Notes: generated from the sequence alone by a model not told the origin. A DNA stretch of 64,000 nt from a virus (IMGVR_UViG_2974679032_000001:1-64000); one strand, 5' to 3'; positions 1-64,000 are shown, counted from the stretch's first letter. Made by a program: numbers and translations.

Positions 1-633
1 ATGGCCTCGTCTCCCTTCGCCGCTGCGCCCGGCAAGACCACCAGCGTCTCCCCAGCTCAGCTCCATCTGTTCCATCGCAACCCACGCAAGGGCGACATCC
101 CCGCCATCGCGGCCAGCCTCCGCCGCCACACGCAGTACAAGCCGATCACGGCCAACATCGGCACCCATACCGGCCGACCCCATGAGGTGCTGGCCGGGAA
201 CCACACGCTGCTGGCCTTCCGCGAGCTGGCCGAGCAGGAGCCAGACGCCAAGGAGTGGCAGAAGATTCTCGTCCACTGGGTCGATGTCGATGATGACCTG
301 GCCGAGCGGATCGTGGTGGCCGACAACCAGACCAGCCAGCTCGGCGGGTTCGACACCGAGGAGCTGGCCAGCCTGATCGAGGGGTTCGGCGAGGACATCG
401 AGGGCCTGGGATTCACTGAGGCCGACATCAAGATGCTGGCCGATCTCAACGCTGGCCCGCCCGACCTCGATGACCTGGAGAAGGAGCACGGCGACCCCAA
501 GCCGGACGATCACTTCGACGCCATCCGGCTCAAGCTCGACCCCCAGGTCCACGCCCGCTGGATCGACCACCGGGCGGCGTTCGACTCGGACACCGAGGCG
601 ATGGCGGCGCTGTTCGCCGCTGATGCACCGTGA
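1..633 (+). CDS. ParB-like nuclease-domain protein
   Basis: NPRKGDIPAIAASL...VLAGNHTLLA...VVADN, the ParB N-terminal pattern; 4-bp overlap with the next gene. Confidence 0.8.
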   Translation: MASSPFAAAPGKTTSVSPAQLHLFHRNPRKGDIPAIAASLRRHTQYKPITANIGTHTGRPHEVLAGNHTLLAFRELAEQEPDAKEWQKILVHWVDVDDDLAERIVVADNQTSQLGGFDTEELASLIEGFGEDIEGLGFTEADIKMLADLNAGPPDLDDLEKEHGDPKPDDHFDAIRLKLDPQVHARWIDHRAAFDSDTEAMAALFAADAP

Positions 634-1619
634 GCCTGACCATCCCGGCCCCGCGCAACGTCCTGTGCTCGTATCACTTCTTCAAGGACTACGACCTGGA
701 GCGCCTCAAGGGCCTGCGCGTCTGCGGTGACTCGGGAGCCTTCTCGGCCAAGAGCGCCGGGGCGACGATCTCCACCGCCGAGCTGGCGCGCTGGGCCAAG
801 CAATGGCGGCACAAGCTCTGCTGGGTCGCCGCTCTCGACGTGATCGGCGATGCCGAGGCCACGCGGCGCAACTGGCATGAGATGGTCGATGTCCACGGCG
901 TGCCAGGGATGCCCACGGTCCACTTCGGCGCGCCGCCGGAGACGATGGACTACTACGCGGCGCGCGGCGTGGACTTCATCGGCCTCGGCGGGCTGGTGGG
1001 CCGACCGGCCGACGCCCAGATGCGCTGGCTGATCAAGATGTTCATCCACGCCCGCAAGAACCACCCCGAGATGCGCTTCCACGGCTGGGGCGTGACCAAC
1101 CTCCAGGCCCTCCAGCTGCCGTTCTTCTCGGTGGACTCCTCGGGCTGGACCTCCGGCGTGCGTTACGGCCGGGTGAGCCTGCGCGATCCCTCCAACGGCA
1201 AGGTCCATCCGCTGGTGCTCAACGGCAAGGCCACCTACGAGCCGGAGGTCGCGCGCATCCTGGCGCGGCACTACGGCGTGGCCCCGAGCGAGGTGGCCAA
1301 GAGCACGCCTGCCAACCGGCTGCTCATGGTCAAGCTCAACGCCCTGTCGGCCTCGGTGCTGGAGCAGCGGTTCCGGCGGATGCACGGCTCGGTCTCCGCG
1401 CCCAGCTGGGGCCAGCTGGAGGCCGAGGAGGGGCCGCACATGCACCTGTCGATGACCGGGCGATCCGGCCAGGAGTACGACATCGCGGTGCTCACCGCCG
1501 GGCCGCACCTCCACCTGGCCACCATGCAGATCAACAACGCCCATCCCGAGCAGCTCGACGCCCTGGTGGCGTCGGGTGGAACCAGCGCCGACCCCACGAC
1601 CAGAGGAGCCTCGACATGA
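630..1619 (+). CDS. dpdA: TGT-like deazaguanine DNA transglycosylase (DpdA family)
   Basis: DSGAFS, FHGWG and SVDSSGW TGT-fold motifs; directly upstream of queCDE-folE. Confidence 0.8.
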   Translation: MSLTIPAPRNVLCSYHFFKDYDLERLKGLRVCGDSGAFSAKSAGATISTAELARWAKQWRHKLCWVAALDVIGDAEATRRNWHEMVDVHGVPGMPTVHFGAPPETMDYYAARGVDFIGLGGLVGRPADAQMRWLIKMFIHARKNHPEMRFHGWGVTNLQALQLPFFSVDSSGWTSGVRYGRVSLRDPSNGKVHPLVLNGKATYEPEVARILARHYGVAPSEVAKSTPANRLLMVKLNALSASVLEQRFRRMHGSVSAPSWGQLEAEEGPHMHLSMTGRSGQEYDIAVLTAGPHLHLATMQINNAHPEQLDALVASGGTSADPTTRGAST

Positions 1620-2278
1620 CCCTTGCCCTGCTATCCGGCGGGCTGGACTCGACCACGCTGACCCGCTTTGTCAACGCCGACGCGGCGCTGTTCATCGACT
1701 ACGGCCAGCGCCACATCCGCGAGTACGACTCCGCCCTGGCCATTGCGATCTTCTACTCCATCCCGCTCTACGAGCTGAACCTCTCGACCTGGGGCCGTTC
1801 GGTCGAGAGCGCGCTGACCTCCCCTGGCCAGGAGGTGCCGCACGGCCATTACGCGGCCGACAACATGGCCAAGACCGTGGTGCCCAATCGCAACGCGGTG
1901 CTGCTGAGCTGCGCGGCCGGGATCGCGGCCAGCCACGGCCACGACCGGGTGGTGACCGCCGTCCACGCCGGGGATCACGCCGTCTACCCCGACTGCCGCG
2001 AGGACTTCATCAACGCCATCGACGCGGCGACCAACCTGGCCTGCGGCGTGCGGATCGAGGCCCCGTTCGTCCGGCTCTCCAAGGCCGACATCGCCAAGAT
2101 GGCCGGGGAGATGGGCGTGCCCATCGCGCTGACCTGGAGCTGCTACGAGGGCGGCGAGCAGCACTGCGGCCGGTGCGGGACATGCGTCGAGCGCGCCGAG
2201 GCCATCCACCTGGCCGGGATCGCCGACCCCACCCATTACGCCGACGAGGCGTTCTGGCGCACCCAGGTGGCCCAGTGA
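1616..2278 (+). CDS. queC: 7-cyano-7-deazaguanine (preQ0) synthase
   Basis: LLSGGLDST PP-loop, VPNRN, YPDCR, WSCY..HCGRCGTC. Confidence 0.95.
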   Translation: MTLALLSGGLDSTTLTRFVNADAALFIDYGQRHIREYDSALAIAIFYSIPLYELNLSTWGRSVESALTSPGQEVPHGHYAADNMAKTVVPNRNAVLLSCAAGIAASHGHDRVVTAVHAGDHAVYPDCREDFINAIDAATNLACGVRIEAPFVRLSKADIAKMAGEMGVPIALTWSCYEGGEQHCGRCGTCVERAEAIHLAGIADPTHYADEAFWRTQVAQ

Positions 2279-2688
2279 TCGAGCTGACCGTCAAGCACCA
2301 CTTCTCGGCGGGCCATCGCATCCCCGGCCTGCCCGGCGAGGGCGCGAAGTGCTCCAACCTCCACGGCCACACGTTCGGGGTGGCCTGGTCGTTCGAGGTG
2401 CGCTCCCTGGACGCGGGCGAGATGGAGTTCGCCGAGGCCAAGAAGGCGCTGCGCGCCTGGGTGGACGATCACTTCGACCACGGCTACCTGGTCGCGCCCG
2501 GCGACGATGGCCTGGTCGATTACCTCCAGAGCCAGGGCCACAAGTTCGCCTACGTCGAGCCGGTCCCGACCACCGAGGCCATCGCCGCCGCGCTCCTGGA
2601 GGCGGCGAACGATCTCCGGCTCGGCGCGACGTGCGTGCGCGTCCACGTCACCGAGGGGCCGCACAATGAGGCGGTAGCAATCCTATGA
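2275..2688 (+). CDS. queD: 6-carboxy-tetrahydropterin synthase
   Basis: GTG start overlapping the queC stop; FSAGHRI..KCSNLHGHT, FDH, PTTE motifs. Confidence 0.93.
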   Translation: MIELTVKHHFSAGHRIPGLPGEGAKCSNLHGHTFGVAWSFEVRSLDAGEMEFAEAKKALRAWVDDHFDHGYLVAPGDDGLVDYLQSQGHKFAYVEPVPTTEAIAAALLEAANDLRLGATCVRVHVTEGPHNEAVAIL

Positions 2689-3446
2689 CGATGATCGAGG
2701 TGCCCGACATGAGGTTCGCCACCGGGATCGAGGGCGCGCGAGACATGGTGGTCCCGACCTCGGAGGTGTTCGGCCCCACCCTCCAGGGCGAGGGGCCTTA
2801 CGCCGGTCGGCCGGTGCAGTTCCTTCGCACGATGGGCTGCAATCTGAGCTGCTCTTGGTGCGACACGCCCTACACCTGGGACGGCCAGCGGTTCGACCTC
2901 CAGAAGGAGAACCTCGGGCTGACCGGCGGCGAGATCGCCCAGCTCCTCCAGCCGGGCACCGACCTGGTGCTCTCCGGCGGCGAGCCGCTGCTCCACCAGG
3001 CCAACGCCGGACTGCTCTACGCCCTGGACGCCGCGCGCGAGCTGGGCTGCCGGGTCCACGTCGAGACCAACGGCACCATCGCGCCGACCACCGACTTCAT
3101 GGCGCGCTGCTCGATCTGGATGGTCTCGCCCAAGATGCCGCACGCCGGGGTCCACCGCGGCAAGCAGAACCCGGCGCTCAACCCGGCCTGGCCGGAGATC
3201 GCGCGCTGGAACTGGCACGCCCACCTCAAGGTGGTGGTCCGCAACGCCACCGATGTGATGGAGGTGTTCGGCTGGGCCGAGCAGATCGGCTGGCCAAAAT
3301 CTCGAGTATGGGTCATGCCCATCGGCACCACCAGCGAGGAGCTGCTGGCCCGCTGGGAGGAGATCGCCTCGATGGCGGCGCAGCTCAGGATCAACGCCAC
3401 CCAGCGGCTCCATGTGCTGGCGTGGGGCGACACGAAAGGCACATGA
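2685..3446 (+). CDS. queE: 7-carboxy-7-deazaguanine synthase (radical SAM)
   Basis: TLQGEG, CNLSCSWCDT (CxxxCxxC), SGGEPL, ETNGT, VSPK. Confidence 0.95.
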   Translation: MTMIEVPDMRFATGIEGARDMVVPTSEVFGPTLQGEGPYAGRPVQFLRTMGCNLSCSWCDTPYTWDGQRFDLQKENLGLTGGEIAQLLQPGTDLVLSGGEPLLHQANAGLLYALDAARELGCRVHVETNGTIAPTTDFMARCSIWMVSPKMPHAGVHRGKQNPALNPAWPEIARWNWHAHLKVVVRNATDVMEVFGWAEQIGWPKSRVWVMPIGTTSEELLARWEEIASMAAQLRINATQRLHVLAWGDTKGT

Positions 3447-4009
3447 TGGTCAACGTGGACATCGCCGCCCTGGCGATCAAGGAGCTGATCGCGGCGTTCG
3501 GCGTTGAGGAGGACGACCACACCCGCGATACCCCGATGCGCGCCGCCAAGGCGTGGGAGGCGATCCTGGGCGGCTATCTGGAGAACCCGGCCGACCACCT
3601 GGAGCGCACGTTCTCAGCGCCCAACGATCCCGGCCTGGTGATGGTCTCTGGCATCCGCATCCAGTCGATGTGTGCCCATCACCTCCTGCCCTTCTCCGGC
3701 GTGGCCACCGTGGCGTACCGGCCCTCGCCGGGCCAGCGCATCGTCGGGATCAGCAAGCTCGCTCGGGTGATCCAGGGATACTCGCGCCGCCTCCAGGTCC
3801 AGGAGCAGATCGGCTGGCAGACCGTCGAGGCCATCAAGAGCCGCCTCAACCCCAGCTCGGCCATCTGCCAGATCACCGCCGTCCACGACTGCATGAGGCT
3901 GCGCGGGGTCCAGGAGCCGGGCGCGGCGACGACCACCGTGGCCAGCCAGGGCCTCGTTCTCGACCATGAGTGGGCGATGATCGACCGCCAGCACCGCTCG
4001 CATCTCTAG
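3443..4009 (+). CDS. folE: GTP cyclohydrolase I
   Basis: DTPMRAAK, SMCAHHLLPF, GISKLAR, RRLQVQE, HDCMRLRGV; ATG overlapping the queE stop. Confidence 0.95.
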   Translation: MMVNVDIAALAIKELIAAFGVEEDDHTRDTPMRAAKAWEAILGGYLENPADHLERTFSAPNDPGLVMVSGIRIQSMCAHHLLPFSGVATVAYRPSPGQRIVGISKLARVIQGYSRRLQVQEQIGWQTVEAIKSRLNPSSAICQITAVHDCMRLRGVQEPGAATTTVASQGLVLDHEWAMIDRQHRSHL

Positions 4010-4040
4010 TTCCCCGACTCGGGAGGGTAAACTCCGCGCC

Positions 4041-4598
4041 ATGACCAACCGCCTGATCTATCTGGTGGGCCAGCCCGGCTCGGGCAAGTCCACGCTGATG
4101 GCTGACCTGACGGCTCACTTCGACCGCCATCACATCGGCGCGGCTCCCGACTACCCGGTGGCCCATGACGTGCTGACCTCCCGGCCCGACGGCCGCGTGG
4201 TCGGCGCGGAGCTGGGCGTGCGCCGCCAGCACTTCGGCGGCACCGACGCGCTGCCCAGCTCGATCATCGAGAAGGCGGTGCCCTGGATCGAGACCACGCC
4301 GTATCAGCTGGTCCTGGCCGAGGGCGCGCGGCTGGCCAACCGCCGGTTCATCCAGGCGGCGATCAACGGCTCGTATCAGCCTGTCATCGTGCTGCTGGAT
4401 CATCCCCAGGCCGAGGAGTGGCGCAAGGCGCGCAGCGAGGAGCTGGGCCGCACGCAAGACCCGTCCTGGGTCAAGGGGCGGCTGACCTCCAGCCGCCGCC
4501 TGGCGGAGTGGGCCAAGGACCAGGCCATCGAGGTGATCGAGGGCCATCCTGACGAGATCGCCGCCCAGCTGGGAGAGATAATCTCGCAGCATGGCTGA
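4041..4598 (+). CDS. P-loop nucleotide kinase-like protein
   Basis: Walker A GQPGSGKST; FGGTDAL, EGARL and Q..SWVKGR motifs. Confidence 0.8.
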   Translation: MTNRLIYLVGQPGSGKSTLMADLTAHFDRHHIGAAPDYPVAHDVLTSRPDGRVVGAELGVRRQHFGGTDALPSSIIEKAVPWIETTPYQLVLAEGARLANRRFIQAAINGSYQPVIVLLDHPQAEEWRKARSEELGRTQDPSWVKGRLTSSRRLAEWAKDQAIEVIEGHPDEIAAQLGEIISQHG

Positions 4599-6345
4599 CG
4601 AGAAGGCCAAGCGCCCGCCGATCAGGATGCCCGAGCCGGACACCCCGGTGGCCGACGTGTTCGACGCCGACGGGATGTTCGACTCGGCCAAGGCGGCGCT
4701 GATCTTCGAGGAGGCCAAGGGCTGGCCCGCCGAGCAGCGCGCGGCAATGCTCAGCTCGCTCCGAGCCGCCGAGGTGCGCGCCGAGGTCAAGACGGCCTAC
4801 AAGCACCCGGCCGACATCGCCCGCGCGTGCGACCCGAACTTCGTGGTCACCCCCGCGCTGGAGCTGATCTCGACCTCCATCGAGCGCGTGCTCAACTCGC
4901 GCAAGAAGATCAACCTGATGATCACGATGCCGCCGCAGGAGGGCAAGTCCACCACCGCGGCGGTCTGGACGCCCATCCGCGCGCTCCAGCTCAACCCCAA
5001 CCGCCGGATCATCCTGGCCACCTACGCCGACGCCCTGGCCGAGGCCCACAGCCGCGCCATGCGCTCGATCATCCAGACCCACGGCACCGATGTGCGCGAC
5101 AAGCTCACCGGCCTCGCAGCCAAGGACAAGATCGGCCTCAAGCTCTCGCGCGGAGCCAACAAGGTGAGCGCCTGGAGCGTGGAGGGCGGGCGCGGCGGTC
5201 TGGTCGCCGCCGGTATCGGCGCGACGATCACCGGCCTCCCGGCCGACCTGTTCATCATTGATGACCCGTTCAAGAACATGATGGAGGCCGACTCCCACGC
5301 CCACCGCGAGAAGATCGAGGCGTGGTTCTCCAGCGTGGCGCTCACCCGGCTCGCGCCGGACGCCTCGGTGATCCTGATCCAGACGCGCTGGCACCCCGAG
5401 GACTTGGCGGGCAAGGTGCTGGCCGGGGAGAAGCTGCTGCCCAAGAGCGAGAAGTCCTGGCGGCTGATCAACATCCCGGCCATCGCCGAGGAGGGCATCC
5501 CCGACGCGCTCGGCCGCGAGCCAGGCGAGCCGATGAAGTCCGCGCGCGACACGCCCGAGGCCAAGCGCGATTTCAAGGCCACGCGCCGCCAGGTCGGCGA
5601 GCGCACCTGGTACGCGCTCTACCAGGGCAGCCCGCGCAACCCGGCCGGTGGCATCTTCCAGCGGGCCTGGTTCGATCCGCGCCTGCCGATGCCGCCGAGC
5701 TATCCCATCGCCTCCCTGGTGGGCGTTGACCCGGCCGATAGCGGCGAGGGCGACGAGGCCGGGATCATCGGCGGGATGCTGTTCCACGACGGCACCCAGG
5801 GCAAGGTGGCGCTCACCCACGACCGCTCCGGCCAGTTCACCTCGGATCAGTGGGCGCGCGAGGCCGTGCTGCTGGCGCTGGAGATCGGGGCGCGCGAGGT
5901 CAGCGTCGAGGGCTATACGACGAGCAAGACGTACACCCAGGTGGTCCGGCGGGCCTACACCGCGATCCATCAGGAGGCGGTGGCCAAGAAGAACGCCGGG
6001 GCCTTGCTCACGCCCATCGAGCAGCGCGCCATCCCCGACATTCCGCCCTTCATCATCTCGACCTGGCGCGGGGCGAACAAGGCCGACGCGGTGGCCCGCT
6101 CGGGCGGGCTGAGCCAGAGCTTGGAGACCGGCCGCTGCCGCACCGTGGAGTTCTCGCTGGCGGTGTTCGAGGAGCAAGCCGCCGACTGGCAGGCAGGCCA
6201 GCACCAGCCCGACCGGGTGGCGGCGGCGGTCATCGTCCACGACAAGCTCATGGAGCTGGCCAGCGCCAGCCTCCAGCTGACCAACCCCGCCCAGCCAGCC
6301 CAGCAGACCGAGCCGCCCGCCTGGATGCGCCGCAAGATCGGCTAG
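4591..6345 (+). CDS. terminase large subunit
   Basis: MPPQEGKS Walker A, LFIIDDP Walker B, QTRWHPEDL, YQGSP, GVDPA nuclease motif. Confidence 0.95.
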   Translation: MADEKAKRPPIRMPEPDTPVADVFDADGMFDSAKAALIFEEAKGWPAEQRAAMLSSLRAAEVRAEVKTAYKHPADIARACDPNFVVTPALELISTSIERVLNSRKKINLMITMPPQEGKSTTAAVWTPIRALQLNPNRRIILATYADALAEAHSRAMRSIIQTHGTDVRDKLTGLAAKDKIGLKLSRGANKVSAWSVEGGRGGLVAAGIGATITGLPADLFIIDDPFKNMMEADSHAHREKIEAWFSSVALTRLAPDASVILIQTRWHPEDLAGKVLAGEKLLPKSEKSWRLINIPAIAEEGIPDALGREPGEPMKSARDTPEAKRDFKATRRQVGERTWYALYQGSPRNPAGGIFQRAWFDPRLPMPPSYPIASLVGVDPADSGEGDEAGIIGGMLFHDGTQGKVALTHDRSGQFTSDQWAREAVLLALEIGAREVSVEGYTTSKTYTQVVRRAYTAIHQEAVAKKNAGALLTPIEQRAIPDIPPFIISTWRGANKADAVARSGGLSQSLETGRCRTVEFSLAVFEEQAADWQAGQHQPDRVAAAVIVHDKLMELASASLQLTNPAQPAQQTEPPAWMRRKIG

Positions 6346-6920
6346 CTGTCGATCTTGGCCATGATCGTGAGGTGGTCCTTGGGCAGCTGCTCGATGGGAT
6401 AGCCCAGGTAGCGGCACCCGATGGAGGCCACCGCCGTCGCGTCGGCCTCGTTGTTGTTGCTCACCTCGGCCTGGGGCCATCGCTTGGCCACCGCGAGCAT
6501 CACCGAGTCCTTGTCGGTGCCCGGCCCCGCGCCCTTGCCCACGACGTACTTCTTGAGCTGGCTGGTGCCGACCACGATCAGCGGGATGTCGCGCTCCTCG
6601 CACAGCTCGATCACCCGGCCCCATATCCAGGGCAGCACCCACACGCCCTCGCCCTTGGCGGCGTAGGCGAGCGCCTCCATCGCAATGAGGTCCGGCCGGT
6701 GGTCATCGAGGGCCTCGCCGATCTGCTCCAGGAGCCGGTTGACTCGCCGGGCCATCGCCCGCTTGGAGCGGTCGCCGTTCTTGGCCGGAGGCGGCGCGGA
6801 GACGGTGGCGGTGCGCATGACCAGGCCGACCGGCGCGCCGGAGTTGTCGAGGCCCTGGAACGCCACCTGGCAGAGGCCGGTGGCGGTGAGGCTGGTGTCG
6901 ATCCCGAGGACTAGAGGCAT
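6342..6920 (-). CDS. ruvC: RuvC-like Holliday junction resolvase
   Basis: VLGIDTSLTATG, IAME, LKKYVVGKG, NNEADA. Confidence 0.9.
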   Translation of the reverse strand: MPLVLGIDTSLTATGLCQVAFQGLDNSGAPVGLVMRTATVSAPPPAKNGDRSKRAMARRVNRLLEQIGEALDDHRPDLIAMEALAYAAKGEGVWVLPWIWGRVIELCEERDIPLIVVGTSQLKKYVVGKGAGPGTDKDSVMLAVAKRWPQAEVSNNNEADATAVASIGCRYLGYPIEQLPKDHLTIMAKIDS

Positions 6921-6979
6921 GGCAACAACTTACCCGAGGGCGGAGGGAAACTCTGCATCGTTGGGGTATCGTTCCCGAC

Positions 6980-7420
6980 ATGCCTCTTGGACTCGCCATC
7001 GGATACCACCTCCTCGGCTACGCCGTGCTCGTCCTGGTCATCTACACCCTGGCCGTCATGCGCATCGTTCGCCTGATCAACGGCGACACGATCCTCGACC
7101 GGCTCCGGCTGATCCCGGCCCGGCGCGCCGAGAACGCGCGCGAGGCGTATCAGGAGGCCCAGGCCCTCGGCCAGACCGCCCGCGCCGAGCTGTTCAAGCA
7201 CTCGTTTCACCGCTGGAACAAGGTGCTCTACTTCATCGGCTGCCCCTGGTGCGTGAGCATGTGGGTGGCCTTCTCGACGGTCTGGATTCCGCTCTGGTTC
7301 CATGACAACTGGGTGGCGCGCTACTTCGCCATCGCCCTCGCGGTCTCCCACCTGGTGGGCCTATTCGCTCGGTTCGCCGACACCGAGGAGATCGAGATCG
7401 AGGACGATGACGACCAGTAG
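6980..7420 (+). CDS. membrane protein (DUF1360-like)
   Basis: TM segments, R..RLI..D and CPWCVSMW. Confidence 0.7.
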   Translation: MPLGLAIGYHLLGYAVLVLVIYTLAVMRIVRLINGDTILDRLRLIPARRAENAREAYQEAQALGQTARAELFKHSFHRWNKVLYFIGCPWCVSMWVAFSTVWIPLWFHDNWVARYFAIALAVSHLVGLFARFADTEEIEIEDDDDQ

Positions 7421-7446
7421 CACGGCGGGCAGATAACCTGAGTCGC

Positions 7447-9324
7447 ATGGCTGCCTCCAACCTGCGCGTCGTTCGCCGACCCAAGGGCAGCCCGGCGCGG
7501 CGCTCGCTGACCGCCGCCAGCCAGCCGATTGACGATCCGGTCAAGCAGCTGCGCGGCACGATGGTCGCCGACGGGCGCGGCTCCTGGCAGGTCGAGGCGT
7601 GGGAGCTGCTCGATCTCGTCGGCGAGCTTCGCTACTACGTCGGCTGGCGCGCCGGGAGCTGCTCGCGCGTCCGGCTCATCGCGTCGGAGATTGACGAGCA
7701 GACCGGCCTGCCGACCGGCGCGGTGGACGAGGACTCCGCCGAGGCCATGCGCGTGGCCGAGATCGTCAAGGCCATCGCTGGCGGGCCGCTGGGCCAGGCC
7801 CAGATGATCAAGCGCCTCGCCGAGTGCCTCACCGTGCCCGGCGAGGTGTGGCTGGCGATCCTGATCCGCGACGACGGCGAGCTGTGGCTGCCGGTCACCC
7901 GCGAGGAGATGAAGGCCAAGCCAGGCGGCGGCACCGACATCGAGATGCCCGACGGCAAGATGCACCCGTACAACCCGGCCAACGACGCGCTGATCCGTAT
8001 CTGGAACCCGCGCCCGCGCCGGGCGAAGGAGGCCGACTCGCCGGTTCGGGCCTGCCTCGATCCGCTCCGCGAGATCGTGCGGACCAGCAAGAAGATCAAG
8101 AACGCGAGCAAGAGCCGACTGATCGGTAACGGCGTGCTGTTCCTGCCCCAGGAGATGAGCCTCCCGGCTGCCCAGGCCCCGGTGCCCGAGGGCCAGGCCC
8201 AGGTGCCGGGCGCGCCGGTCCCAGTGGTCCAGGGCGTGCCCGCCGCCGACCAGCTCAACAACCTGCTCTACAACGTGGCCAAGGTGTCCATCGAGGACGA
8301 GGACAGCCAGGCCGCGTTCATCCCGATCATGGCCACCGTGCCCGGCGAGCACCTCAAGAACGTCCAGCACATCCGGTTCGGCAATGACGTGACCGAGGTC
8401 GAGATCAAGACCCGCAACGACGCCATCGCACGGCTGGCGATGGGCCTGGATGTCTCGCCGGAGCGCCTGCTCGGGCTGGGCACCAACTCCAACCACTGGA
8501 GCGCCTGGCAGATCGGCGACGAGGATGTCCAGCTCCACATCAGCCCGGTCATGGAGACCATCTGCGCGGCGATCAACCGCGAGGTGCTGCGCATCGTGCT
8601 CCAGCGCGAGAACATCGACCCGGCCAAGTACGTCCTCTGGTACGACGCCAGCCAGCTCACCGTGGACCCCGACAAGACCGACGAGGCCACCGCGGCGAAG
8701 GATCACGGCGCGATCAACAACGAGGCTTACCGCCGCTACCTGGGCCTGGGCGACGAGGACGGCTACGACTTCTCCAGCCTGGAGGGTTGGAAGGTGTGGG
8801 CGCAGGACGCGGTGGCGATGAACCCCGAGCTGATCACCACCCTGCTCCCGCTGCTCGACGCCGAGATTCAGGCGCTCGACTTCCCCCAGCCGGTCGCTCT
8901 GCCGCCTGGCCAGAACGATCCCAACGCCGAGCCGGACGCCGACGAGCCGAGCGGCGCGGACCAGCAGAGCGAGCCGACCACCGAGGACTCCGCCGCCGCC
9001 AATCTCCGGCCCGCAATGCCCGCTGAGATGATCCTGGCCGAGCGGATGTTGGTCACCAGGGCGCTGGAGCTGGCGGGCAAGCGCCGGGCCAATACCAACG
9101 CGCTCAAGAGCCGCCTGGCGGGCCTCCCGGCCCATGACTACCACCGCGTGCTCGGGCCGGTGCCCGAGGCCGACATCGCACGGCTCACCTCGGGATGGGA
9201 CACCGCCCTGGAGGACCACGCGATCTCGATGCTGGGCCTGGACACCGAGGAGCTGCGCGCGCGTGCTCGCCAGATCATCCGGCGCGAGCTGACCGCGCCG
9301 GTCATCGACGCGGAGGTTTCCTGA
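7447..9324 (+). CDS. portal protein
   Basis: 625 aa between terminase and the capsid maturation gene; actinophage portal-like motifs (GELRYYVGW, NHWSAWQ). Confidence 0.85.
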   Translation: MAASNLRVVRRPKGSPARRSLTAASQPIDDPVKQLRGTMVADGRGSWQVEAWELLDLVGELRYYVGWRAGSCSRVRLIASEIDEQTGLPTGAVDEDSAEAMRVAEIVKAIAGGPLGQAQMIKRLAECLTVPGEVWLAILIRDDGELWLPVTREEMKAKPGGGTDIEMPDGKMHPYNPANDALIRIWNPRPRRAKEADSPVRACLDPLREIVRTSKKIKNASKSRLIGNGVLFLPQEMSLPAAQAPVPEGQAQVPGAPVPVVQGVPAADQLNNLLYNVAKVSIEDEDSQAAFIPIMATVPGEHLKNVQHIRFGNDVTEVEIKTRNDAIARLAMGLDVSPERLLGLGTNSNHWSAWQIGDEDVQLHISPVMETICAAINREVLRIVLQRENIDPAKYVLWYDASQLTVDPDKTDEATAAKDHGAINNEAYRRYLGLGDEDGYDFSSLEGWKVWAQDAVAMNPELITTLLPLLDAEIQALDFPQPVALPPGQNDPNAEPDADEPSGADQQSEPTTEDSAAANLRPAMPAEMILAERMLVTRALELAGKRRANTNALKSRLAGLPAHDYHRVLGPVPEADIARLTSGWDTALEDHAISMLGLDTEELRARARQIIRRELTAPVIDAEVS

Positions 9325-11789
9325 TGTGGCCGGAGCGCGGCGAGGCGCTGAGCCGGACGATTGAGTTCGAGGCCGCGCTGGGCGATCTCTACCTGGAGGT
9401 GCTCAACGGATGGGTCTCAGGGGTTCGACCCCTGGTGCTGCCTTCGCTGACTGCCGCCTCGACGCTCCCGCCTGACCCGGCGGCTCTCGATCAAAACGCT
9501 GGGGCCTTGGATCAACCCTCTAGCGAGTTGATCCTAGCAATGCTTGCAACTCTATGGGCGTTATCGCTGGTAGAGAGTTCAGAGGGCCTCGAAATTAGTT
9601 TGCCAGAGCTGCCCGATCTGATCCCCCAACTGGACCGTAGGCTCACCCATGCTGTTACCTCGACCAGCGATCTCTCGGCGCGCCGCGTTCGGGAGGCTGT
9701 GGCGGTGGTCGAGAGCGACGACGATCTGCGCCAGGCGCGCGACGATTTCATCGCTCAACAGCGCGAACGGGTCGAGGCGGTGCCCGCCCTGGTGCGATCC
9801 AAGGTCGAGGCGGCGGTGGCCGAGGCCCGGCCAGCCGCGCCGGAGGGCGCGCCCTCCATCGAGGTGACCGTCGAGCAGATGACCACCGCTCAGCGCGAGG
9901 CGGCGAGCAGCGTGCTCACCCCCGGCTCCGCCGAGCTGCGTGAGGTCGCGCGCTGGGAGGGATACCAGGCTGCCGGGGTCCAGAACGCGGCGGTGATCGC
10001 GGCGGCGGCGCGCTCGGAGGACCAGCTCGACAAGGTGTGGATCGCCACGATTGACGGCAAGACCCGGCCCACCCACTTCGCCGCCGACGGCCAGCGCGCA
10101 CCCTTGGCCGGTAGTTTCAGCGTCGGGAACGAGCCGCTGCGATACCCCGGCGATCCGGCCGGGCCAGCCCGCGAGGTTCGCAACTGCCGGTGCCGCGTAG
10201 GCGTGCTGGCCCACGACGAGGACATCCCCGATGAGATCGACCGCCACACCGAGCGGCTCAACGGCCGGGACTCCACGGCGCGCAATCGCCAGGGGAGCCA
10301 GGAGGACGAGATCGCGCGCCGGGCAGCTGACGGCACGATCCGCGCCAGGGATGACGACGACGGCATAGGACGAACCGCAGCGGGCGGATGGACCGCCCCG
10401 AGCGAACAGGAGTACGAGATGCCCAAGCCAGCAGCGCCGACCACCGGCCCGGCCACCACGATGGCTGCGGCCGATGAGGAGAGCGGCTCGGAGATGTTCC
10501 GCACCTTCACCGACCAGCCCATCGCCTTCGTCGGGATCGAGACCAGCGACGGCCGGATGCTCGCGGCCGACATCGACCTGAGCTTCCGCAGCTTCCCGCT
10601 GCCGGTGATGTGGGTCAAGCAGACCGGCTACGGCCATGAGGACGCTTTCACCGTGGGCGTCATCGAGGGCGCGCGGATCGACGGGGAGCGCGTGCTCGGC
10701 TCGGGCTACATGCTCAACACCGCCGAGGCCGACGAGGCCAGCGAGCAGCTCGCGCACACCGCCACCCGGCCCTCGGTCGATCTGGCCAAGACCGAGTGGA
10801 TGCTCACCGACGAGAACGGCAAGGAGATCACCGAGGAGGAGTGGTGGGACTTGCCGATGGACGCCAAGGTCATCCAGACGATCACCGCCGCCGAGCTGAT
10901 CGGCACGACGCTCGTCGCGACCCCCGCTTTCGGCGACACCATGATCCAGCTCAACGCCGAGCGCGAGAGCCGAGACGCCGCCCTGGTCGCAAGCGCGGCT
11001 GAGCAGTTCCGGCCGCGCACCTACCCGGCCCACATGTTCTCCGACCCCGGCCTGAGCGCGCCGACCCCGATCACGATGGACGCCGACGGCCGCATCTTCG
11101 GTCACCTGGCGTGCTTCGGGGCCTGCCACCGCTCGATTCAGAGCCAGTGCGTGATGGCCCCGCGCTCGCCCTCGGACTACTCGATGTTCCACACCAGCCC
11201 GGCGGTGCGCCTCGATGACGGCACCTCGCTGCCGGTCGGGCGGCTCACGGTCGGCACCGGCCACGCACCGGACTCCTACGCGGGCGCTCCGGCCAAGGCC
11301 CACTACGACAACACCGGCACATGCTTCGCCCTGGTGCGCGCGGGCGAGGACGCCCACGGCATCTGGATCAGCGGGGTCGCGGCTCCCTGGGCCACGCCCG
11401 AGCAGATCGAGGAGGGGCTGGCCAGCCCGCTGTCGGGCGACTGGCGCAACTTCGGCAAGGGCCTGGACCTGATCGCCGCCCTGGCGGTCAACACCCCAGG
11501 CTTCGCTGTGCGGGGCCGCGATGGCTCCGAGGGCCAGCCGGTGGCGCTGGTGGCCAGCCTGGGCCTCGATCCTCGCCGGGAGACCGGCACTCCGGCGCTG
11601 ACGGCCGACGCCATCGGCGACATCGTGGAGGCGGCGGTCTCGCGGGCCTACGCCAAGCGTGAGGCCGACGCGGAGCTGGCCGGGCTGATGGCTGCCGCGA
11701 GCGAGAAGGTCGGCCCGCCGCCTCCGCCCAAGACCGAGGCCGAGGAGCTGAGCGAGCTGCTGGCTCGCGCCGGTACGCTCAGCGCATGA
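9324..11789 (+). CDS. MuF-like minor head protein / capsid maturation protease fusion
   Basis: ATG overlapping the portal stop; MuF motifs KVWIATIDGKTRPTH, YPGDP, NCRC; C-terminal protease-like region. Confidence 0.85.
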   Translation: MWPERGEALSRTIEFEAALGDLYLEVLNGWVSGVRPLVLPSLTAASTLPPDPAALDQNAGALDQPSSELILAMLATLWALSLVESSEGLEISLPELPDLIPQLDRRLTHAVTSTSDLSARRVREAVAVVESDDDLRQARDDFIAQQRERVEAVPALVRSKVEAAVAEARPAAPEGAPSIEVTVEQMTTAQREAASSVLTPGSAELREVARWEGYQAAGVQNAAVIAAAARSEDQLDKVWIATIDGKTRPTHFAADGQRAPLAGSFSVGNEPLRYPGDPAGPAREVRNCRCRVGVLAHDEDIPDEIDRHTERLNGRDSTARNRQGSQEDEIARRAADGTIRARDDDDGIGRTAAGGWTAPSEQEYEMPKPAAPTTGPATTMAAADEESGSEMFRTFTDQPIAFVGIETSDGRMLAADIDLSFRSFPLPVMWVKQTGYGHEDAFTVGVIEGARIDGERVLGSGYMLNTAEADEASEQLAHTATRPSVDLAKTEWMLTDENGKEITEEEWWDLPMDAKVIQTITAAELIGTTLVATPAFGDTMIQLNAERESRDAALVASAAEQFRPRTYPAHMFSDPGLSAPTPITMDADGRIFGHLACFGACHRSIQSQCVMAPRSPSDYSMFHTSPAVRLDDGTSLPVGRLTVGTGHAPDSYAGAPAKAHYDNTGTCFALVRAGEDAHGIWISGVAAPWATPEQIEEGLASPLSGDWRNFGKGLDLIAALAVNTPGFAVRGRDGSEGQPVALVASLGLDPRRETGTPALTADAIGDIVEAAVSRAYAKREADAELAGLMAAASEKVGPPPPPKTEAEELSELLARAGTLSA

Positions 11790-11920
11790 TCATCCTGGGC
11801 ATCATCCTCGTCATCATCGGCGTGTTCGTGCTGCGTCACATCCTGTGGCCCATCGGCGCGGTGCTGCTGATCGTGGGCGCGGTGCTGGCCATCGCCAACC
11901 ACGGTTTCGTCTACTACTGA
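11786..11920 (+). CDS. 44-aa two-TM membrane protein (not in ORF track)
   Basis: MIILGIILVIIGVFVLRHILWPIGAVLLIVGAVLAIANHGFVYY; 4-bp overlap with the upstream gene; GC3-rich codons. Confidence 0.75.
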   Translation: MIILGIILVIIGVFVLRHILWPIGAVLLIVGAVLAIANHGFVYY

Positions 11921-11938
11921 CCCTGGAGGGCCTCGGAC

Positions 11939-12169
11939 ATGGGTTGCAATTGCGGCGGTCGAACGGCTGCCAACTCCAGCGACACGCTGGGCTATTACGT
12001 TGTGCTGCCGGATAAGTCGGTGCTCCCGGCCGGGTTCAATCCCGACGATCCCGAGGCTGGCGCGCCGCCGTACTTCGGCTATTACGAGGCGCGCAACCAG
12101 ATCGTGCTCAACGGCGGCGGCACCGTCCGGCGCGCCCGGCGCAAGCCAGCCGAGGCCACCGCGAGCTGA
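11939..12169 (+). CDS. hypothetical protein (MGCNCGG N-terminus)
   Basis: GGAGG RBS; ORF fills the gap before the capsid gene. Confidence 0.75.
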   Translation: MGCNCGGRTAANSSDTLGYYVVLPDKSVLPAGFNPDDPEAGAPPYFGYYEARNQIVLNGGGTVRRARRKPAEATAS

Positions 12170-12175
12170 TCTCTG

Positions 12176-12194
12176 CACGGTGCTCATCTAGCGT
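12176..12194 (+). promoter_or_regulatory. putative late promoter for the capsid gene
   Basis: CACG-N9-TAGCGT, same geometry as 7 other late-gene promoters. Confidence 0.55.
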
Positions 12195-12280
12195 TCATCG
12201 CCAGAGGGAACCTGCTCCGAGCTATGTGCCGAGGATCGCTCGCCGAGACAACGTGTTCGATTCCGATTGAGGAGTTCGCA

Positions 12281-14131
12281 GTGACTTTCCACAAGCCGCT
12301 CGCGCCGCGTCTGATCCGCCTCTACGGCGTCGGTCAGTTCACCACGGCGACCCGGTTCCAACTGCCGGAGACCCTGCCCGAGACCGTGGCCGAGCTGGAC
12401 GCTCTGCTGGAGGCCGCTCGCGCCGAGGTCCATGTCTACGAGGCCCAGCACGCCGCTGGTCGCCAGCTGAGCGGCGAGGACATCTCCGCCCTGCGCGATC
12501 TCGTCGGCGAGAACGGTGCCATCGACCAGCTCCAGGCCGCGCGTGACACCGCTGCCGCTGCCGAGGCCGATCACACCGAGGAGCTGAATGGCCTGCTCCA
12601 GCGCGCCAGCGCCAGCCGCCAGGCTCCCGAGGGCACCGCGCCCGAGGGCGAGCCGGAGGGTGACGAGGGTGACGAGGGCGACGGCCAGGAGGGCACCGAG
12701 GGCGGCGAGGGCCAGCCCGACGGTGGCACCCAGGCCGAGCCGACCCAGGAGGGCCAGCCAGCGGCAGTAGCCGCGTCGGCGAGCAATGGCGCTCAGCGGC
12801 CGGTCACCTTCGCCGGGGCGCAGCAGGGCAATCCGCCCGCCAACCCCACCCCCATCGAGCCGGGCTGGAACATGCACCCCGGTGCGCCGGGCTACACGGC
12901 TGGCCAGGGGCGGGTCGGTTTCCGCGACCTGGCTCTGAGCCTGGACCGCATCCGGCCGGGCAGCCGGGCCTCGATCCGGCCCAACCGCCCGAACAAGACG
13001 ATGGACGGGATGGAGTTCGCCCGCCAGGTCGTGGCCAGCCTGGACCGCCAGGTCGATGTCGTGGACGACGCTCACGCGCTCGTCGCGGCCATCAACGCGG
13101 CCACCAGCTCGCGCCAGCTCTCCGAGCCGACCTACGACGAGCGCGGCTCGTTGACGGCGGCTGGCGGCTGGTGCGCGCCGTCGGAGCAGCTCTACGACTT
13201 CTGCGACGTGCCCGACGCGACCGATCTGGTCTCCATGCCGGAGATCACGATCAACCGCGGCGGCATCCGCTGGCCTCGGGAGCCTGATCTGTCCGGCATC
13301 TTCGAGGACTTCGAGTGGTTCTTCACCGAGGCCGAGCTGGAGGCCACCGACGTTGACGGCAACCCGACCGCCGTCAAGACGTGCGTCGAGATTCCCTGCC
13401 CCGACCAGTTCGATGAGATTCGTCTCAACGCGGTGGGCTGGTGCGTGGAGTCCGGCATCCTCCAGGAGCAGGGCTGGCCGGAGCTGTCCGAGTGGTTCAT
13501 GCGCAACCTCACCCAGGAGCACCTCCGCGCGCTGAGCCGCCGGACGATCCTGGATGTGGTCAGCGGCTCGGGCGCGCCGATCGTCATCCCGCCGACCTCG
13601 GTCCTGGGTTCGGTGCCGTCGGTGCTCAACAGCCTCGCGCTGGTGGCCACCAACATCCGGCTCAAGAGGGGCCTGGCCCGCACGGCGACCATCGAGGGCA
13701 TCGCCCCGAGCTGGTTCCATGAGGTGCTGCGCGCCGACCTCGCCATGCGCGAGGGCACCGACGTGTTCGCCATCACCGACGCGGCCATCAACGGCTGGCT
13801 GAGCGCGCGCAACATCGCGCTCCAGTTCGTCGGCGATTGGCAGACCCGCGCCGCTGGCCTGCCGGGTAACCTCGGCACGCTGGTCTGGCCGGAGACGGTG
13901 GACATCGCGCTCTACCCGGCGGGCACCTGGTTCCGCTCGATGAGCAACGTGATCGAGCTGGGTGTCATGTACCCCAAGGAGCAGCTCCAGGTGAACCGCT
14001 TCACGCGGATGTTCACCGAGGACGCCATCGCGGTGGGCAAGCGGTGCGGCGAGTCCGTCATCGTGCGCGTGCCGCTCAACGTGTCCGGCGCTGTTGGCGA
14101 GCGCGCCCTGGCGACCAACGTCACCCCGTAA
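12281..14131 (+). CDS. major capsid protein with N-terminal scaffold-like acidic region
   Basis: GAGGAG RBS before GTG; SLTAAGGWCAPSE motif; position in the head operon. Confidence 0.9.
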   Translation: MTFHKPLAPRLIRLYGVGQFTTATRFQLPETLPETVAELDALLEAARAEVHVYEAQHAAGRQLSGEDISALRDLVGENGAIDQLQAARDTAAAAEADHTEELNGLLQRASASRQAPEGTAPEGEPEGDEGDEGDGQEGTEGGEGQPDGGTQAEPTQEGQPAAVAASASNGAQRPVTFAGAQQGNPPANPTPIEPGWNMHPGAPGYTAGQGRVGFRDLALSLDRIRPGSRASIRPNRPNKTMDGMEFARQVVASLDRQVDVVDDAHALVAAINAATSSRQLSEPTYDERGSLTAAGGWCAPSEQLYDFCDVPDATDLVSMPEITINRGGIRWPREPDLSGIFEDFEWFFTEAELEATDVDGNPTAVKTCVEIPCPDQFDEIRLNAVGWCVESGILQEQGWPELSEWFMRNLTQEHLRALSRRTILDVVSGSGAPIVIPPTSVLGSVPSVLNSLALVATNIRLKRGLARTATIEGIAPSWFHEVLRADLAMREGTDVFAITDAAINGWLSARNIALQFVGDWQTRAAGLPGNLGTLVWPETVDIALYPAGTWFRSMSNVIELGVMYPKEQLQVNRFTRMFTEDAIAVGKRCGESVIVRVPLNVSGAVGERALATNVTP

Positions 14132-14150
14132 GGGCTGGCTGAGTCAGACT

Positions 14151-14208
14151 GGAGGCGGTGAACGTGAGCAACCCGAGGCCGCTCACGTTCGCCGCCTCCT
14201 TCTCGTTT
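14151..14208 (+). terminator. intrinsic terminator/attenuator after the major capsid gene
   Basis: 19-bp stem GGAGGCGGTGAACGTGAGC/GCTCACGTTCGCCGCCTCC followed by TTCTCGTTT. Confidence 0.75.
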
Positions 14209-14222
14209 CCCAGGAGGACTAG

Positions 14223-15020
14223 ATGACCCAGGCACTTCCCACCCTGGTCGAGCCGCTCAACGTGCTCGGCCCGATGACCTATGACCCTCCGCTGGTCAAC
14301 CCCACCGCCTACGGCCTCTACGCCGTCACCGACTGGCAGCCCGAGGGCGAGAGCCGCTGGCTCAACGGGGTCGAGTTCCGGCCGACCGGGAACTACTCCG
14401 ACCAGCTGGCCTCCGGCCTGTGGGGCGGGGCCTGGTGCGGCGAGCCGGAGGCCGGGATGCTCAAGACCGGCGAGCGGCCGGACATCCCCGAGGTGTTCCA
14501 GGCGATGACCATCTGGGCCTACGACGAGTGCGATCTCACCGCGCAGAGCCGCGCCGAGGTCCAGGCTCGCGCCGCCCAGATTCTTCGCATGGAGGAGCAA
14601 TACCTGGTCGAGCGCGAGTTCGCCGAGCGGCTCAAGCTCGACGCCGCCGACCTCGGCGCGCCCCAGACCGCCGCCTCGCTCAAGCAGGCCGTCGGGTATC
14701 TGGAGGGCGCTGCGGCCATCGCCGGGACGCTGCTCTACTTCCACGTCGGCGCTCAGTGGGCCAGCCAGGAGTTCGGGCTGTTCACCAAGCAGGGCAGCAA
14801 GTTCGTCAGCCCGCTCGGCAATATCTGGGTGGTCGGCGGCGGTTACGTCGAGGGCCTGGACGACATGATCGTGGCCACCAGCCAGCCGGTCGGCTGGCGG
14901 GATGCGCCCACGACACGCACGGCGATTGACGAGAAGCACAACATCTTCGCTGCCGTGGCGGAGCGTAGCGTCAACATCGGCTACGAGGCGGCTGTGGCTG
15001 CCGTGACCATCACACCGTAA
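14223..15020 (+). CDS. second capsid protein (putative pentamer/minor capsid)
   Basis: AGGAGG RBS; immediately after the major capsid gene as in cluster B-type head modules. Confidence 0.6.
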   Translation: MTQALPTLVEPLNVLGPMTYDPPLVNPTAYGLYAVTDWQPEGESRWLNGVEFRPTGNYSDQLASGLWGGAWCGEPEAGMLKTGERPDIPEVFQAMTIWAYDECDLTAQSRAEVQARAAQILRMEEQYLVEREFAERLKLDAADLGAPQTAASLKQAVGYLEGAAAIAGTLLYFHVGAQWASQEFGLFTKQGSKFVSPLGNIWVVGGGYVEGLDDMIVATSQPVGWRDAPTTRTAIDEKHNIFAAVAERSVNIGYEAAVAAVTITP

Positions 15021-15033
15021 GGAGATCGGGACC

Positions 15034-16038
15034 ATGCCAGAGGGCATCCTCGCGACCGTCGATGACGGGTTCGCCACCATCGACTTCGTGGACCCCAGCC
15101 TGCGCGGTCCTGCCCTGGCGCAGCTCGTAGAGCTGGGCGGCGCGGAGTCCATCGAGACCATCACGCGCAGCGGGCCTCGCCGCCAGTACCGAGTGCCCGA
15201 GGGCAATGCTCGGGAGGTCGGCCTGCTCGATGACTCCGAGGCTCATCCTCGGGGCGCGGTCGATCACTCGGCCGAGGAGGCGGCGCTGACCTCCGAGGGC
15301 GGCGTGCGCGGCGCGTTCACCCCCGGCAACGCGGGCGTGGATACCGGCGCGGCGGCGGCGCTCAAGGCGGCGAACCCCAACGTCAACGCCGGGGCCGACG
15401 CTGCCGACTGGCATACGCCCACCGCGGAGTACACCTCGGCGAACAAGTTCGTCGGCGACACCACGGTGACCGAGGCGCGGGCGGCTGCCGCTCCGGCCTT
15501 CACCGGGGCGGGCACCTCCCACGGCGGCGGCAATGCCACCGAGGTGCCGACCCACCGCGATCTCATCGACCGGGTTAAGGCGTTCGAGAAGGCCAACCCC
15601 AAGGGCGAGCCGCGCGGCGAGGCCCAGCCTCACGCGCCGGTCCAGGCGCTCAACACCGGCCTCAAGTCCCAGGACTCGGCGCTGGCCGACGATCCCGGCG
15701 CTCGGCCGGACGAGGGCGGGCAGGCGCGCAGCGTCTACTCCTCGCCCCAGGCGGTGCGCAGCGGCAAGGCTCCAGAGGGCGCGGAGAGCGGCCAGGAGGC
15801 CCCAGGCGAGGCTGAGAGCACCGCTGGCACCTCCGAGGCTCCGGCGGCTCCCAGCGAGCCGCAGAGCGGCGCTCAGGAGGTCAAGGAGATTCCCGGCGAT
15901 CAGTACCCCGAGGGCGAGCCGACCGAGGACTGGCGTCGGCCGGAGCTTGACTCCTACGCGCTGGACAAGAAGGGCCTCGACACCACCGAGCTGCCCAACA
16001 AGAAGGCCGTGCTCAAGGCGATCTCGGAGGCCAAGTGA
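15034..16038 (+). CDS. hypothetical virion-associated protein
   Basis: AAGGAG RBS; Ala/Glu/Pro-rich with a short helical C-terminal domain. Confidence 0.75.
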   Translation: MPEGILATVDDGFATIDFVDPSLRGPALAQLVELGGAESIETITRSGPRRQYRVPEGNAREVGLLDDSEAHPRGAVDHSAEEAALTSEGGVRGAFTPGNAGVDTGAAAALKAANPNVNAGADAADWHTPTAEYTSANKFVGDTTVTEARAAAAPAFTGAGTSHGGGNATEVPTHRDLIDRVKAFEKANPKGEPRGEAQPHAPVQALNTGLKSQDSALADDPGARPDEGGQARSVYSSPQAVRSGKAPEGAESGQEAPGEAESTAGTSEAPAAPSEPQSGAQEVKEIPGDQYPEGEPTEDWRRPELDSYALDKKGLDTTELPNKKAVLKAISEAK

Positions 16039-16547
16039 TGACCAGTCATCAGAGTGCTCGGGCCTGGCTCCAGGCCCACATCCCACCGGCCGACCGCGAG
16101 ATTCTCTACCGCGTGGTCGCGGGCGCGCTGACGTTCCTGAGCGGCTGGGGCATCCTCGACAACGAGCGCGCCGTGCTCTGGAGCCAGCTGGGCATCGGCA
16201 CGGTCACCGCGCTGTTCGCCCTGCTCTACGCGACCAGCTCGGTGCGCGTGGTGCTCTACACGCTGGTCGGCCCGCTGGGCGCGGTGCTGCTGGCCTACGG
16301 GATCATCCAGGACGAGAAGTGGGCGGTCATCACCGCCAGCCTTGCTCAGGTGTTCGGCATCGCCACCGCCGCCGCCAAGACCGTCGAGATGCTCCCGCCT
16401 GAGCGCCTGTCCGGCGTGGTAGTCGCGCCAGCTGCAACCAAGGTCAAGACGGCGGTCGCGGTTCGGACTCCCAAGGAGGCTCGCGCCGTGCGGCGTGCCC
16501 GGCCCAAGGCCAGGAGCACGCGGCGGTCTCGAACCCCAACCGGCTGA
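16035..16547 (+). CDS. holin-like 4-TM membrane protein
   Basis: Four hydrophobic helices and a basic C-terminal tail. Confidence 0.6.
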   Translation: MMTSHQSARAWLQAHIPPADREILYRVVAGALTFLSGWGILDNERAVLWSQLGIGTVTALFALLYATSSVRVVLYTLVGPLGAVLLAYGIIQDEKWAVITASLAQVFGIATAAAKTVEMLPPERLSGVVVAPAATKVKTAVAVRTPKEARAVRRARPKARSTRRSRTPTG

Positions 16548-16552
16548 TCACG

Positions 16553-17008
16553 ATGGACCGCGAGGAGCGGCTGGAGATCGCTGACCGCCTGGCCAGGCGG
16601 ATGGAGCGGCTGGAGGAGTTCGTCCAGACCGCCACGGTGCTCCTTGCGCTCATCCCGACTGCATACGGAGTGCTCACATGGGTTTATGGGGCGGAGCTGT
16701 GGAACGACAGCCCGGTTTACGCGACGGCTCTCCAGACGCCGGGCGCGCCGGAGAGCTGGGGAACGGTATTCATCGGGGCGGGCGTCGTCGGGATCATCTC
16801 CGGCTGGCGTGGTCATCGCCGCTGCGTGATGGTGACGTGCGGGCTGATCGCCCTGCTGATGGCGATGTTCATGGCGATGTTCGTCACCGAGTTCGTCCAG
16901 CACGTCGATCAAGAGGGCGCACTCGCGCCTGCCATGATCTACGCCGTTATCTCGATGCTGTTTCTCGCCCGAGCGCGATTGGCCTGGGCCTCACTAAGGG
17001 ACTACTGA
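16553..17008 (+). CDS. membrane protein
   Basis: Four TM segments. Confidence 0.75.
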   Translation: MDREERLEIADRLARRMERLEEFVQTATVLLALIPTAYGVLTWVYGAELWNDSPVYATALQTPGAPESWGTVFIGAGVVGIISGWRGHRRCVMVTCGLIALLMAMFMAMFVTEFVQHVDQEGALAPAMIYAVISMLFLARARLAWASLRDY

Positions 17009-17514
17009 TGGCGATGCGTGTTCGGGTGGGGGCCTGGCTGGCACACACCCGGTTCGTGCCGACCCCGCTCTACCGCCTGATCCTGGTGGCGGCGTGCATC
17101 AGCTCGCTGCTCCAGCTGATCTATGGCGCTCCGGCGTCGGTGAGCAGCGTGAGCCGCTCGGAGGCGTTCGATTGGGCGTTCGTGGCGCTCCAGCTGGCGG
17201 CGGCGATCACCGCGCTGGTCGGCCTCTACCTGGTCGAGGGCGAGTCTCCGCCGCCCTGGACGACCTCCGGCCCGGCGATCTATGCCGCCGACCGACCCGA
17301 GATCGACCCCGAGAAGCTCCACCGCTCGCTCACCGTCGAGCTGCTCGGGCTGATCGGCCTCCAGACGGTGATGGCGGTCCAGCTCGCGGCCAGCGCGTTC
17401 GACGTGGGAAGGATGCCCAGCGCGCTGTCCACCTGGATGATGACCGTGTTCTGGGTCTGGTCCTTCTTCCGTGACCGCGACATCCTGCGAGCACTAGGGA
17501 AGCTGACAAAGTGA
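17008..17514 (+). CDS. membrane protein
   Basis: ATG overlaps the previous stop (MAMRVRVGAW); about four TM segments. Confidence 0.75.
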   Translation: MAMRVRVGAWLAHTRFVPTPLYRLILVAACISSLLQLIYGAPASVSSVSRSEAFDWAFVALQLAAAITALVGLYLVEGESPPPWTTSGPAIYAADRPEIDPEKLHRSLTVELLGLIGLQTVMAVQLAASAFDVGRMPSALSTWMMTVFWVWSFFRDRDILRALGKLTK

Positions 17515-17843
17515 CCGCCGCCCTCGTCCTCCAGATGATCGGCGGGGCCGGGTTCCTGGCGGGCGTGGTGGCGGTCCTTCACTTCTTCAACACACGCAAG
17601 AGCACCAGGTCAAAGGGCAGCGCCGAGGCGTACCAGGCGTACCGGACGTTCGTCGCCGGAGCGTTCGAGGACGCCGCCGGAGTGACCGCTCGGGTGACCG
17701 CCGACCGCGACAAGCTCGGCGCGATCCGCATCGCTCTGATCGACCTCTGCCAGGCGGCGCTGAGCCTGGCCCGGCGCAAGGGCGCGACCCAGGATGAGCT
17801 GGAGCCGCTCTACGACCAGCTCGATGAGGTCCGCTCCCGGTGA
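17511..17843 (+). CDS. membrane protein (1 TM plus coiled coil)
   Basis: N-terminal TM; 4-bp overlap. Confidence 0.75.
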   Translation: MTAALVLQMIGGAGFLAGVVAVLHFFNTRKSTRSKGSAEAYQAYRTFVAGAFEDAAGVTARVTADRDKLGAIRIALIDLCQAALSLARRKGATQDELEPLYDQLDEVRSR

Positions 17844-17848
17844 GCTTG

Positions 17849-17867
17849 CACGGTCCTGGCCTAATGT
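17849..17867 (+). promoter_or_regulatory. putative late promoter for the major tail gene
   Basis: TGCACGGT..-TAATGT, closely matching the capsid promoter. Confidence 0.55.
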
Positions 17868-17927
17868 CAGAGCCAACCTCGGAATGACCGCTGGCGCGCC
17901 GCGCCTGACCCAGGAGGACTACCAGAC

Positions 17928-18728
17928 ATGGGTGCCACCTTCCCCCTCGTCAAGGGCAAGACGCTGCGCCTGACCAAGATCAACGGCTGCGGGATGCCCA
18001 TCGCGGGCGCTCGCAATCGCCTGGTGACCAACGGCTACGTCAGCCTTGGCCTCACCGCGGTCATGCGCGATGCCGACGACCTGACCCAGACCAACGCCGA
18101 GGGCAAGGAGTGCGTGGCTGATCGCACCGAGCCGGAGCGCCGCTGGTACACCCCGGCCCTGGAGCTGTGCAACGTGGACCCCGATGTGGTCACGATGCTC
18201 ACCGGCTGGGAGACCGTGCTCGACGCGGCTGGCGAGGTGGTCGGGTTCCGCGACGACAAGAAGATCGAGAGCGACTACGGCGTGGCGTTCGAGCTGTGGA
18301 CCTCGGGCAAGTCCGAGGACGACTGCCCCGACATCCCGACCTCGGACGCGATCCTGACCGACCTCTCGGCGGGCCGCAAGTACGGCTACTTCCTGTTCGG
18401 CGGGACCGAGTGGGTGCCGGGTGACATCACCATCGGCAGCTCCATCGCCACGCTCACGCTGACCGGCCGGACCATCGCGCTGCCGCACTGGGGCCGGGGT
18501 CCGTACAACGTCACCGTGGACGACGAGGGCAACCCGGTTCGCCTCCTGGAGCCGACCAGCAAGAAGGAGCACCTGACCGTGTTCCGCACGCCGCTGGCTC
18601 CGCCGGACGCGACCGACGGCGCGGTGGCCCTGGCCACCAGCACGATCTTCACCGGCACGAACTACTACTACGGCGGTCCGGCCTCCGAGCCTGCGATTGA
18701 CGAGGCTCCGGCTCAGGTGGCTGCCTAA
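17928..18728 (+). CDS. major tail protein
   Basis: AGGAGG RBS; LRLTKINGCG, ELCNVDP, WGRGPY motifs of actinophage tail tube proteins. Confidence 0.85.
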   Translation: MGATFPLVKGKTLRLTKINGCGMPIAGARNRLVTNGYVSLGLTAVMRDADDLTQTNAEGKECVADRTEPERRWYTPALELCNVDPDVVTMLTGWETVLDAAGEVVGFRDDKKIESDYGVAFELWTSGKSEDDCPDIPTSDAILTDLSAGRKYGYFLFGGTEWVPGDITIGSSIATLTLTGRTIALPHWGRGPYNVTVDDEGNPVRLLEPTSKKEHLTVFRTPLAPPDATDGAVALATSTIFTGTNYYYGGPASEPAIDEAPAQVAA

Positions 18729-18746
18729 GCCGCTACCGAACGGCGA

Positions 18747-18777
18747 ACCGGCCCCGAGGGATTCCCTCGGGGCCGGT
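18747..18777. terminator. hairpin terminator between convergent genes
   Basis: Perfect 14-bp stem ACCGGCCCCGAGGG-att-CCCTCGGGGCCGGT. Confidence 0.8.
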
Positions 18778-18789
18778 CTCGTTTGGCGC

Positions 18790-19293
18790 TCAGCTGGCCA
18801 GCGGGGCGATCTTCCCGGCTGTGCGAACCAGCGAGGAGGCGGTGCCGCGCTGGTAGCCGATGCCCGGCGATGCCTCGAACACGTCCATCAGCTCGATCCA
18901 AGGGTCGCAATCGTCGCCCTCCTCGTTGATGAAGGTGACGGCCTCCCAGAGCGGGCGGAAGTACGCGCCGGGGAGCATGGCCTCGATGGAGCGCGGGGCC
19001 AGGGCCACCAGCTGATCCACCAGCTCGTCGCGGCCGACGCAACCGGCCTGGCCCATCTTGGTGTCATACGGCGAGAGCACCGCGTCCAGCTCGACCAGGC
19101 CGTGCTCGGCCGAGAGGATCATCACCTTGGTGGACTGACTCATCACGCGCTCGTTGTCGATGGCCTCGGTCTGAGCGGCGGCGAGCATGTGGCGGAAGTT
19201 CGCGCTGTCGTAGAGCTTGGCGGCGGGAGCCGGGCGGTCCAGCTTGGCGGCGGCGCAAGGGATGATGACCAGCGTCTCGGCGTAGGTGCTCAT
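18790..19293 (-). CDS. DUF6884/YaaA-like protein
   Basis: IIPCAAAK..PAAKLY.S..F, ILSAEHGLV, PYDTKM. Confidence 0.7.
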   Translation of the reverse strand: MSTYAETLVIIPCAAAKLDRPAPAAKLYDSANFRHMLAAAQTEAIDNERVMSQSTKVMILSAEHGLVELDAVLSPYDTKMGQAGCVGRDELVDQLVALAPRSIEAMLPGAYFRPLWEAVTFINEEGDDCDPWIELMDVFEASPGIGYQRGTASSLVRTAGKIAPLAS

Positions 19294-19360
19294 CGTGTCG
19301 ATCTCCGATCTCCGGCGGGGCGATCCCGCCTACCCCTCTGAATATACCGACTTGGGAGGG
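19294..19360 (-). promoter_or_regulatory. promoter/leader cassette copy 1
   Basis: TATATT -10, GGCGGG-N5-CCCGCC hairpin and GGAG RBS; near-identical to 42938-43004. Confidence 0.7.
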
Positions 19361-19412
19361 CAAGCACACGTCGGTTCCGAGATCGGCCACCGCGCCGCGA
19401 TACGCTGGCCGG

Positions 19413-20183
19413 GTGCCCACCTTCGACTGGCCCATCGACCGGACCCCGCTGCCCGATCTCCCGGCCGTCGGCGACGATCCCCAGAACCCGACGCCGGAGT
19501 ACAAGACGGCGCTGATCGAGCGCAACGCCGCCGAGAGCCTGGCCGTCCAGGTGATGTTCGCGCTCTCCGGCCGACAGTTCGGCCTCTACTCGAACACCGT
19601 GCGGCCATGCCGCCAGCCGCTCCACCAGGACTGGCGCGGGTTCGCCCCAGGCGGGGTGACCTCCTACCTGCTCAGCTGGGAGGGCGACCGCTGGATCAAC
19701 TGGAGCTGCGGCTGCATCGGCTCCTGCAAGGAGACCGGCCCCAACGTAGTCCATCTCCCCGGCCCGGTCTATGACGTGACCAGCGTGAAGATCGCGGGCG
19801 CTGAGCTGCCAGCCGATCAGTGGGCGCTGGAGGAGAACAAGCTCTACCGCCGCACCGCGCCCTGGCCACCCCAGGACTTGAACCGGCCAGCCGGTGACGC
19901 CAACACCTGGAGCGTGACCTACCGGCGCGGCATCCCGGTCCCGGCGGGCGGCGCGGAGCTGACCGGCATCCTGGCGAAGGAGTTCCTGGCCGCGATCAAC
20001 TCCGGCGAGGGCAAGTGCCGCCTGCCGCGCACGGTCACCGCGGTCTCGCGCCAGGGCGTGAGTTACCGGGCCTACGATCCGGCCGTGATCTATGCCAACG
20101 GCAAGACCGGCCTGCCCGAGGTCGATCTCTGGCTGGCCTCGATCAACCCCAACCACCTCCTCGCCGCGCCGACGGTGATCTGA
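19413..20183 (+). CDS. head-to-tail adaptor
   Basis: SGRQFG, VRPC, LPGPV, WPP.QDL, CRLP..V..VSRQGV, KTGLPEVDLW. Confidence 0.8.
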   Translation: MPTFDWPIDRTPLPDLPAVGDDPQNPTPEYKTALIERNAAESLAVQVMFALSGRQFGLYSNTVRPCRQPLHQDWRGFAPGGVTSYLLSWEGDRWINWSCGCIGSCKETGPNVVHLPGPVYDVTSVKIAGAELPADQWALEENKLYRRTAPWPPQDLNRPAGDANTWSVTYRRGIPVPAGGAELTGILAKEFLAAINSGEGKCRLPRTVTAVSRQGVSYRAYDPAVIYANGKTGLPEVDLWLASINPNHLLAAPTVI

Positions 20184-20707
20184 TGGTGGACTGCCGCACC
20201 GACCCCGCCCTGGTCGTGGTCGAGGCCGTCGAGACCGCGCTGCTCGACTGGTTCGGCGCTGGCCAGTGCCCGCCCAAGGTCGGCGTCACCGAGAACGTCC
20301 GGCGCTTCGCCGGGGATGGCGCTCCGCTGGCCGCGTGGGACTCCCACGCCAGCCAGGGCTGCGAGGAGCCGTTCGTCTGGGTCCGCACGATGCGCCGCTA
20401 CCGCTCCCAGAGCTTCCCGGCCCCGGCCATCAACGCCTCGCCGTGCGGGCTGACTCGGGTGGTCGCCGTCGAGCTGGGCGTGGGCTGGTGCGCGGTGGTC
20501 GATCAGGAGCCGAGCTGGAGCGAGTACCGCACCGAGGCCGACATCAGCCAGGACGTGAGCTGGCGGCTGGAGGAGGCCCTCTGCATGGCTGCCAAGCTCA
20601 TCAGCACCGAGGACGGCGGGCGTGCAGTGGGCACAGATACGATCGCTCCGTATGGCCCCGAGGGTGGCGTGATCGCCTGGACGGCCGTCCTGTACGCGAG
20701 CTTCTGA
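20183..20707 (+). CDS. putative head-tail connector/tail terminator
   Basis: ATG overlapping the upstream stop; PYGPEGG; position. Confidence 0.6.
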   Translation: MVDCRTDPALVVVEAVETALLDWFGAGQCPPKVGVTENVRRFAGDGAPLAAWDSHASQGCEEPFVWVRTMRRYRSQSFPAPAINASPCGLTRVVAVELGVGWCAVVDQEPSWSEYRTEADISQDVSWRLEEALCMAAKLISTEDGGRAVGTDTIAPYGPEGGVIAWTAVLYASF

Positions 20708-20718
20708 GAGGGATAGAC

Positions 20719-21048
20719 ATGGCCAAGATCGTCATCGAGGGATCAATCACCCCGGCTGCTGGCCTGGCGCGCGGCGAGCGCCGCGAGGTCCAGGACTCCA
20801 AGGAGGTGCGGGCCTACGTCGCCAAGGGGTTCGCCAACGTGGTGGACGAGGAGAGCGGCGAGGTCGAGGCGGCTCCGCTGCCCGACCCGATCAAGCCTCC
20901 GGCCAAGAACGCCAGCACCGAGAAGTGGGCCGAGTTCGTCGGCGAGCATACCGACATCGAGGTGGCGGGCAAGGACCGCGAGGAGCTGCAAGCCGCCTAC
21001 GACGACTTCGTGGCCCGCTCCGGCGCTCCCGCCGCTGACGAGTCCTGA
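20719..21048 (+). CDS. hypothetical protein
   Basis: GAGGG RBS; MAKIVIEGSITP; GC3-rich frame. Confidence 0.7.
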   Translation: MAKIVIEGSITPAAGLARGERREVQDSKEVRAYVAKGFANVVDEESGEVEAAPLPDPIKPPAKNASTEKWAEFVGEHTDIEVAGKDREELQAAYDDFVARSGAPAADES

Positions 21049-21482
21049 TGGCGGCGCGGGCCACCGCGCGCATCCACATTGACGAGGCGCGCCTGGAGCG
21101 CCAGACCGGCGTGATGCTCCGGCGCAAGCACCGGAGCCTGACCCGGCGCATCGCCAACCAGGCGCGAGCGGCGGTGCCAGTGCGCACCGGGAACCTCGGC
21201 CGGACCATCGGCGAGATGCCCCAGCACTACACCCCGTTCCATGTGAGCGGCGGCGTGGAGGCCACGGCCAACTACGCCGCGCCTGTCCATGAGGGCAGCC
21301 GCCCGCATCTCATCCGCGCCCGCCATGCTCAGTACCTCCACTTCTTCTGGCACGGCCGGGAGGTGTTCCGCAAGAGCGTCTGGCATCCCGGCACGCGCGC
21401 CCGGCCGTTCCTGCGCACCTCGGCGACTAGGGTGGCGGCTCAAGACCCCGACATCCGCCTTGAGTACGTCGAGCTGGATTGA
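21048..21482 (+). CDS. HK97 gp10-like tail completion protein
   Basis: PVRTGNL, YAAPVHEG, HPGT..RPFL. Confidence 0.75.
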   Translation: MAARATARIHIDEARLERQTGVMLRRKHRSLTRRIANQARAAVPVRTGNLGRTIGEMPQHYTPFHVSGGVEATANYAAPVHEGSRPHLIRARHAQYLHFFWHGREVFRKSVWHPGTRARPFLRTSATRVAAQDPDIRLEYVELD

Positions 21483-21489
21483 GAACCTG

Positions 21490-21930
21490 ATGCGCCTCGG
21501 ATTGATCGCTGCGATGCTCGCCGCACTGGTGAGCTTCGCCGCCCCGGCCCACGCCGACAGCCCGTTCCATTGCCCTTACCCGGCGGTCTCGATGGGCGCT
21601 GATGTGCTCGGCGGCGAGGGCGAGTTCTGCGACTACCCGACCGAGGCCAACGGCGCGCACATGCACTGTGAGGCGGGCGGGTTCCACGCGGGCGGCATCG
21701 GCCTGGCGGGCGGCGACATCTTCAACTTCGGCCTGCTCTCCAACGCTGGCGCGGGCGGCTACAGCTGCACCTGGCGCTGCCCCGACAACTCGCTGGCGCT
21801 CGCGCCCAACCCGCCTGGCCAGTGGCGCGAGAAGATCGTGCTCACCGCCGAGACCAACGACTGCCGCGATCACATGGCCCCGGCCGGGAGCTGGAGCGCG
21901 CCGCCGCCGGGCGCGGTGCCGAACGACTGA
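21490..21930 (+). CDS. secreted Cys-rich protein
   Basis: Sec signal MRLGLIAAMLAALVSFAAPAHA|D; 6 Cys in the mature part. Confidence 0.7.
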   Translation: MRLGLIAAMLAALVSFAAPAHADSPFHCPYPAVSMGADVLGGEGEFCDYPTEANGAHMHCEAGGFHAGGIGLAGGDIFNFGLLSNAGAGGYSCTWRCPDNSLALAPNPPGQWREKIVLTAETNDCRDHMAPAGSWSAPPPGAVPND

Positions 21931-21996
21931 GTTCCCCGCCCTTCTCGGGCATGGTGGTATGGTCGCGTCGATGGCCTCGGACAGAAGGATCACTCT

Positions 21997-22677
21997 ATGA
22001 CCACGTTCAACGCTGACGGCTCCACCGGCCCCGCCGACGCCCAGCTGGCTCCGCCGCCCGATCTCACCGACCACGCCCAGGAGGATCGCCCGGCCATGAC
22101 CGACGCCGAGCGCGCCGAGCTGGCCGCGAGGGTGAAGGGCACCGCGACCCCGCGCACTCCCGAGGAGCGCGCCGCGCTGCTCACCGAGGACGAGCGCCGG
22201 GCCGACTACGCCGCCGCCAAGAGCCGCCAGCTGGCGGGCCTCGATCCCCAGCCCGGCGATGACGAGAAGCTCGCCGACGATCCCGACGCCGACCCCACCG
22301 TGGTCGAGGCCGAGGGGCCGGGCACCACCATCGCCCTCGCGCCGACCGTCGATGTCTCCAAGCTCGGCGAGGACTGGCCCTACGACTGGCTGGAGTTCAA
22401 GGGCGACAAGCTGGGCATCCGGCTGCCGACCCGCCAGGCGCTCGCCGCCTTCTCGCTGGCCAGCTCCAAGTACGTCAGCCTGGGCGTCAAGAACGACCTC
22501 ACCGGCCTGTTCATCGCCCGCCACCTCTCGCCGGAGAGCTACGGCCGGGTGTTCTCCCGGCTGATGGACCCCGACGAGAACGACTACGACGTGGACACGG
22601 TGGGCGAGCTGTTCAACGCCATCGTGATGGCTGCCGTCAACGCTGATAAGCCAGCGACCCCCGACGCTGCCAAGTAA
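21997..22677 (+). CDS. tail assembly chaperone
   Basis: Directly upstream of the tape measure gene. Confidence 0.7.
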   Translation: MTTFNADGSTGPADAQLAPPPDLTDHAQEDRPAMTDAERAELAARVKGTATPRTPEERAALLTEDERRADYAAAKSRQLAGLDPQPGDDEKLADDPDADPTVVEAEGPGTTIALAPTVDVSKLGEDWPYDWLEFKGDKLGIRLPTRQALAAFSLASSKYVSLGVKNDLTGLFIARHLSPESYGRVFSRLMDPDENDYDVDTVGELFNAIVMAAVNADKPATPDAAK

Positions 22678-22705
22678 TCCCACGTCACTGCGATAGCCTG
22701 ACCGG

Positions 22706-25700
22706 GTGACCGATGTCGGCAAGATCAGCCTGGGCGTTGAGCTTGACGCCAGCGATCTGTCGGCGAAGCTGGGCGAGGCGGTGCGCCGGGCCATCGCCCC
22801 GGCCCTGGCGGAGATTCAGCGCGAGCTAAACGCCGTCCAGCGCGAGTACGAGCAGACCAGCCGCTCGGCGGAGAAGTCCGGCTCGGCTCAGGCAGCTGCG
22901 GCCAAGATCGCCGCCGATGCCGTCCACAACGTGGGCGAGGAGACCGACAAGGTAGCCGCCAAGACGCGGGTGGCCTCGGGCGTGAGCGCCCGCTCGATCA
23001 ACGCCGTTACGCGGGCCTGGGAGAAGCAGACAGCCGCCATCGCGGCCAACACTGCCGCCAGGGCGGCAAACGCCGCTACGCCCACAGGAGGCGGTCCTGG
23101 GGGCGGTTCTGGTGGCGGCTCGGGAGGCGGCGGGCCTCCACGGCGCGGCGGTCCCGGTGACATCCACCGGGGCGGGTTCCTCCAGGGCGGGCGTGGCCGG
23201 TTCGGGTTCCTGACCTCCGGCCCCGGCCTCAACCTGATGGCGCTGGGCATCGGCTCGTTCCCAGCTGCGGCCACCGCCGTCACCAACCTCACCGCGTCCA
23301 TCGAGCAGCTGGCGGGCGCGGGCCTCGCGCTGCCCGGCATCTATGGCGCGGCGGCGGCGTCGATTGGCACCGCGGTGCTCGGGTTCCACGGCATGGGCGA
23401 TGCCGTCAAGGCGCTCACCGAGGCGATGAAGTCCGGCGATCCCAAGGACTTCGAGAAGGCCACCGAGGCGATGAAGGACATGGACCCAGCCGCTCAGGCT
23501 GTGGCCAAGACCGTCGCCGGGCTGGTGCGTGGCCCGCTCCTCGATCTCCAGAAGATGGTGGCCGGGCGGATGTTCGCCGGGTTCGACACCGATCTCCAGC
23601 AGACCGCCGACAAGGTGATCCCCCGGCTCTCGGGGCGGCTCGGCGAGCTGGGCACCGCCTGGAACGGCACGCTCAAGGCGATCACCAGCTCGATGCGGGA
23701 CAACCGCAACCTCAACCTGCTCGACGGCATCCTCGGCGATACCGCCACGGCTCAGACCAAGATCAACCAGAAGGTCATCGCGCCGCTCACCCACGCGCTG
23801 CTCGTCCTGACCAAGGGCGGGACCGGCGTGCTGCCGCGCCTGGCCGACGGCCTCGCGGCCGGGGCCGAGCGGTTCGACCGCTTCATCACCCACGCCGCCG
23901 AGACCGGCCAGCTGGCCAAGTGGATCAACGACGGCGTGACCGGGATGCACCAGCTCGCCGAGAGCGCGCTCAACATCCTCAAGGTCATCCACAACCTCGA
24001 CCAGGCCGCGACCGGCGGTGGGTTCCTGCCCTGGCTCCAGAAGGCCACCGGCCAGCTGGCCGCGCTCACCGGCTCGGCCTCTGGCCAGTCGGCGCTCACG
24101 CAGTTCTTCAAGGACGGCCGCGAGCAGATGGAGCAGTGGGGTCCGATCTTGCTCGACCTGGGCAAGGTGCTGCTGGACATCTATAAGGCCAGCCACATGT
24201 GGGCGGAGATTCTCCTCCCGTTCCTACACACCGCGCTCGATCTACTGACCAAGTTCCCCGGCCTGATCACCGCCGCCGGGGTGGCGCTGCTGGCCTGGAA
24301 AACCTCCACGATCTTCAAGCCGCTCATCGCGGGCCTGGACTCGGCTATCGGCAGGTTCGGCCAGCTGGAGGCGGCGGCGGTCAACGCGGGCACCGCCGTG
24401 GCTGGCGGGGCCGGTGGGTCACGACGCCAGCGGATCGCAGGCGGTGCCCGCGCCGGGCTGGGCGCGCTCGGCTCGACCAAGGGCCTCCTCGGGCTGGGGT
24501 TCATGGCGGGCGGCACGATGGAGCAGCTCAACGCCGACTCGACCGGCGACAAGGTGATCGGCGCGCTCTCCACGGTGGGCGGCTCGGCGCTGACCGGCGC
24601 GGCCATCGGCTCGGTGATCCCCGGCGTCGGCACCGCCATCGGTGCGGCCGGTGGCGCGGCGGTGGGCGCGGCGCTGGCGGGCGTCAACTTCTTGCTGGGC
24701 GAGAACGCCCAGAAGTCGCGCGAGGCCGCAGCTGCCCAGGCGGAGTACCAGGCCAGCCTCCAGCAGAGCGCGGCGGCGCTCGCGGGCCTCCAGCAAGCCC
24801 AGAAGGACGTGAACGACTCGCTCCTGACCTCCAAGGGCGATCTCACCGACGCGGGCGTCCAGGGCGCAATCGCCCAGAACCTCGGCGCGCTGCCGGACTC
24901 GATCAAGAGCCACTACGGCGAGCAGACGGCGAAGGGGTTCTCGGAGTCCCTCGGGCGGCTCGGGCTGTCCAACGCCGAGCTGGCCCAGCAGATCACCGGG
25001 GCGCAGCCACAGTTCGACGCCCTGGAGACCAACCTGCGGATGATGGGGCCGGACGGCGCGTTCGCCGCCCAGCAGCTCCAGCAGATGCGCGACCAGATTC
25101 TCGGGATGCAGGGCGCGGCTCAGACCGCCGCTCCGGCGATGGATCAGCTCGCCCAGGCCCTCCACCTCCCCGGCGCGGCCGACGCGGTGGCGGCGGTCAA
25201 GACCGCGGTGGAGTCGATCCCCAAGGATGTCCCGATCACGATGGACATGCCCAACGCTCCGGCGGTGGTGGACATCCTGCGCGGGATGGGCGAGCAGATC
25301 GACATCGTGGATGGCAAGCCCATCGTGCTCAACCCCGACGACGCCAAGGTGAAGGAGGCCGACGCCGCCCTGGAGGCGCTCGGCGTCAAGATCACCCACC
25401 TCCCCGACGGCTCGATCAAGGTGAGCATCGACCCGCTGGCGCTCCAGCGCGCTCAGATGGACATGAACTCCTTCTTTGCGCAGTACACGAACATGATTCT
25501 CCACCCCGAGATTCAGCCGCACATGGACACCAGCCAGCCGCCGCCGGGGCCGATTCCCGGCGGGCCTCCGCTGCCTCCGGCGCTGGGCGGCTGGGATACC
25601 GGCGGGCACGCCAGCGGTGGCGTGTTCCCCGGCTACGCGCCTGGCCGGGACTCGCTGTGGGCGCGCGTCTCGCCGGGCGAGGGCGTGCTGATCCCCGAGG

Positions 25701-28700
25701 CCGTGCGCGGTCTGGGCGGCTCGGCGGGCGTCTACGCGATCAACTCGATGTTCCGCTCGAACCTGAGCCGCCGGGGATACGCCAACGGCGGCATCGTCGG
25801 GTTCGATGACGGCGGCGTCCAGACCCACCTCGACCCCAACTTCTTGGGGCCGGGGCCGGGCAATGCCTCGGAGCCGAACTACGCCAAGGGCATTTACGAC
25901 ATCCTCTCCGGCCGTGAGCTGGCCCCGATGGGTCCGCTGACCAAGCTCACCAGCGACCAGATGAAGTACATGGCCGATCAGCGCGTGGCCAAGCTGCCCG
26001 GCATGAGCGGCGGCGGCATCGGCCCGTTCGGCACTCCGATCAAGCCCAAGAACCGGGCCTACGACGCGATGGCCGGGGCGCTCCAGGCCCTCGGGTTCAA
26101 GCCGGAGGAGATCATCGGGGAGAACCCGGTGGACTACTTCGAGAAGGCGTTCACCGACCAGATGCAGGCCCAGCAGCAGGCGATGACCAGCGCGGGCCAG
26201 GGCGGCGCGCTGGGCGCTGGCGGGATGAGTCCGGCCAACGCGGGCCAGATCGCCGCCGCGCTGGTGGCCTTCTCGCACTCGGGCAATCTGGCCGACGTAT
26301 CGAGCATCGGCCTTAACGCCAACTCGCCGGTCATCACCGCGATCACGTCGGCTCGGAACAAGAAGGGCGGGCTGGCCGACGACCAGATCGCCGAGCTTAT
26401 CCAGCAGATCATCGGCGGGCCGGGCTACCAGGGCGTGCTCGACACCCAGAACTCCTCCATCGTCAAGAGCCTCCAGAGCTTCCACGACCAGATGGTCAAG
26501 AAGGGCGGGGTGCCCGGCGCGGCTCCCGGCATGGGCGGGCTGCCCGGCGCGGCTGGCGCGGGCGGGCTGAACTTCGACGCGCTGATGAAGCTGGAGGCGG
26601 GCAGCAGCGGCGGCTGGCAGGCCAACACCGGCAATGGGTACTTCGGCGGTCTCCAGTTCGATCAGGGCACCTGGGACCAGTACAAGCTCCCAGGGTTCCC
26701 GGCGCGCGCCGACCAGGCCACCCGCGAGCAGCAGATTCAGGCGGCGATGAACGCGCTGGGCCAGGGCCGCACGCCGCAGAGCCTCTGGCCCGCCAACTAC
26801 TCCGCGCTCCAGCAGCCCGGCGCGACCAACGTGACCGGCGGGCTGCCCGGCGCTGGCCAGACCCCGTTCCCGGCGGTGGCCGGTGGCGTGCCCAGCGGGA
26901 TGACCGCCGACGCGATGGGCCTGATTACCTTCGCCCAGCGCGCCAGCGGCGGGGCCTACAAGTGGGGCGCGAGCGACCTGGCGGCTGGCCTGAGCGACTG
27001 CTCGGGCGCGGTCTCCGATCTGGTCGAGCTGATCACCAAGGGCCAGGCCACCCCCGAGCGGCTGTTCGACACCCACTCCGCTGGCGGCGTGCTCGCCGGG
27101 CTGGGCGCGGTCCAGGGCGCGGTGCCCGGCATGTTGCAGATCGGCTGGTCCGACGAGCACATGCGCGCCACGCTGCCCAACGGCGTCAACTTCGAGAGCG
27201 GCGGCGCGACTGGCCAGGGCGCGACCTACGGCGGCAATGCCAAGGGCGCGGCCGGTATGCCCAACATCATGTCGCTGCCGGTGACCGGCGGCGCGGCCGG
27301 GATGTACGGCGCTGGCGGGATGGGTGGCCTCGGCGGCGCTGGCGGCGTCGTGCCGGTCTACGTCACCAACTTCGGCCAGGGCGCGAACATGGCCCCGCTG
27401 TTCAAGCCGCTCGCCGACGGCCTCGCGGCCGGTGGCCAGGAGGCGGCGGGCAATGTCATCGGCGACCTCGGCGCGGGCATCAGCTCGGCGATCCAGACCC
27501 CGGCCGACCAGCGCAAGCCCAACGCGCAGCTGGCCGACCTGGTGGCCGAGCACAACCCGATGGCGCTGGCGGCGGCGCTCGGGATCAACGTCCAAGACTT
27601 CACCCGCCAGGGCGGGGCCGGGCCGGACGCGGTGACCCAGGCGGGCGGCTACGACGCCAGCGGGCGGCTGTTCTCCGACACCGCCGGGCTGATCGACCGC
27701 ACGTTCACCTCGCTCAACGCCCAGCTCGACGCGATGAAGCAGCAGCTCACCGACGCCGTGCAACAGGTCGCGGCCAAGCTCAACGACGAGGCCGTCACCC
27801 CGATCATCAAGGCGGGCGTCCAGGAGGCCCTCGGCGATCTCAAGGACTCGGTGCTCAACGGCCTGGGCACCTCCATCGGCCAGGCCGCAGCTCCGCCGAT
27901 TGCCGATGCCGTCAAGAGCGCGGTGGCCAGCCTGCCGGTCAACTCCTCGGGCGCGGCCAGCACTGGCGGCACCATCGGCTCCCAGGCGGCGGCTCCGTTC
28001 AACACCGCCCTGGGCGGGCTGTTCGCAGGCGGCGGCGCGGTCTGGGGCGGCATCCCCGGCAAGGACTCGGTGCCCATCCTGGCCCAGCAAGGCGAGTTCG
28101 TCCTGGATCGCGGCGATGTCGCGCGGATGGGCGGGGTCCACGGCGTCGAGGCGTTCCGCCGGGCGATGGAGAAGCGCGGCGGCATCCGGCACTTCGCCAC
28201 TGGTGGCGGGGTCAACGTCAACGATGTGGTCGGCGCGGAGTTCTTCGGGGTCTCCGAGGTGCCCATCATCGGCACCATCGTCAACCTCCTGGTCCGCGTG
28301 CTGCTCAAGATGATCGGCGTGGACATCGAGGCCCGCGACACGATGATGGAGATGAGCGACGACTTCCGCACATTCCGCGGTGATGCGTTCAAGGCGTTCG
28401 ACGCCCAGGGCCGTCTGCTCAACGACACCTCGGGCCTGATCGAGCGGTCGAGCACCAGCACCGAGACGGCGGCGGCTGAGCGCATCCGCATCCTCAAGAT
28501 CGTCATCCAGGCGATCATCAAGTACCTCATCGAGAAGGTCATCGTGCCCATCGCCAAGGCGGTGGCCAACTCGGTCATTCAGGCGGGCGCGAGCGCGGCC
28601 GGGGCGGCGGTCTCCGGCGCGGGCGGCGGGCCAGCTGGCGGCATCGTGTCCTCGGTGATCTCCTCGGCTGGCCAGGCTGGCGTGGACATCGCCGCCGAGG

Positions 28701-29188
28701 TGGGCACCGACTTCGCCCTGGCCATGAGCCAGACGATCATCGACATGGTGGCCGAGGGCCTGATGTCACAGTTCGGCGACCAGATGACCGGCCTGTTCGG
28801 CGGCGCTGGCCTGGCCGCGCTGTTCGATCCGGCGGGCGGGCTGCTGGCCACGCTCCTGGGCGGCGTGCTCGGTATCTTCTCCGGCCTGCTCGGCGGCACC
28901 CTGGGCGGCGCGAGCACCATGATCCCCGGCGACACGCTGTTCGGCGCGCTCCCGTTCGACAACGGCGGCATGGCCGAGGGCATCGGCTATCTGCCCAAGG
29001 CGACCAACGAGCCGGAGCTGGTGCTCTCACCCGTCGAGACCAACCTGTTCTCGCGGTTCGTCTCGGCGCTGGAGCGCGGTGGGTTCGGGAGCGGCGGCAA
29101 CCGGACGGTCAACGCGCCCATTACAGTGATCGGCGGGAGGGAAACTCCCGAGAAGGTCCAGAACCGGCTGCTCAGCTTGATGCCGTAG
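22706..29188 (+). CDS. tape measure protein with Rpf-like transglycosylase and NlpC/P60-like domains
   Basis: 2160 aa Ala/Gly-rich; NTGNGYFGGLQFDQGTW..ATREQQI; YKWG..DCSGAVS..HM..ESGG. Confidence 0.95.
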   Translation: MTDVGKISLGVELDASDLSAKLGEAVRRAIAPALAEIQRELNAVQREYEQTSRSAEKSGSAQAAAAKIAADAVHNVGEETDKVAAKTRVASGVSARSINAVTRAWEKQTAAIAANTAARAANAATPTGGGPGGGSGGGSGGGGPPRRGGPGDIHRGGFLQGGRGRFGFLTSGPGLNLMALGIGSFPAAATAVTNLTASIEQLAGAGLALPGIYGAAAASIGTAVLGFHGMGDAVKALTEAMKSGDPKDFEKATEAMKDMDPAAQAVAKTVAGLVRGPLLDLQKMVAGRMFAGFDTDLQQTADKVIPRLSGRLGELGTAWNGTLKAITSSMRDNRNLNLLDGILGDTATAQTKINQKVIAPLTHALLVLTKGGTGVLPRLADGLAAGAERFDRFITHAAETGQLAKWINDGVTGMHQLAESALNILKVIHNLDQAATGGGFLPWLQKATGQLAALTGSASGQSALTQFFKDGREQMEQWGPILLDLGKVLLDIYKASHMWAEILLPFLHTALDLLTKFPGLITAAGVALLAWKTSTIFKPLIAGLDSAIGRFGQLEAAAVNAGTAVAGGAGGSRRQRIAGGARAGLGALGSTKGLLGLGFMAGGTMEQLNADSTGDKVIGALSTVGGSALTGAAIGSVIPGVGTAIGAAGGAAVGAALAGVNFLLGENAQKSREAAAAQAEYQASLQQSAAALAGLQQAQKDVNDSLLTSKGDLTDAGVQGAIAQNLGALPDSIKSHYGEQTAKGFSESLGRLGLSNAELAQQITGAQPQFDALETNLRMMGPDGAFAAQQLQQMRDQILGMQGAAQTAAPAMDQLAQALHLPGAADAVAAVKTAVESIPKDVPITMDMPNAPAVVDILRGMGEQIDIVDGKPIVLNPDDAKVKEADAALEALGVKITHLPDGSIKVSIDPLALQRAQMDMNSFFAQYTNMILHPEIQPHMDTSQPPPGPIPGGPPLPPALGGWDTGGHASGGVFPGYAPGRDSLWARVSPGEGVLIPEAVRGLGGSAGVYAINSMFRSNLSRRGYANGGIVGFDDGGVQTHLDPNFLGPGPGNASEPNYAKGIYDILSGRELAPMGPLTKLTSDQMKYMADQRVAKLPGMSGGGIGPFGTPIKPKNRAYDAMAGALQALGFKPEEIIGENPVDYFEKAFTDQMQAQQQAMTSAGQGGALGAGGMSPANAGQIAAALVAFSHSGNLADVSSIGLNANSPVITAITSARNKKGGLADDQIAELIQQIIGGPGYQGVLDTQNSSIVKSLQSFHDQMVKKGGVPGAAPGMGGLPGAAGAGGLNFDALMKLEAGSSGGWQANTGNGYFGGLQFDQGTWDQYKLPGFPARADQATREQQIQAAMNALGQGRTPQSLWPANYSALQQPGATNVTGGLPGAGQTPFPAVAGGVPSGMTADAMGLITFAQRASGGAYKWGASDLAAGLSDCSGAVSDLVELITKGQATPERLFDTHSAGGVLAGLGAVQGAVPGMLQIGWSDEHMRATLPNGVNFESGGATGQGATYGGNAKGAAGMPNIMSLPVTGGAAGMYGAGGMGGLGGAGGVVPVYVTNFGQGANMAPLFKPLADGLAAGGQEAAGNVIGDLGAGISSAIQTPADQRKPNAQLADLVAEHNPMALAAALGINVQDFTRQGGAGPDAVTQAGGYDASGRLFSDTAGLIDRTFTSLNAQLDAMKQQLTDAVQQVAAKLNDEAVTPIIKAGVQEALGDLKDSVLNGLGTSIGQAAAPPIADAVKSAVASLPVNSSGAASTGGTIGSQAAAPFNTALGGLFAGGGAVWGGIPGKDSVPILAQQGEFVLDRGDVARMGGVHGVEAFRRAMEKRGGIRHFATGGGVNVNDVVGAEFFGVSEVPIIGTIVNLLVRVLLKMIGVDIEARDTMMEMSDDFRTFRGDAFKAFDAQGRLLNDTSGLIERSSTSTETAAAERIRILKIVIQAIIKYLIEKVIVPIAKAVANSVIQAGASAAGAAVSGAGGGPAGGIVSSVISSAGQAGVDIAAEVGTDFALAMSQTIIDMVAEGLMSQFGDQMTGLFGGAGLAALFDPAGGLLATLLGGVLGIFSGLLGGTLGGASTMIPGDTLFGALPFDNGGMAEGIGYLPKATNEPELVLSPVETNLFSRFVSALERGGFGSGGNRTVNAPITVIGGRETPEKVQNRLLSLMP

Positions 29189-29199
29189 AAGGAGGGCGC

Positions 29200-30636
29200 G
29201 TGGCGTTCCGCGGTTACTTCGCCCTCAACGGGACGGAGATCGCCAACTCCTCCCGCGTGGTGGCCCATATCGGGGCGGAGGTGCCAACGCGGGACATCGG
29301 CCTGCTCACTCCGGCCGAGGACTGCGCCATCGCTCCCATCGCCCCAGGGCGGCTCCTGGGCACCGTTCCGGCCTCCTCGGTGCCCATCGCGCCGGGGCGG
29401 CTCCTGGGCACCGTGCCGGACGGCTCACGGCTCTACGGGCCGGGCCTGGCCATCGTCGGCGACTGCTGGACTCCTGAGCCGCTCTGCTTCGACTGCCGGG
29501 ATCGCATCGGCTACGACGACTCCTGGCCGGGCCTGCCCACCATGCTGGGCGACACGATCTATCGCCCCGAGCTGGCTCCCTGGTACACCAGCCGGGTGCC
29601 CGAGAGCGCGGAGTTCAACGGCGTCTGGGTGATGGACGTGAAGGGCCTGGACTCCACCCCGGTCGGCGTCGAGGTCCAGGAGATGGCTGGCGATGGCGGC
29701 GCGCCGGGGCCGGTGCGCACGCCCAGCCGCAAGGTCACGTTCGAGGCGATGCTGATGGCGTGCTCCAACGCCGGGCTGACCTACGGCCTCCAGTGGCTCA
29801 ACTGCCAGCTGCGTGAGGCCAACCAGCGCAGCGACTCGGTGCTGCGCTACCTCGCCGCTCACCCCGGCGATTCCGCCGCTGATCCGGCCACCCTGGTGCG
29901 CGAGGTCCACGGCGTCATGCTGACCCAAGAGGTCCAGATCAGCGACTCGATCAACGCCAGCCGCCGTCCCAACAACCAGGCCACGATGTACCGGGTGACC
30001 TGGGAGCTGACGGTGACCCGGCCGCACTCCTACAGCCCGCCGATGACCACGCCCATCGCCTGGGACGAGGTGGTCACCGAGCCGATCAAGTGGGTCCACG
30101 CCGCCGATTGCGATGAGCCAGCGAGCTGCTCGACCGACATGCCGGTGCTCTACGCGGCCAGCTGCCAGCCCGAGAAGATCGACGTGGTGACCACGCCGCC
30201 TCCGACCTGCGGCGGCTGCCTCCCGGTCTGCGCGGTGGTCACCCATGTGGCCGAGGTGCCGACGTTCGACTATCCGCTGCGCTGCCATGAGACCGTGGCC
30301 AGCCTGATCATCCGCAATACCGGCGCGCACGACCTCACCCTCCAGGGGAGCTGGCGGCGCTGCTCGGCGTTGCTGGGCTGCGATGCCGGCCAGTTTCCGT
30401 TCCAGGTCAACGAGCTGCCGCCGACCGCCGAGCTGTACCTGGACGGGATCACCGGGCGCTATTGGGTCTACTACCACGGCCGCAAGATGCGCCCGGTCAA
30501 CATCATCGGCACCCCGACCGGCGCGCCCTGGCGTCCGGCGCTCATCGACCGCTCGCTGTGCTGGGAGCTGGTGGCGGTGACCGACGGCGACGCACAGTTC
30601 GAGATCGAGCTGAGCCTGGCTGACCGGGAGGCGTAG
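29200..30636 (+). CDS. minor tail protein
   Basis: AAGGAGG RBS; first gene after the tape measure. Confidence 0.85.
   Translation: MAFRGYFALNGTEIANSSRVVAHIGAEVPTRDIGLLTPAEDCAIAPIAPGRLLGTVPASSVPIAPGRLLGTVPDGSRLYGPGLAIVGDCWTPEPLCFDCRDRIGYDDSWPGLPTMLGDTIYRPELAPWYTSRVPESAEFNGVWVMDVKGLDSTPVGVEVQEMAGDGGAPGPVRTPSRKVTFEAMLMACSNAGLTYGLQWLNCQLREANQRSDSVLRYLAAHPGDSAADPATLVREVHGVMLTQEVQISDSINASRRPNNQATMYRVTWELTVTRPHSYSPPMTTPIAWDEVVTEPIKWVHAADCDEPASCSTDMPVLYAASCQPEKIDVVTTPPPTCGGCLPVCAVVTHVAEVPTFDYPLRCHETVASLIIRNTGAHDLTLQGSWRRCSALLGCDAGQFPFQVNELPPTAELYLDGITGRYWVYYHGRKMRPVNIIGTPTGAPWRPALIDRSLCWELVAVTDGDAQFEIELSLADREA
29335..29418 (+). repeat. 36-bp imperfect direct repeat (PIAPGRLLGTVP x2)
   Basis: 29335-29370 and 29383-29418. 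Confidence 0.8.
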
Positions 30637-31733
30637 TGGCCGTCATCACCGACGAGCAGCTGATCAGCCTCCACACCGCTGATGGCATCACGCTCTGGGA
30701 GTTCGCGCCCGAGCACTACGCCGACTCGACCTGGGGCCGACGCCAGCGGGACGCCAGCTCGGCCTCGATAACCCTGCCGCCCCAGCCGGGCCTGGAGCGC
30801 CTCCCCAAGATGGTGCCCTGGCTGCACTGGGTCTCGATCTATGACGGGCCGCGCGACGTGCTCCTGTGGACCGGGCCTATCCAGAAGGCCACCGCCAGCC
30901 GCGCCGGGCTGGGCCTGGAGTGCAAGGACCACGCCGCCTACCTGGCGCGCACCCGCAACCCGATGACCAAGCGGTGGGATGGGATCGACCCGGCCTACCC
31001 GGCGGGCGAGGTGTGGGCCGAGATGCTGGAGGTCCAGGGCATCAAGAGCCGCGCGATCGTTCGGCCCGACCCCGAGGGCCAGCGGTACGACTTCCAGGTG
31101 GTCACCGATCAGCAGATGATGGATCAGACCCTCAAGGACTTGGTGAACCTCGGGCTGCGCTGGGCGGTGGTCTCGGGCACCCCGATCATCGGGCCGGTCG
31201 GCCATGAGCCGGTGGCCGTGCTCGGCGAGGACGACTTCATCGGCGACGGGATCAACTTCGTGCGCGATGGCACCGCCGTATTCAACGACGTGCTGGTGCG
31301 CGGGCCGGACAACCTCGGCCGGGCGCGGCGCGACTTCTACGGCCAGAACCTCCAGACCATCGCCAACCTGGACGATATGTTCGGTGTCGGCAATGTGCGG
31401 CGCGCGGCCGAGGAGTACGTCCGCAACGCCTCGATGGTGCGCACGCGCCTGGAGCTGCCCAGCGGCACCGAGCTGCACCCCGACGCGCCGACCCACATTG
31501 ACGAGCTGATGCCCAGCGCCCGGTTCGTCCTGGAGGCTGACGGCGTGCGCGAGATGATGGAGCTGACGGTGGTCGAGTGCGAGCGGCGCAGCGGTGTGGC
31601 CTCGGTCAAGGTCACGATGGACTCGCTGCCGGATCGCGACTCCGAGGGCAACTTCATCGAGCTAGAGACCGCGCAGAATAAGAACGTGCCCAAGACAACC
31701 CTCGGCGGCACCTCCCTGGGGAGGGCCGGATGA
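30636..31733 (+). CDS. minor tail protein
   Basis: Translationally coupled; position in the tail operon. Confidence 0.85.
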   Translation: MAVITDEQLISLHTADGITLWEFAPEHYADSTWGRRQRDASSASITLPPQPGLERLPKMVPWLHWVSIYDGPRDVLLWTGPIQKATASRAGLGLECKDHAAYLARTRNPMTKRWDGIDPAYPAGEVWAEMLEVQGIKSRAIVRPDPEGQRYDFQVVTDQQMMDQTLKDLVNLGLRWAVVSGTPIIGPVGHEPVAVLGEDDFIGDGINFVRDGTAVFNDVLVRGPDNLGRARRDFYGQNLQTIANLDDMFGVGNVRRAAEEYVRNASMVRTRLELPSGTELHPDAPTHIDELMPSARFVLEADGVREMMELTVVECERRSGVASVKVTMDSLPDRDSEGNFIELETAQNKNVPKTTLGGTSLGRAG

Positions 31734-34225
31734 GCACCACCGCGCTCACGCCGGGCCGCAACCCGACCACCGACCCCGAGCTGATCCGCTCGTTCCACGA
31801 CCGGCTCACCCGCCTGGAGAGCGCGCGCACCATGCGCGTGGGCGACTGGGTGCTCTCCACCGAGCAGGCCACCGGGAACCTCATCGCCACCAGGCCCGGC
31901 CAGACGGTGCTCATCGACGGCCAGGGCGCGACCGAGGTGGCCAGCCAGGCGGTGAACCTCTCGGGCCTGGCCAAGAAGTTCGTCACCCCCGAGCAGCTCC
32001 AGCTCGCCCTCGATGGCCTGCCCGATAGCGGCGGTCCCATCGGCGATGTCATCGGGATGATCGAGTCCAAGTTCGCCGATCTCTACCAGCTGCTCACCGG
32101 CTCCGGCGTCGATCCGCTGGCGGCGCTCTCCAAGCTCTCCGACTTCTTCAAGATCGAGCTGGGCGGGCCGGTGGACATCGGGCGGCTGCCGCTGCTCCCG
32201 CTGGCCCATATCCGCGACATCATCGCCGAGCTGCTCGATGACCCCGACTTCTCCAACCCCGACACGCTGGCCGGGTTCACCGACTGGCTCTGGGACAACA
32301 CCGATGGCGTCGATACCCCAGGCGTGGCCAAGCTCATCGCCGACGGCCTCACGCACACGATCTTCTCCAACGCGATCCCGGTCTCCGAGGGCGACACCCT
32401 CGATGTGATGGGCAAGGCCAAGTGGGAGGGCCTGCTCACCTCGGGAGCCAACCCCATCCGCGTCCTGGTGAGCTTCTACAACGCCGCCGGGGCGATGATC
32501 GGAGCGCCCGTTCTAGCCGCCCAGGGAGGCGCTGCGGGCACCAGCGGCGGGGTCGGCGGCTGGCAGGCCCTCACCGGCTCCCTGCCCGTCCCAGCGGGCG
32601 CTGTGAGCGCGATCCAAGAGCTGACGGTCACCCCGGCCGCGACCGGCGGCGTGGTGAAGTTCGGCCAGGCGTCGGTGAGCAAGTCCGGCCTCCTGCCGCA
32701 GGGCTATGTCTCGGGCCTCCTCGACGCGATCAGCGGGCTGTGGAGCGGCATCCAGGCGCGGATAGACGACTTCTTGGACCTGCTCGATGTGTTCGGCGGG
32801 TTCCCCGTCGGCTCCGGCTCCGGCCAGCTCACCGATGTCGCCACCAGGATCAGCAAGCTCAATCCGCTGACCGGCGCGTTCGACTCGGCCTACCTGTCGA
32901 ACCTCGCCGCCATCGTGCTGCCCAACGGCCTGAGCCAGGTGCCCGCCCTGGGCGGGCTGGTGGACAAGGCGACCGGCGCGCTGAGCGGCGCGACCCAGGC
33001 CGGGGAGACCATCGTCGGCGCGCTGGTCGATGACGCCGAGCACGTCATGTCGAACCTGTTCGACATGCTCACCGCCAACACCCGCAAGGTCCAAGAGCTG
33101 GAGTCCCAAGCGACCAGCTCCAGCGTCGGCGGGCGGCGGTTCGGGATCAACTTCGCCGACTACCCCGACGGCGCGTTCCCCTCGGGCCTGTTCAATCTGA
33201 CCTACTCGGGGCCAGGCACCTCGGTGCTCTCGATCAGCGGCGGGCAGGCGGTCTGGTCCACGGCGGGCAACGGCTATCGCCGGGCCACGATGCAGTACCC
33301 GACCCCGACGCTGACCTCGTTCCAGGTGGTGCGCGGCACGATGGCCAGCCCGCCCCAGCAGGGCACCAACGTGCGCATCTGGAGCGTCGGGCGGGCCAAC
33401 GCCGCCATGACCGACTTCGTGTTCGCGCGCGGTTACTGCACCGGGTTCCTGAGCTATAAGGGCGACATCGGCTCCTACATCGGCGGCGTCGAGCACGCCT
33501 GGGCCTCGAACATCAGCCTGACCTGGAGCCTCGATCTGCGCGTGGTGATGGGCGTGGGCACCAACGCCCGCCGCCATCAGGTTCTCTCCGGCGACACCAT
33601 CGTCTGGGATGGGATCGAGCCAGCGGCGTTCCAGTCCACGCTCGACGCCGCCCACATGTACTGGGGCGCGATCTCGGAGACCGACGGCTCGAACACGCCC
33701 GGATCGGTGGCCGGGGCCAGCGTGGTCGATAACGCGCCGCCCGCGGTGATCGGCTCGACCTTCCGCGCCAGCCGCCGCGTCGGCGCGGATACTACGGTGC
33801 CCTCGGGCGCGCAGAAGATGCCCGCCAACTTCTACGAGACCATCGACTACATCTCGCCGGACCTGACCTATACGCCGGGCACGAACTGCCGCCTGACGGT
33901 GAGCAAGCAGGGCACCTACCTGGTGCAATATCGCATCCTCCACGGCCAGTACGCCTCCGGCTCGTTCGGCCACGGCTTGCTGTGGAAGAACGGTGCGATC
34001 TATGAGCGGTGCGGCTGGGGCGGCAACCAGCTCAACCTCGGGTTCTCGGTGAACACCACCCTGGAGGACGCCACCTACGCGAGCTTCATCGTGCCGCTCA
34101 ACCCCGGCGATTACATCGAGCCGGGCATGAACTTCACCGCCAACATGAGCAATACCGGCGATGCCGCCACGATGGCCGACGGCTCTCAGTCGTGGTTCGC
34201 CGTGACGCGCGTCGGGATTGCCTGA
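31730..34225 (+). CDS. minor tail protein
   Basis: 831 aa, beta-rich carbohydrate-binding-like segments. Confidence 0.85.
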   Translation: MSTTALTPGRNPTTDPELIRSFHDRLTRLESARTMRVGDWVLSTEQATGNLIATRPGQTVLIDGQGATEVASQAVNLSGLAKKFVTPEQLQLALDGLPDSGGPIGDVIGMIESKFADLYQLLTGSGVDPLAALSKLSDFFKIELGGPVDIGRLPLLPLAHIRDIIAELLDDPDFSNPDTLAGFTDWLWDNTDGVDTPGVAKLIADGLTHTIFSNAIPVSEGDTLDVMGKAKWEGLLTSGANPIRVLVSFYNAAGAMIGAPVLAAQGGAAGTSGGVGGWQALTGSLPVPAGAVSAIQELTVTPAATGGVVKFGQASVSKSGLLPQGYVSGLLDAISGLWSGIQARIDDFLDLLDVFGGFPVGSGSGQLTDVATRISKLNPLTGAFDSAYLSNLAAIVLPNGLSQVPALGGLVDKATGALSGATQAGETIVGALVDDAEHVMSNLFDMLTANTRKVQELESQATSSSVGGRRFGINFADYPDGAFPSGLFNLTYSGPGTSVLSISGGQAVWSTAGNGYRRATMQYPTPTLTSFQVVRGTMASPPQQGTNVRIWSVGRANAAMTDFVFARGYCTGFLSYKGDIGSYIGGVEHAWASNISLTWSLDLRVVMGVGTNARRHQVLSGDTIVWDGIEPAAFQSTLDAAHMYWGAISETDGSNTPGSVAGASVVDNAPPAVIGSTFRASRRVGADTTVPSGAQKMPANFYETIDYISPDLTYTPGTNCRLTVSKQGTYLVQYRILHGQYASGSFGHGLLWKNGAIYERCGWGGNQLNLGFSVNTTLEDATYASFIVPLNPGDYIEPGMNFTANMSNTGDAATMADGSQSWFAVTRVGIA

Positions 34226-35433
34226 TGCCCTGGTATCCCGAGCGCCCCTCGCCGGGCCAGCTGATCCTGCCGCCGCCTGGCTGGCACCCTGAGCCAGCGC
34301 CGGAGGAGTTCCACGTCAAGCCTCCGCCGGGCTGGTGGGCGGTCATCGCCCTGGACACCGCGCTCACGGTCCACTGGATCGAGGAGATGGAGCTGGAGTT
34401 CATCAAGGCCGTCGGCCTGGAGGTGCTCTACCTGACCACCGACCGCCAGCTGGCGCTGACCAAGCTCGGGATGCTCAGCCTGGAGCGCAACATCGAGGCG
34501 ACCACCGCGCTGGAGATGCACGGCGTCTATGCCCTGGGGATCGCCCTGTCGATCACCCTCCAGAAGTCCCTGGCCATGCTCAAGATCGCCCCGGTGACGC
34601 TCAGCCAGGCGTTCAACCTCACCCCCAACCTGGTACTCGGGAACATCAAGACCATCGACGTGTCGCGCGCCCTCGCGGTGACCCCGGCGCTGGCCATGAC
34701 GCCGATTCAGATGATGAGCCTGCCCAAGGCCCTCACGGTGACGCCCTCGCTCGGCCTGGGCGCGTTCCTGAGCGAGGCGTTCTCCCAGACCATCGCGGCC
34801 ACGCGCGGGCTGGCGTTCGGGTTCCCTCCGACCGCCGAGGTCACCGACACCTATGGCACGACCGGCACGACCGGCGGGCAGAACTTCACCCATACCGTCC
34901 GGCGCTGGTCGAACTTCAACGATCTCGTCCTGATGGGCGGCGGCGGTGGCGGGCAAGGCTCGGGCTGCTGCGGGTTCAACGGCGACGGCGCTGGCGCTGG
35001 CGCGTGGGCCACCATCACCATCGTGCGCGGGCCGGTCACCGACGCCAGCGGGAACCTGGCCTGGAGCGTGATCAACTGGCCGGTGGCCATCGGAGGCGGC
35101 GGCGATGGCGGCGCGCTCGGCCTGGGCGCGATCCCTGGCTCTCCAGGAGCCTCTGGCGGGGCGAGCACCATGACCATCGCCGGGATGGGCACCCTGAGCG
35201 CCGCTGGCGGCTCTGCGGGGTTCCTGGCGGGCAATATGCAGGGCGGCACCGCCACGCCGAACCCGCTGGTGCTCAACGGCCAGAACTACGCCGCCGGGGT
35301 CGGCGGCGCGGGCAGCTCGGCGGCGGGCGGCTGGCCGGGAGGCGGCGGCGCAGGAGCCAAGGGCGGGCTGTTCTCGGGGAACAAGGCCGGGCCTGGTGGG
35401 CGCGGTCGCGGCTGGGTGCGCAGCTATCAGTAG
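34225..35433 (+). CDS. minor tail protein, Gly-rich C-terminus
   Basis: ATG overlapping the stop (MPWYPERP); GGGGGG repeats. Confidence 0.85.
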   Translation: MPWYPERPSPGQLILPPPGWHPEPAPEEFHVKPPPGWWAVIALDTALTVHWIEEMELEFIKAVGLEVLYLTTDRQLALTKLGMLSLERNIEATTALEMHGVYALGIALSITLQKSLAMLKIAPVTLSQAFNLTPNLVLGNIKTIDVSRALAVTPALAMTPIQMMSLPKALTVTPSLGLGAFLSEAFSQTIAATRGLAFGFPPTAEVTDTYGTTGTTGGQNFTHTVRRWSNFNDLVLMGGGGGGQGSGCCGFNGDGAGAGAWATITIVRGPVTDASGNLAWSVINWPVAIGGGGDGGALGLGAIPGSPGASGGASTMTIAGMGTLSAAGGSAGFLAGNMQGGTATPNPLVLNGQNYAAGVGGAGSSAAGGWPGGGGAGAKGGLFSGNKAGPGGRGRGWVRSYQ

Positions 35434-35446
35434 TAGCCTCGGCGGA

Positions 35447-35908
35447 ATGACCTCCCCGGCGGGCGCGATGCCCTACACCTACGGCCTCCAGTTCGAGCAG
35501 CTCCAAGACCCGAGCGACCCCGACAGCTGGGCCACGGTGACCGCGCCGATGCCCGACGAGGCGACGGCTGAGTCCCAGATCGCCTACTACGCCAACTACT
35601 TCGGCGAGAGCGCGCGCAACTTCACCGTCGTGCGTGCTCCCTCGCCGGACTGGTTCGACTGGAACGAGGGCGACCCCACCGACGACGCGGTGTTCTCCTT
35701 CGGCTGGAGCTATACCGCCCCGGTCTACCCCTACACGGTGCCGCCCACCTACGAGACCCAGATCGCCCCAGCTATCAGCTACGAGCAGATGCAGGGCGGC
35801 TGGGCCGAGAATCAGGCCCGCCCCGAGGAGGAGCGGATGACCGACCTCAAGCGCATCTACGCCGCCAAGGTCGAGTGGCAGCCGGTTCCCACCACGCCCA
35901 GCCAGTAA
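35447..35908 (+). CDS. hypothetical protein
   Basis: TAGCCT-7nt-ATG; GC3-rich frame. Confidence 0.7.
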   Translation: MTSPAGAMPYTYGLQFEQLQDPSDPDSWATVTAPMPDEATAESQIAYYANYFGESARNFTVVRAPSPDWFDWNEGDPTDDAVFSFGWSYTAPVYPYTVPPTYETQIAPAISYEQMQGGWAENQARPEEERMTDLKRIYAAKVEWQPVPTTPSQ

Positions 35909-35918
35909 GCTCTGAGCC

Positions 35919-36302
35919 GTGGCCGAGGGCATCAGCACCTATCTAGCGAACAAGCTGCTGGATCACGTCTGCCGTGGCGTGGCCTACACGCCGCCGACGA
36001 CGGTCTACTTCCAGGCCCATGTCGGCGCGCCCGGCGCGGCGATGACGGCCAACATCGCCACCAACACCGCTCGGGTGGCTGTGCCGTTCGGCGCGGCGTC
36101 CGGCGGCGGGATCAACCTCTCCGGCGCTCCCGAGCACACCCTGGGCGGCGCGAACACGATCACCCACGGCTCGTTCTGGGACGCCGCCAGCGGCGGCAAT
36201 CCGCTCTGGTCGGCAGCTGCCTCGGTCGCCAAGGGCGGCGTGGCGGGCGACATCATCCGCGTGAGCACCGCAGCTCTCAGCCTCGGCCCGCTGGCCAGTT
36301 AG
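35919..36302 (+). CDS. tail fiber-associated minor tail protein
   Basis: LANKLLDHV.RG.AYTPPTTVY, WDAASGGN motifs. Confidence 0.75.
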   Translation: MAEGISTYLANKLLDHVCRGVAYTPPTTVYFQAHVGAPGAAMTANIATNTARVAVPFGAASGGGINLSGAPEHTLGGANTITHGSFWDAASGGNPLWSAAASVAKGGVAGDIIRVSTAALSLGPLAS

Positions 36303-36312
36303 GATCGCGCTC

Positions 36313-36672
36313 ATGGCCTCCTACGACTACGCCCTCGGTTTCGACGCCTGGACCGGCCCCGCCGAGAAGCTCCCGGCTCAGCCGATGGAGCCGCTCCCGC
36401 CCGGCCCCGATGCGACCACCGACGCCCAGGACCGCCACGTTCGCGCGCTGGCCGATCACACCGACGCCAAGCGCAAGTACGAGGCCGAGCTGCGCGCCCT
36501 GACCAAGGACGACGGCAACTGGAGCGAGCAGCGCACGCCGCTGGGGCGCAACAAGGACGAGGCCCTGGAGAAGGTCAAGGAGTTCGACGCGCTCCACGCG
36601 ACCAACCCGCTGGTGCGCAACGTGGGCCTCTACCGGACCCCCGTCGTGAAGTGGGAGCAGGTTCCCTACTAG
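36313..36672 (+). CDS. hypothetical protein
   Basis: TAGGAT-7nt-ATG; GC3-rich. Confidence 0.7.
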   Translation: MASYDYALGFDAWTGPAEKLPAQPMEPLPPGPDATTDAQDRHVRALADHTDAKRKYEAELRALTKDDGNWSEQRTPLGRNKDEALEKVKEFDALHATNPLVRNVGLYRTPVVKWEQVPY

Positions 36673-36947
36673 AACTTGGGGAGCCAGGGCCGCAAGAAGT
36701 CCGGCACCAGCGCGGTGATCGTCGCCTGAGCTGCATCCTTGATCTCGGTCACGTCAGGCTTGCCATCGCGGTCCAGATCGGTGATCCGGTCAAACGTCTT
36801 GTCGATGGCGGTGGCAATCGCCGGGGCGATCAGCGGGGTGACGTACTTGGTCATCACCTGGCCCACCAGCTTCTCGGCCACCGCCTGGGTGCGCTCGTCC
36901 TCGATGACCTGGATGACGACGCCCGCGACAAAGCTCTGGAGACCCAT
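36669..36947 (-). CDS. hypothetical protein with DxDxDG loop
   Basis: MGLQSFVAG..DLDRDGKPDVTE; TACGGT-6nt-ATG. Confidence 0.7.
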   Translation of the reverse strand: MGLQSFVAGVVIQVIEDERTQAVAEKLVGQVMTKYVTPLIAPAIATAIDKTFDRITDLDRDGKPDVTEIKDAAQATITALVPDFLRPWLPKF

Positions 36948-36977
36948 CTCCCCACCGTAGCGCGATACCCTGAGCGC

Positions 36978-37625
36978 GTGACCTCCCCGAGCGTATGCGT
37001 CTCCGAGAACTGCGTGATCGGAGCCGACGGCAAGCTGCGGATGGCTCCCTGGTCCCGGCCTCGCAACGTGGTGGATGTCCTGGCCAGCTCCAGCGCCGAC
37101 ACCACCAAGCTCCTCAAGACCGACACGCTGCCCGGCCTGCTGATGATCGACCGCAAGGCCAGCTGGACGAATGACTCGCCGGTCGATCACCAGATGCGCA
37201 TCCTGGTCACCCGGCGCTGGCGGCGCTGGATCACCAGCAATCCCAACGCCGTCCAGTTCCGAGATCGCTGGAGCTGGGCGATCACGCCCAAGGGCGACGA
37301 CCTCATCGAGGCAGCGGAGCCGGTGGTCTCGGGCATCTTCAACTCCCAGACCGGCAGCGCGGGCGACATCGGGACCAACTCGGTGGCCGAGCCGAACCCC
37401 GGCAAGTATTGGCACTGGTGGGGAACGAATACCTCCGAGGAGTGGGTGGGCGAGGTGCTCGCGCCCGGCGACAAGCTGAGCGTCTGGTATCGCACCTACG
37501 TCTGGACCCCGCCGCCCTTCTCCGACAACGCGAACAAGAACGCGCCCGCCCATGAGGCCGAGGCTGGCTGGGCGCGGCTCCAGCTCCAGGCGTTCCCCCG
37601 CCAGGGCAGGACGGTGACCGGATGA
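36978..37625 (+). CDS. putative minor tail protein (paralog 1 of 3)
   Basis: GTG start MTSPSVCVSE; WTNDSP motif shared with the next two genes. Confidence 0.7.
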   Translation: MTSPSVCVSENCVIGADGKLRMAPWSRPRNVVDVLASSSADTTKLLKTDTLPGLLMIDRKASWTNDSPVDHQMRILVTRRWRRWITSNPNAVQFRDRWSWAITPKGDDLIEAAEPVVSGIFNSQTGSAGDIGTNSVAEPNPGKYWHWWGTNTSEEWVGEVLAPGDKLSVWYRTYVWTPPPFSDNANKNAPAHEAEAGWARLQLQAFPRQGRTVTG

Positions 37626-38230
37626 GCCTCAAGCTCTGCACTGGCGAGTACATGATCAGCGACACCGCCGGGCTGGGGCCAGCTCGGACCTGGCTCCCGC
37701 GCGTGGTCGCGGAGCAATTTCTCGAGTCCACCAAGGACGGGGAGATCAAGCTCTCGCCGGACCCGGTGACGATGATCGACGGCGACCTGACCTGGTTCAA
37801 CAACTCCAAGGATCGCCAGCGCGTGCATGTCCTGGTCCACCGCGCGCCGCGCTCGATCATCGCGCAATCGCCGGGCACCGTGGTCATCCACGACGCCTGG
37901 AGCCACCAGATCGGAGCCTCGCCCGAGGCCGACTTCCCCTCGGTCATCGCCGACACGTTCGGCGGGCGGCTCCAGATCGACCGGGCCAGCGTGGCGGCGG
38001 ATGACATCCAGTTCGGGCGGCTGTTCCTGGACGGCGACGACTCCCAGGTGTGGGTCGATCTGGGCGTGGTGCCGCCTCGGCAGAGCTTCCACTTCCGCTA
38101 CCTCGCCGCGGTGCAGACCCCAGGCATCTGGATCGTGCCCGGCTCCAACTCGGATGTGACCCCGCGCAACGAGGCATACGCGCGCTGGACGCGCCTGAGC
38201 GCACTGGCCAGCCCGGTAGGCTCCCTCTGA
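37622..38230 (+). CDS. putative minor tail protein (paralog 2 of 3)
   Basis: WFNNS motif; 4-bp overlap. Confidence 0.7.
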   Translation: MSLKLCTGEYMISDTAGLGPARTWLPRVVAEQFLESTKDGEIKLSPDPVTMIDGDLTWFNNSKDRQRVHVLVHRAPRSIIAQSPGTVVIHDAWSHQIGASPEADFPSVIADTFGGRLQIDRASVAADDIQFGRLFLDGDDSQVWVDLGVVPPRQSFHFRYLAAVQTPGIWIVPGSNSDVTPRNEAYARWTRLSALASPVGSL

Positions 38231-38997
38231 TGAGCGCCCCTCTTGCCGACTGCGTGGACCCCGATCACTTCGAGGTGCTCCCCGACGGCTCCATCCAGCC
38301 TCAACCCTGGATGCAGTGGCGGCAGGTCCGCTCGACCGAGGTGGCCTCCAAGAGCGGCCAGTATCCGGTCACGCTGACCAGCGCCGGGCTGGGCACCGGC
38401 CTGGACATCTTCGGCACGCTCGGCTCCCTGTTCGGCTCGCTGTTCTCCTTCATCCCCGGCATGTTCGGCTCGACCTCGATCCTGGCCGGGCTGGGCCAGG
38501 CGGCGAGCGCGGCGGGCAATAAGAACGACCTGCTGCACTCGCTCCAGCTGGCCTGGACGAACAACTCGCCCATCGCCCAGGATGTCTACGGCCTGATCTC
38601 GCGCGGCGGCTGCCGGGTGACGCTCCAGGCCAGGAGCCGGGGCGCGCTGGTGCTCAGCTCGGGCTACAAGCTCAACGCGCCCGGCGATGCTGGCGCGCTG
38701 GTGCCCTGCTCGATGGTGGGCTGCGGCGCGGACATGGCCCGCTCGGGCACCCTGGCCACCGGCACCAGCTTCGGCATCATCGAGGAGCGGATGAACTCGG
38801 TGACCATCCCGCTCGCGCCGGAGCGGTGCGGCTGGGCCAGGCTCCAGCCAGGCGAGACGATCACCGCCCGCGCCGAGCTGCGCTTCATCAGCGAGTTCTG
38901 GGAGAACGGCTCCATCGACGGCGGCAGCTCAGGCGCGGAGTCGAGCTACGAGACCGGCGGCACGCGCCTCGATCTGTTCGCGGTGCCGGTACTCTAA
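38230..38997 (+). CDS. putative minor tail protein (paralog 3 of 3)
   Basis: MSAPLADCVDP; WTNNSP motif. Confidence 0.7.
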   Translation: MSAPLADCVDPDHFEVLPDGSIQPQPWMQWRQVRSTEVASKSGQYPVTLTSAGLGTGLDIFGTLGSLFGSLFSFIPGMFGSTSILAGLGQAASAAGNKNDLLHSLQLAWTNNSPIAQDVYGLISRGGCRVTLQARSRGALVLSSGYKLNAPGDAGALVPCSMVGCGADMARSGTLATGTSFGIIEERMNSVTIPLAPERCGWARLQPGETITARAELRFISEFWENGSIDGGSSGAESSYETGGTRLDLFAVPVL

Positions 38998-39023
38998 GGT
39001 CATTCCCGACCTCGGAGGGCAAC

Positions 39024-39392
39024 TTGTACGATCCGCCAGCTGGGTATGTCGATTGCGAGTCCGACGCCCAAGATGCGCCAACCCCGCCCGGCGCGCCGTT
39101 CCATGAGATCGAGGTGGATGGCGTAGGCATCATCCACGCCCGCAAGCCTCTGCCCAACGCGATCCCGGCCCTGGCTGGCGCGGCCAACTCCAAGGTGAGC
39201 GGCCAGAGCCGGATCGACTACCTCGACATCTTCGTCCAGAACCACCTCGCCGAGGGCGAGTTCGAGAACCTGCTCAGCCGGATGATGGACCCCGACCACG
39301 ATATGCCGCCCGACGCCATGCTGCGCGTCTCGCGGGCAATCGCGACGGCGGGCAGTGCCCGCCCTACTCGGCGGTCATCAACCTCGCGTTGA
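39024..39392 (+). CDS. tail assembly chaperone paralog (G-like)
   Basis: GGAGGG RBS plus TTG; FVQNHL..E.F..LLSRMMDPD aligns with FIARHL..ESY..VFSRLMDPD of 21997..22677. Confidence 0.65.
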   Translation: MYDPPAGYVDCESDAQDAPTPPGAPFHEIEVDGVGIIHARKPLPNAIPALAGAANSKVSGQSRIDYLDIFVQNHLAEGEFENLLSRMMDPDHDMPPDAMLRVSRAIATAGSARPTRRSSTSR

Positions 39393-39706
39393 TGGCCGCG
39401 CACAACTGGAGGGCCATCCGGCTGCGGTTCGCTGATCGCGGCGTGGCCAGCGTCATGCGCGAGGTGCCGACTATGCACATCGTCTTGGACGCCATCGAGC
39501 AGCTCGGGGCGGAGAGCGCGACCCACGGTGCCAAGACCGAGACCGAGGCCCGCGCGAAGCTGAGCAGCTATTACGACAAGCTCTACAAGCCGGACGCCAC
39601 CACCATCGCCATCGACGGCGAGGGCTATATGCCGCCTCCGCCGGGGTTCTCCGACGAGGAGGTCGAGGCCAGCTTCGACGCCTTCTTGAACGCGGCTGGC
39701 CGGTAG
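39389..39706 (+). CDS. hypothetical protein, probable -1 frameshift extension (T-like) of the upstream chaperone
   Basis: -1 frame, open and GC3-rich from 39362. Confidence 0.6.
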   Translation: MMAAHNWRAIRLRFADRGVASVMREVPTMHIVLDAIEQLGAESATHGAKTETEARAKLSSYYDKLYKPDATTIAIDGEGYMPPPPGFSDEEVEASFDAFLNAAGR

Positions 39707-39734
39707 TTGCCCTCCGACCCGTTACCCTGACCTC

Positions 39735-40142
39735 ATGGCCACGACCACCGTATTCTTCGACACCGCCGCTCCGGCCGGTGAGAAGTTCGATCCCGAGGTC
39801 GCCGCCGAGATCGAGGAGCTGGCTCCTGGCCTGGCACCTGGCGAGGTTGGCGAGGCCGAGCTGGCGGATCACGCCGTCAGCAAGGACAAGATCAAGGCCG
39901 GGGCGGTCGGCTCGACCGAGCTGGCCGAGGGCGGCGTAGAGGCCGTCAATATGGCCGCTGACAGCGTTCCCACCGCCGCGCTCCAGGATGACTCGGTGAC
40001 CGCCGAGAAGGCGGGCCTGGGCGTCTCAACGGCCTATGACGCGGCGGGCAATCCCATCGAGGACAAGCGGGTCTACCTGACCGCCGCCGCCTACAACCTC
40101 ATCACGGCAAAAGACCCCAACACGACCTACTACATCAGCTGA
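39735..40142 (+). CDS. short tail-fiber-like protein
   Basis: 10-aa repeats (AVSKDKIKAG/AVGSTELAEG); C-terminal YLTAAAY..KDPNTTYYI. Confidence 0.7.
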   Translation: MATTTVFFDTAAPAGEKFDPEVAAEIEELAPGLAPGEVGEAELADHAVSKDKIKAGAVGSTELAEGGVEAVNMAADSVPTAALQDDSVTAEKAGLGVSTAYDAAGNPIEDKRVYLTAAAYNLITAKDPNTTYYIS

Positions 40143-40145
40143 GCC

Positions 40146-41294
40146 GTGCCCGAGATTCGCAGAGGGTCCGCGCCCAACTTCACCGCCATCCGGCGCGGCA
40201 ACACCATCATCAAGGAGATCAGGCGCGGCGAGACGCTGCTCTGGTCCGGCGCGACGATCAGCGATCAGTTCGACTGGCTCGGCGCGCTGGAGGGCTGGAT
40301 TGACGAGCTGTGCTCCGGCGAGGACTTGGGCACGCTGATCTCCGACGGGTTCGGGATCATCCGCGACGGCCTGGACAACGAGGTCGGCCGGGTGGTCCAG
40401 TACGTCGAGGGCGGCGTCAACGATCTCGGCCTCCTGGTGGGCGGGACCGGCGACCAGCTCGCCGACGCCTACTGCGGGATGTGGGGCGGCTCGGCTCCGC
40501 CCGATGGCCTCCTGGGTCTCATCAACGGCATCCCGCTGTTCGGCTCCGAGCTGGCCAACCTGCTCAAGGACTGGTTCGGCGGCACGCTGGAGATCGACAG
40601 CCTGCTCGGCAAGATTCCGGTGGTCGGCCAGCTGGCCACCGCCATCGGCCTGATCCCCGACCAGGTGACAGGCGCGATCCTCCCGCCGATCAACTACGTC
40701 GTGGATACCGCTGGCCAGGTGGTAGGCACGCTGACCTGTGGCCAGTTCAAGAACATCGGCAGCTCGCTGCTGGAGCCAGTCTGCTACATCATCGGCGTGG
40801 TCGGCGGCGCGGCCAAGATGGTCATCCCCGACGGCCTGATGAGCCTCGATCCCATCGACTCGCGCTACCGCCACCCCACGCTGCTGCCCAACCCCGACGG
40901 GTTCGTGGAGGTCCAGCTGGCCCAGGCGGGCGACCCTGGGTTCGCCACCCAGGTGTTCCGGCGCTACTCCAACGACGGCACCGGCCACAACGGCGTCGGG
41001 ATCGACGTGCGCTCGGGCCTGGCCGGGATCGTCCGGCGCGTCGGCGGCGTCGAGGACTTGGTGGCTCCGGCGCTGGGCGGGGTCGGCCCGGCCAACCGGC
41101 TGCGGCTGGTGCAGACCGGGAACCTCCACGAACTGTTCCGCGATGGGACCAAGATCGGCGAGTGGCCGGACCTGACCGGCACCGCCGCCACCGGGGCCGG
41201 GAACCAGAGCGTGGCGATGGTGATGAACGCCGCCAAGGAGTTCGGCGGCACGCGCCTATTCAGCCCGGCGCTGTCCTACCTGGAGGCGGGCTAA
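40146..41294 (+). CDS. minor tail/receptor-binding-like protein
   Basis: IRRG repeats at the N-terminus; beta-rich C-terminus. Confidence 0.7.
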   Translation: MPEIRRGSAPNFTAIRRGNTIIKEIRRGETLLWSGATISDQFDWLGALEGWIDELCSGEDLGTLISDGFGIIRDGLDNEVGRVVQYVEGGVNDLGLLVGGTGDQLADAYCGMWGGSAPPDGLLGLINGIPLFGSELANLLKDWFGGTLEIDSLLGKIPVVGQLATAIGLIPDQVTGAILPPINYVVDTAGQVVGTLTCGQFKNIGSSLLEPVCYIIGVVGGAAKMVIPDGLMSLDPIDSRYRHPTLLPNPDGFVEVQLAQAGDPGFATQVFRRYSNDGTGHNGVGIDVRSGLAGIVRRVGGVEDLVAPALGGVGPANRLRLVQTGNLHELFRDGTKIGEWPDLTGTAATGAGNQSVAMVMNAAKEFGGTRLFSPALSYLEAG

Positions 41295-41524
41295 TCTCCC
41301 TGGAATGGCCAGTAACGATCGCTGGCGGGCCGATGCGCGCCGGAGGCGGCGTTCGGCTCTCCTGGGGCGATCTGGGGCCGTTCTAGGCGGGCGAGGAGCG
41401 GCGGCAGGATCGCCGCCACCACCATCGCCAGCCCGAACGCCCAGACCACCCAGGCCACCGGATCGTCGGAGTTGATCCCGGCCAGGAACACCAGCGCCCC
41501 GGCCAGGAATAGCCGCGTGTTCAT
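41291..41524 (-). CDS. small membrane protein
   Basis: Two TM segments; overlaps with both neighbours. Confidence 0.65.
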   Translation of the reverse strand: MNTRLFLAGALVFLAGINSDDPVAWVVWAFGLAMVVAAILPPLLARLERPQIAPGEPNAASGAHRPASDRYWPFQGD

Positions 41525-41727
41525 CGGGAGCCGTGCCAGCCGCGCCCTGGGCGCATCGCGTGCCAGGCGTCGATGGTCTCGGGCAGCCAGCCGGGGTGGA
41601 CGCCCACGGTGACATCGTGGGGCGGCAGCTCGATGCCCGAGAGGCTGCGCACCGACTTCATGCCGAGGCGCTCGGCGACCTCCTGGCGGCTCAGGTAGTG
41701 GGTCACCGCGGTCTCCGTGCTGGTCAT
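41521..41727 (-). CDS. AlpA/excisionase-like HTH protein
   Basis: YLSRQEVAERLG..LPPHD..GWLPETIDAW. Confidence 0.8.
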   Translation of the reverse strand: MTSTETAVTHYLSRQEVAERLGMKSVRSLSGIELPPHDVTVGVHPGWLPETIDAWHAMRPGRGWHGSR

Positions 41728-42140
41728 CAGGCGCTCCTCTCGGCCTTATCAGCCACGATCGTAAGGGTGATGGGTGCCGCCTCGGTGGTCTCGACGGCGG
41801 CGCGCCCGGCGACGTTGCGCTCCCACTCGTCGTGCTGGGTGCCGTTGATGGTGATGGCCAGGTCCAGCGGGCCAGAGCCAGGCTCCTCAGCGCGGCGCTC
41901 GGCCTCGTCCAGGACGCGCTCGACCTGGTAGGCGAACGCCTCGCTGAGCGTCTCGATCTGGCTCAGGAGGCCGGGAGGGCACTTGTCCTGCCCGTTCTCG
42001 ATTCGCTGGTAGTCGCGCCGGTCCTTGCCGACGCGGCTGGCCAGGTCGCGCTGGCTCAGGCCCATAAACAGCCGGTGGGCGCGGATGATCTCGCCCAGGC
42101 CCCAGCTGTGGACGGCTGGGCGGCGCTCGGTCTCGGTCAT
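41727..42140 (-). CDS. XRE-family HTH DNA-binding protein
   Basis: IRAHRLFMGLSQRDLASRVG..YQRIENG; GAAGGAG RBS. Confidence 0.8.
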   Translation of the reverse strand: MTETERRPAVHSWGLGEIIRAHRLFMGLSQRDLASRVGKDRRDYQRIENGQDKCPPGLLSQIETLSEAFAYQVERVLDEAERRAEEPGSGPLDLAITINGTQHDEWERNVAGRAAVETTEAAPITLTIVADKAERSA

Positions 42141-42165
42141 GTCGTTCGTACTCCTTCGTGGTGGA

Positions 42166-42194
42166 GGCCCGGCCTCCGCTGGGGAGGCCGGGCC
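42166..42194. terminator. stem-loop between leftward genes
   Basis: GGCCCGGCCTCC-gctgg-GGAGGCCGGGCC. Confidence 0.55.
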
Positions 42195-42211
42195 GGTGGC
42201 GGTGCTGGTGA

Positions 42212-42937
42212 TCACCAGCTGTTCTTGGCCGCGCAGATCGGGCCGATGCCGCGCTCGCGGCTCTCGTCGTTGGTCAGGGTCCGGCCGCACACGCCGCACT
42301 CGCCGATCTCATGGCCGTAGCGCGCGCTGGCCTCGGCTGCGCCCACCTCGGCGATCTTGGCCAGGATGGACTTGCTCGCCGCCCAGCTCATCCGCTGCTC
42401 CTCATCGGAGACCATGAGCTTGACGAACACCCGGCCCGCCCAGCGGCCCTCGGTGGGGCGATCCACCTTGTAGAAGGCCAGGCCATTGGTGGCCCCGTCC
42501 TCGGTCTCGATGGCGTAGCGCCCGGCCGGGACGACCTCGGCGCTCGGGACATCGCCGGAGGCGGCGGGCTGGGCCTTGCGCTCGCCCTGGTCGCGGTCCA
42601 TCAGCCAGTCGATCAGCTTGGACGCGCCCGCCTTGCTCAGCGGTGCCCACACGAACTCCTGGCCAGCGATGGCGCTCGGGGCCATGTGCGCCAGGAGGAG
42701 GTTGAGCTGCTCGCCCCAGCTGGTCGCGCCCGCCATCAGCTCGATCACCTTGTCGGTGGGGTCGGCGATGAAGCTCAGCGTGGTCTTGAGCGCGGCGGCG
42801 CGCCGGACGTGCTTCTCGGGGCCGTTCTGCCAGACCCGCTCGGCGAGCAGGGTGGTGATGAACCGGAGCTGCCCATCGGTGGCCGGGATGACCAGGCTGG
42901 CCGGGGCGGTGCTGGTGGTGGCGAAGGGGGTTCCCAT
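42212..42937 (-). CDS. DUF6011-like Zn-finger protein
   Basis: C-terminal CGVCGRTLTNDESRERGIGPICA. Confidence 0.75.
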   Translation of the reverse strand: MGTPFATTSTAPASLVIPATDGQLRFITTLLAERVWQNGPEKHVRRAAALKTTLSFIADPTDKVIELMAGATSWGEQLNLLLAHMAPSAIAGQEFVWAPLSKAGASKLIDWLMDRDQGERKAQPAASGDVPSAEVVPAGRYAIETEDGATNGLAFYKVDRPTEGRWAGRVFVKLMVSDEEQRMSWAASKSILAKIAEVGAAEASARYGHEIGECGVCGRTLTNDESRERGIGPICAAKNSW

Positions 42938-43004
42938 GATCTCGATCTCCTATCTCCGGCGGGCCAATCCCGCCTACCCCTCCGAATATACCGACTAAGG
43001 CGGG
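42938..43004 (-). promoter_or_regulatory. promoter/leader cassette copy 2
   Basis: Near-identical to 19294-19360. Confidence 0.7.
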
Positions 43005-43039
43005 TTTCTGCACACCCTCTGCTGATACCGTGGCCTGAC

Positions 43040-44572
43040 ATGAGCTTCGTGTGGAAACGTCCCGAGGGTCCGCTGCTCTCCGAGGAGGAGATCGCCCGGC
43101 GTGTCCACGCCGTGAGCCTCAAGCGTGACCTGGACGAGCTGGCCACGGTGCTGGCGCTGATGTGCATCCGCCAGGAGAGCGCGTTCTGGTGCCCTTGGAA
43201 CGCCAACGATCCGGCCAGCAAGAACTACCCGTTTGACTCCCAGAGCGACGACGGCCGCTCGGTGGCCTACTTCCAGCAGCAGAACGGCGCGCCGGGCGAG
43301 ATCGCCCCGGCTGGCCAGGACTGGTGGGGTCCGATGAGCTGCCGGATGAACCTGGAGTGCTCGGCCAACACGTTCCTGGAGCGCCTCGCCGACGACTACA
43401 CCTCGGCCAAGGATGGCGCGAGCGCGGGCCGGTTCGTCCAGCGGGTCCAGGGCAGCGCCTTCCCCGACGCCTACGCCAAGCACTGGGACTACTGCTGGGC
43501 GCTGCTCCATCGGGCGCTGGCCCAGGGCGTCCAGAACCCGCCGACCCCTCCGCCGGTCAAGCCGGTCGATCAGACCACCCCGCCGGTCCCGGCGGCGGCG
43601 ACGATCAAGCCGAACCCGGCCTGGCGCGGCGATCCGCTCTACCTGCCCGAGCTGCTCCGCGCGTTCGGCCTCGACGTGAGCACCTACACCGACGCCGACG
43701 GGATCAACTGGGACGAGCGCGGGCACGGCGACTTCGGCGTCATCGACTTCGTGCTCTGGCACCACACCGGGAGCGTCGGCGAGACCGACGAGGGCATCGC
43801 TCATCACCCGAGCCTGGGCCTCGCGGCCAACATGCTCATCCACCCCAACGGCCACGTCACGCTGACCGGCTCGGGGATCAGCTGGAACGCGGGCGACGGC
43901 ATCTGGCCCGGCGTGGCGCGCGGCGAGATGAATCAGCGGTGCATCGGCATCGAGTGCGCCTACGGGCCTGATCCCCAGGGGAACTACACCATCCGCTGGC
44001 CCGACGCCCAGATCATTGCGATGGTCGCCGTCGGCGCGGCGATCTCCTGGTTCCTGGGCGGCACGCTGCCGGTGGACCACCAGATCGCTCACAAGGAGTG
44101 GGCCGGGGCGGAGAACCCGCTCGGCATCAACGCCCAGGGCAAGCCTGACCCAGGGAACCTCGACATGCGTTGGTTCCGCGGTGAGATCAGCAAGCGCCTG
44201 GCAGAAGGCCCCACCGGGGTCGCCGCCATAGGAGGGACCAAGCCAGTGCCTACACCCACCCCGCCGCCTCCGCCGCCGGTCGTGCCGCCGTCGATCCCCA
44301 TCGGTGACGCCGCGCTCAAGGTGATCATGGAGCAGCAGCTCGGCCCCTGGGACGCCAAGGCGGGCCGGTTCACCGGCTGGCCCCAGCTGTCCGGCGATCC
44401 CGAGGCGCTCAAGGTGCTCCAGGCCAAGGTGGACGCGGGCACCCCGCTGACCCTGGTGGACGGCCTGGCGGCGTTCGCGTTCAACATCCAGCCGACCCCG
44501 GCGAAGAAGGCTCCCGCCAAGAAGGCGGCGAAGAAGGCCCCAGCGAAGAAGGCCACAACCACCAAGGAGTGA
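43040..44572 (+). CDS. lysA: lysin A (amidase-2 endolysin)
   Basis: WHHTG, GIECA, AHKEW, KPDPG Zn-amidase motifs; start MSFVWKRPEG. Confidence 0.9.
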   Translation: MSFVWKRPEGPLLSEEEIARRVHAVSLKRDLDELATVLALMCIRQESAFWCPWNANDPASKNYPFDSQSDDGRSVAYFQQQNGAPGEIAPAGQDWWGPMSCRMNLECSANTFLERLADDYTSAKDGASAGRFVQRVQGSAFPDAYAKHWDYCWALLHRALAQGVQNPPTPPPVKPVDQTTPPVPAAATIKPNPAWRGDPLYLPELLRAFGLDVSTYTDADGINWDERGHGDFGVIDFVLWHHTGSVGETDEGIAHHPSLGLAANMLIHPNGHVTLTGSGISWNAGDGIWPGVARGEMNQRCIGIECAYGPDPQGNYTIRWPDAQIIAMVAVGAAISWFLGGTLPVDHQIAHKEWAGAENPLGINAQGKPDPGNLDMRWFRGEISKRLAEGPTGVAAIGGTKPVPTPTPPPPPPVVPPSIPIGDAALKVIMEQQLGPWDAKAGRFTGWPQLSGDPEALKVLQAKVDAGTPLTLVDGLAAFAFNIQPTPAKKAPAKKAAKKAPAKKATTTKE

Positions 44573-44576
44573 CACC

Positions 44577-45980
44577 ATGAGCACGGAGACGATCCGCGTC
44601 CAGGGTGTTGAGGTCGAGGTGCCACGCGGCGCGTGGCATCCGCCCAACACCGTGGGCGACATCGACCCCAACATCGTCAAGGCCAAGCAATACCTGCGGC
44701 GATTCTCATACGGCAAGCCAGCCAACGACGGCACGCCGATCTATACCGAGGCGTTCGGCGCGGCGCTGGAGGAGTTCCAGCGGCGGCGCAACGAGGAGGT
44801 CACGCGCGGCCTCCAGCCCGGCCCGCTGATTGACCTCCCGGCGCGCTCGGGCTGGCTGGACTACAACACCAAGGTCCAGCTGGAGATCGAGCCTCGGCCA
44901 GGCGGCGCGAACCCGCCCGCCCCGCACATCGTCACCGACAGCCACTTCTTGAGCGCGCCCGGCTCGGGCGTGGACTGGTGGGTCGGCCCGCCGTTCAATA
45001 CCGGCGAGTGGCTCAAGGACAACGCCGGGGTCCATCACTGGCCGGTCGGCTATCCCAAGGGCGGCTACCTGGGCCTGATGGGCGGCGACTCGGCCCAGAG
45101 CTATGTGGACACCATCCGCCTGGAGGACTTGGAGCTGGAGCGGCGGCTGCGCGAGGACATCCTGCCCGGCTATGGCGTCCACCTCTCGCCCGGCCAGCCG
45201 CTCAGCGTCGAGGACGAGGCCCGGCTCCCGGCCAGCTTCAAGATCGTGCTCTGTGGCTACAGCCAGAGCGCCGACGGGATCATCCGCGCCGCCGCCCGGC
45301 TGTTCGGCGACGGCGGCATCTTCGCCGTGCTCCGCCATCGGCTGCGCGCGATCCTCTGCTTCGGCAATCCGGCGCGCCAGGGCGGGCCGACGCGCTACGG
45401 CCGCAATCCCAAGGGCAAGGGCATCTCGGGCTGGGTGGCTCCGGCCTGGCTGGCTCCGCTCATCATCGACATCGTGACGGAGACCCCGACGGCTCCAGAC
45501 TTCTACGCCTGCAACACCTCCCAGATCGCCCACATTGCCTACCAGGTGGTGATCAACGCCGAGACCGAGCTGCCGTTCCTGGTCTACCTGGCCAAGCTGG
45601 TCGTCCCGGCGCTGCTCTCGCTGCTGACCGGCGGCATGTTCGGCGGCGGCGGCGGTGGCCTGCTCGGCGGGCTGGGCGGGCTGCTCGGCTCGGCCGGGGC
45701 GATCCCGCTCCTGTCGAGCGTCACCGGGATGGGCGGCGGCGCGCTGACCCCGATCATGTCGGCGGCTCAGGTCAACGACGACTCGGCCGAGGCAGTGAGC
45801 CAGGAGATCGCCAAGATTCTCACCCCGATGGGCCTGCTCACCTCGATCCCCGAGCTGATCGGTCTGCTGATGGCGCTGCCGGGCATCCAGACCCACGGCC
45901 TCTACGAGCAGCCACAGCCGGAGTTCGGCAACATCACAGGCGTCCAGGTGGCTCTCAATCTGGTCCGGCCGCTGCTCTAG
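44577..45980 (+). CDS. lysB: lysin B (cutinase-like esterase with N-terminal PG-binding-like region)
   Basis: GYSQS nucleophile elbow, FGNPAR, DFYA, late H; follows lysA. Confidence 0.85.
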   Translation: MSTETIRVQGVEVEVPRGAWHPPNTVGDIDPNIVKAKQYLRRFSYGKPANDGTPIYTEAFGAALEEFQRRRNEEVTRGLQPGPLIDLPARSGWLDYNTKVQLEIEPRPGGANPPAPHIVTDSHFLSAPGSGVDWWVGPPFNTGEWLKDNAGVHHWPVGYPKGGYLGLMGGDSAQSYVDTIRLEDLELERRLREDILPGYGVHLSPGQPLSVEDEARLPASFKIVLCGYSQSADGIIRAAARLFGDGGIFAVLRHRLRAILCFGNPARQGGPTRYGRNPKGKGISGWVAPAWLAPLIIDIVTETPTAPDFYACNTSQIAHIAYQVVINAETELPFLVYLAKLVVPALLSLLTGGMFGGGGGGLLGGLGGLLGSAGAIPLLSSVTGMGGGALTPIMSAAQVNDDSAEAVSQEIAKILTPMGLLTSIPELIGLLMALPGIQTHGLYEQPQPEFGNITGVQVALNLVRPLL

Positions 45981-46020
45981 GCGCTATCCTGGCCCCAGCC
46001 TTCGTGGTTGTGGGCACAGA

Positions 46021-46056
46021 GCAAGGCCCCGGCGGGTTCTCCCACCGGGGCCTTGC
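46021..46056. terminator. bidirectional terminator between the lysis and replication blocks
   Basis: GCAAGGCCCCGG..CCGGGGCCTTGC between convergent genes. Confidence 0.75.
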
Positions 46057-46072
46057 CGTTACCCGAGGCCGA

Positions 46073-46714
46073 TCAGCCAGCCTGGGCCTTGCGCCACTCC
46101 TGGAACAGAGCCTGGTCCTCCTCGTCGGCGGCGACGATGATCACCGGCGGCGACTGACCCTGCTTCTTCTGGCCCAGCTCGATGCGCCCGAGCACCCAGG
46201 CGGTGCCGTTGTCGAGCGCCTTCTTGCCCTCGCGGACCAGCGGCTTGTTGAAGATCAGCACGTCATCGACGCGCTCGCCCACCTCGTAGGCGTCGAACGT
46301 CTCGACATCGCCGTCCTTGTTGAGCACGGCGACGTTGCCGTCCTCGTCCAGCACGGCCGGGTTCCGCGTGAGGTTACCGGCCTGCGGCACCGTCAGCGGG
46401 ATGATGTCGAACCGGACGTACTCGCTCTGCGGGTTCTCCGGCGTGTTCGAGCTGGTCTTCATCCAGCCGGTCTCGGTCGCGTGCATCAGGACCAGCTGGC
46501 CCATGAACGCGATGGGCTTGTAGCCGCTGACCCCGGTGGGGTTGGCGACGTTGCCGAACGGGTCGCCCTTGGCCTTGACCGTGGCGGCGGGAGCGCCGTC
46601 CTCGGAGCCAGCGTTGGTGACCTCATCCGGCGGGGCGCTGCGACCCTTGGCGGGCGCGGTGGCGGTGGCGGTGGCGGTGCCGCCACCCTTCTTGTCGAAC
46701 GGTGAACCGGCCAT
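46073..46714 (-). CDS. hypothetical protein (possible ssDNA-binding/recombination partner)
   Basis: GAAGGAGG RBS; follows the exonuclease; function inferred from position only. Confidence 0.65.
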   Translation of the reverse strand: MAGSPFDKKGGGTATATATAPAKGRSAPPDEVTNAGSEDGAPAATVKAKGDPFGNVANPTGVSGYKPIAFMGQLVLMHATETGWMKTSSNTPENPQSEYVRFDIIPLTVPQAGNLTRNPAVLDEDGNVAVLNKDGDVETFDAYEVGERVDDVLIFNKPLVREGKKALDNGTAWVLGRIELGQKKQGQSPPVIIVAADEEDQALFQEWRKAQAG

Positions 46715-46817
46715 GTGGCTGGCCCTCCTTCTTGGTTGTGCGCGTGCGTGTTTGCGTGCGCGTTTTCATGTGACCGGGCGTGATGCCGCGCTCCGATGGA
46801 GCCGCCAGCCCGAGGGA

Positions 46818-48176
46818 CTACTGATCGAGCAGCGCCGCCAATCGCTCGGCGTGCTCCCCCAGGGCGTCGTCCCAAACGTCCTGGTAGCTCTCATAAACGG
46901 CCTGGCCCTGCTCCAGGCTCTCGATGGCGCTCAGCTCGGCGAACGCGGTGGCGTAGCGGATCGTGTCCTCGCTGGGCACCGGGATCGCGTGCTTGGGCAC
47001 CTCGGTCTTGGCCTCCTTGCGGCGGCGGCGGGTCTCCAGGCTGGCCACCATCGTCTCCGCGCCCCAGAGCATGTCGATGGTGATAGCGGCGGCGCGCTCG
47101 GGCTGATCGCTGGGGAGGTGGAGGAGCACCGCGAAGTCGCGCCGGACCTCGGGGAAGTCCTCCCAGCTCTTGCCGTCGTTGGCCAGAATCTTGGTGGCCC
47201 AGCCGTAGACCCCGCCGACCTGGACGCCATAGCTGAGCCAGCTGTACTGGAGATCCTTGTTCGTTTTCACGTCGAGGAGCACCAGCTCGCCGGTCTCGAC
47301 CAGCCGACCAATGCCGTCGATCTTCCCGGCTACGGTCTCCTCGCCCTGGTCGTTGAGGATCGTGCGCTCGGTGTACTCGGGCAGCACCACGATGCCGCGG
47401 TGAGCCAGCACGCGCATCCCGGCCTCGACGTGGGGCCGGACCACCTCGGGCACATCGCGCAGGAGCACCGCCCCGGCATGGATCGCGCCCAGCCAGGCGT
47501 GCGCGCACTCGCCCAGCTCGCGGCTGTAGGCCCCGCCCATGAGGTTGTCGATGACATCGAGGGTGTTGTCCAGCTCGGTGACCTTGGGAGCCGCCAGCGC
47601 CTTCTCCAGCGCCGCCATCGCCTCGCCCGCCGTGGTGCCGGTCGGCTGATGGATCACCTGGTCGGGGTCGATCCTGGCCAGCTCCAGCACGCGCTTGGCG
47701 GTCTCGCGGCGCTTCCATCGGCTTAGCCCATATGTCTCATCGAGGGTGTCGGCGATGGTGGTGGCCCGAGGGAACCCGGTGGTCATCCCGGTGGTCGGAG
47801 CCGGGAGCTGATACCACCCCCAGCCGTTGAACTTGGAGGTCGGGCGCTCCGGCTCGGGCGGCAGCGGGAGGCGCTCCCATTGCGTGGCGCGCGGCGCTGG
47901 CTCGAAGTCATCGGTCAAGGCGGTCATATTGCTCTCCTGCGGTTGTGGGTTGGCCTCCGGCGGCGCTGATACCGCCGGAGGGGAGATCGGCGCTCCTGGA
48001 GGCGCTGAGCCTGCCGGGAGCGGTGCTGGCGCGCCGGGCGCGCGATAGCTCGGGTCGGCCTGCTCGATGTTGGGACTCCAGCCGTCCTGAGCGCCCTTGC
48101 CGGAGCGATACCAGACCGTCCCGTCGGGCTGGCGGCGGGCCGGATACATCTCGGCGACGGTGAGGCTGCGGCTCAT
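46818..48176 (-). CDS. PD-(D/E)XK / Cas4-RecB-like exonuclease (alternative start 47927)
   Basis: LGECAH, E.TI, AGKIDG, LLDVKT, Q...Y. Confidence 0.8.
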   Translation of the reverse strand: MSRSLTVAEMYPARRQPDGTVWYRSGKGAQDGWSPNIEQADPSYRAPGAPAPLPAGSAPPGAPISPPAVSAPPEANPQPQESNMTALTDDFEPAPRATQWERLPLPPEPERPTSKFNGWGWYQLPAPTTGMTTGFPRATTIADTLDETYGLSRWKRRETAKRVLELARIDPDQVIHQPTGTTAGEAMAALEKALAAPKVTELDNTLDVIDNLMGGAYSRELGECAHAWLGAIHAGAVLLRDVPEVVRPHVEAGMRVLAHRGIVVLPEYTERTILNDQGEETVAGKIDGIGRLVETGELVLLDVKTNKDLQYSWLSYGVQVGGVYGWATKILANDGKSWEDFPEVRRDFAVLLHLPSDQPERAAAITIDMLWGAETMVASLETRRRRKEAKTEVPKHAIPVPSEDTIRYATAFAELSAIESLEQGQAVYESYQDVWDDALGEHAERLAALLDQ

Positions 48177-48658
48177 CGGCTCATCAGCGCCCGGTAGTCG
48201 AACCGATCTCCGAGGGCCTCGATGATCGAGACCGGCTCGCCGACGTGATCGAGGAGGTGGTTGTCGAAGATGCGCGAGTACTTGGGCACCTTGACCTCGC
48301 CGCGCACGAACGCCTGGCCGTGCTCGGTGATCCGCCAATACCCGGCGCGCCCGCCGTCCTCGCGCGGGATGGTGTTCTCCTCGATCAGGCCCCAGCGCCG
48401 GAGCATCGCCCAGGAGCCGCCCAGCTGGGCGGTGTCGGCGAAGGTCGGCGCGTGGAACCATTCGCCGCCGTGCTCGCGCTCGGCCAGGATCAGCGCGCGG
48501 GCCTCGCTGGCGTGGATCGAGCGCGAGTACACCTTCACGCGCTGGGTGCAGCAAGGGCACTCGCCGCCCTCGGGGTCATACATGACCGTCTCTAGCCAGT
48601 CCCGCCCGGCCTGGATCGTGGCGTCCAGGCCCGGCGGCGGCGTGCGCTCCTCGGACAT
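48173..48658 (-). CDS. hypothetical protein (CPCC plus winged-helix-like)
   Basis: LRRWGLIE..GYWRITEHGQAF; coupled to the helicase. Confidence 0.7.
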   Translation of the reverse strand: MSEERTPPPGLDATIQAGRDWLETVMYDPEGGECPCCTQRVKVYSRSIHASEARALILAEREHGGEWFHAPTFADTAQLGGSWAMLRRWGLIEENTIPREDGGRAGYWRITEHGQAFVRGEVKVPKYSRIFDNHLLDHVGEPVSIIEALGDRFDYRALMSR

Positions 48659-50361
48659 CAGTTCTCGATCCCCCGGTCGAGCACCCGGCTGGCCAGCTTG
48701 ATGCTGATCTCATCGCTCAGGCGCGCCTTGGTCATGCCGTCGAACCCGACGATCTTGAGGTTCTTGGCGAACCGCTTCTGCGCCTCGCTGGGCGGCTGGT
48801 TGCGCCGCCAGCTGGCCGTGCGCGCCGGGAGCTGTTGGTCGCTCTCCACGATCCAGATTTCAGCCGCCTCCAGCGCCGCCGGGAGGTCGGTGTAGTCGGG
48901 GCCGTCCTCGCTGACGTAGCGCCCCGAGGCGGTGACCCAGCCGCCCTTGCCCGAGCGGGTGTTGATCTGACCGACCGCCCAGGTGGTCTCGTCAGGAGCG
49001 CCCTCGCGGCCGGGGCGGAGGCCATCCTTGGGCCAGACGAACACGACCTCGCCGTTCTCCATGAGGTTGATGAAGGGCACGCCCTTGGGCGTCTCCAGCC
49101 AGAGGGTGTCGTCGTTGGCCAGCAGGTCGATGGTGACCATATCGACCGGCCCCTGGCGCACCAGCTTGATGTCCGGCTCGCCGGAGTCCTCCAGCGCGTG
49201 CTCCGGCTCCATCTCCAGCTCATTGCCCAGCTCGTCAACGTCCTTGGTGTCCGCGCCGGGGAGGAGCTGGGTCAGGGTGACCAGCTTCATCTGGCGGGCC
49301 GAGCCAGCCAGGTCGAGCACCAGCGCGTCGGTCTTGCCGGGGTAGAGGCGCAGCGCCCGGCCGACCATCTGGCTGTAGAGATTGCGCGAGCGCGTCGGCC
49401 GCGCCAGCACCACGGTGTCGCACATGGGGAAGTCAGCGCCCTCGGTGAGCACCTGGACGGTGACCAGGGCGCGGGCCTCGCCGGAGCGGAAGGCGGCGTA
49501 GACCGGCTGGCGGGCCTCGTAGCTCATCGCGCCGGTCACCGCGACGGCCGGGTAGTCGGCCTCGGTGAGCGCCTCGGCGATGTGATGGGCGGCGTCCACG
49601 CTGGCGGCGAAGATGATCGGCTGGCGGTCGGCGGCGTGGAGCTTGATCGCGTCCACGACGTACTCGGTCGCGGCCTCCATCACCTCGGCCAGCTCGCCCT
49701 GGTGGAAGTCTCCGGCGACATTGCGCACGTCATCGAGGGCGTTGAGGCCCTTGATCCGAACGGTCAGTCCGCGCGGCTCGACCAGGAACCCCTTGCGGAT
49801 CGCCCACTTGATGTCCTTCTCGTAGGCGATGGACTCGATGACATCGCCCAGGCCGATCACGCCGCGCTGGTCGCGGTACATGGTGGCGGTGAACCCGGCC
49901 ATCAGCGCGTGGTCATAGCCGCCCAGCTCGGAGAACGTGGTGTGGAACCCCTCGGCTCCGGCGTGGTGGACCTCATCCCAGTAGATGCGCGTGCGCCTCC
50001 CCAGGGCCTCGCGGCGATGAGCGGTGGCGAGGGTCTGGAGGGTGGCGAACACGATCGGGCAGTGGTGGTCATCCTCCTCGGCGCGCACGATGCCGATGTC
50101 GGTCAGCGGGATGGTGGGGTCCACCGCGAGCAGGTCGCGCTTCATCTGGTCGAGCAGCTCGCCGCGGTGGGCCAGGGCCACGACCGGCTCGCCAGCGCGG
50201 TAGTCGCGGCGGATGCGCTCGCCGATCACGGTGGACTTGCCGGAGCCGGTGGGGAGCACGACGCCAGTGCGGCGCTTGCCCTTGGCCCACTCACGCTCGA
50301 TGGCGTCGGCGGCAGCCGCCTGGTAATCGCGCAGCTCGCGTGGGGCGATAGAGGTGGTCAT
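48658..50361 (-). CDS. SF2 DNA helicase
   Basis: LRDYQ, PTGSGKS, DEVHH, TAT, EGADFP, QMVGRALR. Confidence 0.93.
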   Translation of the reverse strand: MTTSIAPRELRDYQAAAADAIEREWAKGKRRTGVVLPTGSGKSTVIGERIRRDYRAGEPVVALAHRGELLDQMKRDLLAVDPTIPLTDIGIVRAEEDDHHCPIVFATLQTLATAHRREALGRRTRIYWDEVHHAGAEGFHTTFSELGGYDHALMAGFTATMYRDQRGVIGLGDVIESIAYEKDIKWAIRKGFLVEPRGLTVRIKGLNALDDVRNVAGDFHQGELAEVMEAATEYVVDAIKLHAADRQPIIFAASVDAAHHIAEALTEADYPAVAVTGAMSYEARQPVYAAFRSGEARALVTVQVLTEGADFPMCDTVVLARPTRSRNLYSQMVGRALRLYPGKTDALVLDLAGSARQMKLVTLTQLLPGADTKDVDELGNELEMEPEHALEDSGEPDIKLVRQGPVDMVTIDLLANDDTLWLETPKGVPFINLMENGEVVFVWPKDGLRPGREGAPDETTWAVGQINTRSGKGGWVTASGRYVSEDGPDYTDLPAALEAAEIWIVESDQQLPARTASWRRNQPPSEAQKRFAKNLKIVGFDGMTKARLSDEISIKLASRVLDRGIEN

Positions 50362-50482
50362 CGTGTTCCTGTTCGTGCTGGTCAGAGTGCGTGTGTATGT
50401 GTGGAGGCCCAGCCGGGCGGGATCGCCTCCCGGCCGGACTTCCATCAGCCTATCAACACTTGCCCGAATTGGGAGGGTTATC

Positions 50483-53233
50483 TCAATCCGAGTCGGTGAT
50501 CTCTTGCGCCGCCCTGGTCCGCGCCTGGTCAGGCGTGGTGGTGTCAGGGATGTAGCGCGAGCCGGACGGGGTGCCGGTGAGGGTCTGGATCAGCCCGTAG
50601 CGCAGACCCCGGTCAACCGCCTCGGAGATGCGCTGCTTCCAGTACGCCTCGGTGTCCGAGCGCGAGAGCGCGTAGGCCGAGGGCCGCACCGCCCTGGCGA
50701 TCTCGGCGCGGGTAGCGCCCTGCTGGGGCAGGTTGTCCACCATCTGCCGGACGCGGATCGCGGTCTCGACCACCGGCTCGGGCAGCGGCCTGGCCAGAAC
50801 GACCTCGCCCTGCATCGGATCGACATCGCCGTTGGGGCCGGTGATGAGCGGCGCGCTGATCTGGTCGCCGAGCGGGTGGTTGATCATCAGCAGCGGCAGC
50901 GGGTTCTCCAGCTGCTCGGCGTTCTTCTGCTTGGAGGTGATCAGCTCGATGGCCTTGCCGGGCAGCCGCCCGTCGGAGTCAGCGATCTGGGAGATGTCCC
51001 AGGTGGCCAGCCGGATGAGCAGCTCGGAGTCCAGCGCACCGTTGAGCGCCGAGGAGCCGCGCGCGACATCGGGCGCGCCCTTGGCCGTGTGGTGAACCAC
51101 GCACACCCCGGCGTTGGTCAGCTCCTTGAGCTTGTCGAACCGGCGCACCGCCTTGCCGACATCGGTGGCCGAGTTCTCCTCCAGGCCCGCGCTCATCCGA
51201 GCGAAGGTGTCGAAGATGACCAGGCCGATGCCCTGGCGGGCGATGTAGGCGGCGATCTCGCCCCATGCCTCGTTGGAGGCGTTGACCAGGATGATGCCGT
51301 TCCCGAGGAGGAGATCGTCGGCGAGATCGACGCCGTGGGCGTCCTCCCAGGCGCGGATGCGCTGGACCGCGCCCGAGAGGCCCTCGCCGGGGAGGTAGAG
51401 CACCTTGGTCTTGAGCGTGCGCCGCCCCTGCCACCGCTTGCCGGTGGCGATGTGGCAGGCCATGTCGAGGCCGACCGTGCTCTTGCCGACGCCCGGCGAG
51501 CCGATGATGCAGCTCAGCCCGCCGTGCTCGATCAAGCCGTCGATGATGTACTCCGGCGGCGGCATATCCCGCCAGTGCGAGAACGGCGCGATCCGAGGCA
51601 CCCCGTTGTGCGGGCTGTCGAACACGTCGGGGTCGGGATCGTCCACCTGGTCGGGGTAGGGCGAGTCGGCCTTCTCCTTCTTGCCGAAGTCGGCCGGGAG
51701 ATCGGCCGGGTCCATCGAGACCGGCGCGGCGGCTGGCTCGGAGCGCGGCGGCTCCGCGTCGGCCAGGTGCCCGCCGGTCTCGGCGGCGTCGTCCTCGTCG
51801 GCGGCGTGCCAGACCACCCCGTCGTCGTCGGCGACGAACAGGCCCAGGTCGGTCTGGCAGGAGCGGCAGAAGTTCACGCCCAGCTGGCGCGCCTCCTCGG
51901 CTGGCTCCGGCTCCGGCGCGGCCGGGAGCGAGAAGTCGCCGTCGGAGTCCTTGCCCTCCAGATCGGCATCGACGCCCTTGGGATCGAGGCCCGGCTCCAC
52001 GCTGATGTCGGGCGTGAGGCCCAGCTCGTCCATCGCCTTGCCGACATTGCCGCCGAACGAGATCAGGCTGACGGCCTGGAGCTTGGAGAACGTCGGGGTC
52101 CAGCCCGGCTCGTCCATCCCATCGGTGAAGGGCGGCGCGTCGTGGTCGGTCCACAGATGCAGCGGCGCGTTGACGCTGGTGTAGCGCCCGGCCGAGCAGC
52201 CCGCGTCGTGAGCGGTGGCGCTCTTGGGGCTGGCGTGCAGCCCAGGAGCCGTCCAGACCGCGCATCCGCAGGAGTCGGCCCGAGGAGCCGGGGTCCAGCC
52301 GAGCGGCTCCAGGATCGCGCTCCAGGGCACCTGCTCGGCCCAGCGATCCACCTCGTCGGCCAGGCCCTCGTTGTCGGTGGTCCGGCCCTTCTCGTCGGCC
52401 AGGGCGGCGCGCTCGATGCGGTGCTGGCCCGCCTTGATGATCTCCTCGCCCAGCCAGGGCGGGAGGTCGTAGACGTGGCCGAGCTGCTCGTAGCGCCCCT
52501 CGGGCCTGGTGCTCGGCGGGATCAGGACATACCGGCGATCCCAGAGCACGGCGAACCCATGATCGCCGCCCCAGGTCATCGCGCCGATGTGGCGCGGGAG
52601 CACCGGCATCAGCTCGTCGGGCACGGTGAAGTAGAAGTGCCCGCCGTCGGAGTGCGCCCAGGTGCCGTCGGCGCTCTGCTGGCCAGGAGTCAGGATCGTC
52701 GGAGCCGGGGCCTGGTCGGGGTCGATCTCGGCCACCTCGTACCAGCGGTCCAGCTGGGCCTTGGTGTCGCAGTCGATGACCACCACGCCGGAGCCGCCCA
52801 CCTCGATGGCCAGGTTGACCGCCGCTGGCTCGTCCATGTAAATCTCGTCGGCGTCGGCAGCCTTCTTGGAGTACTCGACCACCGCGTTCTCGCCGTCATC
52901 GACCTTGCGCCAGGTGGAGAACAGCTCGACGTACCTCTTGAGGTAGCGGTCGAGGGTGGCCTTGTCCGAGGTGGCCAGCGCCAGCCCGGCCGGACTCTTG
53001 ACCGATGCCCAGTCCTTGCGCCCGGCGTCGGCGGCGGCAGCTTGCGCGGCCTTGTCGTCGGCGCGGCGCTTGGCCGGGGTCCGCAGATCGGCGGGCACCT
53101 TGGAGTTCGGATAGATGAACAGGATGCTCAGCCCGAGATCGGCGGCGGAGCGGATGAAGGCCCGCACCGCGTCGTGATCGCGGTTGTCGATCCCGGTGCC
53201 GAGGACGGCCTCCAGTGGTTGTGAGCCGAGCAT
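50483..53233 (-). CDS. primase-polymerase / RepA-type helicase fusion
   Basis: VVIDCD and GGHFYF Prim-Pol motifs; GSPGVGKS, IFDTFAR, ENSA, VVHHTAK, RGSSAL. Confidence 0.9.
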   Translation of the reverse strand: MLGSQPLEAVLGTGIDNRDHDAVRAFIRSAADLGLSILFIYPNSKVPADLRTPAKRRADDKAAQAAAADAGRKDWASVKSPAGLALATSDKATLDRYLKRYVELFSTWRKVDDGENAVVEYSKKAADADEIYMDEPAAVNLAIEVGGSGVVVIDCDTKAQLDRWYEVAEIDPDQAPAPTILTPGQQSADGTWAHSDGGHFYFTVPDELMPVLPRHIGAMTWGGDHGFAVLWDRRYVLIPPSTRPEGRYEQLGHVYDLPPWLGEEIIKAGQHRIERAALADEKGRTTDNEGLADEVDRWAEQVPWSAILEPLGWTPAPRADSCGCAVWTAPGLHASPKSATAHDAGCSAGRYTSVNAPLHLWTDHDAPPFTDGMDEPGWTPTFSKLQAVSLISFGGNVGKAMDELGLTPDISVEPGLDPKGVDADLEGKDSDGDFSLPAAPEPEPAEEARQLGVNFCRSCQTDLGLFVADDDGVVWHAADEDDAAETGGHLADAEPPRSEPAAAPVSMDPADLPADFGKKEKADSPYPDQVDDPDPDVFDSPHNGVPRIAPFSHWRDMPPPEYIIDGLIEHGGLSCIIGSPGVGKSTVGLDMACHIATGKRWQGRRTLKTKVLYLPGEGLSGAVQRIRAWEDAHGVDLADDLLLGNGIILVNASNEAWGEIAAYIARQGIGLVIFDTFARMSAGLEENSATDVGKAVRRFDKLKELTNAGVCVVHHTAKGAPDVARGSSALNGALDSELLIRLATWDISQIADSDGRLPGKAIELITSKQKNAEQLENPLPLLMINHPLGDQISAPLITGPNGDVDPMQGEVVLARPLPEPVVETAIRVRQMVDNLPQQGATRAEIARAVRPSAYALSRSDTEAYWKQRISEAVDRGLRYGLIQTLTGTPSGSRYIPDTTTPDQARTRAAQEITDSD

Positions 53234-53718
53234 CAGAGATACCGCCCTTCGGTCGCCGCGACCTCGGCCCCAAGAGCCGCGTAGCCTACGGCGTCATCCC
53301 AGGAGTCGGTGTGGTTGGGCGTCTCGGCCAGCCGCCCGAGCTTGACCGCGATCATGCAGAGCGCGTACTGCTCCGCGGTGACCTCCTCCAGGCCCAGGAT
53401 CGCCGCCCACATCTTGCCGATGCGGGTGAAGCTCGGCTCGGGCGAGCCATAGCTGCGCTGGCGCTCGCCGGAGATCGCCTCGCTGGCCCGGCGCAGCACC
53501 CGGTCGCGCTCGGTCTGGACGCGGGTGACCGGCTCGATGGGCGGCGGGTCCGCGTAGAGCTGCGGGCCGGGGCCGGTCCATCCCTCGGCGGCGCGCAGAG
53601 CGTCCTCCAGCGGATGGTCAGAGCCACAGCAGCCTTGCTCGGGGAGGTGCTCCCCGGTGGCGCGGCGCTGGCCGTCGGCGGCGCGCTTGACCACCTCGAT
53701 GTCATCGGATTGAGACAT
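53233..53718 (-). CDS. DUF6378-like protein
   Basis: GERQRSYGSP..F.RI..MW, MIAVKLGR, DSWDDAVGYAAL; GAAGGAG RBS. Confidence 0.75.
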   Translation of the reverse strand: MSQSDDIEVVKRAADGQRRATGEHLPEQGCCGSDHPLEDALRAAEGWTGPGPQLYADPPPIEPVTRVQTERDRVLRRASEAISGERQRSYGSPEPSFTRIGKMWAAILGLEEVTAEQYALCMIAVKLGRLAETPNHTDSWDDAVGYAALGAEVAATEGRYL

Positions 53719-53832
53719 GATTCTCCTTCGTGGTTGTGAGGCAAGGCCAGCCAGCCTATGCCCTGGTCGGCCGGTCTCCCACCGGCCGGAATATCTAGGG
53801 CGCGTTGCGATCACGCACCCCCAGATCGTGGG

Positions 53833-55662
53833 TCATACCTTCGCCCAGTGGCTCCCCATATCCGCCCGGTCGGTGCGCAGCACCGGCTCGCGCTCAGCCC
53901 AGGCCACCAGGAACGGCGGCGGGGTCAGCATGATCTTCTGGACCTGCTCGGCGACCTCGGTATCGACCACCACCTCGTCGTGCATCGCCAGCTGGAGATG
54001 GTCGCCGAGGCCCTGCTCCTCCATCGTCACGATCGTGTGCGCGAGCACGTCATAGGCGCTGCCCTGGACGGTGTAGTTGACCGCCTTGAACACCCCGCCG
54101 GGATCGACGGGCAGGATGCGCCCGCCCACGGTGATCGTCCGGCCGCTGGCCTCGGCCACGTCCTGGACGCGGAACATCCACCGCTCGCACTTCTTCATCG
54201 CCTCGAACATCTGCCGCCTGATCTGAGCGGCGCTCTCCTCGGTGTGGCCGATGGTCGCGGCCAGCTTGGCGATCCCCGAGCCGTACATGGTCGAGAGGAG
54301 CACCACCTTGGCGGTGTCGCGGTCACAGCCGCAGCTGCGCTCGATGGGTCCGTAGAGGTCCAGGCCCTCCTCGTAGGCGCGGAGAAACTCATGGTCCTTG
54401 GCCATGTTCGCCATCGTCACCGGCTCGATCTGGCTCCAGTCGATGGAGGTGAGGCCCTGGCCGTCGTCGCAGATGATCGCGCGGGCCTCCTTGGGGAACT
54501 GCTGGAGTTCGGGCGAGCCGTAGCTCATCCGGCCGGTGGCGCTGGCCCCGAGCACGGCCACCTGGGGATGGCAGCGGCCGGTCACGCTGGCCTGGCGATC
54601 CACCTTCTCCAGATAGCCCATCACCTTCTCGATCTGGGCCAGCTTGCGCTGAGCGCCCGCGAGCGGGTTGATCTCGGCCAGCGCCTCCATGTCGGCCTTG
54701 GTGGCGCGCAGCTTGCCGCCGGGCGTGCGCGGCCAGGGCCGGGGCAGCTCGCCGCGCTCATCGAGATACTCGACCAGCTTGGCTCCCTTGCCGGTGCCGC
54801 CCTCCAGGCCATGCGCAGCCAGCTCGGCGATGGCCAGGTTGCGCTCGATGTCCACCTCCTCGGCGTAGCGGTCCAGGTAGGCCCGGTCCACGTTGAGGCC
54901 CACCGCAGAGCGCCGCATCATCACCTGGTGGACGATCTCCTGGGTGCGGATCAGCGACTCGGCCTCGGCCGGGGTCTGGGCGGCGGAGTAGGTGTTGACG
55001 AACGGGTGGTCCAGGCTCCAGTCGATGGCCATCTGGCGCATCACCGGCTCCAGCTCCAGGGTGGCCACGGTGTCGGCCATCGCCCCGAACCGATAGATCG
55101 GACTCGAGATGTCCATGCCCTCGAACCCGGCCTGGATGGTGCGGTAGCCGCTGGCCTTGAACGCGCGCTCCATCCCGCCCTTGCTCTCGGTCCAGCCCAG
55201 GAACTTGGTGACCAGCTGCTCCAGCTTCTTGCCCTGGCCATAGGGCGGCGGCTCGGGCAGGGCGAAGCGGGCCAGCAGCACGGTGTCGGCAATCTTGTCG
55301 ATCATCGCCTTGCTCAGCAGCCCGGCGTGATAGAGCGGCGGCACGTCGAACGCGGCGTTGTGCAGGATCAGCTTCCCGGCCTTGGCGTTGATCTCCTCGA
55401 CCAGCTCGCCGTGCCCAGCTGTGCGGCGCGGATCGAGCAGCACCGCCTTCACGCCGGAGCCGTCATCCCAGGCGGCGGTGACGCAGTTGATCTCGAAGTT
55501 GCGGTCCAGGCCAGGAGTCTCGATGTCGATGGCCACCGCGAGGTTGGCGGGCATCGCTCCCACGGCGCGCTCGGCCTCGGCCCCGGTGCTGAGCGTTGCG
55601 CCCAGCACCGGGTCGAACCAGCGCCGCGAGGGCACCCGAGGGATCGCCTCAGTCGTTGTCAC
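53833..55662 (-). CDS. polA: DNA polymerase family A with 3'-5' exonuclease
   Basis: DIET, HNAAFD, TGRMS..PELQQ, DWSQIE, KVVLLSTMYG, NYTVQGSA, MHDE. Confidence 0.95.
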   Translation of the reverse strand: MTTTEAIPRVPSRRWFDPVLGATLSTGAEAERAVGAMPANLAVAIDIETPGLDRNFEINCVTAAWDDGSGVKAVLLDPRRTAGHGELVEEINAKAGKLILHNAAFDVPPLYHAGLLSKAMIDKIADTVLLARFALPEPPPYGQGKKLEQLVTKFLGWTESKGGMERAFKASGYRTIQAGFEGMDISSPIYRFGAMADTVATLELEPVMRQMAIDWSLDHPFVNTYSAAQTPAEAESLIRTQEIVHQVMMRRSAVGLNVDRAYLDRYAEEVDIERNLAIAELAAHGLEGGTGKGAKLVEYLDERGELPRPWPRTPGGKLRATKADMEALAEINPLAGAQRKLAQIEKVMGYLEKVDRQASVTGRCHPQVAVLGASATGRMSYGSPELQQFPKEARAIICDDGQGLTSIDWSQIEPVTMANMAKDHEFLRAYEEGLDLYGPIERSCGCDRDTAKVVLLSTMYGSGIAKLAATIGHTEESAAQIRRQMFEAMKKCERWMFRVQDVAEASGRTITVGGRILPVDPGGVFKAVNYTVQGSAYDVLAHTIVTMEEQGLGDHLQLAMHDEVVVDTEVAEQVQKIMLTPPPFLVAWAEREPVLRTDRADMGSHWAKV

Positions 55663-56218
55663 GATCCGCCTCGTCTGCCACCGCGTCGAACGGGCTGGGG
55701 ATCGAGGCGATGATCTGGTCCAGCTCGGGGTCGGCCTCCTCGCGGTCGAGCCAGTTCTCGAAGTTCTCGGCCGCGCGCAGCACGCACTGGCGCAGCCACT
55801 TGTCGAACTCGCGCTCGCTCACGTCCACCTTGACCTTGCCGCCCCGGTCGAACGGGACCGGCGCGGTCCCGGCGAACAGGCGAGCGGCGCACTCCAGCGC
55901 CTTCTCCCGGCCCCAGGTGCCGCCGGACACCTCGGCCAGCGCCTCGCCCAGGATGGGCAGCTCGGCGGGCAGGTAGTGATCGGGGTTGAACGTGCCCAGC
56001 CTCACCACCTGGGCCGGGAACGTCACCCCGGCCTCCTCGATGGTGTGCGGCGACCAGCCGCCAGGAGATACCCAGACCACCGCGTGGCCGTCCTCGATCT
56101 CGCGCCGGATGAACGCGACGGCCTCGCTGGTCGGATCGCCCGCGATGCGCTGCCAGCTGATGATGGTGCCGTCGGGCAGGGTCTCCAGGTGCCGCGCATC
56201 GCGGATCAGCCCGTTCAC
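55649..56218 (-). CDS. hypothetical protein
   Basis: GTG overlapping the upstream stop; LETLPDGTII. Confidence 0.7.
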   Translation of the reverse strand: MNGLIRDARHLETLPDGTIISWQRIAGDPTSEAVAFIRREIEDGHAVVWVSPGGWSPHTIEEAGVTFPAQVVRLGTFNPDHYLPAELPILGEALAEVSGGTWGREKALECAARLFAGTAPVPFDRGGKVKVDVSEREFDKWLRQCVLRAAENFENWLDREEADPELDQIIASIPSPFDAVADEADRDND

Positions 56219-56619
56219 TTGGCCCCGCCATTGGCGTAGACCGCGACCCGGTTCTCGTAGTAGGTGATCGCCTGCTGGATCGCCTCGGGCAGATCGGTGC
56301 GCTCGAACTTGCCGCCCCACCGGCCCCAGTTGTGGTGGCGGGTGACCTTCTCGGATGTCTTGCCGTCCTTGAGGCGCTGCGGGCCGGAGACGAACACGCG
56401 GGTCAGCTTGCCGTTCTCCCAGTGGACCTCGCACCAGTTCGGCTCGAACGTGGCCCGGCCATGATCGGCCGAGAGGTCATCGAGCGCGCCGTCGCGCACC
56501 GCGAAGCGGGCCAGGTGATGGACATCGGTGGAGCTGTCGCCGTCGGCCTCGCGGTCAACGACGGTCTTGGTCGTGCTGCGCAGGAACGTGATCCCGCGCG
56601 GCTCGGTGGGCTGGGTCAT
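56215..56619 (-). CDS. hypothetical protein
   Basis: GAAGGAG RBS; VSGPQRLKDG. Confidence 0.7.
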   Translation of the reverse strand: MTQPTEPRGITFLRSTTKTVVDREADGDSSTDVHHLARFAVRDGALDDLSADHGRATFEPNWCEVHWENGKLTRVFVSGPQRLKDGKTSEKVTRHHNWGRWGGKFERTDLPEAIQQAITYYENRVAVYANGGAK

Positions 56620-56651
56620 GGTCGTGCTCCTTCGTGGTTGGGTTGGTGCTT

Positions 56652-56687
56652 GGAGCCGGGAGGCTGGCTGCTCAACCTCCCGGCTCC
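56652..56687. terminator. intergenic stem-loop
   Basis: GGAGCCGGGAGG-12nt-CCTCCCGGCTCC. Confidence 0.55.
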
Positions 56688-56719
56688 CCAACTCGGCGCG
56701 GCAGCGCCGGGCTGGTTGA

Positions 56720-56989
56720 TCAGAGGGCCTCGGGATGGCCCGGCGGCGGGCCGGGCGGCTCCTCGGTGGCCGGATGGACATCGACCGGGTGGGCGGTGCC
56801 GATGCGCACGCCCGCGATCTGGACCTGGCCGATGATCTCGCCGGTATCCAGGGCGATCTGGAGCACGATGGGCGGGAGCTGATCGCGCCGCCCAAGCTCC
56901 CGGCCCTGGGCGCGGCCGATGCCCTTGGCCAGGCTCCAGGTCAGCCCGATGCCGACCATGATCCAGAACGTGGCCAGTGCGCCGCTCAT
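56720..56989 (-). CDS. small membrane protein
   Basis: MSGALATFWIMVGIG TM; 4-bp overlap. Confidence 0.6.
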   Translation of the reverse strand: MSGALATFWIMVGIGLTWSLAKGIGRAQGRELGRRDQLPPIVLQIALDTGEIIGQVQIAGVRIGTAHPVDVHPATEEPPGPPPGHPEAL

Positions 56990-57387
56990 CGCGGGCCGGG
57001 AGCCGCGCCGGAGCCAGCGTGGGGCGCGCACGGCCAGGGCGCGATCAACACCCCGCCGAGGTCGTAGCACCCGGCTGGCTTGCCCTCGGGGTTGTTCGGG
57101 CCGCAGACCCGGTTGCCGTCATCCACGCACGACCAGCCCGGCTCGTCCTCCTCGCTCGGCCCGAGCATGAGGTCGCTCAGGCTCTTGGGCTGCCAGCTCG
57201 GGGCCGGGTGGGTGAGCGCGCTGGCCAGCACCAGCGGATCGACCGAGGTGCCCTGGCTGGGCGCGCTGGCGGCGGGGATGGCCGGGGGCAGCTTGTCCGG
57301 CGTGATCATCGCGCCGACGGGGATGCCGACGGCGAGGCCGATGAACAGGCCGGTGGCTCCGGCGATATGGCGGGCGTCGATTCTCAT
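56986..57387 (-). CDS. membrane-anchored protein with EEDEPGWSC..DGNRVCG motif
   Basis: AGGAGG RBS; N-terminal TM. Confidence 0.7.
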   Translation of the reverse strand: MRIDARHIAGATGLFIGLAVGIPVGAMITPDKLPPAIPAASAPSQGTSVDPLVLASALTHPAPSWQPKSLSDLMLGPSEEDEPGWSCVDDGNRVCGPNNPEGKPAGCYDLGGVLIAPWPCAPHAGSGAAPGPR

Positions 57388-57467
57388 GGATTCCTCCTGG
57401 TAGTCCCGGCGGGGCTATCCCGTCGCGGGTTAGTTCGGTTATATCAGCCGAGCCTAGCGCAGCGCAC

Positions 57468-57788
57468 TCAATTCCCCGAGTTCGTCTGGGAAGTGCCGCA
57501 CCGCATCGTCTGGCGCTCGCCACGGCTGGCCATCCGCTGGCCCCGGTCGGCGCGGTACATGGCCTCCACAGCCGCCGCGATCCTGGGCGGGAGGCTGGCG
57601 CGCAGCGGTGCGTAGGCCCCGCGCTGGGTCAGCTCGTCGGCGATGGCCGAGATGCCGCCGTAATGCCGGTGGGCCTGGGCGGGGTTAGCCACCACGAACC
57701 CGAGGGTGAAGATCAGGGTGGCGGTGGGCACGTCGGCGATGGGGGTATTGCCGGGGTCCGCCTGGGCGGCGGGGAGGTTGTGGGTCAT
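57468..57788 (-). CDS. hypothetical protein
   Basis: First leftward gene after the promoter at 57846-57875. Confidence 0.65.
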   Translation of the reverse strand: MTHNLPAAQADPGNTPIADVPTATLIFTLGFVVANPAQAHRHYGGISAIADELTQRGAYAPLRASLPPRIAAAVEAMYRADRGQRMASRGERQTMRCGTSQTNSGN

Positions 57789-57831
57789 GCGCGGAGAGCC
57801 TACTCCTGCCCGACTTGGGAGGGCACCGGCT

Positions 57832-57845
57832 CGCGCGCGCGCGCG
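57832..57845. repeat. (CG)7 tract
   Basis: Directly visible. Confidence 0.9.
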
Positions 57846-57875
57846 ATTTTAGCAGACTCGCCCCGAGATGGTCAA
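57846..57875 (-). promoter_or_regulatory. strong SigA-like leftward promoter P1
   Basis: TTGACC-N18-TAAAAT with extended -10 TGc. Confidence 0.8.
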
Positions 57876-57998
57876 TATGATCTTCATCATGTTTGTGGAT
57901 TAGGTTGATAGGTATAGGCTCGCCGTGCTTCGCCAGTTAGCGAGGCGAGCGACTCCCTAAATCTTCCCCTTGCTTGGCGCTATCGCTGGCGCTATCCT

Positions 57999-58018
57999 CG
58001 CGCGCGCGCGCGCGCGCG
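57999..58018. repeat. (CG)10 tract
   Basis: Directly visible. Confidence 0.9.
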
Positions 58019-58136
58019 GGCGAGGCCATGAGCACGTCGAGCGCCAGGGCCTCGATAGCGGGACAGTGCTCGCCCCTTCCAGGCTCGCCCTCCCGGCATC
58101 AGTGCCAGCGCGGGTTAGCTAGGTTAGGATCGCCGG

Positions 58137-58889
58137 ATGACCACAACCAAGGGCCGCAAGGCCACCCGCAAGGCTCCAGAAGATGCCCGCGACGAGACGC
58201 TGGCTCAGTTCGCCAAGATGGTCGATGACCACCACGGCTCGGCGGTCGGGTTCGACCGGCTCGTCAAGGAGCTGGCCCGCGCCCGCGCCCAGATCGCTCA
58301 GGTCAAGGCTGCGCGCGACGAGGTGTTCAGCGTCGTCAAGGCCAGGTTCGAGGAGGGCCACCGGATCGCTGGCCCTGGCGTGGAGCTGCGGCTCACTGCC
58401 GCTGGCGAGGCCAAGATCGAGCGCGCCGTAGAGAGCGCGGCGGTGAAGAAGCACAACCCGGCGGCGTGGCGGCGGGCGCAAGCCGATGTCCCATACGTCC
58501 AGGTGAAGGCCCCGGCGGCGGCGAAGCTGGCCATCGAGCTGATCCCGACGCCGACGGTCAACGAGGACTGGCCGGTGGAGAAGGCGGTGGAGGTGTATCA
58601 GCACGATCCCGCCTGGGTCCGGCTCAAGGAGCTGCGCGAGATCGAGGAGGAGACCCTCGCCAAGCTCGACAAGCTCGCCGCCGACTTCGGCTGGGACGGC
58701 CACCCCATCACGTTCTCCGATGGCTGGTCAATTGGCTTGCGCCGCAAGCAATTCAGCGCGGCTAAGCTCGCCGAGCTGGAGCCGGAGGTGTTCGAGGCGC
58801 TGGCTGTGAGCAAGGTGAGGCAGGCGACACCCCGCGTGTATGTGGCCTCTACCAGCGCCGATGGTGCCACCGACGCCATCGCTGACTAA
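58137..58889 (+). CDS. uncharacterised two-repeat protein, paralog A1
   Basis: Aligns with 59396..60172 (DETLA.F, PYVQVK, GWDG.P.TF.DGW..GLRRK). Confidence 0.8.
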   Translation: MTTTKGRKATRKAPEDARDETLAQFAKMVDDHHGSAVGFDRLVKELARARAQIAQVKAARDEVFSVVKARFEEGHRIAGPGVELRLTAAGEAKIERAVESAAVKKHNPAAWRRAQADVPYVQVKAPAAAKLAIELIPTPTVNEDWPVEKAVEVYQHDPAWVRLKELREIEEETLAKLDKLAADFGWDGHPITFSDGWSIGLRRKQFSAAKLAELEPEVFEALAVSKVRQATPRVYVASTSADGATDAIAD

Positions 58890-58910
58890 CCCAGGGTTAG
58901 GATGCTAACC
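58886..58910. promoter_or_regulatory. putative RHH operator over a leaderless promoter
   Basis: CTAACC-cag-GGTTAG-gatg-CTAACC containing the TAGGAT -10, 7 nt before ATG. Confidence 0.6.
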
Positions 58911-59153
58911 ATGAGCCTCCCCCGCGTCATCCGCCCGAGCGGCGCTCATGCGCCCGAGCCGCCCATCCTGGTGCCCATCAAGATGCGCCCTGACCTGCGG
59001 CGACGGTTCCGCGTGCGCGCCGTCCAGGCCGACATGACCTACGCCCAGCTCATCGAGCACTGGCTCGACGCCGAGGACCGGCGCGAGGCCAGGGCGGCGG
59101 CGCGCCAGGCCCATCCGCTCCATCGCCCAGCGCCCGAGGCGGCGACATCGTGA
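58911..59153 (+). CDS. ribbon-helix-helix DNA-binding protein, paralog R1
   Basis: LVPIKMRPDLRRRFRVRAVQADMTYAQLIEHWLD. Confidence 0.75.
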   Translation: MSLPRVIRPSGAHAPEPPILVPIKMRPDLRRRFRVRAVQADMTYAQLIEHWLDAEDRREARAAARQAHPLHRPAPEAATS

Positions 59154-59173
59154 ACCCGATGCACCCGCCCGCG

Positions 59174-59203
59174 ATTTTAGCAGACTCGCCCCTGACAAGT
59201 CAA
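59174..59203 (-). promoter_or_regulatory. strong SigA-like leftward promoter P2
   Basis: TTGACT-N18-TAAAAT with extended -10; 23-bp identity with P1. Confidence 0.75.
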
Positions 59204-59395
59204 ATGTTGATTTCCTTGACGGGGAGGTTAGGATCGGCCTCATCCAGGCCGACCTAATCCGGCTCCGCCTGCCTCCCACGATGAGATGGTCGAGGACATC
59301 ACCAACGGCGAAGATAATGGGATCAGGCGCGCCCGAAACTCGCGCGCCTCCCGGCATCAGTGCCTCCGGTAGGGTTAGCGAGCTATCCTGGCCGG

Positions 59396-60172
59396 ATGAC
59401 CACGACCAAGCGCAAGGGCGTAGGCCCTACCAAGAAGGCTCGCCGAGCCACCGAGACCGTCTACGACGAGACGCTGGCTGAGTTCAGCCGCGCGCTCGAT
59501 TCCCACCTCCATCGCCCCGCCGGGTTCGCCGAGGCGGTGCTGGAGCTGCACCGGATCAGGCGCACCAGAGCGATCCTGCGGGAGCGGCGGAGCGAGATAT
59601 TCAGCAGGCTGCGAGAGCACGCCGAGCGCGGCAACACGTTCGTCAGGATCAGCGACACCGAGGCGTATGAGCTGCGGCGCACCACCCCGGCTGCGCAGAC
59701 GGTGACCAAGACGGTGACGAGCGCGGCGGCGGTGAAGGCGGGCGCTGGCCTCTGGGAGGCGGCGAGGGTGATCACCCCATACGTCCAGGTCAAGTCGCCG
59801 GTTGGGGCCGTGCCTGATCTCCCGCTCCCGGCGATGCCAGAGGTGCCGCCCTCGGGCGTGAGCCTGGCCGGGGCGGTGGCGGCGTATCGCTCGGTGCCCA
59901 AGGACGCGGAGCTGCGGAACCAGGAGGAGGAGATCATCACCGCCCTGGAGAAGATCGCCGCCGACGCCGGGTGGGATGGCGAGCCGGTCACGTTCGGCGA
60001 TGGCTGGGTGGTCGGCCTGCGGCGCAAGGAGTACAGCTCCGACCAGCTCAAGGCCAACGATCCGGCCGCGTGGGATGCGCTGGCCACCCCGGTGATCAAG
60101 GGCGGGCACTCTCGGCTCTACCTGGCCAAGGTCAACGCGGCCGGGGAGGCGTCCGAGGAGTGGGCTGACTGA
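59396..60172 (+). CDS. uncharacterised two-repeat protein, paralog A2
   Basis: TATCCT-6nt-ATG, MTTTKRKG; paralog of 58137..58889. Confidence 0.8.
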   Translation: MTTTKRKGVGPTKKARRATETVYDETLAEFSRALDSHLHRPAGFAEAVLELHRIRRTRAILRERRSEIFSRLREHAERGNTFVRISDTEAYELRRTTPAAQTVTKTVTSAAAVKAGAGLWEAARVITPYVQVKSPVGAVPDLPLPAMPEVPPSGVSLAGAVAAYRSVPKDAELRNQEEEIITALEKIAADAGWDGEPVTFGDGWVVGLRRKEYSSDQLKANDPAAWDALATPVIKGGHSRLYLAKVNAAGEASEEWAD

Positions 60173-60188
60173 GGTTATATTTGTAATC

Positions 60189-60422
60189 ATGGCTAACCCA
60201 TCCCGCCCCGCGCGCGGCACCGTGGTGATCGGCTCGACGGCCACACCGACGGTGCTGCTCCCCGTCAAAGTGCCGCCTGACCTGCGGCAACGCTTCAAGG
60301 TCGCAGCTGCCGAGGAGGGCACCACCTACGCGGGCCTGATCGAGCTGTGGCTGGATGAGCGTGACCGCAAGCGCCAGCGAGCGGCGGCGCGCCAGGCCCA
60401 TCCACTCCACCAGCCCGCGTGA
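60189..60422 (+). CDS. ribbon-helix-helix DNA-binding protein, paralog R2
   Basis: LLPVKVPPDLRQRFKVAAAEEGTTYAGLIELWLD; shares AAARQAHPLH with R1. Confidence 0.75.
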   Translation: MANPSRPARGTVVIGSTATPTVLLPVKVPPDLRQRFKVAAAEEGTTYAGLIELWLDERDRKRQRAAARQAHPLHQPA

Positions 60423-60598
60423 ACGCGCCCGCTCGCTTCACATGGAAGGGCCTGCCCGTCGAGTGCGGTCAAGGCTGTGGCGCTCATGGCGTGCCGGTGG
60501 CCACCGAGGACGGCTGGCGGCTGCCGGTCCACTCGATGCAGCTGCCGACCGGCGAGCGCGTCCACTGCCCTGGATCGCTGCGGGCGGTCGAGCCGTGA
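60419..60598 (+). CDS. 59-aa putative Zn-binding protein (not in ORF track)
   Basis: GTG; CGQGC..H..CPGS; overlaps at both ends. Confidence 0.55.
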   Translation: MNAPARFTWKGLPVECGQGCGAHGVPVATEDGWRLPVHSMQLPTGERVHCPGSLRAVEP

Positions 60599-60810
60599 TG
60601 GGTATCCAGGAGATGCACGACGACGAGGTGCGCGCCCGGCTGGGCCTTGCTCCGGTGGATCGCCCGGCCACCATCGAGGAGCGCATCGAGGCCAACATGG
60701 TGCGGGCGATGCCCGAGCCTTACGACGTGGAGGACCATCCGAGATGCACATGTCGCGACTCCGACGTGGGCTGGATGGATTGCCCGGTCCACCCCGAGCC
60801 GTGCCGATAG
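60598..60810 (+). CDS. hypothetical protein (CTC..CPVH)
   Basis: ATG overlapping the upstream stop. Confidence 0.6.
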   Translation: MGIQEMHDDEVRARLGLAPVDRPATIEERIEANMVRAMPEPYDVEDHPRCTCRDSDVGWMDCPVHPEPCR

Positions 60811-60817
60811 GAGGCCG

Positions 60818-60961
60818 ATGGACATCCCCGAGGGCCTGAGCGCCCCAGCCGAGCGGCTCCACCGCGCGCTGCTCGCCGCTGAGCGGTGCTCGACTGAGTA
60901 CCAGCAATACGCCGACGCCGCCGCGGTGCGCGCAGCTCAAGAGCTTCTGGAGGCCCAGTGA
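60818..60961 (+). CDS. hypothetical protein
   Basis: AGGAGG RBS; MDIPEGLS. Confidence 0.6.
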   Translation: MDIPEGLSAPAERLHRALLAAERCSTEYQQYADAAAVRAAQELLEAQ

Positions 60962-61668
60962 CCGCCGCGATGGCCGAGCCGCCCGACGACATGGACGGCC
61001 AGCTCTCCGAGATGCTCAAGAGCGAGCTGATCGAGCGCCGAGCCAAGGTGATGTTTCTGCGCAACGCCGGGGCCACCTGGCAGGCCATCGCCAAGGAGTG
61101 CGGGGTCAGCGAGGCGACGTGCCGCAAGGACTACCAGGTGGTCTGCCGCGACATCAACAACGAGCAGCCCGCCAACATCGTGGCGCGGCACCGCGCGGTC
61201 ATCTTCGACATCCAGCGCGCCAACTACGCGGCGATGATGAAGGGCAACGTCAAGGCGGCGACGGTGATCCTGCGCGCGCTGGATCGAGAGTCCCGCCTGC
61301 TCGGCCTCGATGCGCCCACGCGCATCCTGGCCGGGGTATCCGACGTGGAGTTCGCCAACGAGGCGGCTCGCCTGATCGAACGCATCCAGTCCCTCGACCC
61401 CACAACCCTCAAGGAGCTAGAACGTGGCCACTCCATCATCGACGCCGAGGCCGATTTCGTCCGTGACGAGCCAAACCAGTCACCTGACCGCGAGCCTGCG
61501 CCTGGCGCTGGACAAGCTCAGTCGGATGGGCCTACGCCCGAGCCGGGGCCGGGGCCTGATGCCGCCGACAGCTCCCGAGCCGACGCGGCCGGGCACGCCG
61601 GAGAGCCTCAAGCGCGCGCTGGCGACCCCGAGCCAGACGACGACGACGATGACTGGTCCAACATCTGA
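60958..61668 (+). CDS. HTH DNA-binding protein (terminase small subunit-like)
   Basis: ERRAKVMFLRNAGATWQAIAKECGVS..RLLGLDAP; acidic tail. Confidence 0.7.
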   Translation: MTAAMAEPPDDMDGQLSEMLKSELIERRAKVMFLRNAGATWQAIAKECGVSEATCRKDYQVVCRDINNEQPANIVARHRAVIFDIQRANYAAMMKGNVKAATVILRALDRESRLLGLDAPTRILAGVSDVEFANEAARLIERIQSLDPTTLKELERGHSIIDAEADFVRDEPNQSPDREPAPGAGQAQSDGPTPEPGPGPDAADSSRADAAGHAGEPQARAGDPEPDDDDDDWSNI

Positions 61669-62164
61669 GCCGACCCACACCTGTGACCTGGTGGAGCGCC
61701 ATCGGGTGACGTTCCCGGTGGGCGCTCACCCCGACAACGTGGCCGAGGCGCGCAAGGTCGCCGAGGCGTGGGCCGAGCGCGAGGGCATGGAGATCGGGGC
61801 CGGGAGCTTCTCGGTGATCGCCTCGACCAATGGCCTACCGCTGGCCGGGCAGGGCGGCTGGCTGGGCGTGGCGTTCGAGGTCACCGTGGGCAAGGGCGAC
61901 ATCGACCTGGCCGACCCCGAGGCCGACTCCTGGACCTGGAGCGCGCGGATGCACCACTGGCGTCGGTTCCTGAGCGGCACCGCTCGCTCCGGCCGCAAGA
62001 TCGCCGCCCGCGAGGACGGCAAGGCCAGCGTCACCCGCATCCACGCCAGAGACGGCGGCTCCGGCCGCTCAGGGGTGGCCACCGGCCTGGAGCCGGGCTG
62101 CACATGCCACCTCGGCGGGCCATTCGTGGACATCTGCCCCATCCACTTCGAGGCCGACCGATGA
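61649..62164 (+). CDS. hypothetical protein (C-terminal CTC..CPIH)
   Basis: GC3-rich frame. Confidence 0.6.
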   Translation: MTGPTSEPTHTCDLVERHRVTFPVGAHPDNVAEARKVAEAWAEREGMEIGAGSFSVIASTNGLPLAGQGGWLGVAFEVTVGKGDIDLADPEADSWTWSARMHHWRRFLSGTARSGRKIAAREDGKASVTRIHARDGGSGRSGVATGLEPGCTCHLGGPFVDICPIHFEADR

Positions 62165-62358
62165 GCGGCCAGGAGATCGAGCGCGCCAGCCTGACCGGCG
62201 AGGTGCTCCCGCCAGCTGCCGCGCCCGAGCCAGCGCCGGAGGGCACCGAGGTGCGCCTGAGCATCCGCCGCCATCGGTGCGGCGAGTGCTACCGGCTGAT
62301 CACGACACCGGGCGATCACCGCGATGGGTGCAGCCACATCCCTCCGGCCGTCAGCTAG
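62161..62358 (+). CDS. small Zn-finger-like protein
   Basis: CGEC..HRDGCS; 4-bp overlap. Confidence 0.6.
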   Translation: MSGQEIERASLTGEVLPPAAAPEPAPEGTEVRLSIRRHRCGECYRLITTPGDHRDGCSHIPPAVS

Positions 62359-62367
62359 CCTGGCGTC

Positions 62368-62643
62368 GTGGTGCCCACCGATCTCGCCCGCCTGGCCAGC
62401 GCCCGGCTGCCCGACTCCGACGCCGCGCTGATGAGCGTGGCCCAGGAGGGCGTTCGCCTGGCCGACATGCTGCCCGGCCAGAAGGCGGCGGTGGCCACCT
62501 GGCTGCGCAACGAGGCGGGCAAGCTCTACTGGCGCGCCCAGGGCGATCTGAGCCATGATCCCGAGCGCGCTGAGCGGGCGCTGGGGATGCGCAACCAGAT
62601 GATCGCCAAGGCCGTCGAGATCGAGGAGGGCCTGGCCCGATGA
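62368..62643 (+). CDS. hypothetical protein
   Basis: TAGCCT-6nt-GTG. Confidence 0.65.
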   Translation: MVPTDLARLASARLPDSDAALMSVAQEGVRLADMLPGQKAAVATWLRNEAGKLYWRAQGDLSHDPERAERALGMRNQMIAKAVEIEEGLAR

Positions 62644-62741
62644 CCCCCGAGCTGCGCGCGGTCCTGGTCACCCTGGCCATCCTCGCCGGGCTGGCGCTCA
62701 TCGCGTTCGGCACCTACACCAGCCTGGGAGGGTTCCAGTGA
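62640..62741 (+). CDS. 33-aa single-TM protein (not in ORF track)
   Basis: MTPELRAVLVTLAILAGLALIAFGTYTSLGGFQ; 4-bp overlaps at both ends. Confidence 0.6.
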   Translation: MTPELRAVLVTLAILAGLALIAFGTYTSLGGFQ

Positions 62742-63469
62742 CCAAGGCCACCGGGCGGCTGCTCCACCACGATCCGGCCAGCCGCGCCTACGCCGCCCCG
62801 CGCCGGACGCTCAAGCGCGCCAGCTGGCGGCACGACATGGGTCCGGTGCTCGACCAGGCCGACATCAACGGCTGCACCGGCTGGTCCGGCGCGGACTGGA
62901 TGAACAGCGCCAAGGGCATCGAGGGCCGCAAGCGATGGAACTTCCACCACGGCAAGAGCCGCCTGATCGAGATGCGCCGCTACGTCGGCGACGACGCCGG
63001 GCTGGAACTCTACAAGCTCGCCACCCGCAACGATCCGTTCGACTTCACCTACCCGCCCACCGACGGCGGCTCCTCGGGCCTGGGTGTGGCCAAGGCGCTC
63101 AAGAGCCTCGGGGTGATCGACGCCTACCTGTGGACGTTCGACTTCGAGCAGATGCTCGCCCACGGCCAGGCCCAGCCGGTGCTGCTGGGCACGCTGTGGA
63201 CCGACGCCATGAGCGACCCCGACTCCAAGGGCCTGATCCGCATCGGCTCAGCGCGCCAGATCAAGGCGGCGGAGGACTCGGGCATGGGCCACGAGTACAC
63301 GCTGCGCGGGGTCAACTGGCCGCGCAAGCTCGCGCGCATCCGCAATCACTGGACCTCGGCCTGGGGCGATGACGGCGAGGCCGACATCCCGCTGGACGAC
63401 CTGGAGACCCTGATCATCGCCAAGCAAGGCGACGTGATGGTGCCCGAGGTGAGCGCGGTGGCGGCATGA
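62738..63469 (+). CDS. papain-like (C1) cysteine protease
   Basis: VLDQADINGCTGW (Q/C), GHEY (H), IRNHWTSAWGDDG (N). Confidence 0.8.
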   Translation: MTKATGRLLHHDPASRAYAAPRRTLKRASWRHDMGPVLDQADINGCTGWSGADWMNSAKGIEGRKRWNFHHGKSRLIEMRRYVGDDAGLELYKLATRNDPFDFTYPPTDGGSSGLGVAKALKSLGVIDAYLWTFDFEQMLAHGQAQPVLLGTLWTDAMSDPDSKGLIRIGSARQIKAAEDSGMGHEYTLRGVNWPRKLARIRNHWTSAWGDDGEADIPLDDLETLIIAKQGDVMVPEVSAVAA

Positions 63470-63573
63470 GCATCGGGCGCTGGGTCGCTGTGGCCGGGTC
63501 GGCGATGATCGTCACCGTGTCCGGCGCGCTCTGGCTGGCCGACAAGCTCGACGTGTGGATGCTCCTGTCGTGA
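63466..63573 (+). CDS. 35-aa single-TM protein (not in ORF track)
   Basis: MSIGRWVAVAGSAMIVTVSGALWLADKLDVWMLLS; 4-bp overlaps. Confidence 0.55.
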   Translation: MSIGRWVAVAGSAMIVTVSGALWLADKLDVWMLLS

Positions 63574-64000
63574 GCGTCGAGCTGGGCGAGGACGACTACC
63601 GGCCAGACGAGCTGCTGGTCCCGGCGCTGCTGGCCGGCTCGCCGACCACGATGGCCGATCTGTGCCCGGCCGACCGCGCCTGGGCGGTGGCCTCGATGAA
63701 GCTGGAGGGGCTGACCGCCGAGGAGATCAGAGAGCGCCTGGAGTGCTCGCTGCGCCTGGTGCGATCCATCGCCGCCGACCCTGGGGCGATCTTCGCCCGG
63801 CTCTACCTCATCGAGCGCGAGGCGTTCGCCGACACCCTGCGGATGCTCCAGGCCGAGGTGGCTCGCCTGGACCGCGAGCGTGCCGAGGAGGCCAGCGCCG
63901 CCGCGCGCTACAAGCGCCAGCTCGACGGGATGATCGACCGGATGATGACCGGCGAGGCCGGGCCAGCCTTCCCCAAGTGCGGCCACCCCAAGACCCGGTA
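63570..64000 (+). CDS. HTH-containing protein, truncated by the window end
   Basis: GTG; DRAWAVASMKLEGLTAEEIRERLECSLRLVRSI; coiled coil; KCGH. Confidence 0.65.
   Translation, partial: MSVELGEDDYRPDELLVPALLAGSPTTMADLCPADRAWAVASMKLEGLTAEEIRERLECSLRLVRSIAADPGAIFARLYLIEREAFADTLRMLQAEVARLDRERAEEASAAARYKRQLDGMIDRMMTGEAGPAFPKCGHPKTR

Follow-up and report, generated by a model that had tools for sequence, protein, structure and literature searches.

We found that the early switch region of a Cluster-B-type phage is probably present here in two heterologous versions, arranged head to tail and brought together by recombination of lineages, a reading to which we assign a probability of about 0.72. The window, i.e. 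the whole stretch of 64,000 nt that was analysed (positions 1-64000 in a virus record of 72,217 bp), covers most of a Cluster-B-type mycobacteriophage genome, and its closest relatives are the Mycobacterium phages PenguinLover67 and Quesadilla (Bclasvirinae). Two units (unit 1, 57842-59169; unit 2, 59170-60422) occupy the divergent switch that separates the leftward replication operon, whose genes encode DNA polymerase, primase/helicase, helicase and exonuclease, from the rightward genes. As described in the earlier note, each unit consists of an identical 23-mer, a non-coding spacer, a common junction, a gene referred to here as A and a ribbon-helix-helix (RHH) gene referred to as R. The first gene of the replication operon (57468-57788, minus strand, DUF7423, PF24198, E 2.4e-29) lies to the left of the units, and a gene for a small Cys-rich protein (60419-60598, plus strand, phrog_9223) to the right. 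All four ORFs (A1, R1, A2 and R2) are intact, and A2 and R2 retain the invariant residues of their families. The doubled units give the impression of a known genome layout altered by recombination rather than of a new kind of system.

The layout of leftward replication operon, intergenic region, A and RHH gene is annotated in PenguinLover67, Quesadilla, Funsized, Sour and Mariokart, the five annotated records opened, which include two Gordonia phages; in these records A is labelled 'hypothetical protein' and R 'ribbon-helix-helix DNA binding domain protein'. The suggestion of an undescribed system was therefore not borne out, the arrangement being standard, already sequenced and annotated, and the A family extending over about 300 phage records and 103 sequence clusters. 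The gene order is the same in the divergent early regions of Cluster B relatives (gp61 diverging from gp62-gp63 in PenguinLover67, gp64 from gp65-gp66 in Quesadilla and gp60 from gp61-gp62 in Gordonia phage Sour), the leftward promoter is equally placed, and a GGTTAG-type -10 likewise lies just ahead of the A ATG. In Gordonia Sourvirus phages the synteny of intergenic region, A and RHH gene is retained despite an A identity of 25-29%. A match to A was found at one place per record in all 300 records with the A1 query and in all 293 with the A2 query, and 15 of 15 IMG/VR loci carry one A and one R, in this order. Seven of seven further loci (five of them from metagenomes, two of these on contigs that also supplied IMG/VR loci) likewise contain a single A, followed by R in six. 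What distinguishes our genome from these relatives is that the cassette occurs twice, in two alleles (38% identity for A, 62% for R), that a predicted orphan second leftward promoter faces unit 1, and that gp64 of PenguinLover67 is missing.

Comparison with the two closest relatives indicates where the two versions meet. Identity to PenguinLover67, which is 79-90% along the backbone, rises from 74% in the left gene to 79% in the 23-mer and 95% over the first 60 nt of spacer 1, and is 89% for A1 and 90% for R1. Unit 1 as a whole is PenguinLover67-like at about 89%. For unit 2, and for the DNA to the left of the first 23-mer, Quesadilla is the best, if distant, match (72-75%); the unit 2 spacer aligns with the Quesadilla gp64/gp65 intergenic region at 71% identity, and the DUF7423 gene, 74% identical to PenguinLover67 at the nucleotide level, is best covered by Quesadilla (75%). 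PenguinLover67-like sequence returns at 60448, inside the gene for the Cys-rich protein. The unit 1 lineage passes into the unit 2 lineage at 59154-59169, a join that takes the place of PenguinLover67 gp64. The earlier note had spoken of a tandem-duplicated module; the two units do stand side by side, but the truly duplicated DNA comprises only about 32 nt (57833-57864 and 59161-59192, 91% identical). A true tandem duplication was rejected, as A1 is 87.8% identical to PenguinLover67 gp62 versus 38% to A2 and the spacers resemble each other at background level. Judged by these alignments each unit represents one of two lineages, and the two are divergent alleles, neither mutual copies nor recent duplicates.

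We propose that the doubling arose by unequal recombination between two related phages or lineages. One exchange would have occurred in the promoter core, at the right end of the 23-mer, and a second, illegitimate join 7 nt past the R1 stop; together these events would have duplicated the 32 nt or so of promoter DNA and displaced the gene of 35 codons found after R in PenguinLover67. Gene conversion, selection or an assembly error could be other sources of the exact 23-mer identity. In the general model of mycobacteriophage comparative genomics, mosaic phage genomes arise by illegitimate or short-homology recombination, and two features here are alike: the identity to the two relatives shifts sharply at short conserved sequences and gene ends, and single-gene swaps of the A allele are seen among relatives. 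Unlike in the usual mosaic replacement, both alleles were kept in tandem, which is the case in no other record examined. The parts of the cassette are also exchanged separately. Quesadilla combines a spacer of the unit 2 type (71%) with an A of the A1 type (65%, versus 40% to A2), and in two other relatives (L017 and L019) R is 98%, the spacer 76% and A 28% identical. Spacer, A and R thus recombine independently, which argues against cognate spacer-protein pairs.

The 23-mer is found at exactly two sites of the window (57842-57864 and 59170-59192) with no mismatch, whereas 0 were expected from 100 shuffles, and nowhere else in the full 72,217-bp record. It comprises the promoter spacer and the TG-extended -10 of a predicted sigma70-type leftward promoter, of which copy 1 (57846-57875, minus strand, TTGACC-18-TAAAAT) faces the replication operon and copy 2 (59174-59203, minus strand, TTGACT-18-TAAAAT) points antisense into R1 and A1. 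Both have a consensus score of 10/12, a TG before the -10 and a spacing within the 16-18 nt range, and they are the only sigma70 sites with a score of at least 10/12 in the 64-kb window, in agreement with the strong leftward promoter noted before. From this match to the consensus we infer strong promoters of the sigma-A/sigma70 type, and a homologous leftward promoter is visible at the same position in PenguinLover67 and Quesadilla. Downstream of copy 1 lies an alternating (CG)n tract (57829-57846), with a second one at 57996-58025; alternating GC tracts are present at the matching position in related intergenic regions.

At the other end of the spacers the repeat search detected the GCCGGATGACCAC junction repeat, and the 18-mer CCTCCCGGCATCAGTGCC is present at exactly two sites of the window, both on the plus strand (58089-58106, some 30 nt ahead of the A1 start, and an exact match at 59347-59364). 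Beyond it, hexamers of the kind TAGGAT, TATCCT and TATATT are located 6-7 nt ahead of the start codons of A1, R1, A2 and R2, none of which is preceded by a Shine-Dalgarno sequence. The candidate promoter of A1 (58113-58136, plus strand) reads GGTTAG-cta-GGTTAGGAT followed by 6 nt and the ATG, that of A2 (59373-59395, plus strand) GGTTAGC and TATCCT, again 6 nt before the ATG, and that of R2 (60173-60188, plus strand) GGTTATATT followed by 7 nt and the ATG; the A1-R1 junction (58886-58910, plus strand) holds three CTAACC/GGTTAG half-sites, with GGTTAGGAT 7 nt before the R1 ATG. The window contains three occurrences of the pattern GGTTANNNT-N6/7-RTG, one precisely at each of the starts of A1, R1 and R2, and the sole further TTAGGAT, at 36299, likewise lies 7 nt ahead of the ATG of an ORF. 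In leaderless mycobacterial promoters a -10 of the form TANNNT precedes, by about 6-8 nt, an ATG or GTG that is the first base of the transcript. The hexamers found here are similarly placed, which suggests leaderless A and R transcripts; the preceding GGT (within GGTTANNNT) is a local signature. Since the A ATG follows so closely, the spacer probably lies outside the A mRNA, and its proposed role as leader RNA of A finds little room.

All 10 GGTTAG sites of the window are confined to 57428-60193. Among the IMG/VR relatives the motif is present within the 310 nt that precede the mapped A position in 15 of 15 cases, often as GGTTAGNGT-N7-ATGACCAC, and in 12 of 15 a GGTTAT is located 13-17 nt ahead of the R start. 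The scarcity of GGTTAG elsewhere may partly reflect avoidance of TTA and TAG in coding DNA with 69% G+C, an avoidance that dinucleotide shuffles ignore, and GGTTAG may be just a promoter element and not an operator of R.

The spacers, 224 nt in unit 1 and 154 nt in unit 2 as measured from 23-mer to 18-mer, are unrelated in sequence, as had been noted, because their identity of 56% between the leftward -35 and the A start equals the background (0.58 +/- 0.05). The claim that both are highly self-complementary was upheld for unit 2 (z -3.0, 0 of 200 shuffles as good) but not for unit 1, where folding is not significant (z -1.5, 16 of 200 shuffles as good) and pairing comes largely from the (CG)n tracts, which are trivially self-complementary. 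The variable core between conserved flanks nevertheless contains a real stem-loop, conserved by covariation, including compensatory changes, in 18 related intergenic regions. In unit 2 it extends over 59220-59267 (z -2.47 for a region of 110 nt), holds GGTTAGGAT in its 5' arm (59226-59234) and is homologous to a Quesadilla hairpin; the corresponding inverted repeat of unit 1 (57903-57967), with TAGGCT in the 5' arm, is not significant alone (z -0.94). The 5' arm thereby overlaps a -10-like hexamer TAGGNT, and folding energy gives no consistent preference for either strand. An Rfam covariance-model search of 57300-60700 on both strands gave no match at E ≤ 1. No iterons (at least three direct repeats) were found in the non-coding region, where the repeat search yielded (CG)n tracts and unit-to-unit repeats. 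The conserved stem-loop is without a role in the model of a recombined early switch and counts against it.

Both R proteins belong to PF23807 (RHH_10): R1 (58911-59153, plus strand, 80 aa, alternative ATG at 58902) with E 3.9e-29 and 101.2 bits, R2 (60189-60422, plus strand, 77 aa) with E 1.5e-29 and 102.5 bits, at a cut-off of 27. They share 62% identity over 58 residues, and R1 is about 90% identical to PenguinLover67 gp63 at the nucleotide level. RHH proteins such as Arc, Mnt and CopG are transcription regulators. The R-family profile shares the strand-helix-helix core with the RHH regulators SvtR of SIRV1 (PDB 2kel, E 0.0018) and ParG (PDB 1p94, E 0.019), both weak matches, and R is very basic (pI 10-11), so we infer a DNA-binding protein. 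As in other RHH regulators, short inverted or direct half-sites overlap promoters near the R gene, which makes GGTTAG/CTAACC candidate operators. The C-terminus of R carries an invariant Q-x-H-P-L/F-H-x-P peptide that is absent from the aligned part of SvtR and ParG.

A1 (58137-58889, plus strand, 250 aa, a PenguinLover67-type allele) and A2 (59396-60172, plus strand, 258 aa, an orphan allele) are full-length members of phrog_996, covering positions 5-241 (E 2.6e-73) and 3-243 (E 1.2e-65) of the 248-position profile. They are 38% identical to each other (E 4e-47), and the best identity of A2 to any other protein is 42% among 5.8 billion proteins and at most 41% among phage records. Neither had a match in Pfam, PADLOC or NCBIfam, and no family of toxins, defence, partition or initiator proteins was hit. 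The AlphaFold model of A1 has a pLDDT of 94.9, and no solved structural analogue of this confidently predicted fold was found. The internal repeat seen in the sequence before has moderate support from a profile-profile comparison of the N- and C-terminal halves (probability 72%, E 3.3e-5, 76 columns), and the repeated secondary-structure pattern of the model would fit a pseudo-dimeric alpha/beta protein. Among the structural neighbours in the ESM Atlas, an A-like part stands beside the nuclease domains YqaJ and T5orf172, with a TM of 0.53 for a neighbour bearing YqaJ; this agrees with an earlier remark on YqaJ and serves as a lead only. Our best guess for A, a tentative one, is a DNA-associated early function.

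It is unlikely that the region consists of two heterospecific origin-initiator modules, each with the spacer as an origin activated by divergent transcription and A as its sequence-specific initiator. The replication operon adjoins the region, the stem-loop covaries, the spacer offers a stem-loop, an AT-rich stretch and (CG)n tracts as proposed origin features, the synteny persists into the Gordonia phages with their distant A, and the YqaJ and T5orf172 neighbours, as a lead, point the same way. Yet spacer and A are not co-inherited, as Quesadilla and the L017/L019 pair show; apart from (CG)n tracts and the GGTTAG sites linked to promoters at -10 elements no iterons are present; A is without a match to any initiator family and has a pI of about 6.6; and the GC skew, in itself uninformative for an origin, has no turning point at the intergenic site. 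We consider it very improbable that each spacer gives rise to a structured leader RNA or a small RNA bound by its cognate A, in an autoregulatory or takeover ribonucleoprotein. Such a leader could start from a promoter-like element further upstream (in unit 2, TTGATT-16-TAGGAT), none of 200 shuffles folds as well as the unit 2 spacer, and compensatory changes conserve the stem-loop; however, the -10-like hexamer 6 nt ahead of the A ATG, in both units and in relatives, predicts a spacer-free mRNA, the outer base pairs of the stem lie upstream of the expected start of an RNA from the TAGGNT element, and the lack of a favoured strand, the empty Rfam search and the decoupling of spacer and A in relatives speak against it as well.

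The least probable reading is that of toxin-antitoxin-like pairs, with A as the toxin and R as an autorepressing RHH antitoxin, the two sets forming addiction or exclusion modules. RHH proteins are often antitoxins, A and R are always neighbours, and the invariant C-terminal peptide of R could bind a partner. Nevertheless A has no toxin or defence match, the genes stand in the order A then R with gaps of 12-21 nt and apparently separate promoters, a single A at about the same genome position in some 300 phage records is a uniformity unlike that of an accessory module, and an R 98% identical beside an A 28% identical is hard to square with a tight cognate interface. Resemblance to type II toxin-antitoxin systems and iteron origins is limited to a small RHH gene next to a larger gene and to short motifs repeated in nearby non-coding DNA; neither toxin-family membership with a co-transcribed, co-evolving pair nor iterons with joint inheritance of origin and initiator were found here, and the toxin-antitoxin, partition or origin functions considered in the earlier note thus gained no footing. 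Improbable, too, is an assembly artefact in which two co-occurring strain variants were strung in tandem via the common 23-mer, even though the arrangement is unique among all relatives examined and an identical short repeat opens both units, as in a mis-resolved bubble. The join (R1 stop, 7 nt, GCACC, then the 23-mer) is absent from the relatives opened and so could only come from real reads, both flanks are collinear with those of relatives, the four ORFs are intact, and the record is 72.2 kb long versus 67-71.6 kb in related records, an excess that fits a real extra 1.3 kb. Doubtful, though less so than these, is the view that A is a fast-swapping early protein of unseen fold engaged in phage-host or phage-phage conflict (counter-defence, takeover or exclusion, for example) and that the doubling adaptively stacks two specificities, promoters and RHH regulator included in each case, with the second leftward promoter as a further, antisense control on the first pair. 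It fits the position of A as the first early gene, the single-gene swaps of A alleles between otherwise near-identical relatives (A 28% versus R 98%) and the lack of any relative of A2 above 42% identity in the searches made.

In the recombined early switch that we favour, both A-R pairs would be functional. The A mRNA would be leaderless, with the -10 of the rightward promoter 6 nt ahead of the A ATG, and R would be driven by a second promoter of the same kind. R may repress or tune the early promoters via GGTTAG/CTAACC half-sites overlapping their -10 elements, and the second leftward promoter would transcribe antisense across R1 and A1. The papers found in a literature search mention neither the candidate early promoters nor the covarying stem-loop. 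As a system the region is ordinary: a phage group that has been sampled well carries this early switch as standard, and here it was probably doubled by recombination. It would offer a natural case of unequal recombination in which both alleles of a regulatory cassette were retained, and the orphan strong promoter predicted to face the first pair is a ready-made test of antisense interference. The comparison further defines two features across Cluster B phages, namely candidate early promoters with GGTTANNNT placed 6-7 nt ahead of the start codon and, between the promoters, a stem-loop that covaries. A itself is of interest as a protein of about 300 records with a confidently predicted fold without solved analogue, which behaves as an exchangeable allele.

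The repeated arrangement lies in a phage whose virus record of 72,217 bp, rated complete, contributes its bases 1-64000 as the window. DNA and protein searches placed its relatives among the Cluster-B-type mycobacteriophages (Bclasvirinae), with the Mycobacterium phages PenguinLover67 and Quesadilla as the nearest records. In PenguinLover67 the leftward genes to the left of the corresponding region encode a DNA polymerase, a primase/helicase, a helicase and an exonuclease, and the genes on its right-hand side are transcribed rightward, which places the doubled region exactly on the divergent switch between two transcription blocks. Literature searches at the level of listings found no paper on the doubled region, on PenguinLover67, on Quesadilla or on Cluster B early transcription. 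Genes 44, 70 and 75 of Rosebush are given as toxic in PMC7474061; homologues of the proteins discussed here are not mentioned in its toxic-gene passages, and its supplements may list the genes tested. A protein of 236 aa encoded near the doubled region, at 60958-61668, matches phrog_645, which carries the label 'Rnase E', and is annotated as RNaseE in relatives. Pfam detects no more in it than a helix-turn-helix at the N-terminus (HTH_23, E 1.8e-5), behind which comes an acidic tail of low complexity, and the RNase E label looks doubtful.

The two-unit arrangement described in the earlier note is real. A 23-mer is present in two copies with 0 mismatches and at no other site in the window or the whole record, and an 18-mer and the junction around the ATG of the following gene are likewise repeated between the units. 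Each unit continues with a gene for a protein A (A1, 58137-58889, 250 aa; A2, 59396-60172, 258 aa), both matching phrog_996, a family labelled as of unknown function, and neither matching a Pfam family. Behind each A gene follows a ribbon-helix-helix gene (R1, 58911-59153; R2, 60189-60422), whose products match PF23807 RHH_10 far above cut-off. A1 and A2 are 38% identical, and R1 and R2 62% identical over the core. The non-coding spacers between the 23-mers and the A genes share 56% identity, which is the background level (0.58 +/- 0.05). That these spacers are highly self-complementary applies to unit 2, which folds better than 200 of 200 shuffles (z -3.0), and not to unit 1, which does not beat all shuffles (z -1.5) and owes much of its self-complementarity to (CG)n tracts.

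Comparison with the relatives shows that the two units are alleles from two lineages and not copies of each other. Identity to PenguinLover67 amounts to 74% for the first leftward gene, 79% for the 23-mer, 95% for the first 60 nt of spacer 1, 89% for A1 and 90% for R1, and the backbone reaches 87-90% on the left side and 79% on the right. Apart from weak similarity in R and over the 3' end of A, PenguinLover67 has no counterpart of unit 2; this unit stands in place of the 35-codon gp64 of that phage, and PenguinLover67-like sequence restarts at 60448, inside the next small gene. The best match of unit 2, and of the DNA left of the first 23-mer, is Quesadilla with 72-75% identity, and the unit 2 spacer aligns to the Quesadilla gp64/gp65 intergenic region. 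In a set of 5.8 billion proteins A2 has no relative that exceeds 42% identity, and in phage records the ceiling is 41%. True duplication is confined to the 23-mer and about 9 GC-rich bases on its left (32 nt, 91%). In the simplest history, a phage resembling PenguinLover67 would have recombined with one distantly resembling Quesadilla, through one exchange at the promoter core and one illegitimate join 7 nt after the R1 stop.

The single form of this region is the common one. Phage records matching A1 did so at one place in 300 of 300 cases and those matching A2 in 293 of 293; in all 15 IMG/VR loci one A is followed by one R. Seven further loci, from two Gordonia phages and five metagenome contigs (two of which are the same contigs as IMG/VR loci), all carry one A, and R was also found in six of them. 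The doubling could be present in close kin of this phage too. What had been put forward as an undescribed system is the usual early switch of a phage group that is well sampled, here probably doubled by recombination.

The related intergenic regions are all built alike, from eight elements in fixed order: the leftward gene start, an alternating GC tract, the leftward promoter, two TTGAC-like hexamers, a TAGGNT hexamer, a GC-rich stem-loop with TAGGNT in its 5' arm, further hairpins, and a GGTTAG element with the A start. The strong leftward promoter called in the earlier note is borne out: the 23-mer forms the spacer and TG-extended -10 of a sigma70-type promoter (TTGACC/TTGACT, 18 nt, TAAAAT) with 10 of 12 consensus positions, and a scan of the whole window under the same criteria returned these two sites only. 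A homologous leftward promoter stands at the same place in PenguinLover67 and Quesadilla, in different letters. The second copy runs from 59203 to 59174, points into R1 and A1 and has no leftward gene of its own; it should give rise to an antisense RNA over unit 1, and the replication operon may receive additional transcription from it. A 41-codon ORF at 59039-59164 (minus strand), antisense to R1, has a GTG start about 3 nt past the predicted start of this second promoter and is probably not a gene. Alternating purine-pyrimidine GC tracts, a kind of sequence prone to Z-DNA, lie at 57829-57846 and 57996-58025. Made up of (CG)n or of CGTG/CACG repeats and about 20-60 nt long, such tracts directly follow the -10 of the leftward promoter both here and in most of the related intergenic regions compared (loci L003, L007-L009, L011-L013 and L015-L019 of relatives), at the expected start point of the leftward transcript. 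Unit 2 has all but lost its tract at the recombination join.

For the stem-loop, which occupies 57903-57967 in unit 1 and 59220-59267 in unit 2, 18 distinct sequences were folded singly and anchored on TAGGNT. In the resulting pair table, which leans towards structure as it is fitted to the sequences' own folds, each position from -6 to +11 takes part in a pair in 13-18 of the 18 sequences, except for the T (11/18) and the A (7/18) of the hexamer. Most anchored positions show several pair types, for example GC 7, CG 7, TA 2, AT 1 and TG 1 at position -3. As an unselected control, fixed 110-nt regions were folded, of which 8 of 18 reached z <= -2.4 and 5 of 18 had z > -0.6; unit 1 scored -0.94 and unit 2 -2.47. 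On both analyses the stem-loop is a family feature and not special to the doubling. RNAalifold predicted no pairs on a MAFFT alignment of the hairpin segments, as variable loops misaligned the 3' arms, and a four-sequence alignment met the same problem. The outer stem pairs upstream of where a transcript started by TAGGNT would begin. Folding energies of top and bottom strand favoured neither and thereby did not decide the strand or the molecule; Rfam gave no match, and GC skew no origin signal. The stem-loop is the main unexplained element of the region. About 100-150 nt upstream of A, seven relatives (L007-L009, L011-L013 and L016) carry a near-perfect palindrome, CCTACT(C/T)(C/T)(G/T)GAGTA(G/A)G, preceded by a TTCTTC-rich run and missing from both units of this phage.

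On the rightward side, a -10-like hexamer in the shared junction is separated by 6 nt from the ATG of A (TAGGAT in unit 1, TATCCT in unit 2); for R1 and R2 the corresponding hexamers, TAGGAT and TATATT, stand 7 nt ahead of the ATG. The 64 kb contain three matches to GGTTANNNT-N6/7-RTG, and these coincide exactly with the starts of A1, R1 and R2. Since mycobacterial leaderless transcripts start at the start codon, we read these elements as candidate promoters with transcripts beginning at the start codon. The sole further TTAGGAT in the window (36299-36315) stands 7 nt before the ATG of an ORF at 36313-36672, where it shares bases with the stop codon of the ORF in front, and may represent a further promoter of leaderless type within the rightward late genes.

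All 10 GGTTAG sites of the window fall within 57428-60193, a concentration that may partly reflect avoidance of TTA/TAG in the coding DNA of this 69% G+C genome, which dinucleotide shuffles do not model. The motif lies at most 310 nt upstream of the mapped A position in 15 of 15 IMG/VR relatives, its common form being GGTTAGNGT, 7 nt, ATGACCAC; GGTTAT is found 13-17 nt before the R start in 12 of the 15, often as the palindrome GGTTATACATATAACC. Three GGTTAG/CTAACC half-sites are located at 58886-58910. Such half-sites overlap the A and R promoters and are candidate binding sites for R. A profile of the R family finds SvtR and ParG among the RHH proteins of solved structure, and R is very basic (pI 10-11). 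Behind the RHH core a C-terminal Q-x-H-P-L/F-H-x-P motif (59106-59132 and 60393-60419 in the window) is kept in 16 of 16 aligned R proteins, with Q, P, H and P invariant; the motif could serve as a docking peptide or bind a metal. Just past the stop of the DUF7423 gene, at 57425-57455 on the plus strand, a motif of about 30 nt, GGGTTAGTTCGGTTATATCAGCCGAGCCT, contains GGTTAG and TATATC. Quesadilla has it conserved, and one metagenomic relative carries a changed form; it lies about 664 nt upstream of A in L006 and about 850 nt in L020, and may be another promoter-like element pointing rightward.

Protein A is widespread, with 103 clusters at the 50%-identity level matching A1 at E <= 0.001. An AlphaFold model from a 96-sequence alignment (pLDDT 94.9, pTM 0.87) consists of two similar halves, each with a short helix, a helix of 25-34 residues and a small sheet into which two short helices are inserted; profile comparison of the halves gave a probability of 72% (E 3.3e-5). 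A belongs to no Pfam family, and no family matched more than one of 96 members scanned. Neither the A-family profile against PDB sequences (best E 1.5) nor a Foldseek comparison of the A1 model with PDB structures (0 matches at E <= 0.001, best E 0.29) yielded a meaningful match, and the 9 BFVD matches at E <= 0.001 are, where named, uncharacterised (phage) proteins. Structural neighbours in the ESM Atlas (TM about 0.5) carry an A-like part beside YqaJ or T5orf172 nuclease domains, which we take as a lead and not as evidence. Feature scores there, up to 0.87 and likewise at lead level, extend to clusters in which a minority of members carry DUF7173 or Phage_Mu_Gam; searching the phage's own record with the Pfam models of Phage_Mu_Gam and Sipho_Gp157 gave no match at E <= 10. 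Longer relatives in which A is fused to another part were looked for and not found, which is weak evidence, and A1, A2, R1 and R2 had no significant hit in PADLOC or NCBIfam. With a median pI of 6.6, A is near neutral, and a role as DNA mimic was rejected on this ground; a partition system was rejected as no ATPase gene is present.

The conserved flanks around a variable core had earlier been taken to indicate cognate pairs of spacer and A, and the covariation check proposed for this reading was run. Across 19 units, spacer identity and A identity correlate loosely (r 0.47), with clear exceptions that speak against such pairs. The Quesadilla spacer is 71% identical to spacer 2, whereas its A protein resembles A1 (65% identity) more than A2 (40%); the related loci L017 and L019 share 98% identity in R and 76% in the spacer, and their A proteins (L017:3456-4220, L019:3492-4253) 28%. 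These cases show A exchanged as a single-gene allele between fixed flanks, which argues against a specific A-spacer or A-R interface. The pattern suggests that one A allele can replace another, or that diversifying pressure acts on them. Even the Gordonia phages of Sourvirus retain the order of A then R beside a long divergent intergenic region, which points to a core early function. Of remaining interest are the function of the widespread protein A with its new predicted fold, the covarying stem-loop, and the natural two-allele cassette.
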